Shown here: positions 1 to 64,000 of the stretch, piece by piece
How positions within the stretch are numbered: the stretch's first letter is position 1
How the letters are laid out: the number at the start of each line of letters is the position of its first letter
Assembly: GCA_951406725.2 (NCBI GenBank)
Contig: OX597833.1
Location: forward strand, 52,700,001-52,764,000
Direction: 5' to 3'
Length of the DNA: 64,000 bases
Source of the DNA: Octopus vulgaris
Taxonomy: Eukaryota
Notes under the pieces: model-generated
What the model saw: only the letters and a program-made list of their open reading frames with translations
The model's database searches: none
What the model was told of the DNA's origin: nothing
Program-made: the position numbers and the translations under genes

Positions 1-327
1 ACTGAACGAGTGCGTGCAGAACGGTTTCGTCGCTCTGACCGCATCTCGGGCAGGTCGGCCCCGTGTTTCTCGAGCCGTGTCTGTAGAGCTTATCCCGAAC
101 GGGTAGCGCTTCTCGGTAGCACTGCCAGGCCAGGGATCTCTGGAAGTTGTCCATGGGCCCTGGCCCGAAAGTCGTCCTGAACAGGCGGGTCAGGTACTCC
201 TCGTCGACGTCCAGGTTCGCCCCGAGCTCGTCGTCGTACCTCCCCTCCACTAAACCCCTATAGAATGCTTTGGTTGTGTTGAAGTCACTTAAGGTCGACC
301 CAGGACGGCAGAGTTGCTTGAGAGCAA
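1..327 (-). mobile_element. L1/Tx1-clade LINE, 5'-truncated ORF2 C-terminal fragment (copy 1; continues off the left edge of the window)
   Basis: 326/327 identical by eye to 40540-40866 (only difference at position 7). The minus strand encodes the zf-RVT-like AWQCYREALPVRDKL...CPRCGQSDETVLHALVQ. The 5' truncation abuts a GACA/(GATA)n tract at 328-430. Confidence 0.9.
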
Positions 328-346
328 GACAGATAGACAGATAGAC

Positions 347-430
<84 letters not shown>

Positions 431-857
431 GGATGGATGGATGGATGGATGGATAGAGACATACATTCATTCATAGATACATAAATACATGCAAACATAC
501 ATTTACCAAAATTTAATGCATAAGCCAAGTGCTGAAAAGCGGAGAGATAGCATGCTGCGTATCAGTAGTTAGCTCCTTCCATACAATATCAAAATATCTA
601 GACTAACGATACCTCAAGGAAATCTGGATGTGAGGCGTTCCACATACCAAAGCTTTATTATACATATTTCCCCGTGAAATTCATGAAATATATAATATCG
701 ACATTAAATGCAGCCTCTTTTGGAATCATCACAAGACACAACTGACATACAAAAACGTATTCCCCCATATACATACAAATACATTCACATATAGACTCAC
801 ACTGAACACAACACCATACTTACAAATACATAAAACAAACATACAGACACAAACATC

Positions 858-886
<29 letters not shown>

Positions 887-888
<2 letters not shown>

Positions 889-1190
889 TCTCTTTTCTCT
901 CTTTTACTTGTTTCAGTCATTTGACTGCGGCTATGCTGGAGCACCGCCTTTAGTCGAACAAATTTTTGTAAGCCCAGTACTTATTCTATCGATCTTTTTT
1001 GCCGAACCGCTAGATGACGGGGACGTAAACACATCAGCATCGGTTGTCAAGCAATGCTAGGGGGACAAACACAGACACACAAACACACACACACACATAT
1101 ATAAATATATATACATATATCCGACAGGCTTCTTTCAGTTTCCGTCTACCAAATTCACTCATGCGTCTACCAAATCCGTCTACCAAATCC
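887..1190 (-). mobile_element. SINE family A, 5'-truncated, with a short GTCTACCAAAT triplication at the break
   Basis: Matches the 3' two-thirds of the full copies at 12481 and 60962, including the (TAAAAGAG)n tail and the internal CA/TA tract. Confidence 0.85.
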
Positions 1191-1626
1191 AGAAATGCGT
1201 TTGTAATCCAGAATACCTAAAAGAGATAGTAAAGCTCCTGGATCTCCAATATGCAGATTATATTTCATTATATGGAAGACATCAGACGTGTAATTAGCAG
1301 AATTGTAATTAGTGTAATTACAGAATTGCTGTAAAATTCCTTACTATCTTCTAATGGGACATGACGTTGCCGCTAATAGAATAAATAATACAATATAGTA
1401 GAGGGTGTTCAAAACGTCTCACCGCAGTGAATTTTTTTCATCCTGCACATCACCATGGCGCTACTTTAAGTGTTTTGGAGTGAACGGACGATTTCGAAGT
1501 GACTTTGGCCACCCAAAAGCACCTTATTTAACACTGCTAGACATTTGTTTTGTTTTGTTTTTTTTTTCCTGGGAAGCAAGTAAAGGATCAGTGTACAAAA
1601 ATTGCCTGAAAGCCATTAAAAACTTT

Positions 1627-1991
1627 TACTTATTTAATCGACCCCGAAAGGATGAAAAGCAAAGTAGACCCCGGCGGAATTTGAACTCAGAACGTAGCGA
1701 CAGACGAAATACCTCTAAGCCCGGCGCGCTAACGTTTCTGCCAGCTCGCCGCCTTATACCTATTTCTTTATTACCCAAAAGGGGCTAAACACAGAGGGGA
1801 CAACAAGGACAGACATAGGTATTAAGTCGATTACATCGACCCCAGTGCGTAACTGGTACTTAATTTATCGACCCCGAAAGGATGGAAGGCAAAGTCGACC
1901 TCGGCGGAATTTGAACTCACAACGTAACGCAGACGAAATACCGCTAAGCACTTCGCCCGACATGCTAACGTTTCTGCCAGCTCACCGCCTT
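1627..1991 (-). mobile_element. SINE family B, tandem pair
   Basis: Two AAGGCGG(C/T)GAGCTGGCAGAAACGTTAGC heads with GAGTTCAAATTCC B-boxes. The upstream unit ends in tail A (...AAAGAAATA). Confidence 0.85.
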
Positions 1992-2744
1992 ATACCTACC
2001 GACCTACCTACTTACCTACGTACCTACATACATACATACATACATACATACATACATACATACATACATACATACATACACACATACATACACACATACA
2101 TACATACATACATACATACATACATACATACATAAAAGTAGAAGAAAATGGGACACAAACATAGGCAATGATTTAACTAGCACAAAAGAACATAACAAAT
2201 CGTTAAACAGTTCGTTTGGCAATCAATAGCGTCACACAGAAATACACAATACGGAACGAAAGAAGAAAAAAAAAGCTAAGAAGAAGAAATAAAGAAATAG
2301 CCAAAGTAGAAACACAACTCATAGTACAAAAGGTGTATTTATTGAGCAAGTGAATCGTAGGAAGTTCAACAAGATCTGTCAAGAGATATGAAGTTGTTGA
2401 AGCTATTTTAAGGATGTCATAACTTGTTCTGTCTGGCTTGTCAAATTGTCCTGTAATCATATGTATAATACTTTGAACGATTCCTTTGAAGTCCTTATTA
2501 ATCCGTTCGCCCCCATTAAGTTGAAAAATGCCTTGAACACAAGCAGCTGTCTCTGTCTCTCTCTCTCTTCTCTCTCTCTCTTCTCTCTCTCTCTCTTCTC
2601 TCTCTCCCCCCCTCTCTCTCTCTCTCTCGCTCTTTCTTTAACTCATGTTCCATCTCTCTTGTTATACATACATATATAAATACACGCACGCACGTATGCA
2701 CAAAGAGAGAGAGAGAAAAAGAGAACAGACAGACACACCGTTAC

Positions 2745-2829
<85 letters not shown>

Positions 2830-3129
2830 CATACATACATACATCCATACACACACAAGTTATCAAACACAGAAAATCTTGCGGGGGAACGTGTCTCTAA
2901 AATCATATATAAAAAAGAATAAACGTGCTATCACCGACTTCCGGAGAGTAAAATATGGCCGCATCTGAACCAAAATAATCATTTTCCATCTTTAAAGTTT
3001 CGAAAACTTTTTCATTTCCTCCAAAATCTTATGATCTTTCATAGTTTGCATTAAAAAAATTCTTTGTAGAAAATTTCAAAAATATTGGAACTCTGTGTGA
3101 AACCGATGATAATTCAACATTATTGTTAC

Positions 3130-3282
3130 AGGCTGTGTGGTAAGTAGCTTGCTTACCAACCACATGGTTCCGGGTTCAGTTTCACTGCGTGGAACCTTGG
3201 GCAAGTGTCTTCTTCTATAGCCTCGGGCCAACCAAAGCCTAGTGAGTGGATTTGGAAGACGGAAACTGAAAGAAGGCCGTCG

Positions 3283-3357
<75 letters not shown>

Positions 3358-3587
3358 TTATGTATGTGTGTGTGTTAGTGTGTCTGTGTTTGTCCCCCCA
3401 ACATCGCTTGACAACCGATGCTGGTGTGTTTACGTCCCCGTAACTTAGCGATTCGGTAAAAGAGACTGATAGCATAAGTACTAGGCTTACAAAGAATAAG
3501 TCCTGGGGCCGATTTGCTTGACTAAAGCCGATGCTCCAGCATGGCCACAGACAAATGACTGAAACAAGTAAAAGAGTAAAAAGAGAG
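3130..3587 (+). mobile_element. SINE family A, near full length (tRNA head, CORE-like CCTTGGGCAAGT, internal microsatellite)
   Basis: A-box-like GGCTGTGTGGTAAG and B-box-like GGGTTCAGT. (TAAAAGAG) tail. More than 12 homologous copies in the window. Confidence 0.9.
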
Positions 3588-3847
3588 TAGTGACCATTCG
3601 CTCTTATCAATATCATCGATTATTCTTCATTTATAAGATCGATTACTCTTAATCGAAATCACCTTCGTAATTAGCATTAGCACTACCAACATGTGCTTGA
3701 TTTCCCATCCAGTGTTTCGGTTTCCTTATCGACCTGAGTATTGAACACTTAACACCGAATAGCGAAGCCCAACTGATCCCTTTGATAAAGACCAATTCAG
3801 ATTAATCGGCTTAAACGCCATTGCCGTAATCTCTAATCTTCCAGACA

Positions 3848-3943
<96 letters not shown>

Positions 3944-4115
3944 TAGACGTGTGTAGATTCACACACACACATGCATAGGCGTGTGCATATTCACAAACAC
4001 ACACACGCACACATATATACTCACATAATCTCTCTGCCTCCAGACACGTACGTATATACACGCATATATAGACGCATGCATACAAGCACATGTTTACAAC
4101 TATAGATGTAAGTAC

Positions 4116-4531
4116 ATGACTCTGGGTTCAGTCCCACTTCGAGGCACCTTGGGCAAGTGTCTTCTACTATAGCCTCGGGCCGACCAAAGCCTTCTGAGCG
4201 GATTTGGTAGACGGAATCTGAAAGAAGTCCGTCGTGTATATGTATGTGTGTGTGAGTGAGTATTCTTTGTAAGCCTAGTACTTATTCTATTGGTCTATTT
4301 TGTCGAACCGCTAGATCGCGGGGATGTAAACACACCAACATCGGTTGTCAAGTAATAGTGGGAGGACAAGCATATATATATACATATATATATATACGAC
4401 GGGCTTCTTTCAGTTTCCATCTACCAAATCCGAGGCTATAGTGAAGGACATTTGCCCATGGTGCCACGCAGTAGGACTGAACCCGGAACCAAGTGGTTGG
4501 GAAGGAAGCTTCTTACCACACAGCCACGCCT
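4116..4531. mobile_element. Two partial SINE A copies in inverted (tail-to-tail) orientation, with the centre lost
   Basis: The + strand 5' half at about 4116-4260 is joined directly to a - strand copy at 4261-4531 that lacks its 3' end. Confidence 0.75.
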
Positions 4532-4667
4532 ACATATAACGGAGAAGATTTCATAAATAACCAGACAAAAGAAGCAGGGTGGAGAGACAATATATATATC
4601 AGGAGAGGCGTATCATCTGGGCGGCTAGTGAAACTACTCTAGAATATAGAGACGAGATAAATCATGC

Positions 4668-4981
4668 TACTTTGGTTAGTGGTCAGGGTATGCGGCTCAC
4701 GATCGTAAAATCGTGAGTTCGATTCCTGGCGGCGTGTTGTGTCCTTTGGCAAGTCACTTTATTTTACGTTCTTCCAGTCCACTCATCTGGCAAAAATAAG
4801 TTGCACCAATACTTCAAAAAGCCAGCGTTGCCATATTTTCTGTCACACCGAATCTCGATCAGAACTACATTAAGGGCATGTGTGTCTGTATAGTGCTCAA
4901 CCCCTTGCACGTTAATTTCATGTGCAGGCCGTTCCATTGATCGTATCTATTAGAACCCTCGTCGTCGTAACCGACGGAGTG
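4668..4981 (+). mobile_element. SINE with a family-D head and alternative tail E, diverged
   Basis: The tRNA head and CORE-like TTGTGTCCTTTGGCAAGTCACTT resemble 30842. The tail ...GCACGTTAATTTCA...GTCGTCGTAACCGACGGAGTG matches 31761 and 33458. Confidence 0.7.
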
Positions 4982-5192
4982 ATCTTTTTTTATGCATTTA
5001 TGTATATTTATTTCTTTTATTTTTACTTCTAATTAATTTTCGGCTTGTTTTCTTAATAGTTTTCTAGTCTTATGTGGAATGTATTGGAATTTCATAATTC
5101 TAAATATCTCTGTATCTATTTGTCTATATGTATGCCAAAGTGCGTATGTGTGCTTGTGTGAGTCCGCGTGTACGTGTGTGTGCGTGCGTGTA

Positions 5193-5247
<55 letters not shown>

Positions 5248-5679
5248 TAGAAAAGATTACGTTTGATATTTGGATGAGAACGGGTGCAGCGTGCACCATT
5301 AATACTTTAGATACTTAGGCTTTAGTTGTTTTGTTGTTGTGGATTTTGTTGTTGGTGGTGGCGGTTGTTAATATATTTTATGTCCTTTGGTGAGAAGTGC
5401 GAGGTGTTTGTAGAGCTGAACTGATATTTCTATAATTGTATAGAGAAGAGGCGGGTCAATTACCAATTTAGTTAAGCTTAATATCTGAGTGTTTGGTTCG
5501 CAGATTAATTGCTCTTGGATAGCATGCATTCACCCCTGGACAAAGGAATTGGGAGACAAATTTTCAGTTTAAATCATACTATGTGTATGCATATATGTTT
5601 ATATATATGTGTGTGTGTATGTATTTATGTACGTATATATATAAATATATTTATGTGCATGTGTGTATATATATATATA

Positions 5680-6097
5680 TATTTCTTTACTACCCACAAG
5701 GGGCTAAACATAGAGGGGACAAACAAGGACAGACAAAGGGATTAAGTCGATTACATCGACCCCAGTGCGAAACTGGTACTTTATTTATCGACCCTGAAAG
5801 GATGAAAGGCAAAGTCGACCTCGGCGGAAGTTGAACTCAGAACGTAACGTCAGATGAAATACCTATTTCTTTATTACCCACAATGGGCTAAACACAGAGG
5901 GGACAAACAAGGACAGACAAAGGGATTAAGTCGATTACATCGACCCCAGTGCGAAACTGGTACTTTATTTATCGACCCCGAAAGGATGAAAGGCAAAGTC
6001 GACCTCGGCGGAATTTGAACTCAGAACGTAACGTCAGACGAAATACCGCTAAGCATTATCGCCCGGCGCGCAAACGTTTCTGCCAGCTCGCCGCCTT
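5680..6097 (-). mobile_element. SINE family B dimer: full unit plus a 184-bp head-less unit
   Basis: Full unit at 5864-6097. The second unit, 5680-5863, starts at GGTATTTC directly after tail AAAGAAATA. Confidence 0.9.
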
Positions 6098-6357
6098 TTG
6101 TGTGTATATATATATGCATTCATATGTGCGTGTGTATGTGTTTGTGCATGCGTGTGTATGTGTATGTGCATGCGTGTGTACATATATATATATATGCGTG
6201 TGTGTGTGTGTTCATGTGTGTGTATACATATATATATGTATGTATGTGTGTGTGTGTGTGCGTGTGTGTTGTTGTGTGTATCATGCTCGTATATATGTCT
6301 GTATATAGAAAGAAAGATAAAGGGATAGATAGATAGATACAATGACAGGTAGACGGT

Positions 6358-6573
6358 GACCATGACAGACTTCGACGCGATGTTCTTTCTGCACAATGCT
6401 ACAAACTTGGCAGAGACACGCTGCATGTTCAATTCAGACGTTAGGATTACCTGCAATGAGTGCGTGAATCTGAGCGGGCAATCTGACCAGGGAATCTGAT
6501 CGGGGAATCATAATTAATTGATCCTCCTGCATTTTCTGTTATCCAAAGCCAGGAAATTTGGAGCACACCCTCG
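6358..6573 (-). mobile_element. mariner-family relic (one TIR plus a transposase fragment)
   Basis: The terminus TA|CGAGGGTGTGCTCCAAATTTCCTGGCTTT is shared with the MITEs at 13148 and 31409. The minus strand encodes ILTSELNMQRVSAKFV, the mariner HTH-linker motif. Confidence 0.75.
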
Positions 6574-6688
6574 TAGAAGAAAGGCAGAAATGCACTCAAT
6601 GCATACAACAGCGTTTTCAAATTTATTCCAATCTTTTTGATGTAACAAACTTTTAAAGCTGGTTTTGTAATCCTCATCACTGCATACA

Positions 6689-7222
6689 CAGCCCTTCCAG
6701 GAAAACCGGCTTTGTGCAGTTTCCGGCGAACAGTTTATGTGAAAACTGGGTTCTCGAGGTGGTCATAATGCTCTGCAGTAATTTTGGACGCTCTACTTTT
6801 GTGATCCTTTCTAACAACTCGCGTAAGAGCCGACGGTCCCTATGTGAAAGTTTTGGTCTTCTTGCAGATTTTTGTTTCGACGTGGAGGTTTTTTTCCTCT
6901 TTCTCAAAGGCTGTCATTACTTTCGAAACAGTACTTCTTGATACACCAAACATTTCGGCTGTTTTTCTTTACGCTAGCGCTTGCCATACGAGCACCAACA
7001 ATTTGACCTCATCGAATGTCCGATAGGTTTGTAATTTTAATGAATTTTAATTATCTTTTTCTGGTGATATCTGAAAAGAAACAGCAATTTTAGCAAAACA
7101 TATTAAGCAACACTAATAATAAATCAAAAACATAAAATAAACAAGCTTTTGACGGTTTTATAGATATTTCAAAATTATGATGCTATCATGCTAGGTGTTT
7201 CCATTATTTTGTCCACCCCCTG
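6689..7222 (-). mobile_element. Tc1-like DNA transposon, 5' half only
   Basis: TIR TA|CAGGGGGTGGACAAAATAATGGAAACACC. Homologous to 20059-20600 and encodes KTSTSKQKSARRPKLSHRDRR. Confidence 0.85.
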
Positions 7223-7278
7223 TATGTATGTCTTTATAAATGTGTTTATGGGTGTATGTATTATGTATGTATATTTTT

Positions 7279-7680
7279 CCAGTCATTTGACTGCAGCCAT
7301 GCTGGAGCACCACCTTCAAGAATTTTAGTCGAACGAATCGATCAACCCCACTACCTACTTTCCAATTCTGGTATTTATTTTATCGGTCTCTTTTGCAGAT
7401 CGCTAGTTTACGCGAATGTAAACACTCCTACACAAATTGCTAAGCTGTGGTGGGGGACAAACAGAAAGATAAAAACACATACAATTATATACTTCTACAT
7501 ACATAAATGTATGTGTGTGTATACACACGTGAACACACACACACACACACACACATAAACATTGCAAGCTTCATTCTCCATCAACCAAATCCGCTCAAGG
7601 CTATAGAAGACAGGGTGGAACTGAACCTAGAACCATAGGGTTTGGAAGCAAACTTCTTACCACACAGCCACGCCTGCTCC
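7279..7680 (-). mobile_element. SINE family A, diverged copy
   Basis: Recognisable tail (CAGTCATTTGACTGCAGCCATGCTGGAGCACC) and head (TTACCACACAGCCACGCCTG). Confidence 0.75.
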
Positions 7681-7681
7681 C

Positions 7682-7765
<84 letters not shown>

Positions 7766-7794
7766 CATACATACATACATACATACATGCATAT

Positions 7795-7836
<42 letters not shown>

Positions 7837-7856
7837 CGACAGACAGATAGATAGAA

Positions 7857-7911
<55 letters not shown>

Positions 7912-7944
7912 GATATACATATATATATATATATACATACATAC

Positions 7945-7999
<55 letters not shown>

Positions 8000-8706
8000 T
8001 TATAAACACGCATCATACGTGTCAATAGTTCATATCGCTTATCAAACCAGTAAGCTGATAGCTCACCGTTTTTGACCGTCTTTTCCAGATCAGAAGAGAC
8101 CATCTCAAGAGATTTTCCTTCCAACGGAATACAACTGGAAATAACGCGCTCACATCGTCGTAGCCTCACAATAATATTTCTTTTTTTTTTTTTTTTTGTC
8201 TATCTTTCTTTCTCTCTCTTTCTTATTTCTGTCTCTTTTTACCTTCCAACAGATGGCGTTACAGTCGCTCTTAACTATCTCAGCCTCTATAATTTTTCTA
8301 ATTTTTTTTTTTTCAATCATTTTGTGTTTTTTTTTTTTGGAGGGGGGGATTTTTTTTGCCTTTCATTTCTAACGCAACATCCACATCTTTCTAACATCTA
8401 ACCACACACAAGTATATCCACCAATTCGGGAGTACAATCGCCACACTGATAACGCCATCAAATTTGTCTCTTCTTAATTTATTTGTTTATTATTATTATT
8501 ATTATTATTATTTTCATTTTTTCAATTCGCATCGTAGGTGGGCGGTGGAGGCTTACATCTATATCTATATTTCTTTCTTTTTTTCCTTCTTCCTTTTTTC
8601 CTTCCTTCCTTCTTTTCTTTTACTCTTTCTCTTTTTCTTTCTTTCTTCTTTCTCTCTTTCTTCTTTTCTTTCTTTCTTTTTTTCTCTCTTTCTACTCCTC
8701 TCCCCC

Positions 8707-8766
<60 letters not shown>

Positions 8767-8857
8767 AGATCTCAATTATTTGGTTTGGACTTTCTTTTGT
8801 TCTCTCACTTCTAACTCACACAATTCCTTCTTTTCATACTCTGCTTATCTTTTACTC

Positions 8858-8893
<36 letters not shown>

Positions 8894-9123
8894 GCATGCA
8901 TTACACACAGAAATGTACACGCACGTACAATTCTCTTTCTCGCTTTCTCTTTTTCTTTCCCTCTCTTTTTCTGGTTCTTTCTCTTCTTTTCATTCCAATA
9001 ATCTACTTCTCTGGGAATGGCTTTCATTCTCTCGTTCTTCTTCTCACACACTTTATCGCTCTCTCCATCTATCTGTGTATCTGTTTATCTTGCTATCTAT
9101 CTATCTATCTATCTATCTGTCTG

Positions 9124-9178
<55 letters not shown>

Positions 9179-9183
<5 letters not shown>

Positions 9184-9288
9184 ATGCTCTTAGCTTAGTT
9201 TTTCCTTGGGGTTGGCTAGATTGAAGCAATCTGAAGAATCAGCCGAAATTGCGAGGATAATCTGGTTCTTGACTGAGGATAGAAAACT
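9179..9288 (+). mobile_element. Internal fragment of SINE family F
   Basis: ATCTAATGCTCTTAGCTTAGTTT...CAGCCGAAATTGCGAGGAT...GGATAGAAAACT is the reverse complement of about 62760-62875. Confidence 0.7.
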
Positions 9289-9289
9289 G

Positions 9290-9372
<83 letters not shown>

Positions 9373-9407
9373 GTCTGTCTATTTATCTGTCTGTCTATCT
9401 ATCTATC

Positions 9408-9623
9408 TATCAATCTTTTCCTCTTTTTTCTTCCTTTTTTATTTTTATTTTCCTTTTTTTCCTTTTTTTCCTTTTTTTCCCCTTTTACGATCTCTTTTGA
9501 TCGAAAACCTACGCCTCTTCTTTTTGTTTCTCTTGTTTTTTGTTTGTCTTTTTTCATCCCACAAAAGCTCTACCTTGTAATTTGTCCCATCTCTGTGCAG
9601 CCCTGTGTGGCCAATAAAGAAAC
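9408..9623 (+). mobile_element. 3' UTR-only copy of the Tx1-like LINE (copy 3), embedded in (CTAT)n
   Basis: CCTTTTACGATC..TTTTGATCGAAA and AAAAGCTCTACCTTGTAATTTG...GCAGCCCTGTGTGGCCAATAAAGAAAC match the reverse complement of 39800-39990. (CTAT)n lies on both sides. Confidence 0.85.
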
Positions 9624-9663
<40 letters not shown>

Positions 9664-9734
9664 ATATCTATCTATCTATATCTATCAATCTATCTATCTA
9701 TCTATCTATCTATATCTATCAATCTATCTATCTG

Positions 9735-9787
<53 letters not shown>

Positions 9788-10529
9788 TTATATATCTGGT
9801 TATATATACCTATCTATTCATCTATCTACCTATCTTCTTTCCACCTTATCTCCACATATCAGGTCTCATTCTCTCTGTTCATTTCCTTCGCTTAAGGTTG
9901 CACTCTCCTTCCCACTCATCCCTTTACACACACACACACACACACACATACACACACACATTAAGAGTCTTTCTAACTTCTCTTCCTATTCTTCTCTACC
10001 ATTTTCAAATTAGTCCTTACTCTTCCTTTCATTCTCTTCCACACCTTATTACTCTCCTATATTTCCTGATCTTTCGCAATCTCACAATTTCTCTCTCTCT
10101 CTCTCTCTTTCTCTCTCTTTTTCTCTTATCTGTTCATATTCTCTCCCTTTATTCTGTCTCCTTCCCTCCTTATCTTCCTCTTCCCTTTCTTCCCTCCGTC
10201 ATTTCTCTCTTCCACTTCTTCTCCCTTCTCTTATTCCATCCATATCCATCTTATCCCCGCCTCACATTAACTGCTATACAAATTTAATATGGCTGCCCTT
10301 GCTTTTTTTTTCACGTCCACCATTTTTACTATCTGTCAGGTTTTCTTTTCCACCATATTAGCACTTTTTGTTGCCATTATTTCTTACTTATTCAAAACAT
10401 CATATCAGCTGGGTCACTCTAATGTACGAATGTTCACCTAACTGATCTCTCGCGCATATTAAGCAAATAATGCGCATGGGCAGTCAGCTATTATTAACTT
10501 GTGTCTACGTGTGTGTGTGTATATATGCA

Positions 10530-10579
<50 letters not shown>

Positions 10580-11144
10580 TCATATGTGCATTTGTGAGCA
10601 TTCTAGTATATGTGTAATGCTTCTCTGCGTACGCATTAGATTGGTGTTCGTACGAAAACGTATGCTTTTGTGTGAATGTTTGTATGTGAGAGTCTTTCAG
10701 ATTAAGCAGTTGTGAGAATGTGTGTATCTGAGTGTGTATGTGTATGTATTTTTGAGTGTGTTTACGCAAGTATATGTCCGTTTTGTATATTGTGTGCATG
10801 TGTGTTATGTGTTATGTGTTATGCGTGCGTGTATATTATAGATGCGTGTTGTGTTTGTGTATTTGCGTTCAATGTGCATATGTATACGAACGTAAGTTAA
10901 GCATGTGTGAGCCTCTGTGTTTGTGCCTGCGGGACCGTGTGTGTATTTATGTGTTTGTGGGTGTCTGCGAGAGTATGTATGTATTTGTGTACAAGCACAT
11001 AAACATGATTCTCGATGCTAGAAGGGTTTATATACGCTGAGTTTGCAGAGTGTATGAAAATAATTCAATCAATCACACACTCACAGACACACACATACGG
11101 ACACACACACACGGACACACACACATGCACACACACATACTCAC

Positions 11145-11186
<42 letters not shown>

Positions 11187-11203
11187 GCATGCATATATAT
11201 ATA

Positions 11204-11258
<55 letters not shown>

Positions 11259-11276
11259 GTAATATATATATATGTA

Positions 11277-11321
<45 letters not shown>

Positions 11322-11328
11322 ATATATA

Positions 11329-11715
11329 TTACGGAGATGTACTTGCATAGCAAGTGACCTGATCCGAGATCGTGTGCTAGAACGAAAATAATTGCAGCAT
11401 GAAAGGTGTTTATAAGCCATGTAAGAAACACAGGATTAAGCAGTTGTGAGAATGTGTGTATGTGTTTGTATGTATGTTTGAGTGTGTTTACGCAGTGTAA
11501 GTCTGTTTTGTATAGTGTGTGCGTGTGTGTTATGCATTATGCGTGCGTGTACATTGTGTTCACTGACAAAATTCCGTGCTGCACGGAATTTTGTCAGTGA
11601 ACAGGTCGTGGTCTCAAAGCGACGAAAATATCTTGACAAAATAAATTCAAATATTGAAATGAATCTAATGGTTTGTGTGTGTTTCTTAAATGGCTTATAA
11701 ATACCTTTCGCGCTG

Positions 11716-11719
<4 letters not shown>
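11329..11719. mobile_element. Foldback (palindromic) MITE-like element with a damaged left arm
   Basis: Perfect 23+1+23 bp central palindrome at 11557-11603. The outer arms at about 11391-11432 and 11676-11719 are inverted copies of each other. Confidence 0.7.
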
Positions 11720-11788
<69 letters not shown>

Positions 11789-12124
11789 AATACACATATA
11801 GTGTTCCTGTCTGCGGGATGTGAATGTGCGTATATGCATATATATATATATGAACGAATACTAATCGTGTTTATGGTATTTCACAAGGGTATGTGTTTTG
11901 TAGGTATGAGTATGTATGTGTGTGTGTTTCACGCACTTATGTGTGTATGAGAGTGTGTTACACATGTGTAGCTGTGTGCGTGTGTGTATGTATGTTGGGA
12001 AAGCAATTCACAACCAAAGATATTTGTGTGTTTTATATTTTTTTAAATCGCAGTGCCCCAGCATGGTCACAGTTGGCAGGCTAAAACAGGTAAAATAGTA
12101 AAATTATTTGTATCATATATATAT

Positions 12125-12302
12125 AAGGCCTCAAAATTGGATGGGGGTAGTAAGTCAATTACATCGACTCCAGTGCGTAACTTGTACTTTTTTCATCGAC
12201 CTGCGAAAGGATGAAAGGCAATATCGACTTCGGCGGAATTAGAACCCAGAACGTAAAAACGGGCGAAATGCCGCTAGCATATTGTCTGCCAGCTCGCCAC
12301 TT
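12125..12302 (-). mobile_element. SINE family B with tail B, diverged
   Basis: Core CGAAAGGATGAAAGGCAA and head CTGCCAGCTCGCCAC are present. Confidence 0.7.
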
Positions 12303-12463
12303 CGGATAAAACAATAATATGTTTAGAAGTCCGCTATTTTTGTCGCTCCATCAAATGAGACGTGTGTACGTGCAGCGCACGGCCGCGAATACGTGCGAGT
12401 ATCTATGTTTTGACCCGTAGAGAATGTGTATATGAATATCTGTTACAAGTCTATATGTGTATG

Positions 12464-13108
12464 TAGAGAAGGTGATGAAAGGCGTAGGAGTGGCTGTGTG
12501 GTAAGTAGCTTGCTTACCAACCACATGGTTCCGGGTTCAGTCCCACTGCGTGGCACCTTGGGCAAGTGTCTTCTACTATAGCCTTGGGCCAACCAAAGCC
12601 TTGTGAGTGGATTTGGTAGACGGAAACTGAAAGAAGTCCGTTGTATATATGTATACATGTATATGTATGTGTGTGTATATGTTTGTGTGTGTGTTTGTCC
12701 CCCCAGCATCGCTTGACAACCGATGCTGGTGTGTTTACGTTCCCGTCACTTAGCGGTTCGGCAAAAAAGACCGATAGAATAAGTACTAGGCTTCCAAAGA
12801 ATAAGTCCTAGGGTCGATTTGCTCGACTAAAGGCGGTGCTCCAGCATGGCCATAGTCAAATGAATGAAACAAGTAAAAGAGCAAAAGAGAGTAAAAGAGT
12901 AAAGGTTCCTGGTTTTAATGGTATCGTGGTTTTAATGGTATCGTGAGGCCCAAGCTTCCGAGTTTTTTTTTTACAAGGGTTGAAAAACTGAAGGACCGCT
13001 GCTATAAGTGCGTGAATCTGAGAAGGGAATCTGTTGAATAAAGTCATAATTAAGATATTTTCCTGTATTTTCTTTTACCTAAAGCTATAAACTTTTCAGC
13101 ACCTCTCA
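12464..13108. mobile_element. mariner-type MITE interrupted inside its left TIR by a SINE A
   Basis: The degenerate TIR start (TAGAGAAGGTGATGAAA) lies before the SINE and continues after it (AAAGGTTCCTGGTTTTA). The right end is ACTTTTCAGCACCTCTCA|TA. Confidence 0.7.
12481..12901 (+). mobile_element. SINE family A, full length
   Basis: Runs from GGCGTAGGAGTGGCTGTGTGGTAAG to (TAAAAGAG)n. Confidence 0.92.
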
Positions 13109-13147
13109 TATGGTTGTGTTTATGCAAGTGTATGCGCGTTGTATATA

Positions 13148-13351
13148 CGAGAGGGTGTTGAAAGTTCCTGGTTTTAATGATATCGCGAAAAGCCTATTTG
13201 GAGGCCCAAACTTCCGAGTTTTTTTTACACGGTTAAGAAAAACTTAAGGACAGCTGCAATTTGAGAAAGGAATATGTTGAATAAAATCATAATTAACAGA
13301 TTCTCCTGTATTTTCTTTTACCTAAGACCATATTTTTTTCACACACCTTCG
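13148..13351. mobile_element. mariner-type MITE, about 200 bp
   Basis: TA|CGAGAGGGTGTTGAAAG ... TTTTCACACACCTTCG|TA, with imperfect TIRs and TA flanks. Homologous to 12902-13108 and 31409-31599. Confidence 0.8.
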
Positions 13352-13683
13352 TATATATAAACGTCTGCTTATAAGAGATAAATGGTTGTTTATTTATCAT
13401 GTTAATGTACAGGTATGTGTACAGGTATGTGTACAGGTATGTGTGTTGAGGTTTGCCCGTTCGTCTGTGTGAGCTTGTATGTCTATGCGCGTGTCTATCT
13501 ATGTATGTACGTGTGTGCATATGTATCTGTGAGTATGTGTACTTATCTATATTTGTATATGTGTCTTCGTGACCATGCGTATCTGTGTGTGTTTGTGTGT
13601 GCATATGTATGTGTGTGCATATGTATATGTGAGCATGTGTATTTATCTATATTTGTATATGTGTCTTCATGACCATGCGTGTC

Positions 13684-13748
<65 letters not shown>

Positions 13749-14159
13749 CTGTTGTTGCTTTTGCGTGTTAAGGTACAATCAGCGTGTGAATGTGTGTTTA
13801 CGTGCGCGTATGTGTGTGTCTGTGTATGCATGTGTGTTTGCGCATGCATGTGTATCTGCATGTGCACGTACGTTTGTGTGCGCATCTGTGTCGCCGTGCG
13901 CATGTGCATGTGCGTGCGTACACCGGATGTAAGCATCGCATGTATGTATGTATGTATGTATGTATGTATGTATGTATACAGGCCTAATATCGAAATAGAA
14001 ATAAGTGCATATGATCTTAGGTGTATAATATGGAATGCATAAGTATGTTTGCATCATTATAACTGCGAATAATGGCTTTTCGTAACATAAACTCATGCGC
14101 GCATGCGCGCACACACACACATATGTATGAGTACATGCCTGAGTAAATGCGTATGTGTA

Positions 14160-14205
<46 letters not shown>

Positions 14206-14374
14206 TGCGTTTCTCCGCCTGTGTGTCCTACAGAAGGAAATTTCCTACCGAACGAGGAGAGATATTGGCGTGATTAACATTTCACTTTACAGCACAATCG
14301 TTTGCACAACAACAATAAAAACGTGAATAACTTACAAGGCCACCACCGCCACCACCACCAACAGCAACGGTAGC

Positions 14375-14411
<37 letters not shown>

Positions 14412-14556
14412 GTAATAGTAATAGTAATAATAATGATGATGATGATGATGATAATAATAATCATGATAATGATAATAATAATGATAATAATAATAATAAT
14501 AATATTATAATAATAATAATAATAATGATGATGATAATAATAATAATAATAATGAT

Positions 14557-14590
<34 letters not shown>

Positions 14591-14655
14591 CAATAATAAT
14601 AATAATAATAAAACAATAATAATAATTATAATGATAATAATAATAATAAAACAAC

Positions 14656-14690
<35 letters not shown>

Positions 14691-14691
14691 T

Positions 14692-14790
<99 letters not shown>

Positions 14791-14830
14791 AGTAATAATA
14801 ATAATGATGATGATAATAATAATAATAATG
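14375..14830. repeat. Long imperfect (AAT)n tract
   Basis: Directly visible. Confidence 0.95.
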
Positions 14831-14937
14831 CGCAGATACAGGCAAGAAGAATCTGGTTTTAATTTATTTCAGCTTCCAACCATTCAATTCTCTGTGAATA
14901 AACACTGGATTTCTCTATTTTCTATTAACTGCACAGA

Positions 14938-15017
<80 letters not shown>

Positions 15018-15177
15018 ACACATATACACACACGCACACACACACAAATATTCACATATCACATCACATATTTATATGTATGCGTGTGTGTATATATATA
15101 TATGTGTACATATAGACTTATACATATGTGTACATATACTTATGTGTGTGTATTTATATATGCATGAATATATATGT

Positions 15178-15244
<67 letters not shown>

Positions 15245-15625
15245 AGAGAGAGAGAAAGCTATTTTTCAAAACGCACGTAAAAATGAAATTTTATTTTCTT
15301 CAACCAAGTCTCTTCGACAGATGCAGAAATTATAGCAAAATTCGCGGAAAGGCGAACGTTCTCACAGAAATTTTTTAATAAAACACGATCTAAAAAATGA
15401 GTACGTTATTTCTTATATAATATCAAATAAACAATATTAAGCGCCATCAATTTGGGGCAATATTATGCAAGAAATTTATATTCCAAGATGACTCCGAGTT
15501 TCGAATACTGGCTATAGATTTTTACTGCTTGCATGAAGCAAATGTTCCTATTTTTACAGTACAGGCCAATGCAAAGAGATGGAAACGTCTATGACTTTTT
15601 CAGGCTTTGTATGGAAGGTAGTATA

Positions 15626-15965
15626 AAGGCGGCAATCTGGCAGAAACGTTAGCGCGCCAGGCGAAATGCGTAGCCGTATTTCGTCTGCCGTTACGTTCTG
15701 AGTTCAAATTCCGCCGAGGTCGACTTTGCCTTTCATCCTTTCGGGGTCGATAAATTAAGTATCAGTTACGCACTGGGGTCGATGTAATCGACTTAATCCG
15801 TTTGTCTGTCCTTGTTTGTCCCCTCTGTGTTTAGCCCCTTGTGGGTAGTAAAGAAATAGAAACGTTAGCACGCCGGAGAAAATGTTATATGGTAATTCTT
15901 CTGGATCTTTACATTGTGGTTTCAAATCCGGCTGAAGTCGGAGTCGATGAAATAAAGCACCAATT
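15626..15965 (+). mobile_element. SINE family B (tail A), full length to about 15858, followed by an older degenerate partial unit
   Basis: Complete head, core and tail. After AAAGAAATA the sequence continues with GAAACGTTAGCACGCCGG of a second unit. Confidence 0.85.
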
Positions 15966-16734
15966 TAGAAGCAGGGCCTACGAAATGAACTAATCCCTTC
16001 CAAGCATTTTGAATATAACATTTGGAACAATAGCGAAAGGAAAGTGTAAAAACTTTCCCTAGTGTTGTGATGGTGAGACAGAAAGATGGTAATTGTCTGT
16101 TTGAGAAACACTGGTCTAGACACGTCTGTGCATGTTTGTGTATATGTGTGTATGTGTCTACATTCATATATATATATATATAAGAAAAATTGGTAGCTTA
16201 GTTCTCTGAGATTGATCAAATGATGTAGACAAATCTGCCGAGAACTCGAAAACAAATTGAGACAGTTCATCATCGTATTCAATCTACGAAGACAGTGAAA
16301 TTTGCCATATATGTATACCGCAAGATCAACACTGATCAAGCGGTCTTATGGTCATTATGGTCAAGAATATTTTAGCCGTAATAGTCACCACTGTATACGT
16401 CTTTCAGGTAATGCATTATTGCTCTGGATCTGCGTCCAGTTGGTACTTATTTTATCGATTCCGTCAGGGATTGAAGGCAAGGTCGAACGATTACCAAAGT
16501 CAGAATAATCGTCATTAAAGCATTTTTTCCAACAGTTTAACAATTTTCCTAATCTTCCAAAACCATTTACTGATGCCGATCGCCCGTCCCATGACGATGA
16601 AGGGTAAAATTGATCTGATTGGAATTTGAACTCTGTTATAGAGCCTTGCTTCGGTTGAGATTAAATAATATAAATTTGTCCTATTGTAAAAAAAACATTC
16701 TGTTTGGGTCAACAGAAATAAACGAAATAAATAT

Positions 16735-16920
16735 CGCTTTCAAATTTTAGCCCAAGACCAGCCATTTCGAGGGAGGGTGTAAGTCGATCACATCGACCCA
16801 AGTCTTCAACTGGTACTTATTTTATCAACCCCGAAAGGGATAAAAAGGTAAAGTGAACCCCGGCAGAATTTGAACTCAGAAAGTAACGGTGTGCTAACGA
16901 TTCTACCAGGTCGCCGCTTA
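16735..16920 (-). mobile_element. SINE family B (tail B), old copy
   Basis: GTCGATCACATCGACCC and GAATTTGAACTCAGAA motifs. Confidence 0.65.
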
Positions 16921-17153
16921 TATTAACCATTATCAGGATATTAGTGGTGTGATTTATTAGTAAGACATATGCACCAATCAGAGCAAGGGATTCATTCAGT
17001 GCTGTAACTAATATATCTGGTCAGCCGAAGAGCGTTCCCTAAAAGTTGCTCTTAAAGACCTCCCAGACGCAAGAGGAGAAAGAAGAAAGAAGAAATACGT
17101 AATATAAACAGTCGCGGTCGTGTACACACATACACATACATATACACTCACAT

Positions 17154-17231
<78 letters not shown>

Positions 17232-17554
17232 ATTTATATGTATATGTATATGCACATACATACGCACACACAAGTATATATAATTATGATCATACATACA
17301 TGGATAGACAATACATGTATGTATACGCAGATATATATATATAATTTTAGAATATATATACATGCTTCTCTTTGGAATATATATATATATATATAATTAC
17401 ATATTTATATATAAATATATACACACGTGTTTTGCTCTTCCATTCTTTGTAGCCTTTTCACTCTCTGTCTATTTGTCTGTCTCTATGTCTCCTATCTCTT
17501 TCTCTCTCTCTTTCTCGACATTTGACATATATACAAAAATACACAAATACACAG

Positions 17555-17594
<40 letters not shown>

Positions 17595-18088
17595 TTATAT
17601 ATATATATATCTACAGACACACGTACCTACATACATTCATACATATATACATACATACAAGTATCCATCCATCCATTCCTACATATATATATATATATAT
17701 ATATGCATACATACATACATACATACATACATACATTCATACATACATATATACATACATACATACATACATACATACATTCATACATACACACATACAT
17801 ACACACACAAGCGCACACATATCACAACCATATTAACACATACCAACATACTCAGACACCGTGTAAGGCGATAGGGAGAGGCCTTTAACAAGGAATTACC
17901 GAAAGTTTGTGACACTCCATGAACTTCGCTGTACCAAATGGCATGGAAGGCCACCACGTGAGCAGAGCTTGGAAAACAATACACACACAGTCTGTACATA
18001 TAGAATGGATGAACATTGCTCAGATAAGCTAAATACATCCAATATGGTGTCTGTATGCAAGTGTATACAGACACACATACACACATAA

Positions 18089-18136
<48 letters not shown>

Positions 18137-18156
18137 ACACATATATATGTATATAT

Positions 18157-18219
<63 letters not shown>

Positions 18220-18245
18220 TATGTATATATACACATATAAATATA

Positions 18246-18327
<82 letters not shown>

Positions 18328-18548
18328 TGAATGTGTATGACTATATGTGTGTGACAATTTATCTGTATGATAAATTTTTTGTGCTTCTTTTAATGCTTTT
18401 TGGGAATATGTGGATGTTTCTATTCAACACACGCACACACATACACACACACTCACACACACTCACACACACTCACAGATACACACATATATTATGTATA
18501 CTTGCATATATCACACGAATATAGATGCAAACATAATACACAAGTATA

Positions 18549-18587
<39 letters not shown>

Positions 18588-18731
18588 GTGTGTGTGAGTG
18601 TGTATGCATATATATGTATGTATATGTACATATATACATGCATACATATACATATATATATATAAATATACATATACATATGTGTGTGTGTATACACACA
18701 AACAGACAAACACGTACGCAATTATAAATAG

Positions 18732-18820
<89 letters not shown>

Positions 18821-18865
18821 TATGTGTATATAGATATATAGATATATATCTATATACATATATAT

Positions 18866-18900
<35 letters not shown>

Positions 18901-19030
18901 CATTTATATATATATACATACATATATACATACATACAGACAGACAGACACACATATGAATGTATATATATTTTTTCTTTACATACCATCACTTTTATCT
19001 ATAGAAAAATATGTAACACGTATATATATA

Positions 19031-19098
<68 letters not shown>

Positions 19099-19818
19099 TT
19101 TGTGCGCGCGGATGAGTGGATGGGTTGGTGCGATTCTGTTTGGGTCAACTCACAATAAAATGATTTATCAGTTAAATCAGAACGTTCCATTCTAAGCTTG
19201 CTCCCTGAACCAAGCTGTTGAGTGATGTGTTTGTTTCCAGACTGTTCCACAACGGTCCTCTCTCAAAATATACAAATGGTGTATGAAATCTGAGATCTCT
19301 ATGGCCGAACTGTTTAGTACATTCGTTGTGGTAGTTTAAAAAATATCAACACACACAAAAACACACGCTCACACATACACACACATATCTGTATGTGATA
19401 TACATATGTTGATTACATATATTTGTGCGTGCCTGTATACAGTATGACACATATATATGTATACACACACACACACACAAACACCTACACACACATATAT
19501 ATATAGAGATATACGTATATACATATATATATATATATATATACATACATATATATATATATGCATACAGATATATGAATATACATATATATATATATGT
19601 GTGTGTGTATATGTGTATTATATATGTATAAGCATGCATATATACACACATACACACACACGCATACACTCACATAGGTATACACACAAACACATACACA
19701 TAAATACACACCGATATGTCATGAATAGAAGAGCGTATTTCGGTGCAAAAAGTTGACAAGGGAACTCCATGTATTGAGGACATATAACATTCAATTATCC
19801 CGAATCTATAGCTATCTG

Positions 19819-19933
<115 letters not shown>

Positions 19934-20007
19934 GCATATACATACATATATATGTATATATACATACACATATATATATGTATACATATATATATACACA
20001 CACTCAT

Positions 20008-20044
<37 letters not shown>

Positions 20045-20058
20045 CACACACACATACA

Positions 20059-21325
20059 TAGAGGGGTTGGACAAAATAATGAAAACACCTAGCATCATAG
20101 CATCATAATTTTGAAATATTTATTAATCAGTCAAAAACTTGTTTATTTTTTATGTATTTTGATTTATTATTAGTGTTGCTTAATATGTTTTGCTAAAATT
20201 GTTATTTCTTTTCAGATATCATCAGAAAAAGGTAATTAAAATTCATTAAAATTACAGATCTATCGGACTTTCATGGAGGTCAAATTGTTCGCAGCTCGTG
20301 TGGCAAGCACTAGCGTAACGAAAACAGCCGAAAAGTTTGGTGTATCAAGAAGTACTGTATCGAAAGTAATGACAGCCTTTGAGAGAGAGGGAAAAACCTC
20401 CTTGTCGAAACAAAAATCCGCAAGAAAATCAAAACTTTCAGATAGGGACCGTCGGATTCTTACGCGAATTGTTAGAAAGGATCACAAAAGTACAGCTCCC
20501 AAAATTACTGCAGAGGTTAATGACCACCTCGAGAAACCAGTTTCCACTAAAAATTTTCACCGGGAATTGCACAAATCTACTTTTCACGGTAGGGCTGCTT
20601 TCAGATAACCACTACTTTCAAGAACAAACGCTGCAAAGTGTTTAGATAGGTGTAAAAACCTATAGAATTTGGTTCCTGGAGCAGTAGAAGAATGTTATTT
20701 TCTCGGACGAGTCGTCCTTCACCTTATTTCCGACCACCAGTCGAGTATACGTGTGGAGACAGCCAAAAGAGGTATTTGACCCAGACTGCTTTCGTCCAAC
20801 GGTTAAACAATGGATGATCAGTGATGATCTGTGGGCTGGGCTATATCTTGGAAATCCGCCAGCCCAATGGTTTCCGTTCACAGCAGAGTTAAAAGTTAAG
20901 ACTGTTTAAGCATTTTATCTGATCAAATTCCTATGGTTGCAGAACTGTTTCCGGAGAGAAACGCAATATTTCAGGATGATAATGCACCAATTCACAGAGC
21001 TACTGAATGGCGCGAGGAACATTCTAATTAAGTTGAACATCTTATCTGGCCACCCCAGTCGCCAGATCTCAACATTATTGAACATTTATGGTGCATTTTA
21101 GAAAAACAAGCAAGGAGTCGATATCCTCTGCCATCATCACTACAAGAATTGGAGACTTTTCAGCTGAAGAATTGACAAAAATTCTTTTGGAAACAATTCA
21201 AACTTTGTACGAGTTCATACCTCGTAGAATTCACGGTGTAATTACTGCCAAAGGCGGCCCTGAACCATATTAAAGTTAATTCGTTTGAAATTTAAAGGTG
21301 CTTCCATTATTTTGCCCAACCTCTG
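20059..21325 (+). mobile_element. Full-length Tc1-like (DD34E) DNA transposon with a decayed transposase
   Basis: About 29-bp TIRs (AGAGGGGTTGGACAAAATAATGAAAACACC / GGTGCTTCCATTATTTTGCCCAACCTCTG|TA). Frameshifted segments encode the paired-like HTH (SVTKTAEKFGVSRSTVSKVM), VIFSDES, IFQDDNAPIH, WPPQSPDLNIIEHLW and IPRRI..VITAKGG. Confidence 0.95.
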
Positions 21326-21400
<75 letters not shown>

Positions 21401-21440
21401 ATGTATGTATGTATGTATGTATGTATGTATGTATGTATGT

Positions 21441-21766
21441 ACTTATTTAATCGACCCCAAAAGGATGAAAGGCAAAGTCGACCTAGGCGGGATTTGAACT
21501 CAGAACATAGCGGCAGACAAAATATCTATTTCTATTTCTTTACTACCCACAAGGGGCTAAACACAGAGAGGACAAACAAGGACAGACAAACGGATTAAGT
21601 CGATTATATCGACCCCAGTGCGTAACTGGTACTTAATTTATCGACCCCGAAAGGATGAAAGGCAAAGTCGACCTCGACGGAATTTGAACTCAGAACGTAA
21701 CGGCAGACGAAATACAGCTACGCATTTCGCCCGACGTGCTACCGTTTCTGCTAGCTCGCCGCCTTA
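21441..21766 (-). mobile_element. SINE family B: full unit plus a partial head-less unit
   Basis: The minus-strand junction AAAGAAATAGAAATA|GATATTTTGTCTGCC is equivalent to the GGTATTTCGTC junction. Confidence 0.85.
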
Positions 21767-22356
21767 TATACGAGTAGGTATATAATATCATTGGTAGGTT
21801 TTGTTTAATTGACTGCGAAACAGAATCCTCTCTAACCAGTTCTAGCGATAGTTGAACGTAGAACTAAGAATGGATTAAAGATTAAGTTTTATCGTCTTCA
21901 AAGCTGAAAATCTCGATATGATATCTGTAAGTATAGAAACGTAATACTCTAGCACTGAATTACCGTGTTGTCCAAATTAGGAAACAATTGCAAATAACTA
22001 CGAATGAGTATAATGATTCGAATTCTCAGAAGATGTTTCTTCATCGAAGTACGTGGTAGATACATCATCAGTTCATGGATGAATGCTTTTTCAGTGCTGC
22101 CTGCCTACATTTCAGTCAACCATATCTAACAATGAACTGAACTTGTTCTGAAACTGTCAGTAGTAATTTGACCGGCATGTAACTTTATTTTCAACGATTT
22201 AGCAATATGATATAATAGAGCGTGCATTCTCCGATTTTGAGCTGTGCATGTGTATGTGTGTGTGTGCGCGTGTGTGTGTGCGTGCGTGTGTGTGCGTGTG
22301 TGTGTGTGTGCGTGTGTGTGTGTTTGTGTGTGTGTGTCTGTGCACACAGAATATTT

Positions 22357-22396
<40 letters not shown>

Positions 22397-22437
22397 ACAT
22401 ATGCATATATGTATGTATATATTGCATATATCATTAT

Positions 22438-22514
<77 letters not shown>

Positions 22515-22539
22515 CAGACGGACGGATGGATAGACAGAC

Positions 22540-22601
<62 letters not shown>

Positions 22602-22619
22602 GATAGATACGATAGATAC

Positions 22620-22681
<62 letters not shown>

Positions 22682-23054
22682 GAGGGGCGGTCATAGAGTA
22701 GACAGATATCTAGAGAAACACACATACATATGAATATGCGTGTGTGTGTGTGCGTGCAGTTGTGTGTGTATGTGTCTGCGCGTGTATACATATGCAAAGA
22801 CACATATGTACGCATGCACACATATATAATTACTTGTGTGTATGTTTGCTTGTGCGTTATGTGGAATAGTAATTAGGGCGCACACCGTGCTGTTACCTCT
22901 GAGAAAGCGAGAACTCAGGACGTTTGTAGAGTAAAGATTTATTGGGGAGAATTAGAACGTTTAAAGCTTAACGGTTGACGAATAGTTTTATCCTGAGCAA
23001 GCGATGCGCAGAAAAGTCTATGGTCACTCGGGAATCATTATCTTGATTATTTCT

Positions 23055-23126
<72 letters not shown>

Positions 23127-23161
23127 CTCTCTCACTCTCCTCCCTCTCTCTCTATACATAT

Positions 23162-23463
23162 GTGGAGGCGCAATGGCCCAGTGGTTGGGGCAGCGGACTC
23201 GCGATACTAGGATCGCGGTTTCGATTCCCAGTCCAGGCGTTGTGAGTGTTTATGGAGCGAAAACAACACCTAAAGCTCCACAATGTTCCGGCAGGGGGTG
23301 GTGGTGATCCCTGCTGTACTCTTTCGCCACAACTTTCTCTCACTCTATCTTCTCTTGGCCTGCTCGCTTAGCCAGCGAGGTGGCGTCATCTGAAGGCTAA
23401 AACAATGCGAAGCGCATTGTGACCAGCGATGTGTAGCAACATCTGCTAGGCTGGTCGGTCACG

Positions 23464-23468
<5 letters not shown>
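23162..23468 (+). mobile_element. SINE family C (tRNA-Arg-like head; possibly an octopus OR-type SINE), full length
   Basis: A-box TGGCCCAGTGG, anticodon-like CTCGC and B-box GGTTTCGATTCC. Five copies in the window. The family name is from recall and is unverified. Confidence 0.85.
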
Positions 23469-23531
<63 letters not shown>

Positions 23532-23611
23532 TTAATGTACATTTAAACACAAAAGAGGTGAGCCTTAACAGGTCACCTTACACACTAGAAGGCGCAGTCA
23601 ATATATATCTG

Positions 23612-23900
23612 TGTATATATGGGTACAGAACGCCACCAACAGTAAACAACATGAAGTACGAAATACAAATGAGTTAAATATGCAAATAATGCGACAGAGA
23701 GAAAATGGGCAAGTAATACAAAGAATGACCATTCATCAGTTGCCGGCTGTCTATCTACTCCTCATTTCGAGCATTGAACAACAATGTGAGTCTTCGAAGA
23801 CAGTTGCTCCCATAAACTCTAAAATAAGATTTAGTATTTATGGCGGATCAAAGTTAGGAACAAAAACAGGACAGTGGAAGTATACAGGGAAACCGAACGA
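23612..23900 (-). repeat. Unclassified dispersed repeat (family G)
   Basis: Homologous to 42132-42330 (TC(A/G)TCAGTTG.CGGCTGTCTAT.TACTCCT.ATTTCGA...CTAAAATAA.ATTTAG.ATTTATGG.GG.TCAAAGTT). Confidence 0.6.
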
Positions 23901-23906
23901 AATTAC

Positions 23907-23969
<63 letters not shown>

Positions 23970-23970
23970 T

Positions 23971-24546
23971 TAGAGAGGGAAGTGCTGTCCGATAGCAAAT
24001 TTAATGAAAGGTGGATAAATGTCGCAAGAATGGCCAGTATGAAAGGAGCCATTCTGAGAATACACCTGTAATTTGAAAAGGTATTACAAAAGGAGAAAGG
24101 GGCTCCCTACCCCCCCCCCCATTTTTTTACTAGGCTCCCGTTGGCTGTTATGGGTTTTTCCACCAGGAACCTTTCGTAACGCCTCCCCCTATTGGGAGTT
24201 TTTCGTTGTTATATTTTCGTTGATAAACTGCTTTTTTTACTCGGATTTTACAAACGGACAAAACCCTTTGTAACCGTTCGTCCTGTTTTGTCCCTTTATG
24301 TGATAATTGGTTTTTGTCAGCCCTTATTCTTTACTCTTTTACTTGTTTCAGTCATTTGACTGCGGCCATGCTGGAGCACCGCCTTTAGTCGAACAACTCG
24401 ACCCCGGGACTTATTCTTTTGTAAGCCCAGTACTTATTCTATCGGTCTCTTTTGCCGAACCGCTAAGTGACGGGGACATAAACACACCAGCATCGGTTGT
24501 CAAGCAATGCTAGGGGACAAACACAAACACACAAACACACACACGC

Positions 24547-24577
<31 letters not shown>

Positions 24578-24703
24578 CGACAGGCTTCTTTCAGTTTCCA
24601 TCTACCAAATCCACTCACAAGGTTTTGGTCGGCCCGAGGCTATAGTAGAAGATGCTTGCCCAAGGTGCCACGCGGTGGGACTGAACCTGGCCAATAAAAG
24701 AAT
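23971..24703 (+). mobile_element. 3' end of a sister Tx1-like LINE embedded in (TTA)n, with its tail split by a SINE A
   Basis: Encodes EREVLSDSKFNERWINVARMASMKGAILRIHL*, versus ERQVLSSECFK/KRWVNVARMARMNDEATLSIVL* in copy 2. The tail reads CAGCCCT|SINE|TGGCCAATAAAAGAA. (TTA)n lies at 23902-23968 and 24705-24746. Confidence 0.8.
24326..24687 (-). mobile_element. SINE family A, slightly 5'-truncated, nested in the LINE tail
   Basis: High similarity to 27126-27537. Confidence 0.9.
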
Positions 24704-24705
24704 TA

Positions 24706-24746
<41 letters not shown>

Positions 24747-25262
24747 GAGTTTCTTCTGCTTTACCAGAAATAGTTTTGATATATCCCATATGTGGCGAAC
24801 TGTTACGATGGCCATATTTCAATACGCTCTGCAGCACACGGCACATTAACACATACAGATGCACACGTGTACGTATTTGAGAGTAATTCTACACGTGGTA
24901 GATTATGCGCATATGTTTACGTATTGAGTGCCTGTATGTGTGTGCCTGTGCATGTGTGAAAGTATCCAACGTTTATAGCCACAATGCACCCATTTCTCTT
25001 TAAGAATAAAACATGACATTTTAAAGTATTTCTATTATATTTTAATCACGGCAACACGCTTACGCACACTGCAGGACGACGACACGTTCGCCATGCGCGC
25101 CTGCTATATGCATGTACGTATGTGGGTATGTATGTATGTATGTATGTATGTATGTATGTATGTACGTATGTATGTATGTATGTATGTATGTATGTATGTA
25201 TGTATGTATGTATGTATGTATGTGTGTATGTGTATGTGTGTGCGCGCCTGCATATATGTGTG

Positions 25263-25338
<76 letters not shown>

Positions 25339-25473
25339 TATATGTGTGCATATATATACATATATATATATATATGTGTGTGTGTGTATGTATATATATA
25401 CACAAACATATATATATATAAGTACATACCGGCATACATACATATATATAGATATATGTATACATACATATCT

Positions 25474-25533
<60 letters not shown>

Positions 25534-25540
<7 letters not shown>

Positions 25541-25828
25541 GGGACAAGAACGCAAAAGATCCGGACAACTAAGTGATACAAAAAGGGACAACAAAACATC
25601 CAGATAGACGATACAAAAAACAAAGACGGGTCATTCGAAGCTTTCTATCCTAACTCAAGAACCGGATCATCCTCGCAATTTCCGCGGATTATTCTTGAGA
25701 TTGCTCCAATCTGGTCAGCCCCTAAGGAAAGAAAGCTTCCTTGTTTTTTTGTTTTTTTTTGTATCGTCTAACTGGATGCTTTGTTGTCCCTTTTTGTATC
25801 ATTTAGTTGTCCGAATGTTTTGCGTTCT
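25534..25828. mobile_element. SINE family F 3' part plus an inverted copy of its tail
   Basis: 25534-25730 matches 62655-62855. 25738-25828 is the reverse complement of about 25546-25628. Confidence 0.7.
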
Positions 25829-26077
25829 TACCGCATTTTTGTGTGTGTGAGTGTATATATATATATATATATATACAGCGGCATACGTACACTTTGTTCT
25901 CTTATATATTTATATGTACATACATAAATATACATATATATCAATATAAATAAATATATATATATATACATATATATACTGTATATATATGTGTGTGTAT
26001 ATATATGTGTGTGTGTCTGTGTGTATGTATATATATATGTGTGTATATATATATATATATGTGTGTATATATATATG

Positions 26078-26149
<72 letters not shown>

Positions 26150-26486
26150 CGCCTGTTTATGGATATATATTTACATCCATGCATATGTGCATATGTACAT
26201 ATATGCGTATGTGTGTGTTCGCGCGTGATGTATGTGTGAGCGTGTGGGTGTCTGTATGCTTGTGTGTGTGTGTGTGTGTGTGTGTGCATGTGTGTATGTT
26301 GTATGCGTCTGTGTGTGCGCACGTGCATGTATGTATTTAACTAAGGTGATTGCAATTTGTAATGGTTGATTCCTGCGTACTTCCTCGTGACGTGCGGAGG
26401 TTATTTCTGTGAATATAAATACTCTGTACTTTGTGAGCATATGTACAAGCATGCGTATATGTATGAGTATATATCCATATATATAA

Positions 26487-26519
<33 letters not shown>

Positions 26520-26574
26520 CGTGCATAAATGTAATAGGATGCACATGGTGCAGTTTGGTATATCAAGAGTGATT

Positions 26575-26636
<62 letters not shown>

Positions 26637-26648
26637 ATGTATATATAT

Positions 26649-26679
<31 letters not shown>

Positions 26680-26698
26680 CATATATTTATATAGACAT

Positions 26699-26756
<58 letters not shown>

Positions 26757-26838
26757 TTATATATATATTCATATATACATACATATATATGATATATACA
26801 CACATACATACATACACACATACATACATACACACACA

Positions 26839-26881
<43 letters not shown>

Positions 26882-27125
26882 TCGAATACATATCATTCTA
26901 CTAATACATTGTATTATATAGGGTCATTTTGACACTGCTAATATTTGTATGACACAAGACGTATGATCTTCTATTTCAGAGATATATTCTTAGAAAATTA
27001 ATTACTGAGAACTTGTTTTGTGCATAAAAATAGCAATAGTTTACGGTGGTGATAATGTATTTCATACAACGATTATCAAATCGTTAAAGAGAAAATATAC
27101 AAATGGTGAGAAAAAAGCATTTGTA

Positions 27126-27537
27126 GGCGCAGGAGTGGCTGTGTGTTAAGTAGCTTGCTTACCAACCACATGGTTCCGGGTTCAGTCCCTCTGCGTGGCA
27201 CCTTGGGCAAGTGTCTTCTACTATAGCCTCGGCCCGACCAAAGCTTTGTGAGTGGATTTGGTAGATGGTAACTGAAAGAAGCCCATCGTATATATGTATA
27301 TATATATATATGTGTGTGCGTGTATGTTTGTGTGTCTGTGTTTGTCCCCCTAGCATTGCTTGACAACCGATGCTGGTGTGTTTATGTCCCCGTTACTTAG
27401 CGGTTCGGCCAAGAGACCGATAGAATAAGTTCTGGGCTTACAAAGAATAAGTCCCGGGGTCGAGTTGCTCGATTCAATGCGGTGCTCCAGCATGGCCGCA
27501 GTCAAATGACTGAAACAAGTAAAAGAGTAAAAGAGAG
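27126..27537 (+). mobile_element. SINE family A, full length
   Basis: Complete head-to-tail match to the other copies. Confidence 0.92.
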
Positions 27538-27554
27538 CCTGTGTTGAAAAATGA

Positions 27555-27875
27555 TTTCAAATTTTGGCCACAAGGGCGGCAATGTCAGGGAAAGATGTAA
27601 ATCCATTATTTCGATCCCAGTTCTCAACTGGTACTTATTTTATCAACCCCAAAATAATGAAAGGTAAAATCAATGTCCTTCTTTATGTTCTGAGTTCAAA
27701 TTCCGCCGAGGTTGACTTTACCTTACATCTTTCCGGGGTCGATGAAGTAATTATCGGTTGAGCACTAGGATCGATCTGAGCCACTTACACCCCCTCACCC
27801 CTGAAACGGCTAGCCTTATGCCCAAATTTGAAACCGACATTTTTGTTTGCTAAGGCGGCGAGCTGGCAGAATCGT
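27555..27875. mobile_element. Cluster of old SINE B fragments in both orientations
   Basis: Minus-strand tail and core at 27555-27675, plus-strand core and tail at 27680-27840, and a head at 27852. Confidence 0.6.
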
Positions 27876-27904
27876 TGTTTTTTTAATATTACAATCATCG
27901 TATA

Positions 27905-29100
27905 CACCACTACCACCTAAACGTCCACAGACACCTCATCACTATCATCACTGCCACCACCATTGACAATACAACAACTAAGACTAGCGCTAATGATACC
28001 ACCCATCACCACCACTACCATGCAATCACTGACGCCATCATAACCACCTCTACTACTGGCAATACTATGAGTACTACCACTACGGCTACCGACTTTGTTG
28101 CACTACGAGCACCACCACTACCACCACCAACACTACCGACACTGCGCTATCACCATCGCTGACATCGCGACTAATATAACAACACCCATCTCTGGCACTC
28201 TGGTAAATATCATCACCAGCATCACTAGCACCACCACTACCACCACGACCACCACTACCCCGCCAAGAAAGTGTGAGAGTCGCGACCACCCTCTGCCGGA
28301 GCCTCATTGACCTTTGGGTGTTTTCCTTCAATAAACACTCACAACGCCCGGTCTGGGAATCGAAACCGCGACCCTACGACCGCGAGTCCTCTGCCCTAAC
28401 CACTGGGCCATTGCGCCTCCACGCATACATACATACATACATACATACATACATACATACATACATACACACATACACCACCACCACCACCACCAATAAC
28501 AACAACAACGGTAACACTGACGCCATTACTGTTACCAACTGTACTTCCGCCACCAATAGCACTTCCGCCACCAATAGCACTTCCGCCAATATCACCACCG
28601 ACACCACCATCACCACCACCACCATCACCACCACCAACTTCACCACCAACACAATCACCATTACCACCACCACTACCATCGCCATCAATATCAATACTAC
28701 CAGAATCAACACCACCATCATCACCAGCACCACAAATACCAACACAACTGCCAACACCGCCATCACCAGAAACACCAACACCACCACTATGATCAGAGCC
28801 ACCACCACCACCACCACCACCAACAACAACAACAAAAACAACACGACCACCTCTACCAATACCGCTAAAATCAACACCACCACCACAATTACTACCGCCA
28901 CCACAACCACAACCACCGCCAACAACACCACCACCGCCACCAACAGCAACAATAACAACGATAACGACAATACCACTACCACCGCAACCACCTCAACCAC
29001 CACCATTACCAGCACTAACAAGCACACCAGAATTAACACCATCACTAACGCCATTACCTTCTCAGCCACCATTAACAACAACAACAGCAACAAACATAAC
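27905..29100. repeat. Degenerate (ACC/AAC)n trinucleotide region interrupted by a SINE C
   Basis: Directly visible. It generates the spurious T/N-rich and V-rich ORFs. Confidence 0.85.
28263..28422 (-). mobile_element. SINE family C, 5' half
   Basis: CACTGGGCCATTGCGCCTCCAC head, as at 63561-63585. Confidence 0.8.
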
Positions 29101-29364
29101 AAAAATCTTTAAAAGCTGTCAGTCTGTAGGAGGAAGAGCGGGAGGGATGGGGAGAGGAGGGAATTACTACAGACTAATTATCTCATCAACAAGCAGTCAT
29201 TTAACAAGGGTCCGGAGGGGACCAGTGGGCGACTGTGGAAGATATGAGACTCTGAGAAAGACATCTCGATGGATTGTTCACAGATGTGGCAAGAACGGTT
29301 GTGCCGGTTAGAAGGCGCATGCGCAGAAGCTATTTTATGAAACCTTTACCCTTGGTTTGCGTCC

Positions 29365-29910
29365 TCTTCTTCTTCTTCTTCTTCTGCTTCTTTTTCTTCT
29401 TTTTTTCTTTTTTTCTTTTTCTTCTTTTTCTTCTTTCTTCTTCTTTCTTCTTTTTTTCTTTTTTCTTCTTTTTCTTCTTTTTCTTCTTTTTCTTCTTTTT
29501 CTTCTTCCGCTTCTTTTTCTTCTTCCGCTTCTTTTTCTTCTTCCGCTTCTTCTTCTTCTTCTTCTTCTTCTTCTTCTTCTTCTTCTTTTTATTTTTCTTT
29601 TTCTTTTTCTTTTTCTTTTTCTTTTTCTTTTTCTTTTCCTTTTCCTTTTCCTTTTTCTTTTTCTTTTTCTTTTTCTTTTTCTTTTTCTTTTTCTTCTTCT
29701 TCTTCGTCTTCTTCTTCTTCTTCTTCTTCTTCTACTATTTCTTCTTTTTCTTCTTCTTCTTCTTCTACTACTACTACTACCACTACTGCTGCTGCTGCTG
29801 TTTCTTCTTCTTCTTCTACTACTACTACTACAACTACTACTACCACTACTGCTGCTGCTGCTGTTTCTTCTTCTTCTTCTTCTTCTTCTTCTTCTTCTTC
29901 TTCTTCTTCT
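29365..29910. repeat. Compound (TTC)n/(TTTTTC)n/(CTA)n/(CTG)n polypyrimidine-rich tract
   Basis: Directly visible. Contains an internal duplication of a TTC-TAC-TGC cassette at 29750-29910. Confidence 0.95.
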
Positions 29911-30841
29911 AACTGGAAACTCTAACAAAAAGAGAGTGGGGTGTGAAAAACAGAGAGAGGGAGAGGGAGGAGAGAAGGAGGAGGAGGAGGAGGAGGAGGA
30001 GGAGGAGAAAAAGAAGAGAGTGATGCAATGATGCAATGAAAAAAGTGGTTCTAATAAAAGTCAATACCACCCCCACTTTTCCCCCACCTTTTGCTTACCA
30101 CTATTTCTACAAGTACTACCGCTACTGCTAGCTATACTAGCTACTACTACTAGCTACTACTACTACTACTACTACAACTACTGCTGCTGCTGTTGTTGTT
30201 GATGGTGGTAATGATGATGGTAGTGGTAGTGGTGGTGGTGGTGGTGGTGGTGACGTTATTGTTGATGATGATGTTGATAATGTTGTTGACGATGATGATG
30301 ATGTCTCTGCTGGGTTCGCTACACCTACTCTGTATGCTCGTGTTACGTCATCGACAGATCTATTTCATTAAACGCCATCATAATCGTCATTTGTCGCCTC
30401 CATTATCGCCTTTCTCGTCGTCGTCATCTGCCCTTTTCCTCCTCCTACTCCTCTTCTTCCTCCTCTTCCTCCTCCTCCTCATCATCATCATCAACATTAT
30501 CATCATCATCATCATCACTGACCCCAGTAGCAGTTTCAAATTATATTACAGTTTTTTCTTTAACAAGTTGGTCCGCTATAAATATAATTTTTTTAAAAAC
30601 TGTGGTTTCTTAATGGAATGTTCACGTGCCTATATCTATTTTTATGTGATAAGTAGGCAGATATTAATCTCACAAAGTACATATTAATTCTCCAATCAAA
30701 GCATTTGTTCCCAACGTGGTCAACAACTATTTAGAGTCGAGGCTGAAAGCTATGACCTATGCATAAGGAAAATATGTAATGGAAAGGCTAAATCCAGAGT
30801 CTACACGCGTCAAGGAAATAAGCGTATACTTACGTTAGGCT

Positions 30842-31110
30842 GTGGAGGCGCGTGGCTTAGTGGTTAGGGTATCAGCATCATGATCGTAAGATTGTGGTTT
30901 CGATTCCGGGACCGGGAGACGCGTTGTGTTCTTGAGCAAAAAACACTTCATTTCACGTTGCTCCAGTCCACTCAGCTGGCAAAAATGAGTAACGCTGCGA
31001 TGGACTGGCGTCCCGTCCAGCTGGGGAACACATACGCCATAGAAACCGGGAAGCCGGGCCCGTGAGCCTGGCTAGGCTTTAAAAAAGGGCGCATTTATTT
31101 ATTTTTATTT
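30842..31110 (+). mobile_element. SINE family D (tRNA head, CORE-like segment, CTGCGATGGACTGGCGTCCCGTCCAG body, (TTTA)n tail)
   Basis: A-box TGGCTTAGTGG and B-box GGTTTCGATTCC. A second copy lies at 54143-54387. Confidence 0.8.
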
Positions 31111-31408
31111 ACGTTATGCTAACTTCTAGGACACCTAGTTGTTTCTGTAATCAGTGTGTATGTATGTATGTATGTATGTATGTATGTATGTATGTATGTA
31201 TGTATGTATGTATGTATGTATGTATGTATGTATGTATGTATGTATGTATGTATGAATGTATGGATGGATGGATGGATGGATGGATGGATGGATGGATGGA
31301 TGGATGGATGTATGTATGGATGGATGGATGGATGGATGGATGGATGGATGGATGGATGGATGGATGGATGGATACGTATGTAAATATATGTACTTCGTTT
31401 CTGAATCT

Positions 31409-31598
31409 GGTGCTAAAAAGGTCCTGGCTTGAAGGGTATCGCGAAAAGATTGGTTGGAGGCCCAGCATTCCGTAGAAAAGCTGAAGGACCGTTGCAATAA
31501 GTGTGTGAATCTGAGAAAGGAATATGTTCAATAAAAATCATAAATGATCACCCTGTATTTTCTTTTACCCAAAGCCAGGAACTTTTCAGGACCCCCTC

Positions 31599-31599
<1 letters not shown>
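31409..31599. mobile_element. mariner-type MITE
   Basis: GGTGCTAAAAAGGTCCTGGCTT ... AAAGCCAGGAACTTTTCAGGACCCCCTCG inverted ends. Confidence 0.75.
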
Positions 31600-31646
<47 letters not shown>

Positions 31647-31760
31647 CTCGTATACAAGAATGTTGTTGACAGTGACTTCGAAGGTTCGGCCATCTAAGCC
31701 AGCGTTGGCAGTCTGACGACGGCTTACATATATGTGTATGTATATATGTATATATACATC

Positions 31761-32107
31761 GTGGCACTCCGTCGGTTACGACGACGTGGGTTCCAGTTGG
31801 TACAACCAACGGAACAGCCTGCTCGTGAGATTAACGTGAAAGTGGCTGAGCACTCCACAGACACGTGTAGCGTTAACGTAGTTCTTGGGGAAATTCAGCG
31901 TGACACAGAATGTGAAAAGGCTGGTATTTTGAATACAGGTACAAGAGGAACAGGAAAAAAGAGTGTGAGTCGCCACCACTATCTGCCGGAGCTTCGTTGA
32001 GCTTTAGGCATTTTCGCTCAATAAAACACAAAGCCCGGTCTGGGAATCGAAACAGCGACCCTATGACCGCGAGTCCGCTGCTCTAACCTCGGGCCATTGC
32101 GACTCCA
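31761..32107 (-). mobile_element. SINE C 5' half (31955-32107) joined to tail E (31761-31945)
   Basis: Homology to 28263-28422 and to 33458-33630. Confidence 0.7.
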
Positions 32108-32181
32108 AGCATATATATATATATACATACATACATGCATACAAACATACATACAGACATAATACATACACACACACACAT

Positions 32182-32248
<67 letters not shown>

Positions 32249-33192
32249 ATTATATATATTTATAAACATTTATATAAACATATATAAGTTTATATATTTA
32301 CCTGTATATATAGGCATATAATTAAAAATGTATACATACATATATATATGCATACATACACACACACACACACATATATATATGCATGTATGTATGTATG
32401 CATGTATGTATGTATGTACGTATGTATGTATGTATACATATCATGCCAAAGATACATACGGCTGTGTCCCAGCATGACCAAAGTGTGGAACCGCTAAAGA
32501 GTAAACGGGTAAATGATTCGTTACCGCCTAGTCACAGAAACGGATATCGCATTACTATGTTAATATCCAACCCGCCCGAATATTTCGTAATCAAGCGGTT
32601 TAATGTGCATTCAATATACTTTTGACTGTATAATTGCCTTATTATCAAGCCAATAATGTTCGAATCAAACGCAATCTTACGTCTTTGTCTGAACGAAGAC
32701 GGCAGACATGTGAGTGCATGCGTGTTTCTGTGCATGTGTGTATGTATGTGCGTGTGGTGTTTCTGTGTGTGTATGTATGTGTGTGTTTGTGTGTGGGTGT
32801 GTTTGTGTGCGCGTATGTGTGTGTACGTATGTGTTTGTGTGTGAGCGTGTGTGTTTGTGCATATGTGTGTTTGTGTGTGTGTATGAGTGTGTGTCTGTGT
32901 ATGTGTGAGTTTGTGTGCGTGTCATTGAGTGTGTTTATGTGAGTATGTGTGTCAGTGTGCTTGTGTGCGTGTGTGTGTATGTGTGTATACGTTTGATGTG
33001 TGTATGTGTGTATGTGCATATGTGTGTTTGTGTGTGTATGTGTGTTTGTGTGTGTATATGAGTGTGTGTTTGTGTGTGTGTGAGTTTGTGTGCGTGGCTT
33101 TGAGTGTGTGTGTATGTGTTAATGCGTGTATATGTGTCAGTGTGTTTGTGTGCGTGCGTCAGTGTGTGCGTGTGTGTGTATGTGTATGTGTA

Positions 33193-33277
<85 letters not shown>

Positions 33278-33457
33278 GTGTGTGTGTGGTGTGGCAAATT
33301 GTCCTTGTTTAGATTTTGAAAACTAATCTAATGTCTACGTAATTGGTCTCCTGTAATTACTTCAGGAGGAAAAATAAGACGAATATTTATTTCTCTTTTT
33401 GTATTTAATGGCTTACATCGATATATTTTAGCTCTTTAATTTTTAGACATCTAAAAC

Positions 33458-33760
33458 TGGCCCTCCGTCGCTTACGACGATGAACGTTCCAATTGATCCG
33501 ATCAACGGAATAGCCTACTTCTGAAATTAACGTGCAAGTGGCTGAGTGCTCCACAGACACGTGTAGCATTAACATAGTTCTCAGAGAGAATCAACATGAC
33601 ACAGAGAGTTGACATGGCTGGCCCTTTGAAATGAAGGAACTACACGTTTTTGCCTGATGAGTGGACTGGACCAATAAAGGACACAACACGTCGCAGGGAA
33701 TTGAACTCACAACAACACCACGGTCGTGAGTCGATTACATTAACCACTAAGCCACGCCAC
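33458..33760 (-). mobile_element. SINE with D-type head and tail E
   Basis: Head AACCACTAAGCCACGCC. Tail CCTCCGTCGCTTACGACGA...GAAATTAACGTGCAAGTGGCTGAG. Confidence 0.75.
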
Positions 33761-33762
33761 AT

Positions 33763-34438
33763 TATTAAGTTATTGGTGAATGCTGCCATAGTCCTTGACT
33801 TAAATTCATCTTTGGTGTTAAAGGAGTTTTGCTTGTCTCTCGCTGAACTGTGCCTCATACATAATAATCAAGGGGTTTGCAGTCTGGGGAGTTAGGTGGC
33901 CAGATGTTAGGGGTGATGTAGTCGCAGAAATTGTCTGACAGCTTGTGCGGCATGGTGCAAAATCCTATTGCCAGATATAGGGTCTCCGAGCAGCTACCCT
34001 CTTGACCCATGGCAGCACTACCGCCTCCAAGCACTTGATGTAGGCTTCTGTGTTGAGTGTGAGGCCGTGTGGGAAGATGAATGGAGGCAAAACGTCGCCA
34101 TCACTAGTAATCATTCCAAACACCATGATGTTGACTGGATGTTTGATTTTTATCACTCTCGGTACATGTCCTCAGATTACATTGTCCTGTGACTGACTCC
34201 CAAACACTATGAAATGTTCGTATTGGAACTTCCGGCGTGAATGCCAAGCAGTACAGCATATCGTTTCCGAATTTCTGGCAAAGTGAATTGCGTCATGGTT
34301 CTGTTTTTTTGGGGGTTTTTTTACAGACGGTGTCCAACTGACCCTACCATAGTGTGTAATCGACATAATAAACAATACACAATGCGCATATATGAAATTA
34401 AAAATATAAACTGGCGTCAATTTACCCATCGCATCTTG
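33763..34438 (-). mobile_element. DD37D (maT/Bmmar1-like) Tc1/mariner transposon relic, internally deleted
   Basis: The minus strand encodes KHPVNIMVFGMITSDGDVLPPFIF...YIKCLEAVVLPWVKRVAARRPYIWQ*DFAP and, in another frame, IWPPNSPDCKPLDYY. Probable terminus TA|CAAGATGCGATGGGTAAATTGACGCC. Confidence 0.8.
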
Positions 34439-34643
34439 TATATATGTATATGTGTATGTGGAGTTGATGTGATCAACTTACTCCTTCCCCAAAGATTGCT
34501 GGTGTTATGCCAAAATTTAAAATTATATTTCTATTATCTGTTAATTTTTAAAATTTTAAACATTTTTTTTTCGGGGTTGTGAAGGGACTTCATTCTATTC
34601 CTTTTGTAGAGACATGAAACAACTTAACTCTATTTCTGTATGC

Positions 34644-34896
34644 CTTTACTCTTTTACTCTTTTACTTGTTTCAGTCATTTGATTGTGACCATGCTGGAGC
34701 ACCGCCTTTAGTCGAGCAAATCGACCCCAGGACTTAATCTTTGTAAGCCTAGTACTTATTCTATCGGTCTCTTTTTACCGAGCCGCTAAGTTACGGGGGA
34801 CGTAATCACACCATCATCGGTTGTCAAGCGATGCTGGTGGGTGACAAACACAGACACACAAACATACACACACACACGCACACGCACACGCACACG

Positions 34897-34932
<36 letters not shown>

Positions 34933-35103
34933 CATATATACGACGGGTTTCTTTCAGTTTCCGTCTACCAAATCCACTCACAAGGCTTTGGTCGGCCCGA
35001 GGCTATAGTAGAAGACACTTGCCCAAGGTCTCATGCAGTGGGACTGAACCCGGAACCATGTGGTTGGTAAGCAAGCTACTTACCACACAGCCACTCCTAC
35101 GCC
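34644..35103 (-). mobile_element. SINE family A, full length
   Basis: Complete match to the family. Confidence 0.92.
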
Positions 35104-35504
35104 TGGGAAACAGTTCTGAAGATAATAGGAAACTTCTACAACTCCGCAACGAACAATCTTCAGCTTATATGCTTTTACAGCTCAAAAATTCAATAAGACT
35201 AATTTACCCGAAATGGCGCTGCTGAAGAACATACCACAGTTTATTGAGCTGGACGCATATACATATTTGTACGTGTGTGTGTATGAATGTGTGTGTATGT
35301 ATGTGTGTGTGTGTATGTGTGTATATGTGTGTGACAGTATGTGTGTGTTTATATATAATATGAGTGCATTGCGTTTAGTTCAAGGATCTAAAAGTATGTG
35401 ATCTCACATGTGACTTTGCTTACGTGTCAATAATTTTGTAACGGGCGTGTGCAAGTGTATGTGCTCTCATATATATATTATGTATACGTGTGTGTGTGTG
35501 TGTA

Positions 35505-35558
<54 letters not shown>

Positions 35559-36783
35559 AGAGGAGGGGAGGAGAGAGACTGTGTATTTGCGTATATGTGT
35601 GATGGCATGTCGTGCTTTTACGTATTATTGCGTGTATGCTTACGGAAAATATGCATAAATTGTAAAAGCAAAAACTGAAAATGTCCTTTATTGACACAGA
35701 TAGGGAATTAGTTTAACTGATGCCAACAGCAGCTGTAAGATTTGGAGGTGACGCCCATCTTAGCAAAAGGAAGAACAACGTCCAAAGAGACTCTAAGATT
35801 TACTTTAAAAATGAAAGACAGGCCGGGTTAGGAAGAAAGTATGAGAAAACAGCGATAGAGAAAATGAGAGTGGGGTGGACAAAAATGAAAGAAAGAAAGA
35901 AAGAAAAGAAGAAAGGAAGGAAGGAAGGAAGAGGCGGAGGAGAGAGAAGAGAGAGAGAACGATTAAGAGAAAGCAAGGAAGAATTTGACGAGAAAAAAGA
36001 CTGAACGAATTCTTCAAAATGTGTCTGACAAGCAGTGTTGCCACCTGCCGGCTTTTGCTGGAATAACGTGTCGGCTATTCACTCTCTGACTATCTGTTAC
36101 CCAGTTTTTGGCGGTTTGTTTGTTTTAATTGAAGTTTCAAGTAATTCCCAACAGCCTATTGAATACTGCCTGTGTACTAATTGACAAACGTAACAGTGTA
36201 TATTATGTGAAGGGGAACCTTAATTTGGCATTTAAAGCCATTGTCATTATATATACATTACATTACATAGCGACTGCCGTAAAAGTATAGGTACGATAGC
36301 AACGAACCGTGTAGGCTATCCGGTTTCGATTGCAAGCTGAATCTACTTCCTTTTATTTTAATTTCGGGTTTTTTTTCTTCTTTCTTTATTTCTTCTATAA
36401 TTATTTTGTTTGCGCCAAAAAGAGGAGGAACCTTTAAGCCGTTGCCTCACTTGCTAGAAACAACTACCAAATCTACCTCGAATAATATACTCTACTGTCT
36501 TAAATGAAAAGGAATGTCCTGGACGGGCAGTATAGTCTGATATACAAAAGGAAGGGATGGTCATATCTGGAATGCGTTTTATGACAGCTATACTTAATTA
36601 ACATCAGCAATTTCCCTTCTTAAATCATTGTAACCAATATTCCCCGGAGGCACGAGATGGGTGCACTAAACATTTTACATAAAGTGCGCCAGGAAGCTGA
36701 CAGAAATTATGCTTAGACACATACACACGCATATATACATACATACATACATACATACATACATACATACATACATACATACA

Positions 36784-36816
<33 letters not shown>

Positions 36817-36825
36817 GTATACATG

Positions 36826-36891
<66 letters not shown>

Positions 36892-37056
36892 CACTAATAA
36901 ATCTGAATAAAGGAAGTGTTCAGAATTATCTCCCTTGAGTACTCGGGTAAAAATTCTGACAGTTACCCCCTGGTAATTTCCCTTCTCAAATTATTTAATC
37001 ATTCTGTCATAATATAGAATGTTGAAAACATTTATCACTTTTGTTAAACAAACAAA

Positions 37057-37096
<40 letters not shown>

Positions 37097-37224
37097 AGCC
37101 TGGCTACGTGACCCACAGAAATCTCACCCCTCGTAAAGCTCAGCCATCATTTCACTGCTGAAGTGGAAATACATTTAACGCACGGAACACTGGAATATAT
37201 TTTGATACTATAGACTAGTATCAA

Positions 37225-37273
<49 letters not shown>

Positions 37274-37654
37274 TGTGTGTGTGTGTGTCTGTGTCTGTGT
37301 GTGCAATTTCATTTGGAAATCCACCCAGTAATTTACTCTATTAAGCTTCTCCGGAAGTATACTATCAGACACAGCAGAAACCTCGAAATTGTTTTATCAA
37401 ACACCTGTTCGAAAATTTGGCATTATCTGTACAGTTTTAATAAGGACAAGAAAGAACGGAGTGTAAATGCCTTTTTACTACAATAGTTTCATCTGAATTC
37501 AACATCATTAATTTTGCAATATTATGCAACAATATATGTAACTATTAATTCTTCAGAAGCCGTTGAAATGACACACATCGAATCTGACTCATCAAAATTA
37601 CGTATAAAAGTGATTTGCAGGAAAAACTTGAATCACCTAGAATTTATTCATATG

Positions 37655-38077
37655 AAGGCGGCGAGCTGGCAGAAACATTAGCACACCGGGCGAAATGATG
37701 CGGTCTTTACGTTCTGAATTCAAATTCCGCTGAGGTTGACTTTGCCTTTCATCCTTTTGGGGTCGATAAATTTAGTACTAGTTGCGTACTAGGGTCGATC
37801 TAATCGACTGGCCTCCTCCCACAAAATTTTGGGTCTTGTACCTATAGTAGAAAAGAATACAAGGAGGCGAGCTGGCAGAAACGTTAGCACGCCGGGCGAA
37901 GTGCGTAGCAGTATTTCGTCTGCCGTTACGTTCTGAGTTCTAATTCCACCGAGGTCAACTTTCCCTTTCATTCTTTCGGGGTCGATTAAATAAGAACCAG
38001 TTACGCACTGGAGTCGATATAATCGACTTAATCCTTTTGTTTGTCCTTGTTTGTCCTCTCTATGTTTAGCCCCTTGT
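37655..38077 (+). mobile_element. Two adjacent SINE B copies: tail-B unit (37655-37857), then tail-A unit (37861-38077)
   Basis: Same head and core, with different 3' segments after the GTCGAT-N4-TCGACT hairpin. Confidence 0.85.
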
Positions 38078-38502
38078 TTAGACCCATTCCGGGTCAGTTG
38101 CTTAAAAGTTTGTTATACTTGAGTAGAAAAGATAAAGTCATCTGCTGGTTAGGATTGACAATGGGGTTTGCACTTGTATACGCATGCGTAAGCAAATTAT
38201 TTTTTAAAGAAGATCTCCAGTTGCTCATACATGCAATTCTGTTCTCACCAGGCCACTAACATTTAGCAACAAGATGGCCTAGACTCTGGGCCGATAGAGC
38301 TTTGTACAGCTCTATCATAGCATCGAAATGCTAAGAGCCGGAAAACGTGGTGCAAAGCATCCAGCTTGAATTACATAACTATTCTTTTAATCTATTGCCC
38401 TAGATTGGTGCTTTCCTTTTTTCGTCGACTCGCAATGGAAATAACAGGAAAATTGATTTTGTCGGAAGTTGTCCTCAGACCGCCAAGATTCAGAACAAAT
38501 AT

Positions 38503-38912
38503 ACTCTTTTACTCTTTTACTTGTTCCAGTCATTTGACTGCGGCCATGCTGGAGCACCGCCTTTAGTCGAGCAACTCGACCCCGGGACTTATTCTTTTTG
38601 TAAGCCCAGCACTTATTCTATCGGTCCCTTTTGCCGAACCGCTAAGTTACGGAGTCGTAAACACACCAGCATCGGTTGTCAAACGATGTTGGCGAAAAAC
38701 AAACACAGACACACAAACATATACACACACATACATATATATATACATATATACGACAGGATTCTTTCAGTTTCCGTCTAACAAATCCACTCACAAGGCT
38801 TTGGTCGGCCCGAGGCTAAGGTAGAAGACACTTGCCCAAGGTGCCACGCAGTGGGATTGAACCCGGAACCATGTGGTTCGTAAGCAAGCTACTTACCATA
38901 CAGCCACTCCTA
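38503..38912 (-). mobile_element. SINE family A, full length
   Basis: Complete match to the family. Confidence 0.92.
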
Positions 38913-39588
38913 TGAATATTATCCAAAGCTCCTATAAGTCTGCCAATTTGCTTTGTTGCAGCCATTTCGCTTTCTTAGAAATTAAACCCTTCCGCAAACG
39001 ATAAATAATTATTAAATTGATAAAAGTAGGGTTAATATATGCAGCAGAATTAACACACTAAAGTAGGATTAAGTTGTTTTTATCGCTCACAGCGGGAAAT
39101 TACACAGAAGCACAAAAGTAAATAAAGATTTCTTATACCCTGGTATGAGAGCTGAAATACCTAGCGTGAGGTAACAGCCCATTAAATAGCTCCCCGCTAC
39201 AGGACTGTTAATTATTTAAGGACTTGTGGAGAAATACACAGGGATGTGCTCTGCATGAAAAAAACAAAAAAAAAAACAAATGGTGTAGTCGGTGCTAATA
39301 TATTTAATAGAGTGAACGAGGAAATATTAACTAATTAAAATTATACATGTGGTGAGGAGAAATGCTCATTAGCTTGCTCGTTAACTCTGGTCAAGATAGG
39401 TGGGGAGAATAATCACAAATGAGTAATATATGTAGTAGAAGTAGGTCTGAACTTGATTGCGGAGCTCTGTAAAAATTCTAGTTATGTTCCGGGCTTATTA
39501 CACTTTTTTCATCGTAATATAGTCTTTACTAATGTCCTACCAAAGGAACCTAACTATATATATATATATGTATATATATATGTATATA

Positions 39589-39681
<93 letters not shown>

Positions 39682-39684
39682 GTG

Positions 39685-39788
<104 letters not shown>

Positions 39789-39799
39789 AATATAAATAT

Positions 39800-41080
39800 G
39801 TTTCTTTATTAGCCACACAGGGCTGCACACAGATAGAACAAATTACAAGGTAGAGCTTTTCTTTTGAAGGTTTAAGAAAAAAAAAAAAAAAAAGGAAGGG
39901 GGAGTTTCGATCAAAAGGGATCGTAAAAGGAGAGAAAGAGGACAAAAAAAGGGGGGTTTAAAAAAAGGGGGGAGGAAAAAAATTGATCAATAGGGATCGT
40001 TATCACAGAAATGTCAATATGAAGTGTAAAGGGGAGGACAGGTGAGGTTTACCCGTGCAAAGAAAAGCCTACGGAAAAGACCACGGTAACCTCGGTCAAT
40101 GATGTCACATTTTATATTTCTTTTTTTTTTTTTTTTTGCAAATAAGCAACTCTCTGTTTTCGATTTCTGGGTTCATAGGACTATGCTCAAGGTGGCTTCG
40201 TCATTCATACGTGCCATTCTTGCTACATTCACCCATCTTTTTTAAAACATTCGCTAGACAAAACTTGCCTCTCTACTCTCACTTTCCTTTTCAAGTGGTA
40301 CTTGAAGAAGTTGATGGGAGATTGACCAGAGAGGAAAGTGTTTGTCTCCAATCCTTTCAGACGCGTCCACCAGATACATTCTTTCGCCATAGCCACAAGG
40401 ATGATGAAAATAGCTCTTCCTTCCCGTTTGAAGGAAGGAGGCGTGACAATATTGACGATAGACTCAGCTGATAAGCCGACTCGTCCCACACGTGACAGCA
40501 GTTGTTCGACATAAGCCCACAGGTCGGAAATTGTTGGACACTGAATGAGTGCGTGCAGAACGGTTTCGTCGCTCTGACCGCATCTCGGGCAGGTCGGCCC
40601 CGTGTTTCTCGAGCCGTGTCTGTAGAGCTTATCCCGAACGGGTAGCGCTTCTCGGTAGCACTGCCAGGCCAGGGATCTCTGGAAGTTGTCCATGGGCCCT
40701 GGCCCGAAAGTCGTCCTGAACAGGCGGGTCAGGTACTCCTCGTCGACGTCCAGGTTCGCCCCGAGCTCGTCGTCGTACCTCCCCTCCACTAAACCCCTAT
40801 AGAATGCTTTGGTTGTGTTGAAGTCACTTAAGGTCGACCCAGGACGGCAGAGTTGCTTGAGAGCAACGCGACACTCGCGGTGCCATTCGCCCTTCCTCGG
40901 CCTCTTTTTGATCCACGACTGCAGTTCGGTCATGGAGACGAGCTGCGGGAAAGCGTGCCTCACAAACGGCGACCACACCTGTTCACCGTCGTCTACATAG
41001 AGCCAGAGATGCCGCAGTCTCAGCGCGTGTCTGCGCATCATCAACCACGGCATGCCCAGCCCTCCTTTTAACGGGTGTTT
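39800..41080 (-). mobile_element. L1/Tx1-clade LINE, 5'-truncated (copy 2, about 1.28 kb), embedded in (GATA)n
   Basis: ORF2 C-terminus, pyrimidine-rich 3' UTR and terminal AATAAAGAAAC. (GATA/GACA)n lies at 39686-39788 and 41088-41443. Confidence 0.92.
40229..41080 (-). pseudogene. LINE ORF2 C-terminal region (post-RT part with zf-RVT-like CCHC finger), 5'-truncated
   Basis: Open from the truncation point: HPLKGGLGMP (P..GGLG.P motif of L1/Tx1), AWQCYREALPVRDKL and CPRCGQSDETVLHALIQC (CX2CX8HX4C). A 1-bp slip in an A-run near 40240 cuts off RWVNVARMAR... Confidence 0.88.
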
Positions 41081-41088
41081 ATAAATAA

Positions 41089-41180
<92 letters not shown>

Positions 41181-41342
41181 GTAGGTAGGTAGGTAGGTAG
41201 GTAGGTAGGTAGGTAGGTAGGTAGGTAGGTAGGTTGATAGATAGATAGATATATAGATAGACAGGCAGGCAGACAGGCAGGCAGGCAGTCAGACAGACAG
41301 ACAGACAGAAAGACAGACGGACAGATAGATAGATAAATAGAC

Positions 41343-41444
<102 letters not shown>

Positions 41445-41663
41445 ATTTGAAGAGAATCTGAAAAGAGGAGCAGGGCAAATACTCAGGTGCATGATCTGCT
41501 GGAGAACTACATAATTATTAATTATAAATAATAAATACAAGGAACTTTAGAATTATTACGTTAATTAATCATTTAATCGACTCTAATGACTGGATGTACG
41601 AAAGATGAAGTGGTCCATGGCATATTACTGTTGTGTATGTATGTATTTATTCACCTATATATG

Positions 41664-41718
<55 letters not shown>

Positions 41719-41739
41719 CACATGCACACACACACATAT

Positions 41740-42079
41740 CTCTTTTACTCTTTTACTCTTTTACTTGTTTCAGTCATTTGACTGCGGCCATGCTGGAGCA
41801 CCGCCTTTAGTCGAGCAAATCGACCCCGGGACTTATTCTTTGTAAGCCCAGTACTTATTCTATCGGTCACTTTTGCCGAATCGCTAATTGACGGAGACGT
41901 AAACACACCAGCATCGGTTGTCAAGCAATGCTAGGGGGATAAACACAGACACACAAACACACACATACATATATATATATATACATATATACGACAGGCT
42001 TCTTTCAGTTTCCGTCTACCAAATCCACTCGCAAGGCATTGGTTGGCCCGGGGCTATAGCAGAAGACACTTGCCCAAGA
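41740..42079 (-). mobile_element. SINE family A, 5'-truncated
   Basis: Ends at GACACTTGCCCAAG. Confidence 0.88.
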
Positions 42080-42131
42080 TACGTATATATAATAAATAGT
42101 AAATAATATATAATGTGTGTATACGTGCATA

Positions 42132-42330
42132 TATGGGTAGATGACGTCACCAACGGTGCAAATGACATGAAATACGTTAAAAACGAGAAAAAATGGAAAA
42201 CAGGACAAGTAGACACAGAGGAAGGGCCCTTCGTCAGTTGTCGGCTGTCTATTTACTCCTTATTTCGAACATTCAGCGACATAGATTCTAAAATAAAATT
42301 TAGGATTTATGGAGGGTCAAAGTTGGAAAC
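42132..42330 (-). repeat. Dispersed repeat family G, second copy
   Basis: Homologous to 23612-23860. Confidence 0.6.
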
Positions 42331-42762
42331 ACCTTTTATCAATTCAATAAGGAAAAAAATTAAATCACACCATCCAGAAAAATTACATCTTATAGAAAGA
42401 TTAAATATATGATAAAACTTATACCAGTGATTAAGTAATATGCAAAATAATAATAATGATATTGATTTTACTGTTATCATATCTTAAATATTGCCACGAA
42501 ACACGTGTAGTTATTCAACCAAATATATACGTTTTATTTATTATTTTGCATCTTACTTAATCATTGTTATATGCTTTATCTTATATTTAATCTTTCTATA
42601 AGATGTAATTTTTTTATATGGTATACTTTAATTATTTCATTATTAAATTGATAAAAGATGATTCTGTTCCTAATTTATATATATATATATTATATTTTGT
42701 GAAATTTGATTTAGTATTTCTAAATCGAATTTTTCCCTGTAAGTTTGGAATAATATTCCCTC

Positions 42763-42850
<88 letters not shown>

Positions 42851-43458
42851 TGTATGTATGTATGTATGTATATTAGGTGACGTTCTACGGCCATTTTCTT
42901 CACAATAACTTCTCCCATTTAAGTAACACATAAACCATATATTTAAACTATTTTCATGGAGTCCTTCGTTTAAAAAAAGTCAAAAGCTAACTTCGACATT
43001 TTCTATTGAAAAAATGCTTTTGTGAATGTGTGTGTTGGTGTGTGTTGTGTTGTGTGCGTGCGTATGTATGTGAGTAGATCGTTCAATACATATAAGAATT
43101 TATATACTAATGCTAATACCGGGATAGTACAGGATATTATTCGATAAAGCTGTCTGAATATGCATATACATGTGTGTGTGTGTGTGTGTGTATACATACA
43201 TATATATATATATACGCACATACATATATAGGTATATGCACATATATAGAGAGTAACATATGCACAGACGCACTCATAGAGGTTTAACATGTAAGCAAAC
43301 TGAATCAACGTAATCTATTTTCTATTCACATATTGAATATTTATTTTAATATTTGTACACAAACAGATCATGCTATTTCCAGTCTACTTAGATCTTCAAC
43401 TATACACATACGTATCATTATTGATACAGTACATATGCATGTACGTGCATATATATAC

Positions 43459-43535
<77 letters not shown>

Positions 43536-43724
43536 GATATATATATATATAAATAAATATTTATACATATACACATAAACATATATACACACATACATGC
43601 ATATATATATGTGTATGTATATAATATATATATAATATATATAATATATATATGATATATATATATATATTATATATATGATATATATATATTATATATA
43701 TGATATATATATATTATATATATG

Positions 43725-43759
<35 letters not shown>

Positions 43760-44309
43760 AATATTTATATATATACACATAAACATATATACACATATAC
43801 ATGCATATATATATATATATATGTGTATGTATGTATGTATGTATATATGTATGGAAGTTTCCAGAAGGAGCTGATGAGAGTGTAAAATCTCTGGTCACCA
43901 TAGGAACGAAGAGGAAACAACGAACAGCACAATTAATTGCAAACACCGCCACCTCGATCACCACCTACACCAACACCACCACCACCACCTACACCAACAC
44001 CACCGACACCAACACCACCACCGCCATTACCACCTTTACCACGACCACTACCACTACTGTTGGTGATGACTACCCCCTAAAGTTATAAGAGCCTGGAAGA
44101 CAGGGAATTACTCTCGGGTCCTTCTTTTGCGACCACAGATTGCGAAGATTTAAATAAACAGAAAATGCTTCGTACGTAACGCTAAAGTAAACAACTGTAA
44201 ATATGCTATTAACGTGGGTTGGATAGGTGTGAGTAGACGGGAGATGGGTGAGTGGGGGGGTGGGCAAGGGTGGTGTTCAGTGTTGGCGGGAGAGGGGGAG
44301 GGGCAAGCG

Positions 44310-44830
44310 GTTCGTGGTGGTGGTGGTGGTGGTGGGTGAAGTTTGTGACAGTGGCGGTGGTTGTGCGATGGTGGTGATGGTTGGTTGAGGTCGTGGTGGA
44401 TGTGGTGGTAGAGGCGATGGTGGTGGTGGTGGTGGTGGTAGTAGTGCTGGTGGTGGTGACAACGATGATTATACTGATGGTGATGATGATCATGGTCATA
44501 GTGGTTTTGATGATGATGCCAGCGGGTTTAAGTAGTAGTAGTAGTAGTAGTAGTAGTAGCAGCAGCAGCAGCAGTAGTAGTAGTGGTGGTGGTGGTGGTG
44601 GTGGGTGACGTTTGTGACAGTGGCGGTGGTTGTGCGATGGTGGTGATGTGGTGGTTGAGGTCGTGGTGGATGTGGTGGTAGAGGCGATGGTAGTGGTGGT
44701 GGTGGTGGTAGTGTTAGTGGTGGTGACGACGAGGATTATACTGATGATGATGATGATGATCATGGTCATAGTGGTTTTGATGATGATGCCAGCGGTTTTA
44801 GTAGTAGTTGTTGCTGTTGTTGTAGTAGAT

Positions 44831-44879
<49 letters not shown>

Positions 44880-44896
44880 AGGTAGTAGTAGTAGTT

Positions 44897-44945
<49 letters not shown>

Positions 44946-44952
44946 CAGCAGC

Positions 44953-44991
<39 letters not shown>

Positions 44992-45400
44992 TGTAGTGGT
45001 GGTGGTGGTGGTGGTGGTGGTGGTGACGGTGGTGATGGTGGTAGTTGTGATATCTATGGTAGTAGTGATGTCGTTGTTGTTCGTTGTGATGGTGGTGGTG
45101 GTAGTTATGGTTGTGGTAGTGGTAGTTGTAGCGGAAATAGTAGTGGTTGTGGTGGTAGTGTTCGTTGTAATAGAGGAAATCCCGGATGTGGTTTCGGAAT
45201 TTGTGGTGACGGCGGCGGTAGTGGTGATACTGACGGTGCTGGCGATGGCAACGATATTAGCGGTGGTGGTGGTGGTGGTGGTGGTTGCGGTGGTAGTGGT
45301 TATAGTATAGGTTGCAGTGGTGGTTGTGGGAGATGGCTGGGCAATGGTGCTATGGCTGGTGGTATTGGTATTGGCAATACATATAACTGGTGGTGAAAAG
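44310..45400. repeat. (GGT/AGT/GAT)n trinucleotide region containing a 269-bp-period tandem duplication
   Basis: GTTTGTGACAGTGGCGGTGGTTGTGCGATGG...GATGATGATGCCAGCGG occurs at both 44341 and 44610. Confidence 0.85.
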
Positions 45401-45648
45401 AGGGAAGGTTGTAGTGACAGAAGTAGTTATAATGGTATCGTTTGTTACAGTATTGGTGATAGTAGAAAACAGAACCGTAGAAGGTATTTGAAGAAGTCGG
45501 TTGTTGTTGTTATTGCTGCTGTTGTTGTTGTTGTTGTTTGTAGTGGTGATGGTGGGGGGGCTAATGTTGGTCGATATTTGCGATGTTCAGAGGTGGTGGT
45601 CGTGGTTGTAATTATTCCCCATCTACATAAACCAATGAGACACTCTCT

Positions 45649-46232
45649 AAGGCGGCCAGCTGGCAGATACGTTTGCACGCCGGGCGAAATGCTTAGCGAT
45701 ATTTAGTCTGCTGTTACGCTCTGAGTTCAAATTCCGCCGAGGTCGACTTTGCCTTTCATCCTTTCGGGGTCGATTAAATAAGTACCAGTTACGCACTGGA
45801 GTCGATATACTCGACTGAATCCGTTTGTCTGTCCTTGTTTTTCCCCTCTGTATTTAGCCCCTTGTGGGTAGTAAAGAAATAGGTATTTCGTCTGCCGCTA
45901 TGTTCTGAGTTCAAATTCCGCCGAGGTCGACTTTGCCTTTCATCCTTTCGGAGTCGATTAAATAAGTACCAGTTACGCGCTGGGGTCGATATACTCGACT
46001 GAATCCGTGTGTCTGTCCTTGTTTGTCCCCTCTGTGTTTAGCCCCTTGTGGGTAGTAAAGAAATAGGTATTTCGTCTGCCGTTACGTTCTGAGTTCAAAT
46101 TCTGCTGAGGTCGACTTTGCCTTTCATCCTTTCGAAGTCGATAAATTAAGTACCAGTTGCATACTGGGTCGATCTAATCGACTGACTCCCTCCCCCAAAA
46201 TTTCCGGCCTTGTGCCTAGAGTAGAAAAGAAT
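45649..46232 (+). mobile_element. SINE family B trimer: full unit, 184-bp head-less unit, head-less tail-B unit
   Basis: Junctions AAAGAAATA|GGTATTTCGTCTGCC at 45882 and 46066. Confidence 0.92.
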
Positions 46233-46301
46233 GGGTAGAATGAGTACTCGGAGGTGATACCCTTGGTGGTAATAGGGACATATTTCTTGCTGAAGATTTT
46301 A

Positions 46302-46830
46302 TTTAACCCCAGGTCAGACTGGTCAAGCAGGACTACGAGAAAAAGGCGTTCCAAACGTGAATAAACATAGACATTCTTGTTATTCTTCATGATGCTGTTT
46401 AACCCCATTTCAGCCTTGATCAAGCAGACCTGTGATCCAAAGCATCCTAACCGAGACCATCACGTCTGGTCTTATCTCTAAGTCAACTGTGACCAAGAAG
46501 GCCTCATCCAAAGCAACCTAACCGTGACCATCACGTTTTGTTTAATCCCCGGGTGAGTTCTAATCGAGAAGACCTATGTTCAAAAGTATTACAAACGTGA
46601 CTACCCAATCGTGTTTATCTCAGATCAATCCTGATCAAAACGACCTATGACCCAATGCATCGTAACCGTGACCATCACGTCTTGTTTAACGCCCAGGTCA
46701 GCCATGATCAAGAAGACCAATGAACCAAAGCATTTCAGCTGTGACCATCCCGTCTTCTTTAACCCAAAGTTAGTTCTAATGAAAAACACCTATGATCAAA
46801 CTATACCAACCGTGACCATCCCATCTTGCT
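46302..46830 (+). repeat. Diverged minisatellite, about 72-bp unit, about 7 copies
   Basis: Unit starts near 46302, 46398, 46471, 46541, 46614, 46685 and 46758. Consensus is approximately TTTAACCCCAGGTCAGCC.TGATCAAG.AGACCTATGATCAAAGCAT.C.AACCGTGACCATC.CGTCTTG. Confidence 0.8.
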
Positions 46831-46933
46831 TTTGGATTCTAGTCCATGTGTTAGGAATCAAATACCATATCTAATATGACATTCGCCATGTTAGTAGTAG
46901 CAGTAGCAGTAGTAGCAGCAGCAGTAGTAGTAG

Positions 46934-46965
<32 letters not shown>

Positions 46966-47536
46966 GCAGCAGCAACAGCAGCAGCAGCAACAGCAGCAGC
47001 AACAGCAGCTGCAGCAGTAGTAGTTGTAGTAGGGGTAGTAGTAGTAGTAGTAGTAGTTGCTTTTGCTGTTTAACTCCAAGTAAGCCCTCATCCAGCAGTT
47101 CTAGAGACCAAAGACTTTCCGTCCATGACCATATCGTGTATCTACTATTATATTGTCCAATATGAGAGACTTTTTATTTGTTTTGTTTTTTTCTTAAGAC
47201 TTAAGTTGTAATTTGATATCGACTTGGTTGCTATTTCCAGCGGGACAAGCAACCACGTAGCTGTACCCTTGTTATTCTTTCTTGAATATCTTGAAGACGA
47301 TGGTTGCGAGTAGTTGTTTGTTGTTGTTGTTGTTGTTGTTGTTTTTGTTGTTGTTTTTGTTACTGCTGTTGTTGTTGTCGTCGTAGTCGTCGTCGTCGTT
47401 GTTGTTGTTGTTGTCGTCGTCATCGTTGTTGTTGTTGTTGTTGTTGTTGTTGCCATCGTTGTTGTTGTTGTTGTTACTGAGATGACGGTGCAGGTTTTGC
47501 GGAGGTGGAATTTCTTTTCTTTGAAGGCAGCAGAAG

Positions 47537-47591
<55 letters not shown>

Positions 47592-47770
47592 GATGATGGT
47601 GGTGGTGGTGGTGGTGCTGCTGCTGCTGCTGCTGCTGCTGGAAGTGACGACAATGGTGACGATGACGGTGACTATGGCAGAGATGCTGGTTGTTGCCCTT
47701 TTGTTGATGTCGGCGATCTCATTTGTTCGTAATAATAATAATAATAATAATGATAATAATAATAATAATA

Positions 47771-47803
<33 letters not shown>

Positions 47804-47807
<4 letters not shown>

Positions 47808-47880
47808 CATTTATTTGCCACAAGAGCTAAGGATGAGGAGTACAATACAAAGACAGACAAAAAGTGTGGGAGAGGGTTGA
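47804..47880 (-). mobile_element. Isolated LINE/SINE-B-type 3' tail fragment inside (AAT)n/(GAT)n
   Basis: Minus-strand TTTGTCTGTCTTTGTATTGTACTCCTCATCCTTAGCTCTTGTGGCAAATAAATGAAAT aligns with tail A. Confidence 0.65.
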
Positions 47881-47897
47881 CATATAATGAAATGATA

Positions 47898-47956
<59 letters not shown>

Positions 47957-47981
47957 CAGCAGCAGCAGCAGTAGCAGTAGT

Positions 47982-48028
<47 letters not shown>

Positions 48029-48208
48029 TAACGGAGTCTGTTATAACTTGTTCTGTTGTTGTTGTTGTTGCTGTTGTTGCTAGGTTGTAGTTGTAGTGAA
48101 TGTTAGAGGAGTGATAATAATAGTTGTGATTATTATTACTACCACCGTTACTACTACAACTACTACTACCACTACTACTACTATTGCTGCTGCTGTCATT
48201 ATTACTAT

Positions 48209-48820
<612 letters not shown>

Positions 48821-48919
48821 ATTGCTGTTCTTGTTCTTGTTCTTGTTAACGTATGATGATGTTTAGGATTGCTGGCATTCAGATTACTGCTTTATTGTTG
48901 CTGTTATTGTTATGAATGG

Positions 48920-49375
48920 GGGTCGTAGGGGTGGTGGTAGTGGAGCGGGGAGAGGCAGTTGCGGTGATTGTGCACATGGCGGTAGCTTTTGTTGTTATTG
49001 TTAAAGCTGTTTCGGCGATGATGTTCAAAATAATGGCAACGGCGGCGGCGATGGTGGTGGTGGTGTTGGTGGTGGTGGTGGTGGTGGTGGTGGTGGTGGT
49101 GGTGGTGGTGGTGGCGGTAGTGTGGTGATGTGGTGGTGCTGGTGGTGCTGGTGGTGCTGGTCGTGGTGGTTGTGGTCGTGGTGGTGGTGGTGGTCGTCGT
49201 GGTCGTGGTGGGGTGGTGGTGGTGGTAGTGGTTGTGGTGGTGGTATTGGTCTTGTTGATGTTTGTGCTGTATGTGGTGGTGGTGGTGGTGGTGCTGCTGC
49301 TGCTGGTGGTGCTGGTAGTGCTGCTGGTGGTGGTGCTGGTGCTGGTGCTGGTGCTGGTGGTAGCGGTGGTGGCAG
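48920..49375. repeat. Degenerate (GGT)n/(GGTGCT)n tract
   Basis: Directly visible. Confidence 0.9.
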
Positions 49376-49714
49376 TAAATGAACGAGTGCTTTCTTAGAT
49401 CGTCATTAAAATAGACCAGGCCCAAACAAAGAAGAGACAGAAGTAAAGAAAAACATCACAAAAGGTTCTGAGCCTGAGGGCTCGCTCGCCGACTTCGTTA
49501 AGTTTTCACACGCTACTCCTTAAATATAGCCGCTCAGCTTTTCTCATATGGTTTAACACTTTCAGAAGCCGACAAAGTCTTATTGCAATTGAGAAGCAAA
49601 CCTTTGGTTGCTTTTAGTCTTCTGTATAATTTCTGCTTATTACAGCGTGTCCATAAAATATGTTTACAATTTCAAAAATTCAGCAAAATGTGAAAAATAA
49701 GGATAAAACAGACA

Positions 49715-49878
49715 CAGACGTGGCTATGTGGTAAGACGCTTGCTTCCCAACCACATATTTCCGGGTTCAGTCCCACTGCGTGGTACTTTGGGCAAGTGTC
49801 TTCTACTATAGCCTCGGCCGAACAAAGCCTTGTGAGTGGTTTTGCTAGACGGAAACTGAAAGAAGCCCGTTGTATATA
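49715..49878 (+). mobile_element. SINE family A, 5' half
   Basis: Head through GAAAGAAGCCCGTTGTATATA. Confidence 0.8.
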
Positions 49879-49944
49879 AAACAATAACAAACAAGCAAAT
49901 TGTTAAGGGTCTGTATCGGCAACTTATTATTATTTCTCTTCAAG

Positions 49945-50448
49945 ACATTATTATGTCTCCTCAAAGACATACATCATCTCGAAAGAGTCCAGAAGCTGGC
50001 TACCCGTATGGTTCTTGGTCTCAAGCATTTGTTTTATGAAGAAAGGCTGAAGACACTCGACCTTTATTCTCTAGAAAAACGACGACGCCGTGATGATCTC
50101 GTTCTTGCTCACAACATCATAAGCGGAAAGTGTAACCTCTCAAAAGAGTTGTTTATCACTCCTGCTCCAGAGTGGCGGCTTCGGGGTCACTCCGAAAAGC
50201 TCTATCTGCGACGATTTCATCTCAATCGAAGGAGTGGGGCTTTCTCCGTCCGGGTTGCGGATCCGTGGAATAAGCTGCCGGACGAGATAGTGAAGATGCC
50301 GACGATCGCTCGGTTCAAAGTCTCCCTTGACCAGAAATGGCCTGAACTCTTTGCATGAATACCACCCTGTACATAACTCCATGTCCCCCTACATGGCCTT
50401 GCTTTTTGCTTTTTGAGCCAAAAAATTAACTTAACTTAACTCAACTAT
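49945..50448 (+). mobile_element. CR1/L2-group LINE 3' end, 5'-truncated, with a (TAACT)n tail
   Basis: Encodes KDIHHLERVQKLATRMVLGLKHLFYEERLKTLDLYSLEKRRRRDDL...LRGHSEKL...FSVRVADPWNKLP..FK (canonical CR1 ORF2 C-terminus), with a stop at 50358. A short 3' UTR ends in TTAACTTAACTTAAC. Confidence 0.92.
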
Positions 50449-50919
50449 TACTAACAAACTAAACGAGGGAACATCAACATGATCGTAAGACCTGCAGGAA
50501 GACCAACCATCTTAAACAGAAAGGACACGCTGAAGAATTTTTGGCACAAGACTAGAAATTTTGGTGTATAGACGTGGGAAGGAAACTATCGATTATATTG
50601 ATATGAGTACTTAACAGGTGATTTATTTTATTGGCCCTGAAAAGATCAATGGCGAAGTCGATATTGGACGGGATTTGAGCTCAGAATGTAAAAGGTCGTA
50701 GCTAACTATAGAAAGTAATTTTGTCCCACGCTCTACCGATTCCGCCAATCTCGCGTCAAAGTTCATGAAATGAAATAACTTAGGATGCTATGAAGAGGAA
50801 ATGGATGGGGAGGATGATGATGAGGAAGTGGAGGAGGAACCTCACGTTACGGGCAGGGCTTGATATCAGGGGCGTGGACAAGTTATTTACTACCAATGCC
50901 TGTTTGCTATTTTTCCTAT

Positions 50920-51078
50920 TACACACTCACGCGCACACGCAAACACGCATCTATATACATATGTGTGTAAGTGTTGGCGTGTTTGTGTGTATGTGTACGT
51001 GTTTGTGTGAGTGTTTGTATGTATTTTTAGTCACACACACACGCACACACACATATACGCATCTCTCTCTCTCCCTCT

Positions 51079-51113
<35 letters not shown>

Positions 51114-51240
51114 GGTGCATGTGTGTGTACGTGTTTGTGTGAGTGTGTGTATTTTTAACCACACACACACACGCACACACACATATACGCATCTCTCTCT
51201 CCCTCTCCCTATATGTATATATATATATATATATATGTAG

Positions 51241-51272
<32 letters not shown>

Positions 51273-51340
51273 GTCGGTGTGTGTGTGTGTGTACGTGTTT
51301 GTGTGAGTGTATGTATATATATATATATATATATATAACC
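50920..51340. repeat. Three tandem copies of a compound microsatellite cassette
   Basis: Recurring ACGCATCT..., GT(C/T)GG(T/C)G and GTGTACGTGTTTGTGTGAGTGT anchors at roughly 135-155-bp spacing. Confidence 0.7.
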
Positions 51341-51380
51341 ACACGCACCTATACACTCACATACACCTGCAAACACACAT

Positions 51381-51457
<77 letters not shown>

Positions 51458-52107
51458 GAGAGGGGGAGAGAGAGAGGAAGATGGAAAGAGAAAGAAAGTG
51501 AGACATCTAGGTGTTGAAGAGGGATGAGAAAGGATTGGCTACTGATGTTACAATCTGTTATAGCCGTTGCTGCCACTACCACTGCTGCTGCCGCTGCCGC
51601 AGCTACCGCCACTGCTGCTGTTATTAGAATGAAGTACAATATTGTCATATGGAAATAATTAGTTTGTTGTTGGTTGTTTAGCCCCAGGTCAGTTTCCATT
51701 GAATAGACAAACGATCAACAACATTCCTGCATTGATCAACCTGTCATTTTTTCTTTAAATCTGGAACTATATTGTCCAATGTGTTCTTCCTTTTCTTAAG
51801 ACAGCTGAACATAAATTTCAGGGGATTTGAATCCCGTTTACAGCAGGTCGACAGACTGCATAGCGGTCCCCACGTCGGATTGTTCGGAAAAATTAGCTTT
51901 GACAGGTGGTGATGAAATGAGAGTAGTAGTAAAATAATGTGTAGAGACGACAGAGTTGGGGGTTGGTGAAAGAATGAAGAATTGGGAGTTGGTGAAAGAA
52001 TGAAAGAATGACGGATCGGTTGAATATGATGGAGGAAACGAGAAGGTTTGAAATCGAAAGACAAAGAAGGTTTATGGAAAATGGGAAGTAAAGGACTATG
52101 GTGGGAG

Positions 52108-53134
52108 CAGCGCTGGATTAACCATTATGCAAAGTAAGCACGTGCTTGGGCATCAAGGGAAGGGAAGTGCTTTAGAAATGGTAAATGGTTTACGGCACAA
52201 AAGAAATCACTTTAACCTTGTTAAAATGATATTCGATTGGTTTATGTGAACGGGAATATAATTTCGAAGTGTTCATGGTGTCATAGTGAGGATTTGATCA
52301 ATGTTTTAGAAATGGTAAATAGTTTACGGCACAAAAGAAATCACTTTAACCTTGTTAAAATGATATTCGATTGGTTTATATGAACGGGAATATAATTTCG
52401 AAGTGTTCATGGTGTCATAGTGAGGATCTGATCAAAGACTTTTGCCATTAGAAAAGATAGGAAAAAACTTTTCAAATATAAATAAAATGGAAGTAAATAA
52501 AAATAAGCATTAGTTTCCATCTTACTGTTAGTTTTGGTTCATTCTGAAAAATAAAATTTTAAATCTTAGTCTATTATTGTTTATACTTTGAATTACATAT
52601 GTATATGGGCACCAAAATTTTTGATCTGGAACTCATTCCAAATAGCTTTTTTCCAAAAAATCTGCACGCTGCAAAATTTCATTTAAAAATTACATGCATT
52701 TGTCAGCAAATGCTGAAGGAAAGTCGCTGGGGGCACCAAACTGCAGTTATATCAAGACAATGAATGCACTTAAAAGGCGGGTTACATTCCTAGACTTGTA
52801 GGAATGTCGTCCCAGATCAGAGTTATAATTTGTAGAGAATTCACAACCGAGACAGATTCAGATCTCAGATCAGCCCCTTTGGTCAAATCTATTCTAGCCA
52901 TCATCGAATACAAATAGAATTGTAATTTGAAGGGAGATGTGCTGCTGATTTTAGCTTGATAACAGGTGATGAACAGCTTAGATCTGCTATGAGCAAACTG
53001 CGGCCCGTAGGACTTTCTGAATGGCATGCAACGAAAAATTACCTGTCGTTCTTTTTTTTTATAGTTTGGCTGTTCTGATGATGAGCCACGTCTCATGAAG
53101 CCCATGGGCTTCTATAGGTCTTAATCCGGCCCTC
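52108..53134 (+). mobile_element. Non-autonomous hAT-type DNA transposon, about 1.03 kb
   Basis: TIRs CAGCGCTGGATTAA / TTAATCCGGCCCTC (11/14). 8-bp flanks GGTGGGAG / AGTGAGAG (6/8) as a decayed TSD. The frameshifted DLIKDF-AIRKDRKK near 52425-52470 resembles a hAT transposase C-terminus. Internal 134-bp tandem duplication. Confidence 0.7.
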
Positions 53135-53799
53135 AGTGAGAGAGAAGGAATTAATGTTTGTCAGGGTAAATTTAGGATGATACGTGCCTTACTTTGTTAA
53201 TTTATTTATACATTGATTACAAGTGTTCCCCCAACGACTTCTCATAGTACCAAAATATCACGCACAGACGCGCGCATGCGCATACAGGCATCATTTTGGA
53301 GTAAGGTGGCGAGCAAAATGCTTAATAACTTTTCGTTAATCCTTACGTTCTTAGTTTAAATTCCGCAGAGGTCGACTTTGCCTTTCATCCATTTGGGGGT
53401 CGATATAATAAGTACTAATCGAGCACTGGGGTCGATGCAGTTCAACAGGCCTCACAACGAGGCACTCAAACAGTTGCTGATCCCTTGCAAGGTTCAAGTG
53501 AAACCCATAATTAAATACTGGCCGCTTAAATGCAACGGTGCCTTTTATATATATATATACACATCCTTGAGCACTTCCAAAAGAAAGCAATCTGATGTAC
53601 TGATGTGGGTGTCAGCAACCACTATACCCTAACTTCTAAATGTACCGTAAACTAATCAAAGGGCCTTCATGCGGATGCTCGACCTGCAAAGAGTACCTCC
53701 TAAATCTCCCTAAACTAACACGTTATCTTGAAAATTAAAGGACCAGCGCTCATGTCAGTATATATGTTAAAAGTCATATCCTATATCCTCTTTTATATT

Positions 53800-54105
53800 C
53801 TTTTCTAGTTTAGGCACAAGGTCTGAAATTTTAGGTAAGGGGACCAGTCGATTAGATCGACCCCAGTACGCAAAGATGAAAGGCAAAGTCGACCACGGTG
53901 GAATTTGAACTCAGAATGTAAAACAGACAGACGAAATACCAATTTCTTTACTGCCCACAAGGGGTTACACACAGAGGGGACAAACAAGGACAGACAAACG
54001 GATTGAGTCGATTATATCGACCCTAGTGCATAACTTGTACTTATTTAATCGCCCCCGAAAGGATGAAAGTCAAAGTCGACCTCGGCGGATTTTGAACTCA
54101 GAACT
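53800..54105 (-). mobile_element. SINE B: tail-A unit followed by a head-less tail-B unit
   Basis: Minus-strand junction AAAGAAATT|GGTATTTCGTCTG at 53940/53941. Confidence 0.8.
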
Positions 54106-54142
54106 TTACCTATGCTTATTTGTAGCAAATAAGTATAGGTAA

Positions 54143-54387
54143 AGTTACATTCCGAATCATGCCGACTCATAAGGGCCGGTTTCCCTGTTTCCATGCGTAT
54201 AAATTATCCACCTGGAGGGGACGCCGCTCCATCGCAGGATTACTCATTTTTGCCGGGTGAGTGGACTGGAGCGACGCGAAATGAAGTGTTTTGCTCAAGA
54301 ACACAACGCGTCGCATGGTCCGGAATCGAAACCGCAATCTTACGATCATGAGTCCAACACCCTAACAACGAAGCCACGCGGCCCCAC
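54143..54387 (-). mobile_element. SINE family D
   Basis: Reverse complement of 30842-31070. Confidence 0.8.
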
Positions 54388-54406
54388 TTGTAGCAAGTAA
54401 GTCATA

Positions 54407-54442
<36 letters not shown>

Positions 54443-55944
54443 GTCCGTCTGTGTCTGTGTCTGTGTGCGCGCGCGTGAGTGAATGTATATACACACACAT
54501 ATATATATATATATATAAATGAAGACTAATGGCATTTTAAAATTTACTACAGCTGTCTTTATGTGTTCTTTTTATACCCACACCGCACCCAGAACCAACC
54601 ATGAGTCGGACCTACGATTTAAATTTGATTTGGTACTTCCACATCTAAATATCAGCAGCATACTATCAACACACGATACCTCATGGTGGTTTTATCCTAT
54701 GTTATGGCACCTAGCCAGTTCTGGCGTCCTACATGTTGACACACCAAGATTCTTATGAATCCGATAACTAATCTATATATACATAAGTGTGTGTGTGTGC
54801 GTGTGTGGTGGCATATATGTATGCATGTGTGTGTGCGCATTGTATGTATGTATGTATGTATGTATGTATGTATGTATGTAGTATGTGTGTGTACGTATGC
54901 ATAAAGCTATCTTCGCTCGCAAACAGAAAGTACATTTGATTTTATCTGGACAATGTATATTCATGTATTATTCCATTATAATGTCTGAACGTACCATAGG
55001 AGTTATTTACAGAGTATTTCATGTCGACAGTTTACTGACAAAAGTAAATAGAGTTAAGTGCCTTGCCCAAGGATTCAATACAATGTATACAGCCGACAAT
55101 CGAACAATTGTGAATGCAATGTTTGTTCTCTCGACTAATATACTATGAGAACATTATATTCTATACCGCATTTGCCTGCATCACGATGTGTATGCGTGCG
55201 CTAGTATATATGCATGTGTACGCGTGTGTATGGAGGGAGTACATGTGTGTGTGCATGTGTGTGTGTGAAAAATGGTGAGAGTGCCAGAGAGAGAGAAAGA
55301 AATTTGTAGTGGTGAATAATGATTTGTGGTTTAGGCGCGAGGGCAGCAATTTTGAGGAAGGATAAGTTGGTCGATCATATCGACCCCTGAGGAATACTTT
55401 GTTTTATTGACATCGGAGCGATAAAAGGTAAGGCTGGGTTCGACAAGATTCGAACTCAGAAGCTAAAGAGCCGGAATGGGGCGGTGAATTATGAAAAGAA
55501 ATAAAGATTGGTTGAACAGATCAATAGATAAAAAAAAAAGCGTCTTTCTATGTGATTTTAGGCTTTTGATATTGTGAGGAAAAAACCGCAAGAAAAACGG
55601 AGTTGTACATCTTGGTTCATTGTACGTACGTCTAGCTTTCTGGAAATATATATACACACACACCTACTTACACACATACATACAAAGATTATATATATAA
55701 ATGATATACGCACACACATATATGTATATATATATGTATGTGTGTGTATACGTATATATCATATATGTGTGTGTGTATGCACATGTATATATATATATAT
55801 ATCTTTATATATGTGTCTCTTCATATATATTTTGCGTACACACAATCATATATTCATACATAATATATACGCACATATAAATACATACACACATTCATAT
55901 AGATATATATATATATATCATATATACATACATACAGATATATA

Positions 55945-56038
<94 letters not shown>

Positions 56039-56102
56039 TAGATAGATATAGATATAGATATATAGATATATTTATATATATACATACACATATTATATAT
56101 AC

Positions 56103-56142
<40 letters not shown>

Positions 56143-56149
56143 CTGTATG

Positions 56150-56261
<112 letters not shown>

Positions 56262-57056
56262 GAAATCAAAATATCTCTATTTGTCTAAGTAAGTATATGT
56301 ACAAATATGCCGATGACCGTTTAATTGTAGCTTATCCTCAATAGGTTTTCTTATTAAAAATAAAACAGCTCTTAAAGATAGCGTTCTGCTAACAAGAAGA
56401 AAAGAAAGAAATGGCGATATATGATGCATCAAAGATGGTGGATGATCTAGCTATCATTTGTATGAGGATGCGCGCCATCAACAACTAAATGGCTTGTCAA
56501 AGCGAAGATGTGAGCAGCGGAAGTGTGGTGGTGGTGACGGTGTTGTTGGTGATGGTGGTGATGGTGGTGGTAGTGGTGAGCCGGAGCCGATAATGACAAC
56601 GCTTGAAGCGAACAGCTGTCATTTCTCGCTTCTATTCGCAGACGACATCTTCCTCAAGCAGAATTTTTACATTTTCTTCATTATTAATACCAACAACTAC
56701 ATGATGGAATTTACGTTAGCAAAGCATTTTGATTGGCTGAAAAATTGTGCGTACGTATATATATATGTGTGTGTATGTTTACAAATTCGTAGGTTTGTAT
56801 ATGTGTGTGTGTTTCAGTACCATGTACTTTTGTATTTTATTTGTGTAAGTGTGAGTAAGTCTGCTGTTGGTGTAACAGAGTATGTCTTACGTTTCTATAT
56901 TCCACTACAAGGCTTGTTGTGTGTAGTGAATATATAAATATAACTATAGATAGGTAAATACTTATAGTTGCGTAGTTGCATATTGGTGTGTTTTCGCAGT
57001 TGTGCGCGAGTGTGCGTTTATATTTGTATGTATGTATGCATGTATGTATGTGTACG

Positions 57057-57087
<31 letters not shown>

Positions 57088-57110
57088 GTATATATATATT
57101 TATATATATA

Positions 57111-57148
<38 letters not shown>

Positions 57149-57176
57149 GTATGTATGTATCTATGTGTGTAGGTAT

Positions 57177-57659
<483 letters not shown>

Positions 57660-58195
57660 TTTGACTGAAGGGGTTCCCACCGAGCCCATCTCATCTTTAA
57701 TCAATAATTCATTCAAGGCAACATTAACTTCGATGTACATTGTCTCCTCCCTTAATGACGGGAGATGTAGCTGTAACTTCTCGGAGACCAGATAGTTACG
57801 TAGTAGTTTTCTTCGTCAGCTTGTGACACTATTTGTTGTTAATTAGCCGCGGTTTACCCCTGATCAAAGGCATTCCAACCGTGGCCATCCTATCTTTTAT
57901 TCAAACATAGTATATCTTAGACATTATTATCCAATATGCATTTCTCTTCCCGAAGAAAGCAAGTGTAATTGTGTTGTACCTTTAGCACTGGTCCTATTTC
58001 ACTTCTGTTATTATTAGTCATCTTGTAAACCAATTAACCAATTAGTTCATTGATTGTTTGATTAGATCTTCGGTAATCAACCAACCATCTAGATTCGTCA
58101 GGCTCCTTTCGACGCTATTCGCGACCGCATCTATGACGTACACTCTCTGATCCATATCCCGGACTTGTCATCGATGAGGAGCCGATTGATCGATA

Positions 58196-58419
58196 TACTC
58201 CTTTACTCTTTTACTCTTTTGTTTGTTTCAGTCATTTGACTGCAGCCATGCTGGAGCACCACCTTTAGTCGAGCAAATCAACCCTAGGACTTGTTCTTTG
58301 TAAGCCTAGTAATTATTCTATCGGTCACTTTTGCCGAACCACTAAGTTACGGGACGTAAACACACCACCATCGGTTGTCAAACGATGTTGGGGAGACAAA
58401 CACAGACACAAAAACATAT

Positions 58420-58450
<31 letters not shown>

Positions 58451-58530
58451 CATATCATATATACGACGAGCTTCTTTCAGTTTCCGTCTACGAAATCCAC
58501 TCACAAGGCTTTGGTCGGCCCGAGACTATA
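58196..58530 (-). mobile_element. SINE family A, 5'-truncated
   Basis: Matches the family. Confidence 0.88.
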
Positions 58531-58933
58531 TGATTTATAAAATAATCGGTCAGTTAATTGATTGAAAGAAAAACGAAAGTTCAATTTGATTTGGGGTTTG
58601 GCTGCTATTTCTACAAAAACCGATCATCCATATTCAGGCACCCCCACCCCCATCCCCCGTTCTTTTGAGCAATCCAAATCTTTAGCTCAGCTTTCATCCC
58701 TTTGTCAACAATGGTTTCATATATAAGTATAATAAAACCTTGAATTTTTAGCCGTTCATAGAAATGAGATATCTTAAGTGGGAAGTCACTTGAGAAGTTT
58801 CCACGCTTCGCTCGGCTCTTCAGATTTGTTTTAAAGACGGAAGGAAGTCCTGAAAGTAATTACAAATAAACACAGAAGATGAGCTGAAGTGTCGGATCAA
58901 TCTTTGTTTGTCTTTAAATATTCATATAACATA

Positions 58934-59030
<97 letters not shown>

Positions 59031-59078
59031 TTCAATAATATTATATATATATATATATATACATATAATATGTATATA

Positions 59079-59111
<33 letters not shown>

Positions 59112-59113
<2 letters not shown>

Positions 59114-59651
59114 GGAGGCCCAGTGGTTAGGGCAGCGGACTCGCGGTCGGGGGACCGCGGTTTCGTCTCCCAGACCAGACGTTGTGTGTGTTTATTAAGC
59201 GAAAACACCTAAAGATCAAAGAGGAGTGCCGAAAGAGATCATAGAGGAGTCCCGAAAGAGATCAAAGAAGGTGCCGAAAGAGATCAAAGAGGGTGGCGAA
59301 AGAGACCAAAGAGGTGTCCCGAAAGAGATCAAAGAGGGTGCCGAAAGAGATCAAAGAGGAGTCCCGAAAGAGATCAAAGAGGGTGCCGAAAGAGATCAAA
59401 GAGGGTGTCGAAAGAGATCAAAGAGGTTGCCGAAAGAGATCAAAGAGGGTGCCTAAAGCTCCGCGAGGTTCCGGTAGGGAGTAGTGGTGACCCCTGCTGT
59501 ACTCTTTCGCCGCAACTTTATCTCCCTCTTTCTTCTGTTTGCCTGCTCGCTTAGCCAGCGGTGTGACGTCATTTGAAGGCTAAAACAATGCGCATTGTGA
59601 CCAGCGATGTGTAGCAACATCTGTTAGCCTGGTCGGTCACGTGATCACGTG

Positions 59652-59652
<1 letters not shown>
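59112..59652 (+). mobile_element. SINE family C containing an internal 22/23-bp minisatellite
   Basis: Head at 59112-59214, and the body resumes at CCTAAAGCTCC (59452). Confidence 0.88.
59215..59453. repeat. Minisatellite (GAAAGAGATCAAAGAGGGTGCC)n, about 10.5 units of 22 or 23 bp
   Basis: Directly visible, with no unique spacers. Confidence 0.95.
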
Positions 59653-59707
<55 letters not shown>

Positions 59708-60441
59708 GTATATATATCACAATTTTCAGTGGCTGTTCCACTCGAGGAAGCTGATTCTGCTATGTGCATGATCGAACTGCCCGAAATAGCAGCCAAATAT
59801 TTCTTCCTCAAACCACAACGTAGCGTCATAAAAGAAGGAAAAGTTACAATAAATAGATTTTTGTCTTTAAGTACTCCACACAAGGTAGGAACTTCTATGT
59901 TGCTAATTGATTTGCAAAGAATAGCAGCAATACCTCCATCCCTCGAATCGCAGCCTAACCATCTTATACAAACAAAAGAAAAAGGACATTGTACGATTTG
60001 GTGATAGATGTGTTAAGGACGGTGCGGTCACAACTGGAAGACCTTTTATCATAAGTATGCTTGATTAGGGCTGACCAGGGGGATAAACAAACCCACTGAG
60101 ATACCTTCGTTGGTTTAAAATGAATTTAGTTCGACTTCAATAAAATTTGAAACCGGATCTCCAAGTTAGCCCGTTAACAGCTTCAGAATAAAGGTTTTTC
60201 TTCTTTGTTTCAATAAAAGAGAAAGACAAAACTTTGTTGTAATTTCTATACCATTTCCGAAGACCTCTGTGGCATAAAGAACAATCATCTATCAATATTG
60301 AGCCAATATATTCCGGTAATATGGTAGTTTTTTTAATTGTTTTTTGGTACCTGATCGAGGACCTGGCAACGCATTGGGTCCTTGAGCAAGTTAATTTATT
60401 TCATGTTACTCTAGCACACTTAGTTGAAAATGTGTATCACA

Positions 60442-60775
60442 TGAGTGGCTGTGTGGTAAGTAGCTTTCTTACCAACCACATGGTTCCGGGTTCAGTCCCA
60501 CTGCGTGGCACCTTTGGCATGCATCTTCTACTATAGCCACGGGCTGACCAAAACCTTGCGAGTGGATTTGGTAGACGGAAACTAGAAGAAACCCGTCGTA
60601 TATATGTATATGTATGTATATATATGTGTGTGTGTGCAATTTCGGCTGGTTATACTCGAGATTGCTCCAATCTGGCCAGCCCCAAAGAGAAACTAAGCTA
60701 AGAGCATTAGATTCCTTGGAAGAAAGCAAGGACTTCCACGCACTCTATAAGGTGGCACTCTGTGGGACCCAACCG
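60442..60775. mobile_element. SINE A 5' half (+, 60442-60635) abutting a SINE F 5' part (-, 60636-60775)
   Basis: Homology to 60962 and to 62796-62940. Confidence 0.75.
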
Positions 60776-60961
60776 ATTTGATAGTCGCTTCCCATAGTGC
60801 AATCACCAGAAATAAAAACAGAGATATAAATTTTTAATGCCCAAAAGCTCATTTTGATCTTCTTCAGCATTTTCCACCATTTGTCTTCCTAGAATATTTC
60901 CAAATAAGTAGCTTGTTCTACATCTTCTCGTGATTCTATAATCAGTATGCAAAATTTATAT

Positions 60962-61370
60962 GTAGGAGTGGCTGTGTGGTAAGTAGCTTGCTTACCAACC
61001 ACATGGTTCCGGGTTCAGTCCCACTGCGTGGCATCTTGGGCAAATGTCTTGTGCTATAGCCTCGGGCCGACCAATGCCTTGTGAGTGGATTTGGTAGACG
61101 GAAATTGAAAGAAGCCTGTCGTATATATGTATATATATACATATGTGTGTGTGTGTGTGTGTGTGTGTTTGTTCCCCTAGCATTGCTTGACAACCGATGC
61201 TGGTGTGTTTACGTCCCCGTAACTTAGCGGTTCGGCAAAAAGAGACCGATAGAATAAGTACTAGGCTTACAAAGAATAAGTCCCGGGGTCGATTTGCTCG
61301 ACTAAAGGCGGTGCTCCAGCATGGCCGCAGTCAAATGACTGGAACAAGTAAAAGAGTAAAAGAGTAAAAG
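60962..61370 (+). mobile_element. SINE family A, full length
   Basis: Complete match to the family. Confidence 0.92.
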
Positions 61371-61636
61371 TGTAACCCTATACAGATGTGTACTAGGATG
61401 ATTACATTAAGCGACATGCCCTTCGCTTTTAATAATACCGTGTAGCTTCATGTTGTGGAGATTTAGTTACTATTTCTAGCCGATTATAAATCGCAGAGGC
61501 TGCTGTCTTGATTTACGACACTTGGCCACATGGAACTACTAAAATAATACTTAGAAACATGGAGTTTGTTTTTCTGCAATGTATCTAATGCCAGCGCTGT
61601 TATATAACATTCCTTAAGCGTGTGCTTATAAGTACA

Positions 61637-61697
<61 letters not shown>

Positions 61698-61894
61698 GTG
61701 TGTGTATGTATGTATGTATGTATATATATACGTATATATATATCCGTGCAAATATATGTATACTTTATATATATATTTATATATATATATATATATATAC
61801 TCACATATATAGACATATGCGCATATGCATATATATATGTGCAAATATATATTACATGTATTATACATGCATGTACATATACACACATACACAC

Positions 61895-61950
<56 letters not shown>

Positions 61951-62612
61951 GCACATACATATATATATATATATATTAGTTTCACACTATGTATTATAAA
62001 CAAGGAAAACGAACGACCAAAAGAAAAATATGAAAAGAAAAGCCCTCTACATTTAGTAACCAAACAACTCTAATATGCTCTTACTATGCCAGTATATTTT
62101 TATAAAGCATATATTGCTAACATATGCTTTACTTTATTTATTTTCTTGTTTTTGCGGTGATTTTTCTCATACATTTTTATCACCGTCGTTGCTTCTAATA
62201 AATCATTGGAAGGAATGCTTTGCGTTATGTGCTCAGAGGTTTTACATTCTCAGTTCAAATCCTGCCGAGGTCAAATTTGCGTTTCATTCTTCCACGCTGG
62301 GTGAAAAAAAAATACCAGCCAAGTAATATAATCGATGGCGTTGATCAACGCCATTAGCCAAAGTTTCAGCGAGTCTTATATTTGCCCTTTTAACCTTTTT
62401 GCCTTTTACTTGTTTCCAGTCACTGGACAGCGGCCGTGCTGCAGCATAGTCCCTTAAGGGTTTTAGCCGAACATATTAATTTATATTATTTTACGCCTGG
62501 TACTTATTCTACCGGTGTCTTTTGGAGAAGCGCTAAGACAGGACACGCAAACAAAGTAAGCCGGTTGTCAAGCGGTGTGAGATTGGGTGTTACACATGCA
62601 CCCCACCATATA

Positions 62613-62651
<39 letters not shown>

Positions 62652-62655
<4 letters not shown>

Positions 62656-62976
62656 CAAAAATGGGACAAGATCGCAAAACATCCAGACAGGTGATGCAAA
62701 AAATGGACAACAAAGCATTCAGAGAGACGATACAAAGATAAGAAGGACGGGCCATTCGGAGTTTTCTATCCGCAGGCGAGGTCCAGATCATCTTTGCAAT
62801 TTCGGCTGGTTATACTACTCGAGATTGCTCCAATCTGGTCAGCCCCAAGAAGAAACTAAGCTAAGAGCATTAGATTCCATGGAAGAAAGCAGAGACTTCC
62901 ACACATTTTCTAAGGTGCCACTATGTGGGACTGAACCCGGAACTGTGCGGTTGCAAAGCAACTTTCTTTACCACAC
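62652..62976 (-). mobile_element. SINE family F (A-type tRNA head, distinct body and tail), apparently full length, inside an old SINE A
   Basis: The head GTGTGGTAAAG...CCGGGTTCAGTCCCAC..GTGGCACCTT joins the F body. The same head-body junction is seen at 60720-60775. Confidence 0.7.
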
Positions 62977-63136
62977 ACCATTTCCTTCTCCATTCTTTTA
63001 TGTAACAGCATTCAGTTTTATGTAACAGCGTTCAGTTTTATTACCATTATATTATACTTAATATTTTTGAGTGTGTGTTTGGATATGTATATATATATAT
63101 ATATATATACACGCACATACATCTGCATATATTTAT

Positions 63137-63208
<72 letters not shown>

Positions 63209-63278
63209 TGTATGTATGCATGTGTATATATAAATATAGAGATAGATATAGATATGTATGAATATATATATATATATA

Positions 63279-63585
63279 TCACGTGCTCACGTGACCGACC
63301 AGACCATCAGATGTTGTTACGCATCGCTGGTCACAATGCGTTCGCATTGTTTTAGCCTTCGAATGACGCCACCCCGCTGGCTAAGCGAGCAGGCCAACAG
63401 AAGAAAGAGTGGGAGAAAGTGTGGTGAAAGAGTACAGCAGGGATCACCACCCCCTGCCGGAGCATCGTGGAGCTCTTTAGGTGTTTTCACTCTAAGAACA
63501 CTCACAACGCCCGGTCTGGGAATCGAAACCGCGATCCTACGACCACGAGTCCGCTGCCCTAACCACTGGGCCATTGCGCCTCCAC
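63279..63585 (-). mobile_element. SINE family C, full length
   Basis: Reverse complement of 23162-23468. Confidence 0.9.
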
Positions 63586-63596
63586 ACACACACACA

Positions 63597-63716
<120 letters not shown>

Positions 63717-64000
63717 TACATCTGATGTTTAATTTAAACCATTTTATCCTTACATACAGACAAAATACATGTATTATATAGTATTAATTGTGTCGTATTT
63801 TATTCTTTTTGTTTTTTGTTCGTATAACCCTCTCCTAATAAATCTGCTTTTGTTTGCTTCTGCGTATACATTTTCTAGACCCACTGTGGTTACTTGTTAA
63901 TATTTTCCCATTTTTTGTTTTGTATCAGGCCCCCCTCTCCCTGTGCAGCTGGTATGTCTGGCCTGTCGATATCAGCTTTATAAGTGCAGTTTATAGTTTT

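What the first reader, a model, noticed from the sequence alone, without database searches (positions are those of the whole stretch)
45820..45881. SINE B tail A is homologous to the 3' end of the Tx1-like LINE: candidate LINE-SINE partner pair
Seen: LINE end (9573-9623) CCTTGTAATTTGTCCCATCTCTGTGCAGCCCTGTGTGGCCAATAAAGAAAC versus SINE tail (15810-15858, 46017-46065) CCTTG---TTTGTCCCCTCTGTGTTTAGCCCCTTGTGGGTAGTAAAGAAAT. They are colinear right up to the terminus. Established: many SINEs borrow the 3' tail of a stringent partner LINE (usually CR1, L2 or RTE), whereas L1-type elements usually act through poly(A). Inference: SINE B is mobilised by a Tx1-lineage RT that recognises this tail, which would be a less commonly reported pairing. 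Neither element shows a poly(A) tail here.
Basis: partly seen in the sequence, partly recalled or inferred. Interest (0 to 1): 0.75.

Follow-up and report, generated by a model that had tools for sequence, protein, structure and literature searches.

The report
Octopus SINE carrying a Tx1-like tail
A common short repeat in an octopus-like genome ends in the same ~50 bases as a microsatellite-targeting LINE of the L1/Tx1 group, suggesting it borrowed that tail to be copied, a known trick with an unusual partner that still needs genome-wide proof.

Summary
The last ~52 nt of 8 SINE units match both LINE 3' ends in the window (9622+, 39801-): 31-34 of 42 terminal bases identical, and 0 of 5000 shuffles score as high. 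The 39.8 kb LINE is a dead, 5'-truncated ORF2 end with a zf-RVT domain and cephalopod relatives. Three copies abut (TATC)n, so it is L1/Tx1-group and probably Tx1; no RT tree was possible.

For it: no poly(A), older SINE copies carry other tails, and one tail-A-ended array has a 17-bp target-site duplication. Against this LINE as the exact partner: the tails are only ~78% identical (93% within the SINE), no SINE sits in (TATC)n, and an orphan end at 47.8 kb matches equally well. In 7 of 8 units tail A is followed by another SINE unit, and two arrays end in a different tail. The hairpin shows no covariation.

Verdict: a Tx1-lineage-derived tail, probably served by a sister subfamily; stringent recognition is not shown. 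A new variant of a known kind.

The parts
45649..45882 (+). SINE B unit 1 (head, body, tail A) of a three-unit array
45828..45879 (+). Tail A segment homologous to the LINE 3' end (the finding)
   Evidence: 0 of 5000 shuffles; 31 of 42 identical
45661..45735 (+). Pol III A-box-like (45661-45671) and B-box-like (45725-45735) motifs, judged by eye against recalled consensus; no tRNA detected
   Evidence: negatives
45883..46066 (+). Unit 2: headless body starting at unit position ~51, with tail A
46067..46232 (+). Unit 3: headless body from the same position, ending in the different tail B
39801..41083 (-). LINE copy B: 5'-truncated, frameshifted ORF2 C-terminus with zf-RVT, 3' UTR and shared terminus; (TATC)n on both sides
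9411..9622 (+). LINE copy A: 3' UTR-only truncated copy inside (TATC)n
1..326 (-). Third copy of the same LINE subfamily (325 of 326 nt identical to 40540-40865), different 5' truncation point, (TATC)n upstream; runs off the window
5680..6097 (-). Two-unit SINE array ending in tail A, bounded by a 17-bp target-site duplication
1760..1991 (-). Tail-A unit inserted directly in front of another SINE B copy; 7-bp duplication (ambiguous)
15626..15859 (+). Tail-A unit followed by a decayed SINE B copy starting at unit position ~19
21532..21765 (-). Tail-A unit followed by a headless unit that is cut by a (TACA)n run
53797..54104 (-). Headless tail-A unit plus headless tail-B unit
37655..38077 (+). 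Tail-B monomer followed by a tail-A-type unit whose terminus is lost
47804..47890 (-). Orphan 3' end resembling tail A and the LINE ends, between (ATT)n and (ATC)n, with no SINE body upstream
23970..24318 (+). LINE copy C: last 33 codons and 3' UTR of a sister subfamily, after (TTA)n; terminus interrupted by another repeat

Best explanation
SINE B is an octopus SINE, probably Pol III-transcribed, that exists with several interchangeable tails. One young subfamily replaced the older tail, just after a conserved body hairpin, with the last ~55 nt of a Tx1-lineage LINE, including the LINE's AATAAA signal. The likely route is a template switch during reverse transcription (inferred). A Tx1-lineage ORF2 protein then copied RNAs ending in this tail by target-primed reverse transcription, without poly(A), into sites that mostly begin with RTAT: simple repeats and the head region of other SINE B copies. 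This produced tandem arrays. The working partner is more likely a sister subfamily than the (TATC)n-specific copies seen here. Shown: tail homology, a common terminus, LINE group, LINE target bias, and one long TSD. Inferred: direction LINE to SINE, Tx1 clade, trans-mobilisation, and recognition of the tail.
For: Tail homology beats all shuffles. 11 of 12 control ends in the window score at most z=2.6 against the LINE ends, against z 7.4-7.9 for tail A. No similarity between the LINE UTR and the SINE body upstream of the tail in 3 of 3 tests, and 4 older copies with 72-84% body identity lack tail A (3 end in other tails, 1 has none); both fit LINE-to-SINE direction. All 8 intact tails end at the same base in 4 different 3' contexts. 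The 6.1 kb array has a 17-bp TSD found only on the matching flank pair of an 8x8 matrix; 45 of 128000 strand positions would give it. AATAAA is kept in 2 of 2 LINE ends but reads AGTAAA in 6 of 8 SINE tails. No internal T4 run in the one unit checked. LINE: zf-RVT E=5e-08; full-length relatives have APE+RT+zf-RVT; a relative is closer to L1 ORF2p (1e-50) than to R2 (1e-24). 5 of 5 visible junctions of 3 copies lie at (TATC)n, which is near 1.4% of positions. Tx1 families that target microsatellites, and Tx1-mobilised SINEs, are documented (PMC4494074).
Against: SINE-LINE tail identity (31-34 of 42) is below SINE-SINE (mean 39.1) and LINE-LINE (38) identity. 0 of 8 SINE tails are followed by (TATC)n. 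7 of 8 tails are followed by another SINE unit, 5 of them at the same internal position, which could be one inherited junction; 2 arrays end in tail B. Of 10 start-to-end pairings tested for tail-A-containing loci, only 1 gave a long TSD, and it is low-complexity: a looser null gave 3633 of 127910 positions. The 7-bp TSD at 1.9 kb equals the common junction word, so it is not specific. Terminal folds are no better than shuffles (z -1.4 to +1.2), and 0 of 10 pairs show two-sided changes. A hairpin conserved upstream in both LINE UTRs (z -3.6, -2.7) lies outside the shared segment. One of 5 old SINE tails (27.5 kb) also resembles the LINE ends (z 4.4-4.5).
Confidence: 0.58

Rival explanations
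1. Passenger tail: a truncated Tx1 end landed once in a SINE B copy. The composite then spread as a dimer ending in tail B, mobilised by another LINE, with arrays formed by unequal recombination.
For: 5 of 8 tail-A junctions are at one internal position; the arrays at 45.6 and 54.1 kb end in tail B; neighbouring units share private variants (97% at 6.1 kb). Tail B has a weak resemblance to the window's CR1-like 3' end (10 of 1000 shuffles).
Against: The 6.1 kb array ends in tail A with a 17-bp TSD. Three other 3' contexts exist. No TSD was found around the 3 tail-B-ended elements tested.
Confidence: 0.2
2. A Tx1-lineage RT does mobilise the SINE but does not read the tail sequence. Priming comes from short pairing between the RNA end and the nicked target, or from a transient A-tail lost into microsatellites.
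For: No structural covariation; the tails have drifted to ~78% identity; the bases after tail A resemble the SINE's own head at the junction site; SINEU is attributed to Tx1 without a shared tail (PMC4494074).
Against: Homology stops at exactly the LINE terminus, and 28 of 55 columns are invariant over 10 ends. No poly(A) remnant in the 10 flanks printed.
Confidence: 0.14
3. Reverse direction or convergence: the LINE acquired a SINE tail, or both converge on a pyrimidine-rich end with a polyadenylation signal.
For: One old SINE tail resembles the LINE end; tails A and B share a short word (8-20 of 500 shuffles); a Penelope-like end scores z=3.6 against tail A.
Against: No SINE body in the LINE UTR. 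A sister LINE subfamily's UTR end weakly resembles LINE A/B (12-13 of 1000). The dinucleotide-preserving null is rejected.
Confidence: 0.06

Closest known systems
SINEU / Tx1-Mar of crocodilians (Kojima 2015, PMC4494074; read parts 2-3 of 5 and passages)
   Same: A SINE attributed to Tx1 machinery; target preference for another repeat; frequent tandem insertions.
   Different: SINEU has snRNA heads and poly(A) tails, and no LINE sharing the SINEU-1 3' end was found. Here the link is a shared 3' sequence without poly(A), and the target does not match the LINE copies seen.
ZmSINE2/3 with LINE1-1_ZM, and SINEX-3_CR with L1-1_CR (Ohshima 2012, 2013; PMC3472496 passages; PMC3747384 passages and Table 1)
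   Same: Shared 3' ends between a SINE and an L1-group LINE.
   Different: These are plant and algal L1 lineages; the monocot case has compensatory stem changes. Table 1 as displayed names no Tx1 partner and no cephalopod pair. No covariation was found here.
Kibi, Koshi and crocodilian microsatellite-targeting Tx1 families (as described in PMC4494074)
   Same: L1/Tx1-group LINE with insertion into simple repeats.
   Different: The targets here are (TATC)n and probably (TTA)n/(ATC)n, not (TC)n, (TTC)n, (TTCC)n or (TTTC)n; the host is a mollusc.
MetaSINEs and octopus OK/OR1/OR2 SINEs (PMC4824008 section 9 and passages; Ohshima and Okada 1994 not seen, only cited)
   Same: A tRNA-type head, a central domain and swappable tails; tail exchange by template switching is proposed there. 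The resemblance of the SINE B body to the Meta-domain is recalled, not tested.
   Different: Section 9 says partners of the MetaSINEs were not identified, and section 11 names L2 and CR1 partners for bivalve SINEs. Identity of SINE B with any named family could not be checked.

Membership tests
Tx1 clade (LINE) | ORF2 with APE endonuclease, RT and C-terminal zinc motif | tested here: met
   zf-RVT in the window copy; RT in relatives at 61-71% identity; APE only in relatives-of-relatives at ~42%. The window copy itself is truncated.
Tx1 clade (LINE) | RT phylogeny groups with Tx1/Keno/Kibi/Koshi rather than L1 | not testable with these tools
   No named Tx1 reference among the top 120 hits of either search. 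The PDB hits were only L1 and R2, which places it in the L1/Tx1 group at best.
Tx1 clade (LINE) | Target-sequence preference (common, not universal) | tested here: met
   3 of 3 copies, 5 of 5 junctions at (TATC)n in one orientation, against 1.4% background; small n.
Tx1 clade (LINE) | ORF1 with zinc knuckles (recalled feature) | not testable with these tools
   No 5' part of the element in the window.
tRNA-derived SINE | Head alignable to a tRNA, with A and B boxes | tested here: inconclusive
   Box-like motifs by eye; ARAGORN and Rfam found nothing.
tRNA-derived SINE | Short, non-coding, interspersed, high copy number | tested here: met
   234-nt unit; 14 intervals, 5.6% of the window.
Stringent SINE/LINE partner pair | Homologous 3' ends with a common terminus | tested here: met
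Stringent SINE/LINE partner pair | Conserved terminal stem-loop with compensatory changes | tested here: inconclusive
   A 10-pair interrupted hairpin fits 96.7% of cells but has 0 two-sided changes and -4.2 kcal/mol; only 9 distinct, closely related rows.
Stringent SINE/LINE partner pair | Same insertion signature in SINE and LINE | tested here: not met
   For the (TATC)n subfamily: 0 of 8 SINE tails lie in (TATC)n. A sister subfamily is not excluded.
Stringent SINE/LINE partner pair | Tail required for trans-mobilisation; overlapping ages genome-wide | not testable with these tools
   Needs an assay and the genome. In the window both look young: SINE units 86-97%, two LINE ORF fragments 325 of 326.
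MetaSINE superfamily | 66-bp Meta-domain after the head | tested here: inconclusive
   Short motif searches in 2 supplementary files of PMC4824008 and 4 of PMC4758252 found nothing; 1 file of each was not searchable and the alignments are figures.

The most novel reading that the evidence does not exclude
An animal Tx1 lineage recognises its RNA by a specific poly(A)-free 3' sequence. A major octopus SINE captured that sequence and with it an insertion bias for its own promoter region, so it stacks into self-targeted arrays. This would be a shared-tail SINE/Tx1 pair of a kind not found in my literature searches, and a direct test of whether stringent recognition was ancestral in the L1 group.
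Probability: 0.25. Interest if true: 0.72.

Novelty: new variant of a known kind. Interest (0 to 1): 0.5.

Why it matters
Whether L1-group elements began with stringent 3'-end recognition and relaxed to poly(A) dependence is posed as an open question by Ohshima (PMC3747384), with shared-tail examples only from monocots and a green alga. A shared-tail, poly(A)-free pair on the animal Tx1 branch would add an independent data point and a ready substrate for assays. It would also name a motor for part of the octopus SINE expansion: SINEs are 11.6% of the O. vulgaris genome, most recently active SINE families are unclassified, and 13 L1-Tx1 families are recently active (PMC13282606). The mechanism class itself is textbook, and the pair may already be noted in Repbase or Dfam, which could not be searched.

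Tried and rejected
More copies from outside the window: two scans of bacterial/archaeal genome contigs for stray host DNA found 0, and the plasmid collection gave no match. No eukaryotic genome collection was available; metagenome and viral contigs stayed unchecked. All DNA evidence is therefore from 64 kb.

Clade naming: three protein searches gave no Tx1-named hit, and a cluster-member look-up could not be made.

Head origin: no tRNA or Rfam match. The bacterial promoter scan is not informative for this host.

Terminal hairpin: not supported beyond compatibility. LINE C as a closer tail donor: rejected, 138 of 1000 shuffles as good. The CR1-like end and the second SINE family's end as tail-A donors: rejected (817 and 380 of 1000). 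The repeat finder was swamped by microsatellites. The script stopped with an error after printing the numbers used; its remaining steps were run.

Literature: 8 searches showed no report of an octopus SINE/Tx1 shared tail; the listings were screened by title and start of abstract only. The octopus genome paper (Albertin 2015) was not held. Passages of PMC4758252, PMC5786205, PMC8967140, PMC3531059 and PMC12988792 and the supplement of PMC13282606 added no such pair. Subscription papers, Repbase, Dfam and unsearchable supplements may bear on novelty.

Full report
Setting. The window is microsatellite-rich animal DNA (30% masked as tandem repeat) with several interspersed repeat families. Named protein relatives of its LINE come from Argonauta hians and Octopus bimaculoides, so the host is almost certainly an octopod. 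SINE B occupies 14 intervals, 5.6% of the window.

Observation. The last 70 nt of 4 of the 8 intact tails were aligned to both LINE ends under two scoring schemes; in all 16 tests 0 of 5000 dinucleotide shuffles reached the observed score. Scanning the whole window with the tail ranks 9 SINE copies first, then the two LINE ends, then an orphan end at 47.8 kb, with a clear gap to background. Over the terminal 42 nt without gaps, SINE and LINE share 31-34 bases, SINE copies share 39.1 on average and the two LINE ends share 38. Homology ends at the same AAAGAAA and there is no poly(A). Of 12 control ends, 11 score at most z=2.6 against the LINE ends; one old SINE tail at 27.5 kb reaches z=4.5.

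The LINE. Copy B (39801-41083, minus) holds the C-terminal part of an ORF2 with a zf-RVT domain, a frameshift near its end and a pyrimidine-rich 3' UTR. Copy A (9411-9622) is UTR only. A third copy at 1-326 is 325 of 326 identical to part of B but truncated at a different point. Relatives at 61-71% identity carry RT and zf-RVT; their relatives add an APE domain; the nearest solved structures are L1 ORF2p, then R2. All 5 visible junctions of the 3 copies lie at (TATC)n in one orientation, against 1.4% background. A sister subfamily fragment at 23970 follows (TTA)n. Microsatellite targeting is described for Tx1 families (PMC4494074), and L1-Tx1 is the only L1-group class among recently active O. 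vulgaris LINEs (PMC13282606 Table 1). Tx1 is therefore likely, but no tree with named references could be built.

The SINE. The unit is 234 nt, with box-like motifs in the head (by eye; no tRNA detected), a conserved body and a variable tail. Tail-A units are 86-97% identical to each other in the body; three copies end in tail B; four older copies at 72-84% lack tail A. Tail A begins right after a hairpin shared by all types, and nothing upstream resembles the LINE UTR. This fits a tail swap from LINE to SINE (inference); tail exchange by template switching is proposed for MetaSINEs (PMC4824008).

Is tail A a working 3' end? In 7 of 8 units the tail runs straight into another SINE B unit: 5 at unit position ~51, 1 at ~19, 1 at a full head. 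The eighth ends in (TA)n(CA)n. The finding's own copy is the first of three units, and its array ends in tail B without a TSD. The 6.1 kb two-unit array ends in tail A and is bounded by a 17-bp duplication. That match appears only on the correct flank pair in an 8x8 matrix and at 45 of 128000 positions, although a looser null that admits plain (TA)n gives 2.8%. The 7-bp duplication at 1.9 kb is the same word as the common junction and is ambiguous. One locus therefore supports tail-A-primed insertion well, two are compatible with it, and the recurring junction could be self-targeting or an inherited dimer.

Which partner? The SINE does not share the (TATC)n target, and its tail is further from these LINE ends than copies of either family are from each other. 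The orphan end at 47804-47890, lying between (ATT)n and (ATC)n with no SINE body, matches tail A as well (z=7.9) and the LINE ends less (z=3.5-4.0). It may represent a sister subfamily nearer the donor, but it has no ORF, so this is a lead only. LINE C's UTR end does not match tail A significantly (138 of 1000).

Structure. A 10-pair interrupted hairpin fits 96.7% of cells, but with no two-sided change and a covariation score not above shuffles. Single-strand folds of 8 termini are not better than shuffles. A better hairpin about 110 nt upstream is kept in both LINE UTRs and lies outside the shared segment. Stringent recognition through structure is not shown.

Comparison. It works like a shared-tail SINE/LINE pair, and one defining test (same insertion signature) failed for the LINE subfamily at hand. 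SINEU is a Tx1-attributed SINE but is poly(A)-tailed without a shared tail. L1-group shared tails are known from maize/sorghum and Chlamydomonas, and Ohshima's Table 1 as displayed names no Tx1 partner. Eight searches showed no report of this pair, but Repbase, Dfam and the 1994 and 2015 octopus papers were not seen.

Verdict. Real homology (about 0.9); mobilisation by a Tx1-lineage protein through this tail about 0.58; passenger tail 0.2; tail-independent priming 0.14; reverse direction or convergence 0.06. New variant of a known kind; interest 0.5.

Noticed in passing
window 1-326, 9411-9622, 39801-41083; 23970-24318; 47804-47890: Sister L1/Tx1-group subfamilies appear to partition microsatellite targets: (TATC)n versus (TTA)n/(ATC)n.
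   Followed up: partly
window 9489-9504 and 39924-39909 (minus): A short perfect hairpin conserved in both LINE 3' UTRs within otherwise divergent pyrimidine tracts; candidate cis-element absent from the shared tail.
   Followed up: partly
window 46170-46232, 37804-37858, 53797-53851: Tail B of SINE B has no identified partner; weak resemblance to the CR1-like end at 50360-50445 (10 of 1000 shuffles).
   Followed up: partly
window e.g. 27125-27517, 34667-35104, 38522-38915: A second abundant repeat with two arms separated by a microsatellite (13 left arms, at least 16 right arms); its tail does not match the LINE ends.
   Followed up: partly
window 49891-50445: C-terminal fragment and 3' UTR of a CR1-like LINE (assignment recalled from motifs; no Pfam hit), ending in short tandem repeats.
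   Followed up: partly
window 20169-20608 and 6689-7117: Two fragments of a Tc1/mariner-type transposase gene (HTH_Tnp_Tc3_2 below the curated cut-off).
   Followed up: no
window 9184-9290, 25535-25842, 60635-60774, 62655-62995: A further repeat family ending at (TA)n, Penelope-like by recall; its end scores z=3.6 against tail A.
   Followed up: partly
window 54105-54147: A ~20-bp-arm palindrome directly upstream of the headless SINE unit at 54104.
   Followed up: no
window 4676-4981, 23162-23463, 33458-33750, 59292-59636, 63290-63582: Another ~300-nt interspersed family with 11 intervals, not characterised.
   Followed up: no

Follow-up and report, generated by a model that had tools for sequence, protein, structure and literature searches.

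The array at positions 45649–46232 raises the question of why the complete tail of one SINE is followed directly by a head-less copy of the same family, and why that second copy begins at one particular base. A preliminary description had proposed four answers, namely site-specific insertion of the SINE into its own family, template jumping by the reverse transcriptase, rolling-circle copying of a circular RNA, and a multimeric source copy. We examined these in the 64-kb window, the whole stretch of DNA analysed here, and in public sequencing runs.

Querying the window with the array returned about 17 loci of one SINE family. The monomer is 234 bp long and consists of a 50-bp head and a common body followed by either tail A, which terminates in AAAGAAATAG, or tail B. 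We take TGGCAGATACGTT in the head to be an A-box-like motif and GAGTTCAAATTC in unit a1 of the array to be a B-box-like motif; tRNA gene calling and Rfam, the two methods applied, gave no tRNA match. With 234 bp, about 17 loci per 64 kb and 100,000–540,000 contigs aligned per contig run, the family falls within the SINEBase definition of an interspersed element of <1 kb with at least 100 copies; the accessible part of that source further lists at least 60% tRNA identity over 60 nt, a LINE-derived 3' region, a target-site duplication and Pol III transcription (PMC3531059). Octopus SINEs carry the names OK/OR1/OR2 and Twitch (PMC4824008, PMC4758252), and no published consensus of any of them was found in the paper supplements searched. 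The copies and arrays that bear on the question are as follows.

45649–45698, plus strand: SINE head of the 45.6-kb array (+1 to +50), comprising the 5' arm and apex of the head hairpin and the A-box-like motif (from sequence and RNA fold)
45699–45882, plus strand: unit a1, 184 bp, tail A, with the B-box-like motif
45883–46066, plus strand: unit a2, 184 bp, head-less, tail A
46067–46232, plus strand: unit a3, head-less, tail B, the putative rest of the host copy
5680–6097, minus strand: array b, with head 6097–6047 and units 6046–5863 and 5862–5680, both with tail A
6099–6115, minus strand: 5' copy of the 17-bp target-site duplication of array b, of low complexity, a 17-mer present nine times in the window
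5660–5676, minus strand: 3' copy of the 17-bp target-site duplication of array b
21439–21765, minus strand: array c, with head 21765–21716, near-consensus unit 21715–21532 and an extra AAATAG at 21531–21526
21525–21439, minus strand: downstream part of array c, a more diverged unit cut by an (ATAC)n tract
53796–54104, minus strand: array d, a 5'-cut tail-A unit (54104–53940) joined to an older-type tail-B unit (53939–53796)
1621–1991, minus strand: tail-A copy before a full head, TAGGTAT on either side, a different junction
15626–15960, plus strand: near-consensus tail-A monomer (15626–15859) that runs into a strongly diverged copy at about position +19, a different junction
37655–38077, plus strand: tail-B monomer, immediately after which comes a tail-A copy that has a full head but a cut tail

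Target-site duplications comprised the 17 bp flanking the whole of array b and 7 bp at the 1.9-kb copy, and none was convincing at the other 9 of the 11 loci examined. The 45.6-kb array has the 6-mer AATGAG close to either end, 12 nt away from it, and this was rejected as a duplication. The head of array d is cut off by a palindrome of about 46 bp at 54105–54150, possibly a small DNA-transposon remnant.

Eight intact SINE tail-A ends are present in the window, a count that leaves out two LINE ends and one unrelated match also returned by the scan. Five of the eight are followed by GTATTTCGTC, at position +51 of a second family copy; the self-family junction is confirmed as real and recurrent. 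The places given for it in the preliminary description held at 45882/3 and 46066/7 on the plus strand and at 5863/2, 53940/39 and about 21526 on the minus strand. Its list of tail-A joints was incomplete, omitting the remaining three ends: 1760, where TAGGTAT and a full head follow, 15859, which enters an old copy at about +19, and 5680, which meets a TA tract. Seven of the eight ends thus continue into some family copy. Under a rough uniform model in which 16 sites were assumed, the binomial probability of five of eight ends at one site is about 1e-14, and a chance origin of the clustering at +51 is excluded. The 17-mer AAAGAAATAGGTATTTC spans three of the five junctions exactly and four with at most one mismatch; the 21.5-kb junction differs by the additional AAATAG and a G>A change. 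We also confirmed the unit length of 184 bp (45699–45882, 45883–46066, 6046–5863 and 21715–21532) and the termination of two arrays in tail B. Since 184 bp is simply the 234-bp monomer minus the 50 bases upstream of the target, the unit length provides no evidence for a 184-nt RNA.

The entry point lies within a strong structure. The first 95 nt of the SINE fold as one RNA rod of −42.2 kcal/mol (z −4.6 against 200 shuffles), with +51 just 3' of its apex loop; the head hairpin noted earlier therefore exists, but extends further than had been described. The corresponding DNA folds at about −20 in a young copy and less regularly in two other copies.

To look beyond the window we aligned 4 of the 24 listed public sequencing runs to the monomer at 15600–15872, at 85% likeness: X3 (organism B), X10 (organism A, RNA by guess only), X12 (organism E) and X22, which consists of raw reads. 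Word shares were small in runs X18–X21, which were left out. Among the 15 joints listed, of at least 605, every tail-end joint returned to +51..+53 or +66..+71, under three organism labels. The list contained no joint to +19 or to the beginning of the head, and the +19-type flank had a depth of about 1% of that at the tail end. On the joints listed, and counting contigs, which are not equivalent to loci, the tail end continued at +51..+53 in 281 of 402 contigs of X3, 97 of 118 of X10 and 13 of 31 of X12, and at +66..+71 in 103, 21 and 1, respectively. The letters between the two sides at the listed tail-end joints were substitutions that preserved junction length. The joints at +66..+71 are probably the same junction entering older copies, because alignment to older-type copies resumes there and the loose-end consensus of those copies departs from the reference just before +66. 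Consistent with these counts, 549 loose-ended contigs of X10 that start at +51 were preceded by the tail-A consensus (agreement 0.66), and 180 that end at the tail went on as GTATTTCGTC (agreement 0.67). Tail-end depth relative to peak depth was 14–16% in X10 and X3 and 3% in X12, so tail A is scarcer in the latter. In X22, which shares its species label with the best-matching run, only 19 of 12.9 million reads aligned, despite the abundance of the repeat, and one carried the junction. Overall, the junction is recurrent across related organisms.

A tail-B copy followed by a family copy, as at 37655–38077, occurs once in the window, and the corresponding joint (15793 to 15691) was present in 14 contigs of X3 and 8 of X12. 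The tail-A pattern had no match in viral, metagenome or prokaryote contigs, and the SINE core pattern none in viral contigs and two in metagenome contigs, one by chance and one a related element. The latter, at 450–669 of metagenome contig L002, combines this core, GTCGACTTTGCCTTTCATCCTTTCG, with another head that is tRNA-like, which suggests a conserved SINE domain common to another animal.

The units that follow the junction are of several kinds. Downstream of it we found a young tail B (46067), an older-type tail B whose older-type bases start within about 13 nt of the junction (53939), a tail A (5862) and a unit of another subfamily (21525). At 21.5 kb, the single locus at which we tested for age asymmetry, the upstream unit carried 2 changes in 180 sites compared to 9 in 133 for head and downstream unit together (Fisher p 0.010; p 0.015 for the downstream unit alone), leaving out four subfamily columns and two polymorphic head columns. 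At p about 0.01, these differences point to a near-pristine unit inside an older host copy. Bases 1 and 7 of the downstream unit still carry changes of its own, which locates the break at +51. The 15.8-kb locus joins a near-consensus unit to a copy that is about 30% diverged.

Within arrays, units a1 and a2 share four non-CpG variants and b1 and b2 share five. The preliminary description had regarded such variants as private to their arrays, and in the window this applies to two at 45.7–46.1 kb and three at 5.7–6.0 kb; AAAGGGATT, on the other hand, is widespread, accounting for 27–61% of summed contig depth (15800 G>C) and being common to the 1.9-kb copy. Unit a2 shares four changes with a1 and one with a3. 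Divergence within arrays (11/184 and 6/184) overlapped the between-copy range of 4–21. In addition, each tail-A pair differs at one common variant (15691 T>C for one and 15827 G>A for the other, each at least 26% of depth), which suggests, with the little weight that single bases can bear, that a1/a2 and b1/b2 are mosaics rather than clones.

Relatives of a LINE that may recognize tail A are present in the window itself.

39801–41080, minus strand: 5'-truncated L1/Tx1-type LINE in a (TATC)n tract, its 3' end homologous to tail A (from alignment and Pfam)
41080–40232, minus strand: C-terminus of the LINE ORF2, with zf-RVT
9463–9622, plus strand: 3'-terminal piece of a related LINE, within a (TATC)n tract
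1–327, minus strand: LINE fragment, 99.7% identical to 40540–40866, adjoining a (TATC)n tract

Tail A and the LINE 3' end agree at 38 of 47 positions, and none of 1,000 shuffles scored as well. Tail B showed no match to the LINE 3' end (290 and 64 of 1,000 shuffles were as good), and no partner for tail B was found. Besides the SINEs, two other elements in the window end in tail-A-like sequence. The LINE at 41080–39801 retains a 283-residue open frame carrying zf-RVT. Its protein is 61% identical to one from Argonauta hians and has a short match, at 83%, to one from Octopus bimaculoides, which points to an octopod as the likely host; it gave no loci in viral or prokaryote contigs. Full-length relatives combine a PF03372 endonuclease, a PF00078 reverse transcriptase and a PF13966 zf-RVT, with 41–44% identity to P0004, and their closest solved structure in the PDB is L1 ORF2p. 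The presence of APE, RT and zinc finger in these relatives assigns the LINE, as judged by homology, to the L1/Tx1 group; no named Tx1 reference was among the matches returned, and membership of the Tx1 clade itself is what we infer. A Dong/R4 partner for tail A was considered and dropped, the LINE being of the APE type. All three LINE copies in the window, admittedly a small sample, adjoin (TATC)n, a preference for repeats as in Tx1, for which microsatellite and transposon targeting is typical according to the accessible part of PMC4494074. These copies, about 80% like tail A and located in (TATC)n rather than in SINE heads, appear to be relatives of the putative SINE partner. The near identity of 1–327 and 40540–40866 indicates recent activity of the family, unless the region is duplicated in the assembly.

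On balance, and with confidence somewhat better than even, we favour insertion into existing copies at +51, driven by a LINE and with in-register joining of the 5' end, after which read-through and recombination add units. Site-specific insertion into the own family is the best supported of the four initial proposals because the units that follow the junction vary in their tail, subfamily and age and because tail A matches a microsatellite-associated L1/Tx1-type LINE. A multimeric source probably contributes, but does not by itself explain the mixed downstream units, and neither template jumping nor a circle gained positive support. Starting from what we observed directly, namely the recurrent junction, the mixed downstream units, the homology between tail and LINE and the hairpin around the site, we infer the following course of nicking, priming and annealing. 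The LINE protein would bind tail A and nick the bottom strand at +51, where an imperfect inverted repeat has its centre and an NTAT motif follows that is like the one in the simple repeats also used by the LINE. Reverse transcription would begin at the tail end (...GAAAUAG) and, in a target of the same family, the cDNA would anneal in register to the host top strand. The product would consist of the host head, a 184-bp unit and the remainder of the host, with the newcomer's own head lost; owing to the in-register 5' joint, a 234-nt element would take on the appearance of a head-less 184-bp unit. Read-through transcripts, repeated hits and unequal recombination could then generate further units with the same junction, and Pol III would be expected to read through the arrays because the consensus unit is free of any run of four T. 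The shared variants within arrays are not predicted by independent insertions of unrelated elements, so that extra steps such as read-through multimers, long conversion tracts or unequal crossover would be needed. Two further findings count against self-insertion: the length of the junction hardly varies, which inheritance from a master would predict, and at array b the duplication encloses the dimer as a whole.

The same findings argue for the most serious rival, in which the junction originated on one or a few occasions, after which multimeric source genes were copied whole and recombination with other copies swapped the last unit. We regard this as possible, although unlikely as the full account. 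Along with the invariant junction length and the 17-bp duplication around the whole b dimer, the within-array shared variants and the missing T4 terminator are in keeping with it, and dimeric SINEs are common (PMC10702118, PMC3531059; accessible parts). It is difficult to reconcile with downstream units of at least three types, with the age asymmetry at 21.5 kb, and with the older-type bases so close to the junction at 53939, which leave too little room for a crossover. The in-family junctions at 1760 and 15859 likewise show independent insertion beside or into copies.

More doubtful still is a self-homing variant of the insertion reading, in which, after a first copy has settled at +51, a read-through RNA carries the target sequence of its own family behind the tail, pairs with nicked copies wherever they lie in the genome and primes there, the 5' end being resolved by homology. 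If it were true, the element would guide itself and also serve as its own landing pad, with a large proportion of the young copies accumulating in old ones.

Non-LTR polymerases run off their templates and jump to others, and a reverse transcriptase that left one RNA at the hairpin apex, through a pause or a cut RNA, and moved to the 3' end of another SINE RNA could build an array in one event. R2 template jumping is mentioned in the accessible part of PMC2718515. The entry next to the apex of a strong RNA rod and the retention of the head in the first unit only are both what such a jump would give. We nonetheless consider it improbable: a single event implies units of equal age, yet at 21.5 kb and 15.8 kb a young unit lies upstream of an old one, and arrays that end in tail B would have to be started by a second LINE system that then jumped to tail A. 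Moreover, the junction palindrome, put forward earlier as a site at which the RNA 3' end could pair, is weak as RNA (−1.4 kcal/mol), and it renders the cDNA end identical, not complementary, to the incoming RNA end.

We consider it very unlikely that a circular RNA of 184 nt, in which the tail end is linked to +51, was reverse transcribed in rolling-circle fashion. In its favour are the precise junction, the constant unit length and the shared variants within arrays. The junction does occur in contigs of the presumed RNA run X10, but equally in DNA runs. CTGANGA, which we take to be the hammerhead core motif, is absent from both strands in all seven loci, as the preliminary description had maintained, and Rfam returned no ribozyme and no match of note on the SINE unit; for the whole window, the 150 of 403 Rfam matches listed held microsatellite-driven miRNA below threshold. 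By motif scan and Rfam alike, the hammerhead in each unit that characterizes retrozymes is missing. The 184-nt unit folds no better than shuffles, whether linear (z +0.2) or circular (z +0.7). A circle also conflicts with the full head in 3 of 3 arrays with an intact 5' end, with the limit of three units per array in the window, with the tail B that ends two arrays and would be missing from the circle, and with the common variant site at which the units of both multi-A arrays differ.

Pure DNA tandem duplication within single copies, by slippage or unequal crossover as for SINE-derived satellites, would account for the shared variants, with four changes common to a2 and a1 and one common to a2 and a3, and is known in reptiles and bivalves (PMC10702118, PMC11481361; accessible parts), but we give it scarcely any credence, since there is almost no microhomology between tail end and +50, a single copy cannot yield tail A upstream of tail B, the units flanking the junction belong to different subfamilies at three loci, and one junction across many contigs is left unaccounted for.

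We then compared the favoured insertion at +51 to known systems, as far as the accessible parts of the sources describe them. The Alu self-insertion hotspot at position 133 is a single base with 15,759 sense events and 15–16 bp between nicks; like Alu, the octopus SINE would enter its own family in sense at one base. Alu relies on its A-rich linker with poly(A) pairing, and the newly inserted copy can be recognized as nested (PMC2836564), whereas the octopus site lies in the head hairpin and is not A-rich, and the new head is missing. The crocodilian SINEU-3 offers a parallel to the proposed mechanism in being mobilized by a target-preferring Tx1 LINE, Tx1-Mar, with a 16-bp duplication and tandem copies attributed to sequential insertion; its target is a Mariner DNA transposon and not the SINE itself, and its tandem copies are separated by the duplication (PMC4494074). 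In another mollusc, Scapharca broughtonii, multimers of the form TSD-(SINE)n-TSD likewise start with a full head, there of tRNA type, and continue with units cut at the same head position. There, the internal units lack the tail end as well, arrays reach 4–15 units and unequal recombination has been suggested (PMC11481361), while in the octopus arrays the tail is complete and the host units are mixed. Squamate SINE-derived satellites likewise consist of tandem units from part of a SINE with a longer terminal unit, but are long, homogenized and subtelomeric (PMC10702118), whereas the octopus arrays are short and dispersed, with two or three units; at no more than three units per array in the window, they fall short of the four or more homogenized middle monomers of such satellites. 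Non-LTR retrozymes share the short tandem units of fixed length, whereas the octopus SINE has no hammerhead core, a putative tRNA-type head, a LINE-derived tail and an association with L1/Tx1, not Penelope (bioRxiv 10.64898/2026.07.22.740005). For the 5' joint, R1 and R2 provide a precedent in that annealing of the cDNA to the target gives precise 5' junctions, although both are autonomous elements of rDNA while the octopus SINE is non-autonomous and its target is its own body (PMC2718515). We found no description of the octopus junction in the literature searched, with Repbase, subscription papers and the 1994 octopus SINE paper outside our reach, and the +51 junction may already be known to repeat curators. 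What is new here is the homology between tail A and the 3' terminus of an L1/Tx1-type LINE whose copies in the window lie in (TATC)n tracts.

SINEs make up 11.6% of the O. vulgaris assembly (PMC13282606, in the part available). If insertion at +51 is correct, a very abundant octopod SINE would avoid new sites, inserting instead at a single base of its own dead copies. Repeat annotators would score the products as truncations or tandem duplications, which would bias copy counts and age profiles. The arrays would also mark a route from SINEs to satellites, and would provide a naturally occurring example of an L1/Tx1-type enzyme that inserts a non-autonomous RNA in a site-directed manner with the help of homology.

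Several further features of the window were recorded. At 27569–27792, two old SINE copies (27671, 27683) lie back to back in opposite orientation. The frame at 49888–50355 is free of stops and has no Pfam match; we take it to resemble the C-terminus of a CR1/L2-type LINE. Two Tc1-like transposase remnants (6689–7272 and 20006–20597; HTH_Tnp_Tc3_2 below cut-off) are 86% alike. Finally, another abundant repeat, about 420 bp long and with a simple repeat in its interior, occurs at 881–1161, 3131–3589 and 12480–12900 and at about ten more places.
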